A DNA stretch of 12,534 bases from Candidatus Micrarchaeia archaeon. Lineage in GTDB: Archaea > Micrarchaeota > Micrarchaeia > Anstonellales > J096. Every line of letters begins with the position of its first letter. The stretch's first letter is position 1. Location: contig JBGQMB010000026.1 of NCBI GenBank assembly GCA_041500405.1, positions 1-12,534 of the forward strand, in the 5' to 3' direction. A program made the translations under genes and the position numbers. Below the pieces are notes generated by a model. It had not been told where the DNA came from, searched no databases, and was given only the letters and a program-made list of their open reading frames with translations. Shown here one piece after another: positions 1 to 12,534 of the stretch.

Positions 1-348
1 CTCATATTTATTAGGTAATATTCTTTTGGAATAGACGAACATTTTACTGAATTTTTTGTTTCCAAAAATACTTTTTACCCTATTCTCTTTTTCTTCGCAA
101 AATTTATTTTTAACAGTTTCTAATGCTATTTTAACTACTTCACTGCTCTTAGGCAGACGCGGACTTGGGGATACAGTAACTTCAACCCATATCCTTTTTT
201 CATCTTTAGCATTTATACCTAGAATATCGATTTCTTTCCCTCGACCTCCCTTTTTTCCTTTTGGAACATTTATATTTTGTTTAGTAAAATAACCACAGAT
301 ATCTTGTAGCCAAACATTCACAATTTCTTCCCCTGGATTTACGGCCAT
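1..348 (-). CDS. PD-(D/E)xK restriction-endonuclease-like protein, 3'-truncated by the window edge (at least 116 aa; absent from the ORF track)
   Basis: Manual translation from ATG 348 is open to base 1: MAVNPGEEIVNVWLQDICGYFTKQNINVPKGKKGGRGKEIDILGINAKDEKRIWVEVTVSPSPRL... The helix Glu (GEEIV..WL..GY), EIDIL strand and WVEV strand match the Hjc/YraN/Mrr-type core, though the E-x-K Lys is replaced by Thr. SD-like AAGTGAT lies just upstream. Very AT-rich (about 30% GC by eye). Confidence 0.72.
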   Translation of the reverse strand, partial: MAVNPGEEIVNVWLQDICGYFTKQNINVPKGKKGGRGKEIDILGINAKDEKRIWVEVTVSPSPRLPKSSEVVKIALETVKNKFCEEKENRVKSIFGNKKFSKMFVYSKRILPNKYE

Positions 349-377
349 AAATCACTTAGATTTATCTATTTTTAAGT

Positions 378-441
378 TTATTCGTACCTCAGCGCCTCAA
401 CCGGCGGAATATAGGATGCGTTCCGCGCAGGAATGACCCCG
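378..441 (-). repeat. 64-bp exact direct repeat, copy 1: displaced 3' fragment of the ABC permease gene (att-like site)
   Basis: Identical to 2161-2224 (TTATTCGTAC...GGAATGACCCCG). On the minus strand it encodes GVIPARNASYIPPVEALRYE* with no upstream gene body. GC-rich within AT-rich flanks. Confidence 0.97.
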
Positions 442-509
442 AAACGACCCAAAAAGTGGTATAAAACAAGCCAGAAAATATAAGACCTTGGCAACTACGT
501 CCGCTTTCA

Positions 510-545
510 TTTAAAAAGGGGCTCAACCAATAACAGTTAAGGTGA
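510..545 (+). promoter_or_regulatory. Putative TATA box (TTTAAAAA, 510-517) and Shine-Dalgarno (GGTGA, 541-545) of the cassette operon
   Basis: Archaeal TATA-like octamer about 30 bp upstream of the start codons. GGTGA also precedes rps13, rps4 and rps11 in this window. Confidence 0.55.
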
Positions 546-547
546 TG

Positions 548-1384
548 ATGGTGCTGCAGCGTGAGCGTGTATTGCTTTATCTTGCGGATTTGCTCCAGCA
601 CAGACACGATTTCTCAAAGACAAAGACAGATAAGATGCTTTTTCTGCTTTCAAATGAATATGGTTTCGGTGATAAAATCAAGTTCTACTCTTTTTATCCT
701 TACAATTATGGGCCCTTTTCCCAGTTATATTACTATGACCTGAGAAAGCTGAAAGTGCGGGGTTGCCTATCGGATAAAGAATGCGTAACGGAAAAAGGCC
801 GCTCGGAGGCGGAAATGCTTGCAGAGCCATTAAAAGAAACTATAAGGGCGGTTGCCGCAAGATTCAAAAGCATGGAAACGCTTAAGCGGTACGTCTATGA
901 CAATTATCCAGATTATACTGTAAAAAGCAAATTGTCCGGCAAGACAGCGAAATGCATGCCTCCCGGATTCTTTTCCATAGGCTATGAAGGCAAGACTATA
1001 GATTCATTCCTTGACATACTGATACGTAACGGAATTGAAGTTTTAATAGACGTTAGAGCAAACCCATTCAGCATGAATTTTGTTTTCACCGGCAAAAAGC
1101 TGGAAGAATACCTCAAAAAAGTTGGAATCGAATATATCCATATCCCTGAATTGGGTATAAACGGAAATTTGAGGAGAGGGCTTGAGACAAAGGGCGATTA
1201 CGCAAAGCTGTTTAATTATTATAAGAGTCACATACTGACAAAAGCCGGTCTTGGAAGAGTGATATTAGAAGGAAAGGGAAAGCGGGCCGCAATGATGTGT
1301 ATGGAGAGTAATCATGCGTCCTGCCATAGGGGAATAATCGCATCGGAATTAGAAAAAATGAATCATAAGGTGACGCACCTATGA
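548..1384 (+). CDS. DUF488-domain protein with N-terminal SocA/Panacea(DUF4065)-like helical domain
   Basis: N-terminus has KMLFLL...FYPYNYGPFS..YYDL. C-terminus has DUF488 motifs SIGYEG, LIDVRANPFS, GIEYIHIPELG and MCMESNHASCHR. Start is ATG 548 or GTG 551 (SD spacing favours 551; the ORF track opens at 542). Confidence 0.85.
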   Translation: MVLQRERVLLYLADLLQHRHDFSKTKTDKMLFLLSNEYGFGDKIKFYSFYPYNYGPFSQLYYYDLRKLKVRGCLSDKECVTEKGRSEAEMLAEPLKETIRAVAARFKSMETLKRYVYDNYPDYTVKSKLSGKTAKCMPPGFFSIGYEGKTIDSFLDILIRNGIEVLIDVRANPFSMNFVFTGKKLEEYLKKVGIEYIHIPELGINGNLRRGLETKGDYAKLFNYYKSHILTKAGLGRVILEGKGKRAAMMCMESNHASCHRGIIASELEKMNHKVTHL

Positions 1385-2160
1385 AAGAAAAGTTGCTCGT
1401 TTTGGCAAAGGCGGCTCCGGAGGCAAGCAAAAGGTATGAAGAGCTGGTGTGCATTGCCGGGGTAACAGATAAGGGCGAATGGAGAAGAATTTATCCAATC
1501 CCGTGGGAATTATTCTGGAAGGATAGCGGAAAAAAGTTCATGAAGAAGCAGTGGATAGAGTATGAATTGGTTGATGACAAGCCGTCTGACCACAGACCAG
1601 AGAGCAGGAAAGTCAAGTTCGAAACGATAAAGGTTTTGGAAAAAGCGTCATTTAGGGAGATTGAATCTATAACCAAACCTAGAATTACTACGATTGAATC
1701 TTTGATATCTCATGGAGCAAAAACCGTTTCGCTTGGCGCAATAAAGCCAGAATTGATAGATTTCACGCTGATGGACAACAAGCAATACGAAGAAATTCTT
1801 GGTATGTCGAAGCAACAGACGTTGACAGGTAAAACTGCGGTTTTGGAGCCTCCGGAACACAAGTATAGGTATATTTTTACTGATGTCAAAGGAGAACAGC
1901 CCCATAAAATGTTATGTGAGGATTGGGAACTAGAACGCCTTTATAGCGGTTGCAAAAAGAAGCTCCGCAATGGAGAATATTCTTCAATTGATGTCGTCCA
2001 TGAAAAAGTAAAAGACAAAATGTTCAGAAAAATAACAGAACACGGTCATTTCTATTTCGTTGTTGGAACTCATTATAGGTTCCCTACTTATATTATCGTT
2101 GGCGTGCTTTATCCAAGAAAAGACGAGCTTCCTGAATTGGACGCAGGCCCAAATAATTAA
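1381..2160 (+). CDS. Conserved DUF488-associated protein (possible dual OB-fold nucleic-acid-binding protein)
   Basis: 259-aa ORF with ATGA overlap with the DUF488 stop. Motifs KAAPEASKRYEELVCIAG..GEWRRIYPIP, DHRPES, CEDWE and FVVGT are of the type I recognise from genes next to DUF488 genes. The OB-fold call is tentative. Confidence 0.7.
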   Translation: MKEKLLVLAKAAPEASKRYEELVCIAGVTDKGEWRRIYPIPWELFWKDSGKKFMKKQWIEYELVDDKPSDHRPESRKVKFETIKVLEKASFREIESITKPRITTIESLISHGAKTVSLGAIKPELIDFTLMDNKQYEEILGMSKQQTLTGKTAVLEPPEHKYRYIFTDVKGEQPHKMLCEDWELERLYSGCKKKLRNGEYSSIDVVHEKVKDKMFRKITEHGHFYFVVGTHYRFPTYIIVGVLYPRKDELPELDAGPNN

Positions 2161-2224
2161 TTATTCGTACCTCAGCGCCTCAACCGGCGGAATATAGGAT
2201 GCGTTCCGCGCAGGAATGACCCCG
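2161..2224 (-). repeat. 64-bp exact direct repeat, copy 2: 3' end of the intact ABC permease gene (att-like site)
   Basis: Identical to 378-441. Identity stops exactly at the stop codon on one side and at 2225/442 on the other. Confidence 0.97.
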
Positions 2225-3411
2225 GAAATTATGCCCACAAAGGCTGAAAATCCCACGCCGAAGAGCGCAAGCCCAACCGTTATGTTGACAGCAAGCCCGA
2301 AGCTTGTCACTATGGACGATATCGCCACGCTCAGCAAAACGCCCAAAAGCCCGCCAACGGTCCCTATTATGCAGGCCTCAATCACGAACAACATCATAAC
2401 GTCGGAACCGGTCATGCCGAGCGACTTGTAGACTCCAATCTGCTTCGTTTGCTCCAAAACGCTCATGAACATCGTATTGGCAGTGCCAATCCCGCCGACA
2501 ATCAATGCAACTGACGCAATGCCGCCCAAAAACAGCGTAAGCGTGCTTGTCATGGCCTCAATCGTTGCCTGCATGGATGAAGCGGTCGTTACTGTAAAAT
2601 CGTCATCGCTGGAGTCGCTTATGCCGTGCAGGGACCTCAATTTTTCGCTTACGGCGTCCGCAACATCATCCGTTTCATAGCTGTCTTCAATCACTATGAC
2701 GATTTTGCTCACGGTCTTTGTCTGGTTCAAAAGTATCTTCGCTGCCTTTTGCGGAATGTAGATGGAACTGTCAGAACTGCCGAAAGACGAGGAGCCCGAA
2801 GCGTTCAGAATGCCCACAACCCTGAAGGACACGTTGTTTATCTTTATCTGCTTGTTCAGCATGTTTGCGCCCTGGAAGGTCCTGTTCTGGACGGAGTATC
2901 CTATTACGGCCGTGTAAAGGTCGCCTGTGCCAAGCAACTTGCCAGAAGTGAGATTTATCCCAATGTTCTTGGAAAACTCGCGCGGCTCAGTTCCCACAAT
3001 TGTTGCGCTCGACTCCCAAGTGCCGTATTCAACATTGCCGCTTCCGGATACCTGGGCGTCAAGCGAGTTCACCCCGGCTACCGTGCGCAAAGCATCAGCT
3101 TCAGTGAATGTTATCGTGCTGGTTTGCCTGGTCTGGAAGCCGGAATCCGGGGGTCCCCCGTCCCCCGAAAACCCGCCCCCTCCCATCATGCCGGTCCTTT
3201 CGGTTGACGTGCCTCCGGGCGATATCGAGATAATATTGGTTCCCAGCGTATTGAGGCTGCTGCTTATGCTGTCGCTCATGCCGAAGCTTATCGCGACAAG
3301 CGTGACGACCGCCGCCACGCCTATCACGATGCCCAATATGGCGAGCCAGCTGCGCAAACTTCTGTGACGCAGCGTGTCAAGCGCTATTGACGCCAGATCC
3401 TGTATGTTCAT
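2161..3411 (-). CDS. ABC transporter permease, MacB/FtsX/LolE family
   Basis: RSWLAILGIVIGVAAVV first TM helix, large extracytoplasmic domain, GGIGTANTMFMSVLEQTKQIGVYKSLG, C-terminal PARNASYIPPVEALRYE. Start at ATG 3411 (MNIQDL) gives an ATGA overlap with the upstream stop; 416 aa. Confidence 0.93.
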   Translation of the reverse strand: MNIQDLASIALDTLRHRSLRSWLAILGIVIGVAAVVTLVAISFGMSDSISSSLNTLGTNIISISPGGTSTERTGMMGGGGFSGDGGPPDSGFQTRQTSTITFTEADALRTVAGVNSLDAQVSGSGNVEYGTWESSATIVGTEPREFSKNIGINLTSGKLLGTGDLYTAVIGYSVQNRTFQGANMLNKQIKINNVSFRVVGILNASGSSSFGSSDSSIYIPQKAAKILLNQTKTVSKIVIVIEDSYETDDVADAVSEKLRSLHGISDSSDDDFTVTTASSMQATIEAMTSTLTLFLGGIASVALIVGGIGTANTMFMSVLEQTKQIGVYKSLGMTGSDVMMLFVIEACIIGTVGGLLGVLLSVAISSIVTSFGLAVNITVGLALFGVGFSAFVGIISGVIPARNASYIPPVEALRYE

Positions 3412-5021
3412 TTCCTCTGCTCCTCTTTCTTCGGCTCTTCCTTTTTGCGCCTGAATTTCTTCATCCACACGAAATATGCCAAGCCAAGGACGGCAACAAC
3501 CGCGGCAATCGGGATTACGTCAACCCCGAATACGCGTATGCCGCTGGCGTTCCGCTGGGAAAACCCGTTTCCAGGGCCCGTCATGGCCGTGCCGTTTCCA
3601 TTAGATGCCGGGGTGCCGGCTGAATCTCCTGTTGAGCTTCCGACCGTTATATACACCGTTTTCGTGACTGTCTTCTCCTGGTTCAGGCTGTCCTTGAACG
3701 TCACTGAGATCAAAAGCGGATACTCGCCGTTTTTTGCCGGCGCAGAAACCGTCGGCTGCAGCGTGTAAGAGTCATCCACGTTCAGCGTGCCTACAAATTC
3801 TGAGCTGGACGCAGTGACCTTGAGGTCGCTGCTGGACGTCACGCTGGCATACGCGCTCCTTATCGCGGAGTTGCCAGTGTTCGCTATGGTTATTGATACC
3901 TCCCCTTCCGAGCCAAGGGTGATGGAGTCTCCATTGGTTATGGTCAGCTCAGGCGTAGCCTGGATCAAAACGCCAACGCTTCCGTTCCAGGACTGGCCAT
4001 TGCCGGATATTATGCTCACGGGCAGGTTGTAGTATCCTGCAGCCACGCTCGAGCTTATGCCTATGGTCATATTGGCCGTTTTCGTCTCCCCAGGCGAAAC
4101 GGAGTCGAAGTAGATGCGCGACGGGCCCAAGGGCATGAACTCATCTCCGCTCCCTATCTGCACAATCGCGGAATCCGAGTCTGCGCCCCTGTTTTTTATG
4201 GAAACGGAAAACACGGTTCCAGACCCTATTTCCACAGATGTGTCAGGGACAACCGAAAGCTCCCATTTTGTGTTGGAGCTCATTATGTTCACTGGCCCCG
4301 CATACACAGTCCCGTTGATTTGGTTGTACTGCGCGTCCTCGTAAGTCACAACTATGGGGATCATCTGCCTTCCATACGAGGAAGGGGATGATACGATGAG
4401 CGAAAGCGAGGCGTTCCGCGCTCCTCCGCTCTCTATGTCCCCAAGGCGTATTGAAGATGACCCGTTGAGGTAAATTCCTGAGCCGGATTCTGGCGCCAGG
4501 GTAACGTCCCCCATGCTGTTTTCGCCAATGTTGCTGATGCGCAGGTTGACTGATACGGTGTCTCCTGGGTACAATTCAGAAGGCCCGGTGCCAGTCACTT
4601 CCGCAACCAGGGAGTTCCTTCCTGAAACGCTTATTGGTATGGACGCATATGTCATCTGGGTGCCGCCCGAGTCCTCAAACACTATCCTGAGGTAAAGCAC
4701 TATCACGCTGCCCTTATAGTCGCTGGGGACATTGAAAGGCAGGGATGTTATTGTGGACGAGCCAGAGCCTATGCCCCCCACGCTCATGTAGCTGTCCTCG
4801 CTGCCATACGAGTAATAGACTGCCACGGAATCCGCTGTCTCGGAGCCGGTGTTTTCAAGGTCCAGCCTGAGCTGGGCATAGGTCCCGCTGTAAACAGTGC
4901 TTGGTATCGTAGAATAGTCCGAAACCGCTATGGCCGCGCCGCTTGAAGACGACGTGGCAGCAGCCGAAATCCCTAACATCAAAACCGCCGCGAATGCGGC
5001 AAACCATATATTTTTCATCAT
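3408..5021 (-). CDS. COG1361-like S-layer-domain (Ig-like/CARDB repeat) membrane-anchored protein
   Basis: Signal peptide, repeated beta-rich modules (LENTG, ISNIG, IKNRG, IANTG), many N-X-S/T sequons, C-terminal TM helix and basic tail. Sits between ABC ATPase and permease, as is typical in archaea. Confidence 0.85.
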   Translation of the reverse strand: MMKNIWFAAFAAVLMLGISAAATSSSSGAAIAVSDYSTIPSTVYSGTYAQLRLDLENTGSETADSVAVYYSYGSEDSYMSVGGIGSGSSTITSLPFNVPSDYKGSVIVLYLRIVFEDSGGTQMTYASIPISVSGRNSLVAEVTGTGPSELYPGDTVSVNLRISNIGENSMGDVTLAPESGSGIYLNGSSSIRLGDIESGGARNASLSLIVSSPSSYGRQMIPIVVTYEDAQYNQINGTVYAGPVNIMSSNTKWELSVVPDTSVEIGSGTVFSVSIKNRGADSDSAIVQIGSGDEFMPLGPSRIYFDSVSPGETKTANMTIGISSSVAAGYYNLPVSIISGNGQSWNGSVGVLIQATPELTITNGDSITLGSEGEVSITIANTGNSAIRSAYASVTSSSDLKVTASSSEFVGTLNVDDSYTLQPTVSAPAKNGEYPLLISVTFKDSLNQEKTVTKTVYITVGSSTGDSAGTPASNGNGTAMTGPGNGFSQRNASGIRVFGVDVIPIAAVVAVLGLAYFVWMKKFRRKKEEPKKEEQRK

Positions 5022-5035
5022 GTTGATCCCTTCAT

Positions 5036-5752
5036 TTAACTGGCATTGTTTTCCTTTGCCGCGCGCTGCGGCTTCCTTACGTCTTTGTCTATCATGCCAT
5101 CCGTTATGTGTATTGTCCTGTTGGCATGGGACGCCACTATGTGGTCGTGCGTCACCAGTATGACCGTTATTCCCAAGTCGTCATGCAGCGAAGATATGAA
5201 ATTAAGCACAGCGGTGCCTGTAAGGGAGTCAAGGTTCCCGGTAGGCTCGTCCGCAAGCAGTATCCTCGGGTTTGTGACAAGCGCCCTTGCTATGGCCACG
5301 CGCTGTTTTTGCCCCCCGCTCAATTCAGACGGCATCCTGTTCTTCTTGTCCAGTATGCCGACCATGGCAAGCGTCTTTTCGACCCTCTTCGCGCGCTCTT
5401 CGTTTGGGATCTCTTTGATCATAAGCGGCAGTTCCACGTTCCGCGACACGCTCATATTGGGCGATAGGTTGAAGAACTGGAAGACGAATCCTATATTGTC
5501 TCTCCTTATTATTGCCAGCTCGTCCTCTTTTAGCCTTGAAACGTCGCGGCCGTCAAACGACACCTTGCCTGCGCTTGGCTTGTCAAGCAGGCCCAAAATG
5601 TGCAGAAATGTGCTTTTGCCGCTTCCGCTTTGGCCTATTATGGAGACAAACTCGCCCCTGTCGACCCTGAAGCTGACATTCTTCAGCGCAAGGAATGGGC
5701 TGCCTCCGTTGTATGACTTGGAAACGCCTGAAAGCTCTATCAGTGAATTCAT
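5036..5752 (-). CDS. ABC transporter ATP-binding protein, LolD/MacB/SalX family
   Basis: Walker A GQSGSGKST, Q-loop GFVFQ, signature LSGGQKQRV, Walker B ILLADEPTGNLD, H-loop VTHD. SD-like GTGAT upstream. Confidence 0.96.
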   Translation of the reverse strand: MNSLIELSGVSKSYNGGSPFLALKNVSFRVDRGEFVSIIGQSGSGKSTFLHILGLLDKPSAGKVSFDGRDVSRLKEDELAIIRRDNIGFVFQFFNLSPNMSVSRNVELPLMIKEIPNEERAKRVEKTLAMVGILDKKNRMPSELSGGQKQRVAIARALVTNPRILLADEPTGNLDSLTGTAVLNFISSLHDDLGITVILVTHDHIVASHANRTIHITDGMIDKDVRKPQRAAKENNAS

Positions 5753-5767
5753 ATGATCACATTAAGA

Positions 5768-5797
5768 TTTGCGCGGACGGAAAACCACCCGCACAAA
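5768..5797 (-). promoter_or_regulatory. 13-bp RNA hairpin in the predicted 5' UTR of the ABC operon
   Basis: Minus-strand RNA UUUGUGCGGGUGG-UUUU-CCGUCCGCGCAAA pairs fully with three G-U wobbles. It lies between the TATA box and the SD. Confidence 0.6.
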
Positions 5798-5830
5798 GTG
5801 CAGTTGCTGCAACCATCTCCCTTGTTGCCC

Positions 5831-5864
5831 ATATAAAAGGGTTTGCCGGATTAATACCCAAATC
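5831..5864 (-). promoter_or_regulatory. TATA box (TTTTATAT, 5838-5831) plus upstream putative operator for the ABC operon
   Basis: Canonical TATA. The upstream 23 bp match 15/23 to the same TATA-relative position of the wHTH promoter (6616-6638) and include CCCAAATC. Confidence 0.55.
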
Positions 5865-5869
5865 TTTGC

Positions 5870-6310
5870 TTATTTGGAGCTAAGCCATGCCAGTATGGCA
5901 AGCGATATAGCGGCAAACACGTACGGAATTATCGAGAACATGCCTGGCCTCCCGTAAATCCCAAGGAACCATTGCAGGAGCGGCATCGACGTTATCGCGA
6001 ACAGCATGAAAGAAACAACGGCCATCAAGAGCCCAAACGTGAACCCGCTCTTCAGCTCAAGGTAGTCCCTGAGATAAACGAATGTGAGGAATACGGAAAA
6101 TATCAGTATGAACAGCGAAATGGCATTGGTCGCCGAGAACATGATAAGGTCGCTTATCGGTCCGCGCCAGAACGGGAAAAACAGGCTTGTCGCCATTATC
6201 AGTGCTATCGCCCCTGCGACTATGCAGAACGTCCCGAGCGCCGCCTTGACGGTGTAATCCATCCTTGCAGCCCCTTTTTTTGTCTCATTTGTTTTTTTCA
6301 TTTCCTTCAT
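5870..6310 (-). CDS. Small integral membrane protein (about 4 TM helices), partner of the wHTH regulator
   Basis: Hydrophobic segments and the motif YLRDYLELKSGFTFGLL, seen in archaeal membrane proteins encoded next to this wHTH family. Start uncertain (ATG 6310, 6301 or 6262). Confidence 0.75.
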   Translation of the reverse strand: MKEMKKTNETKKGAARMDYTVKAALGTFCIVAGAIALIMATSLFFPFWRGPISDLIMFSATNAISLFILIFSVFLTFVYLRDYLELKSGFTFGLLMAVVSFMLFAITSMPLLQWFLGIYGRPGMFSIIPYVFAAISLAILAWLSSK

Positions 6311-6581
6311 CCCCAACAGCCTTTTTCATGTATTCGTTTTCCTCAAACTCCGGGCTTATGAAATAAATGGCCCCGTAGCCATCCTTGATCCTGTATATTA
6401 TGCCATTCTCAACAAGGGTTTCCACATGCCCCTGCACGGTCTTGTAGTCCAGATTCAGCGAGACTGCGAGCTGGTGCATGTTGGACGGGCTCTTGTGCAG
6501 AATCCGTATTATCCTGCTCCTTGTGGGCCCGCCTCTTGACGCCTCCAATAGCCAATAAAGAAGGCGCGACCTGGCATCCAT
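6285..6581 (-). CDS. Winged helix-turn-helix transcriptional regulator (ArsR-like, archaeal)
   Basis: LLYWLLEASRGGPTRSRII..L..SPSNMHQLAVSLNLDYKTVQGHVETLVENGII....GYGAIYF; 98 aa. Confidence 0.9.
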   Translation of the reverse strand: MDARSRLLYWLLEASRGGPTRSRIIRILHKSPSNMHQLAVSLNLDYKTVQGHVETLVENGIIYRIKDGYGAIYFISPEFEENEYMKKAVGDEGNEKNK

Positions 6582-6604
6582 GCAGGTGTATTGCCTCTTT
6601 CCCT

Positions 6605-6638
6605 ATTTATAACTTTTTGCCCAAATCAAGCCCCTATC
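6605..6638 (-). promoter_or_regulatory. TATA box (TTATAAAT, 6612-6605) plus putative tandem operator for the wHTH gene; probably a leaderless transcript
   Basis: TATA 24-31 bp upstream of ATG 6581. An 11-bp-period repeat GCCCAAATC/GCCCCTATC (plus strand) lies directly upstream. Confidence 0.6.
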
Positions 6639-6667
6639 GCCAGCAAACCGCGCCGCTTCCCGCATCC

Positions 6668-6675
6668 TTTAAATA
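6668..6675 (+). promoter_or_regulatory. TATA box (TTTAAATA) of the Cys-repeat amidohydrolase gene
   Basis: Consensus archaeal TATA about 37-44 bp upstream of ATG 6712, with an SD-like GGTG before the ATG. Confidence 0.6.
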
Positions 6676-6711
6676 TCAGCCCAACCTTATACGCCATCAG
6701 GTCTGGTGCAA

Positions 6712-8613
6712 ATGGAAAATTCTATGAAAATTGTTGTTATAGCCGTGTTAGTGCTGGCAGCCATTGCCGGAATCCTCTATTTTGGCGGGTATTTTGGCGC
6801 GCCTGAAACAGCAACAAACATAACCAATGGAACAGCATGCAACGCCCCGTACATAGTTTCCGGCGCAGGCTGCTGCCTTGACCAAAACTCCAATAGCATC
6901 TGCGACGCAAACGAAACAATCCAAAACCAGACCGGCACCAATGAAACGGCAAACATAACCGCAAACCAGACCGCTTCGAACGCAACGGTCTTCCAAAACC
7001 AGACCGGCGCCAACGGAACAATAATTGCAAATGCAACAGCCTCAGGCAACAGAAGCCGCATAACCCACCAGCCCCTGATAAAATGCACGAAACCGTACAT
7101 CAAGTCAGGCAAGGTATGCTGCCTTGACCTGAGCAATGACTCGGTCTGCGACGAAAACGAAAAGTGCGAAAGCCCGGCTATCCTTTACAACGGCGTCTGC
7201 TGCCTGGACACGAACAATGACCAAGTCTGCGACACGCCCTGCGATACGCCGAATATCATTTCCAACGGCATTTGCTGCCCAGACTTGAACAACGACTCGG
7301 CCTGCGACGCAAACGCAACGTGCGAAGCCCCGTTCATCATTTCCAACGGAACCTGCTGCCTTGACCAAAACAATGACTCCGTCTGCGACACGCCCTGCGA
7401 TACGCCGAACATTTATTTCAACGGAACCTGTTGTCTGGACTTGAACAACGACAGTGTTTGCGACATAAACGCAACATGTGAAAGACCAAACATACTTTTC
7501 AACGGGACCTGTTGTCTGGACTTGAACAACGACAGTGTTTGCGACATAAACGCAACATGTGAAAGACCAAACATACTTTTCAACGGGACCTGTTGTCTGG
7601 ACGTGAACAACGACTCAAGGTGCGACACGAATCTAACGTGCGAAAAGCCGAACATACTTTTCAACGGCACCTGCTGCAAAGATTTGAACAACGACTCACG
7701 ATGCGACATGAATGTCACGTCCAACGCCACGTTCGTTGACGTCCACGCGCATATAACGCCGGACAACATGCCGCTGGACGATGTGCTAAAGCTCATGAAG
7801 ATGGAAGGCATTGACAAGATGGTGATAATGGAGCCGCCTGCGACAGGGTCGGATGATGCATCGGAAGAATACGGCATACCCGAGGCAAGCGAGGAATACC
7901 CCGACAATTTCATATCGCTCTACGGGGGGGAGGCAAAGGCAATGCTCGAATCCGAGGCGGACTCGAAGGACATTTCGGAGGAGGATTCACATGCATTCGG
8001 AAAGCTTCTTGAGGACGCGATGGAAACAAAGAAATACAGGGGCTTCGGGGAGATTGGGCTCAGGCACTTCGGCCACGGAGATAACGAAGAGGGATACGAC
8101 CTGACAATACCCTGCGACCATCCCCTGATGCTCATAATGAGCGACATTGCGGCAAAGTACAAGGTTCCGATAGACGTGCACATGGAGGCAACGGACGAAA
8201 CGATAGCAGGCCTTGCCAAGCTTCTTGATTACAACGAAAACACGACAATCATCTGGGACCACGCAGGATGGTCGAACACAGGGAAGGCCACGCCGGAAGT
8301 GCTTGGAAAGCTGATGAAGGATCATCCGAACCTTTATTCCAGCATAAAGCTAAGGAAGCCGGAGACCGAGGAGATGGCTGCGGTAAGCATACTGGACCAA
8401 AACGGGACAATAAAGAAGGATTGGCTGAAGCTGTTCACGGACTATCCGGACAGGTTCATGATAGGCACGGACATCAAGTTCGGATTCGGCGATGATTCAA
8501 ACAACACGCAATTAATCGAGATGCACAGGGACTTCCTGGGCCAGCTGCCGCAGGAGATAGCCAAGAAGATAGGCACGGAAAACGGAGGAGCGGTCTTCGG
8601 GAAGAAGAAATAG
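6712..8613 (+). CDS. Membrane-anchored surface protein: nine Cys-rich repeats plus a C-terminal metal-dependent amidohydrolase (TIM barrel) domain
   Basis: N-terminal TM/signal anchor. Repeats CxxPxIxxxxxCCxDxxxxxxCD. Amidohydrolase motifs FVDVHAHI, GFGEI, DVHME, WDHAG and IGTD. Start ATG 6712 or 6724. Confidence 0.88.
   Translation: MENSMKIVVIAVLVLAAIAGILYFGGYFGAPETATNITNGTACNAPYIVSGAGCCLDQNSNSICDANETIQNQTGTNETANITANQTASNATVFQNQTGANGTIIANATASGNRSRITHQPLIKCTKPYIKSGKVCCLDLSNDSVCDENEKCESPAILYNGVCCLDTNNDQVCDTPCDTPNIISNGICCPDLNNDSACDANATCEAPFIISNGTCCLDQNNDSVCDTPCDTPNIYFNGTCCLDLNNDSVCDINATCERPNILFNGTCCLDLNNDSVCDINATCERPNILFNGTCCLDVNNDSRCDTNLTCEKPNILFNGTCCKDLNNDSRCDMNVTSNATFVDVHAHITPDNMPLDDVLKLMKMEGIDKMVIMEPPATGSDDASEEYGIPEASEEYPDNFISLYGGEAKAMLESEADSKDISEEDSHAFGKLLEDAMETKKYRGFGEIGLRHFGHGDNEEGYDLTIPCDHPLMLIMSDIAAKYKVPIDVHMEATDETIAGLAKLLDYNENTTIIWDHAGWSNTGKATPEVLGKLMKDHPNLYSSIKLRKPETEEMAAVSILDQNGTIKKDWLKLFTDYPDRFMIGTDIKFGFGDDSNNTQLIEMHRDFLGQLPQEIAKKIGTENGGAVFGKKK
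7084..7719 (+). repeat. Intragenic tandem array of eight 75-81-bp Cys-rich coding repeats (a ninth, isolated copy starts at 6838)
   Basis: Perfect 81-bp period over 7426-7602. A 29-bp identity between 7225-7253 and 7381-7409 marks a 156-bp dimer period. Confidence 0.93.
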
Positions 8614-8631
8614 GACCGCAGCGCCTAAACG

Positions 8632-8670
8632 CTTTCTTTTTCCACAAGTGCTTTCTTTCGCAAAAGAAAG
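8632..8670. terminator. Putative terminator between convergent genes: T-tract and 8-bp hairpin
   Basis: T-rich run at about 8632-8641 and a perfect inverted repeat CTTTCTTT-CGCA-AAAGAAAG at 8651-8670. Confidence 0.5.
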
Positions 8671-8676
8671 GACTTT

Positions 8677-8762
8677 TGCAGGGAGTGGGATTTGAACCCA
8701 CGAACCCCAATGGAGACTAGGCCCTCAACCTAGCGCCTTTGACCATGCTTGGCGATCCCTGC
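8677..8762 (-). tRNA. tRNA-Leu: tRNA-Leu(GAG), no intron, CCA not encoded
   Basis: Acceptor GCAGGGA/TCCCTGC with discriminator A, anticodon arm CTAGG-TTGAGGG-CCTAG, long variable arm, T arm GTGGG-TTCAAAT-CCCAC. Confidence 0.97.
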
Positions 8763-8796
8763 CTAACAACATATAATTGGGAGAACAATTAAAAAA

Positions 8797-9372
8797 TCAT
8801 TTGGCTTCCTTGATTGCCTCGTGGAGCGCCTTGAAGTCCGCGTCCATCTTCTTCAATGCGCGCCTTATCAGCTCGGGCGTCTCCATGTGCTGCATGTTCT
8901 CGGCCCAGAAGTGAACAGTCCCCTTCTCGTCGACCTCGTATGACGCTATTCCGGACTGGAACTTCGCGTGCTCCCTTCCGACAGCCTTCCTTGCCTTGCA
9001 CTCTATCCTCAGGACCTGCCCCTCGAGGAGCCTTATTATGGGTATGTCGTCAATCGCGACCTTTACCGCCTCGCTGTTGCTCTTTACATCCTTGGAATAC
9101 ACTGTCCCGGGCCCCGCAACGTCGAGGTAGAACCCTATCTTCTCCGGGTCTATGTCCGCTTCCGGCGTGGTCAATGGAACCATGCCTATCCTGTGCGCGA
9201 TATACTCGTCGAAAAAGGACGTTGAGTTCTCGTAGACAACAATCTTGTCCACGGCATAGACCGGAACGCCGTTTATGAGGTATCTCCTCAGCATGTTCGC
9301 AAGCTTAACGTCGCCGTCCGCTATGTCAAAAGAGACCTTTCCTTTTTTCTCGGAATAGTTCGCGATTTTCAC
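8797..9372 (-). CDS. rpoD: DNA-directed RNA polymerase subunit D (Rpo3), short form
   Basis: LANMLRRYLINGVP, ENSTSFFDEYIAHRIGMVPL, GPGTVYSKD, GREHAKFQ. GTG start; follows rps11. Confidence 0.95.
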   Translation of the reverse strand: MKIANYSEKKGKVSFDIADGDVKLANMLRRYLINGVPVYAVDKIVVYENSTSFFDEYIAHRIGMVPLTTPEADIDPEKIGFYLDVAGPGTVYSKDVKSNSEAVKVAIDDIPIIRLLEGQVLRIECKARKAVGREHAKFQSGIASYEVDEKGTVHFWAENMQHMETPELIRRALKKMDADFKALHEAIKEAK

Positions 9373-9376
9373 GTAA

Positions 9377-9766
9377 TCACACCCTTCTCCCCCTTCTCCC
9401 GCCCTTCTTCCTCATGGAATCGGTCGGAAGCGGAGTAACGTCCTCAATCCTCTTTATAATCAATCCTGAACGCGAAATCATCCTGATCGCGGCCTGCGCG
9501 CCGGAGCCCGGCGACTTTGCCTTGTTACCGCCCTGCCCGCGTATCCTTATGATGACATTGGAAATTCCCTTTTCCTTCAGGTCCCCGGATATCTTCTGCG
9601 CGGCCCTCATTGCGGCGTACGGCCTTCCCTCTTCCCTTGCGGAGTCAACCATCATGCCGCCGGAAGCCCAGGTCAATGTCTCAGACCCGCTCACGTCCGT
9701 TGACGTTATTATCGTGTCGTTCTTTGACGAGTAAATGTAGATTATCGCGGCCCTGTTAGTGCTCAT
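9377..9766 (-). CDS. rps11: 30S ribosomal protein S11 (uS11)
   Basis: [47 protein letters not shown] overlap with rps4. Confidence 0.97.
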
Positions 9767-10347
9767 TTCGCTTCACCCTCTTTCTTCGGCGCTTCGGCTG
9801 CCGGCGCGGCTGCGGGCGCTTCTGCCTGCGCTTCGGCCGGCTTCGGCTCCACCTTCTCCGGAACCGAAATGTCTATTGTCTTGTAGTATGCAATCCCGCC
9901 CTCGGCTGCGCGCGTAACCGTCGTTCCAGGGGAAGTCATCCTCCTTCCGTTCACTGAAATGTATCCGTGCGTTATGAGCTGCCTTGCCTGCACTGCGGTC
10001 CTTGCCATTCCCTTCCTGAACACGATTGTCTGGAGCCTCCTTTCAAGGAAGTTCCTCACTGTAAGGGACAGAACATTGTCTATCGTAGACTCGGTTCCAA
10101 GAATGCCGAGCCTGTTGAGCTTGCTGAGGACAACGGCGGCGCCCTTTTTTCTTTCCTCCTCGGAAAGGGCCAAAAGCTCCCTTGCCTCGTGCCTGACTCT
10201 CCTAAGCTCTGACTGCGCAATCCAAAGCTCGCGCGTGTTCTTAAGCCCGTACTCCCTTTTCAGCTTGCCCTCCTCGATAACCCTTGTCTTGTCGAGCAGC
10301 TTCTTGGGCTTCTTGTACTTCTTTTTTATCTTCCTTGGGTCTCCCAT
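9763..10347 (-). CDS. rps4: 30S ribosomal protein S4 (uS4)
   Basis: [49 protein letters not shown]. Confidence 0.97.
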
Positions 10348-10359
10348 AAACGTTCACCG

Positions 10360-11073
10360 TCATTTCTTCTCCGCAGGCTTCTTCTCGGCTGCTGCCGGAG
10401 CCGCTGCAGGCGCTGCTGCCGGGGCTGCCGCAGCTGCGGCAGTCTTTCTTCCGGATCCCCTTCTGCCGCCTTCCTCTCCAGCCATCTCGCCCGGCTTGAG
10501 CTTTTCCCTCATGACGCCCATTGTCAGCCCTTTCCTGCCGGTGTTCCTGGTTCTCTGGCCCCTGACCTTCTTGCCCTTCAGGAACCTGAATCCCTGCCAT
10601 GTCCTGTTCTTTTTCTTTCCCTCGACGTCCTGCCTCAATGCGAACGCAAGGTCGTTCATTATCACTTGTTTGGTTTCGCCCGTTAACGGGTCGTGCCTGT
10701 TGAGCAAAAACTGCGGCAAGTCATCCGACGTTATACCGAAAAGCACCTTGTCGATGCTTTGTATCTGCGTGTCCGAGAGGTCTCCTATCTGGACCTCGGG
10801 GCTTATGCCGAGCTTTTTATGAATAAGATCCACAACTGCGTTCCTGAGGGAGTGGCCTATGCCCCTTATCCTCAGCAAAGCGTTCTCCAGCTTCGTGTCG
10901 CCGCCCATGTCCTTTCCGGCAATCCTGATGATTCCCTTCTTCGTGCCGCCCCTTATCTCGTGCTTCGGGGCCTCCTTGTGCTGCTCCTTCTTCTGGGGCT
11001 TCTGCTCCTTTGCCTCTGCTTGGGCTTCCTTCTTGTTAGCATGTTCCTCGGTTTTCTTCTCCTTTGACGCCAT
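10360..11073 (-). CDS. rps13: 30S ribosomal protein S13 (uS13) with N- and C-terminal extensions
   Basis: IIRIAGKD, IRGIG, FLLNR, WQGFRFLKGKKVRGQRTRNTGRKG. GGTGA SD before ATG 11073. Confidence 0.96.
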   Translation of the reverse strand: MASKEKKTEEHANKKEAQAEAKEQKPQKKEQHKEAPKHEIRGGTKKGIIRIAGKDMGGDTKLENALLRIRGIGHSLRNAVVDLIHKKLGISPEVQIGDLSDTQIQSIDKVLFGITSDDLPQFLLNRHDPLTGETKQVIMNDLAFALRQDVEGKKKNRTWQGFRFLKGKKVRGQRTRNTGRKGLTMGVMREKLKPGEMAGEEGGRRGSGRKTAAAAAAPAAAPAAAPAAAEKKPAEKK

Positions 11074-11094
11074 TCAATCACCATTGTCTTTGAA

Positions 11095-11209
11095 CGCCGG
11101 GGATGGGAGTTTCAGCTAATGGCTATGCGCCAATAACGTTTGAACCCATGAGCCCTTGCGGGCATACGCTTTCCAGGCGTACGCGTTAACCAGGTTCCGC
11201 CACCCCGGC
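11095..11209 (-). tRNA. tRNA-Ser: tRNA-Ser(GGA) with a 30-nt intron at non-canonical position 59/60
   Basis: Acceptor GCCGGGG/CCCCGGC with discriminator G, anticodon arm TACGC-CTGGAAA-GCGTA, variable arm GCCC-GCAA-GGGC. T arm ATGGG-TTCAAA^T-CCCAT is restored by removing 11109-11138. Confidence 0.95.
11109..11138 (-). other. tRNA intron with strict bulge-helix-bulge motif
   Basis: Central helix UUCA/UGAA, 3-nt bulges AA^C and AC^U, flanking helices GGG/CCC and GUUA/UAGC. Confidence 0.92.
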
Positions 11210-11229
11210 GAGATTATCTTTATTGTGGG

Positions 11230-11247
11230 CAACGTTTAAAAACGTTG
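11230..11247 (-). promoter_or_regulatory. TATA box (TTTTTAAA, 11242-11235) of the tRNA-Ser/rps13 operon, embedded in an 18-bp palindrome
   Basis: TATA 26-33 bp upstream of the tRNA 5' end, inside CAACGTTT-AA-AAACGTTG. Confidence 0.65.
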
Positions 11248-11345
11248 ACCGGTATCCTAACGCTTCGGGCTCTTTGTGGCGCCGAAAGCTTTTTAATGGG
11301 GCTGGGCATCCCTTTCCGTCAGGGCTTTCAGCGGCGCGCGGATGG

Positions 11346-12509
11346 TCACGGCCAATATAAAACAGTATACTTTTTCCCATCTGCCTCAGACGCCTTTTTC
11401 ATTCCCAGCCGAAAATAGGCATCGGCGCGGTTGCCATAATAAACCCAATTCTTCGGCTCCAATTTTATAGCCTTAGTAAAATCCTTGACTGCCAGCCACA
11501 GTTTGCCACGGTCATTAGGTACATTTCCAAGGTTATGGTAAGAAATCCCCCGCAGGTTATACAACTCCGCGACAAGCGAGTCTGCTTCTATTGCCTTGCT
11601 ATAGTCCTTGAGCGCCAGCCGGGTTTCACCTAGATCCTCATAAGCGTCCCCGCGCAGACGGCAACAAGTCGCGCATTTAGGGTTCAGTTCTACGGCCTTA
11701 TTGAAGTCCCTGATTGCCCGCCACAATCTGCCCCGATTATAATATGAAAGCCCCCGGCAATTATAGGCAATAGATTGGATCTTTTCAGGGTCGGAAGTTA
11801 TGGTTTCTATGACTTGGTAATGCTCGTGAACCTTTTCCAGGGGGTAATGCCCCCCCAGAATTGTCTCAAAAAAGAAATTCTGCGTCTTGACAAGCTGGTG
11901 CTTCCAAACAAAAACTATCTCCATGTTTATATGAAGCTCTCTTGCCACATCAAATACGAGAAAACTGGAAGTGGTGCAGTTAAACTTCCCGGTACAGAGC
12001 GATTCGGACATGTATCCATTCTTATTGCGGCCCTTATGGTTTGTGAAGTGCATTATGTTTTCTATGCCGGTTATGAACTTTTCCTCATCCATTTGGGATT
12101 TTCTCCCCAGCAGGTCCAGAAGGCCGTCCAATGCATCGGCAAGAGGGCGAGAAAGACGGTTCCATGGAAAGCCCCTGTATTCGTGTTTCAGGACATCCGA
12201 GACGTCAGAAACAAGCTCGTTGTATTTCCGCCCATAAGCGTCTGCCTGTCGGGGGGCATTCTCCAGTTCGATTTTGATTCTTCTGCTTCCGGCAGTTTCC
12301 CTGGCAATGGCGGAGTATTTGGTGGGCACTTTCGTAAGCAAGGAGTCTATCCAAGGCGCTGTCTTTACCGTGACGCTGTCGGCCGTTGCCTTTTCAATCA
12401 TCGTTTTCTCTGCCAGCGGCTGCGCAGTTATCCTTGGTTTTTTGTCGCAAGCCGGGCTGATTGCCAGCATTGCCGCAAGCGCCGCTCCGGCAACAAGCAT
12501 CCTTCCCAT
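11346..12509 (-). CDS. Secreted/lipoprotein-like protein with transglutaminase-like (Cys-His-acid) domain and about four C-terminal TPR repeats
   Basis: Hydrophobic signal ending ISPAC. Core GKFNCTTSSFL...ELHI...WKHQLV...FFET. TPRs such as AYNCRGLSYYNRG...AIRDFNKAVELNP. In-frame stop two codons upstream of ATG 12509. Confidence 0.82.
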   Translation of the reverse strand: MGRMLVAGAALAAMLAISPACDKKPRITAQPLAEKTMIEKATADSVTVKTAPWIDSLLTKVPTKYSAIARETAGSRRIKIELENAPRQADAYGRKYNELVSDVSDVLKHEYRGFPWNRLSRPLADALDGLLDLLGRKSQMDEEKFITGIENIMHFTNHKGRNKNGYMSESLCTGKFNCTTSSFLVFDVARELHINMEIVFVWKHQLVKTQNFFFETILGGHYPLEKVHEHYQVIETITSDPEKIQSIAYNCRGLSYYNRGRLWRAIRDFNKAVELNPKCATCCRLRGDAYEDLGETRLALKDYSKAIEADSLVAELYNLRGISYHNLGNVPNDRGKLWLAVKDFTKAIKLEPKNWVYYGNRADAYFRLGMKKASEADGKKYTVLYWP

Positions 12510-12534
12510 GTTTCAGATTATGTACAAATGAGTA

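Follow-up and report, generated by a model that had tools for sequence, protein, structure and literature searches.

The locus described here raises the question of how two genes came to lie at the 3' end of a permease gene, between two copies of that gene's tail and with no integrase of their own. The window, that is, the whole stretch of DNA that was analysed (12,534 nucleotides), is the entire contig C26 of the source genome, a Micrarchaeia assembly denoted G000 (916 kb, 60 contigs, 86% complete).

The repeat-bounded unit and its cargo

The features at and around the insert are as follows.

1..348, minus strand: truncated low-GC open reading frame, PD-(D/E)XK-nuclease-like, outside the repeat-bounded unit
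378..441, minus strand: distal copy of the permease tail, attR-like, 64/64 identical to 2161-2224
442..541, plus strand: non-coding leader of the cassette, 100 bp, with TATA-like boxes at 460-466 and 510-517 read from the sequence
542..1384, plus strand: PDC-M19A (PADLOC PDC-M19A, E = 3e-69; Pfam DUF488, E = 1e-23)
1381..2160, plus strand: PDC-M19B (PADLOC PDC-M19B, E = 2e-40)
2161..2224, minus strand: proximal copy of the permease tail, attL-like, assigned from repeat identity and reading frame
2161..3468, minus strand: target gene, MacB/FtsX-type ABC permease (Pfam MacB_PCD and FtsX)

When positions 378-441 and 2161-2224 are compared, all 64 of 64 bases are identical, over exactly 64 bp and at an offset of 1783 bp, which bears out the repeat on which the original prediction was built; the identity stops on the stop-codon side, and the repeat consists of one base, the final 20 codons and the TAA of the permease. 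Across 100 dinucleotide-matched random sequences of 12.5 kb, the longest exact repeat was 17 bp. The search for further copies of the 64-mer that had been proposed along with the prediction returned only these two in the whole 916-kb assembly (86% complete). The copies enclose, again as predicted, a promoter region and two genes of lower GC content: the 1.72-kb insert comprises the 100-bp non-coding leader followed by the genes for M19A and M19B, both oriented toward the permease, with a GC content of 0.41, below that of the permease (0.53) and of the genome as a whole (0.51). The two genes are adjacent and overlap by 4 bp, and the stop codon of M19B directly abuts that of the permease. M19A and M19B are the only genes between the repeats, and the cassette itself encodes no tyrosine or serine integrase. 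The boxes in the leader were read against the archaeal TATA consensus; a sigma-70 scan of the leader found nothing exceeding chance.

The permease closes an operon (2161-5752) that consists of genes for an ATPase, a CARDB-protein and the permease; the permease gene itself likely starts at the ATG at 3411. The proximal tail copy is now the working 3' end of this gene, and the distal copy would be, by analogy with the polarity of other tail pairs (the copies here being identical), the displaced resident tail. In the same-genus genomes G001 and G002, the permease orthologues (84% and 75%, respectively) have a single tail and different downstream genes, and the end of the permease gene is, therefore, a variable site. 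A metagenome match set for the C-terminal 200 aa of the permease comprised 10 distant loci (30-43%) and was not used.

The DNA to the left of the cassette is also foreign-looking (GC 0.31, GC3 0.22), which the first reading of the sequence had missed. For the truncated open reading frame at 1..348, the nearest named clusters are Mrr_cat and PD-(D/E)XK, at 0.80-0.86, which is to be taken as a lead only; there was no match in Pfam, PADLOC or NCBIfam, and one weak match among 400 other genomes of the class.

Both cargo genes fit the models of PDC-M19, which is itself a prediction: the PDC set consists of 145 predicted systems, and M19 is absent by name from the available main text of its description (bioRxiv 10.1101/2024.01.29.577857). 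Such compact candidate systems are reported, in the portion of the source available, to be enriched in DPANN genomes (PMC12988326). The predicted model of M19A (pLDDT 82) has two domains. The N-terminal one is a winged helix that resembles part of chain 7yk3_D of a DarTG complex (Z 10.1, rmsd 4.1, 125 aligned), and the C-terminal one, DUF488, has a phosphatase-like (PTP/DSP-type) fold close to that of laforin, 4r30 (Z 9.3, rmsd 2.8, 114 aligned); there is also a weak DarG match (E = 0.036), and a Foldseek search with the model returned nothing at E <= 0.001. Residues C253, C261, H262 and R263 of M19A are invariant. M19B is modelled as an OB-fold protein, probably with two tandem OB folds and nucleic-acid binding: its model (pLDDT 83) matches an RPA/SSB-type OB fold (Z 8.0, rmsd 2.6, 78 aligned), HIN, telomere-binding and RPA matches start from E = 6e-5, and the DuOB cluster at 0.88 provides a lead only. 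The two proteins may thus represent a putative nucleic-acid sensor and its enzymatic partner, and the pair is a candidate defence pair with a presumed antiviral role. M19B is patchily distributed, with matches in 20 of the 400 other genomes of the class and in 0/17 genomes of the source family; the named close homologues of the cargo are consistent with an origin in Micrarchaeota. In open-literature searches, no mention of PDC-M19 was found, and nothing useful on DUF488 combined with OB folds. M19B was considered as a mobilising protein, and this was rejected given that other cassettes lack it.

Filled and empty states of the site

The stretch is present in five sequencing runs, four of which (X1, X2, X4 and X5; four studies, perhaps one campaign) were compared, as contigs only. 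In X2, a single 376-bp contig joins position 377 to position 2161, with zero depth across 451-2100 and with the 1..348 open reading frame directly behind the permease; this is the empty site that the original prediction had called for. In X1, possibly the source run, the depth of the cassette (9.1) equals that of the permease (9.3-10.1). A contig of X5 (233-776) crosses the left repeat copy, and X4 has both cassette junctions. The predicted 1783-bp circle was not observed in these contigs, where circle and integrated junctions look alike. Hence both the filled (X1, X4, X5) and the empty (X2) states occur in nature. X2 retains a single repeat copy, the geometry of precise loss, and represents either loss or a never-filled state. 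As predicted, the evidence supports a recent insertion that lacks an integrase and keeps the permease intact. A loose end of X2 at 2163 was considered as a second cassette and rejected, being a match to the sequence behind the G001 permease; further loose ends were seen at 370 and 405 in X2 and at 412 in X5.

The artefact named in the original prediction as a refuter is an assembly of two strain variants; an empty site and a free circle might likewise be written as one linear contig. No contig examined covers both repeat copies, the left flank in X1 has half the depth of the cassette (4.3 vs. 9.1), and X4 lacks the left flank. However, all four of the four junctions were found across the runs, the cassette in X1 is at chromosome depth, X2 is cleanly empty, and the footprint recurs in independent genomes; furthermore, the contig-end overlaps of 141 bp in the source assembly suggest an assembly k above the repeat length (>64). 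We therefore consider such a fusion extremely unlikely.

Tail-bounded inserts at other gene ends

Copies of the last 40 bases of each gene were sought downstream of its stop codon under a strict rule, settled once a more permissive preliminary search had been made: a copy had to be non-paralogous, 20 bp or longer, 90% or more identical and 0.3-4 kb away. Under this rule, 6 of the 913 gene ends in G000 and 5 of the 824 in the sister species G001 (806 kb of about 1 Mb) qualified, compared to 6 of the 8307 inner anchors that served as the control (Fisher p = 1.8e-5). Two sites that pass are weak, namely, C20, with only 21 bp and 2 mismatches, and L175, where the repeats enclose a paralogue of the gene resident downstream. 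A 78-bp repeat on C2, formed by two tRNA-Arg genes with different anticodons, was excluded from the count; L126 was dropped because its ends are paralogues, and C16, C17, L176, L177 and a 10.9-kb match of L138 were dropped as chance or paralogy.

Tail-bounded inserts recur at unrelated genes, the targets including T2SS-F, PEBP, thermosome, an ABCE1-like ATPase, DUF655, DUF63 and PAC2, and the cargo including HEPN-MNT, a PIN toxin-like gene, Fic, ankyrin genes, a PyrD/PyrK fusion and NIF3. The strict-rule inserts are 0.7-1.9 kb long; 18 periods span 666 to 2214 bp, though up to 12 kb was allowed, and the repeats range from 11 to 76 bp across sites, with the identity generally ending at the stop codon or within a few bases of it. 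No 6-mer was common to more than 4 of the 14 junction sets. At C3 and C24, the cargo is missing from the sister genome, in which the flanks adjoin each other; at L138 and L185, the cargo is absent from G000, which also differs beside the site; and the other sites are non-syntenic or lie beyond the compared portion of the sister genome. In 200-kb samples of two other genomes, G005 (same family, also without an integrase) and G129, the strict rule yielded 0/195 and 0/188 gene ends, respectively, indicating that the trait is not uniform.

In 15 tail pairs (171 codons; chosen by eye, not all independent, with C20, L066 and the indel-bearing third copy of L061 omitted), there were 15 synonymous and 4 stop-to-stop differences vs. 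4 non-synonymous ones, i.e. 19 of the 23 changes were silent, where a share of 0.23 would be expected (p = 3e-9; at a generous share of 0.40, p = 4e-5). This predominance of silent changes indicates that each insert brought a working allele of the tail and displaced the resident one. Where testable, the distal copy is the resident tail: at C14 and L138, it has the gene length of the sister species, and at PAC2, the resident tails of three out of three species have TAC, and the proximal tail has TAT. At these sites, the end of the gene was replaced by an incoming allele, with this polarity.

These observations bear on a target-site or local tandem duplication at insertion, by a transposase, a casposase or repair, under which both copies would stem from the same chromosome. 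The permease copies would fit, being 64/64 identical when the tail of G001 matches the repeat at only 57 of the 64 positions; the same combination points to a conspecific donor or to homogenised copies. Elsewhere, the copies are distinct selected alleles, the identity usually ends at or a few bases from the stop codon, the cassette ends have no terminal inverted repeat (17/60 complementary), and neither Cas1 in the genus nor IS110 in the family was found, so that duplication appears very unlikely. The last three of these findings, IS110 being the transposase family searched for, set the cassette apart from casposons and insertion sequences.

One cassette, that behind the PAC2 gene, is common to two species. 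Between G000 and G001, it differs at 12 of 1470 columns (99% identical), whereas the host gene differs at 132 of 726 positions and the median genome identity is 78.8% (397 fragments); only 3 fragments are at least 90% identical, of which two are rRNA-like and the third is this cassette. The proximal tail is the same in both species, the distal tails and the flanks are species-specific, and in G002 the site is empty. The identity starts 33 bp before the stop codon and ends 12 bp into the distal copy, which indicates that the moved unit was the repeat-bounded unit and that the crossover window was 11-12 bp. Integration of a circle fits this transfer best; a linear tract, anchored by homology on one side and joined by microhomology on the other, is also possible. 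The precision of the event is the strongest point for a site-specific enzyme.

M19 itself occurs at other gene tails. A total of 35 other M19 loci were examined, 20, 14 and 1 from three scans, with 11 repeats of the same stretches left out of the second; several are short contigs. In three of the 35, the boundaries are copies of the tail of a different gene: L065, with three copies of an IMPDH/GMPR tail stacking two cassettes; L061, with three copies of the tail of a MarR-like gene, also stacking two cassettes; and L214, with an HsdS tail (284 bp at 90%, including a 3' remnant of M19B). The two different cassettes stacked at L061 begin at about -46 and -44, and two of the copies at L065 have about 44 bp beyond the stop codon in common. 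Another three of the 35 loci (L064, L076 and L195) directly adjoin a tyrosine integrase, so that the cargo appears to travel by more than one route. G145, with a stacked array, has no PF00589 match, and G116 has one, on a different contig. In a viral collection, a 24-base stretch of the tail had 0 matches (a weak test, such viruses probably being rare there), and neither a single M19B query nor a Micrarchaeota-type integrase query gave a confirmed match (both weak tests); an M19B alignment recovered one locus, L215, which has neither a tail copy nor a tRNA or integrase match.

Candidate mechanisms and their precedents

The original prediction had assumed a special att site of one minimal element, either mobilised in trans or deprived of its integrase. 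This is not favoured by the recurrence of the same footprint at many unrelated gene ends in the genus, by the lack of a common junction motif, or by the recombinase survey, although mobilisation by a helper integrase is still a live rival. Tyrosine recombinases (PF00589) were found in 0/19 genomes of the family (77-94% complete) compared to 94/157 others in the order, PF07508 (large serine recombinase) and PF01548 (IS110) likewise in 0/19, and PF00239 was not found in G000; a tblastn search of G000 with two Micrarchaeota-type integrases was also negative. RadA was found in five of the five genomes searched, and Cas1, DprA and a Rad52-type annealing protein in none of the 3 genus genomes. Among 22 integrase loci of related families, only two showed protein-gene tail matches, both weak and unconvincing, and 8 had a tRNA within the stretch; the strict rule applied to 20 of the 22 gave 0/300 gene ends.

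The live rival holds that the cassettes are CIME-like remnants or satellites, which kept attL and attR of an integrative element that targets gene tails, lost or never had an integrase, and are moved by the integrase of an unseen helper virus or plasmid. The geometry is the classic one, with att-like direct repeats in the 3' end of the target and no recombination or conjugation genes of its own at the locus, and tails borne on att sites likewise show silent-site differences. The very short and precise crossover at PAC2, the tandem stack with a near-fixed 5' boundary at L061, the common post-stop sequence at L065 and the presence of M19 beside integrases all agree with it. So do the streptococcal CIMEs, as far as the available description goes: these are cargo units of 1.2-13 kb between direct repeats at protein-gene 3' ends, with no recombination genes, which stack by tandem accretion at fda, rpsI, rpmG and rplL (PMC7563491). 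In archaea, thaumarchaeal cryptic integrated elements and other integrated mobile elements use 3' parts of protein genes, restore the stop codon and start from 2.6 kb; in the text available, they are defined by an encoded integrase or casposase, with att sites mostly <26 bp (PMC6563490). The cassette does not belong with integrase-encoding elements (archaeal CIE, provirus or IME), there being no integrase in it or in G000. CIMEs, as described, derive from ICEs or IMEs and use the same few att sites in the same species, whereas the tail cassettes have many unrelated targets, in a family that yielded no integrase-bearing element. The dozen unrelated targets, found in two genomes from a family with 0/19, would each require a different integrase; the integrase loci of related families offer next to no tail copies; no integrase remnant was found inside any cassette examined, and the periods are only 0.67-2.2 kb; and the viral scans, weak as a test, found neither a tail copy nor an integrase relative. 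On balance, this explanation is possible but doubtful.

A relaxed, homology-driven recombinase, like Int of pTN3, or an enzyme of an unrecognised family, acting in trans on any short repeat, would account for the precision and the diversity of targets together. Int-pTN3 recombines identical segments down to 104 bp with low specificity, according to the available part of its description (PMC5495485), but the homologies here, at 11-76 bp, are below that length. An archaeal integrase with low-specificity recombination is also described in a source in which, in the part available, DPANN and Micrarchaeota go unmentioned (PMC8371274). Given that PF00589, PF07508 and PF01548 were not found in the family and that the tblastn search was negative, an enzyme of this kind is unlikely. 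As regards an integron gene cassette, the junction folds are weak (-13.7 and -9.3 kcal/mol, with no shuffle control), the repeat is coding sequence, and no PF00589 protein was found in G000.

The explanation that we favour, with a probability of about 0.5, is integrase-free capture by short-homology recombination. The unit would consist of a permease tail, the 100-bp promoter and PDC-M19A/B, and would behave as a small polymorphic cassette that pops in and out of the genome. Entry would need no integrase, whether its own or a dedicated one: a gene tail carried by incoming DNA would recombine with that of the resident gene over a short stretch of homology, such that the incoming tail becomes the working end of the gene and the resident tail moves to the far side. 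The two-tail unit would then be released through a presumed intermediate, either an excised circle or a short linear copy, and could insert at the end of the same gene in other cells or related species. Gene ends would be favoured because a tail-carrying insert breaks no gene there. The catalyst could be the host RadA or a RadA-independent annealing activity; the origin of the first tail-cargo junction is a presumed step that the model does not explain, and the analysis found no donor in which cargo follows the gene and a second tail is missing.

Several observations argue against such capture. The 11-12-bp window at PAC2 is small by the standards of RecA-family enzymes, and its precision equals that of site-specific recombination; the near-fixed starts at L061 and the common post-stop sequence at L065 are as in related att-carrying elements; M19 adjoins a tyrosine integrase at the 3/35 loci noted above; a DprA or Rad52-type protein is lacking in the 3 genus genomes; and the genomes are 77-94% complete, with free viruses and plasmids unbinned. 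A broader proposal is put forward tentatively, at less than even odds: the small-genome archaea of this lineage would have a general, recombinase-free way of gaining genes, via gene-tail cassettes of 0.7-2.2 kb, each with 1-2 cargo genes and a working allele of the last 6-25 codons of the host gene. For such cassettes, a mere 11-12 bp of identity would suffice for entry at any gene end; they would stack in tandem, toggle within populations and cross between species about 20% apart, the mobile unit being defined only by its borrowed tail. They could also serve as a main route by which DPANN cells without integrases are supplied with defence and toxin-antitoxin genes.

The recombinase-less elements known as 'unconventional circularizable structures' (UCS) are likened here to the tail cassettes. 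The H47 island of E. coli, which similarly has no recombinase of its own, excises and integrates via flanking repeats, RecA-independently (PMC5426353), and the empty site between repeats has its counterpart here. In the available text, H47 is described as one island of 13 kb whose repeats are long and imperfect, in contrast to the 11-76-bp working tails and 0.7-2.2-kb units found here genome-wide and across species. Two bacterial routes, homology-facilitated illegitimate recombination, including single-crossover integration of circularised DNA (PMC3240628), and transformation-induced unequal crossing-over by incoming DNA (PMC3784515), capture foreign DNA by host catalysis through one homologous anchor, with duplications possible. 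In the parts of these sources available, both were demonstrated in bacteria in the laboratory, whereas natural duplication of stop-codon-bounded tails is what we infer here. Each step of the mechanism has a precedent in other organisms. Open-literature searches found no description of such cassettes in Micrarchaeota and nothing useful on short-homology recombination in Sulfolobus. In its workings, the cassette resembles a CIME or a recombinase-less island, but its descent from an element with an integrase would be conjecture.

Taken alone, the permease locus is an ordinary-looking integrase-less islet; its weight comes from the context, namely, a dozen inserts at unrelated gene ends in two genomes of a family that yielded no tyrosine recombinase, the empty haplotype, the polarity of the tails and the cross-species case. 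Islets of this kind, with a duplicated gene tail and no integrase, are usually dismissed as decayed elements, and host-catalysed short-homology capture is now a testable alternative. If true, it would account for the acquisition and loss of compact defence genes by reduced DPANN genomes and would imply that island finders anchored on integrases overlook such cassettes.

Depth and junctions of the permease-tail repeat

In X1, a sequencing run with the filled cassette, the 64-bp unitig that corresponds to both copies of the permease tail (positions 378-441 and 2161-2224) has a depth of 27.5; the adjacent unitigs reach 9-10, and the left flank has a depth of 4.3. In another run with the filled cassette, X4, the end of M19B is fused to the 64-bp repeat and the left flank is absent. 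The repeat depth in X1 together with the fusion in X4 could reflect additional copies of the tail, cassettes in tandem, a circular form or mere loss of an AT-rich tip. The X4 sample also holds a second M19 variant (approximately 89% identical, at window positions 574-700 and 1338-1641), which probably originates from a different organism.

Other genes in the window

Outside the cassette, the following features were identified:
1-348, minus strand: nuclease-like ORF, truncated and very AT-rich; next after the permease in the empty haplotype
6706-8613: amidohydrolase/TatD-like domain that follows a long stalk of cysteine-rich repeats, each unit 78-81 bp in length
11346-12534, continuing at positions 1-1336 of contig C12 of the source genome: TPR-gene paralogues in tandem, with an 83-bp leader in common

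The nuclease-like ORF may be an older insert, the far end of which lies past the contig edge. At the TPR-gene array, the window contig and C12 overlap by 66 bp.

Recombinases, reverse-transcriptase-like genes and tRNA genes

No tyrosine recombinases, XerA-like ones included, were found in 19 genomes of family f1, to which the source genome belongs. A reverse-transcriptase-like gene adjoins the PAC2 cassette in G001, the sister species (L128:18400-19500); its counterpart in the source genome (C18:12000-13340) is on a separate contig from the PAC2 cassette, and at locus L076, a reverse-transcriptase-like gene also adjoins M19. On contig C2 of the source genome, two tRNA-Arg genes (CCG and GCG, positions 26282-26359 and 28201-28278), which differ in 1 of 78 bases and are 1919 bp apart, enclose ankyrin genes. 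A dispersed family of 40-110-bp repeats, frequently located beside tRNA genes, is present on contigs C2, C6, C7, C11, C12, C14, C15, C28 and C40 of this genome.

Cargo of other tail-bounded cassettes

Within a tail-bounded cassette of the source genome (C54:611-1264, L091), a single ORF begins as a periplasmic binding protein and ends as an ABC ATPase; this fused ORF is a transporter operon with an internal deletion. In G001, a PyrD-PyrK fusion (dihydroorotate dehydrogenase gene) lies downstream of the thermosome tail (L145:14855-16621), and its stop codon appears to fall within the distal tail copy, in a different frame. Ankyrin-repeat genes are among the cargo of tail-bounded cassettes on contig C24 of the source genome and at two G001 loci (L171 and L138). 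These genes form a large paralogue family in the genus that includes both genomes, and this family may spread via tail-bounded cassettes.
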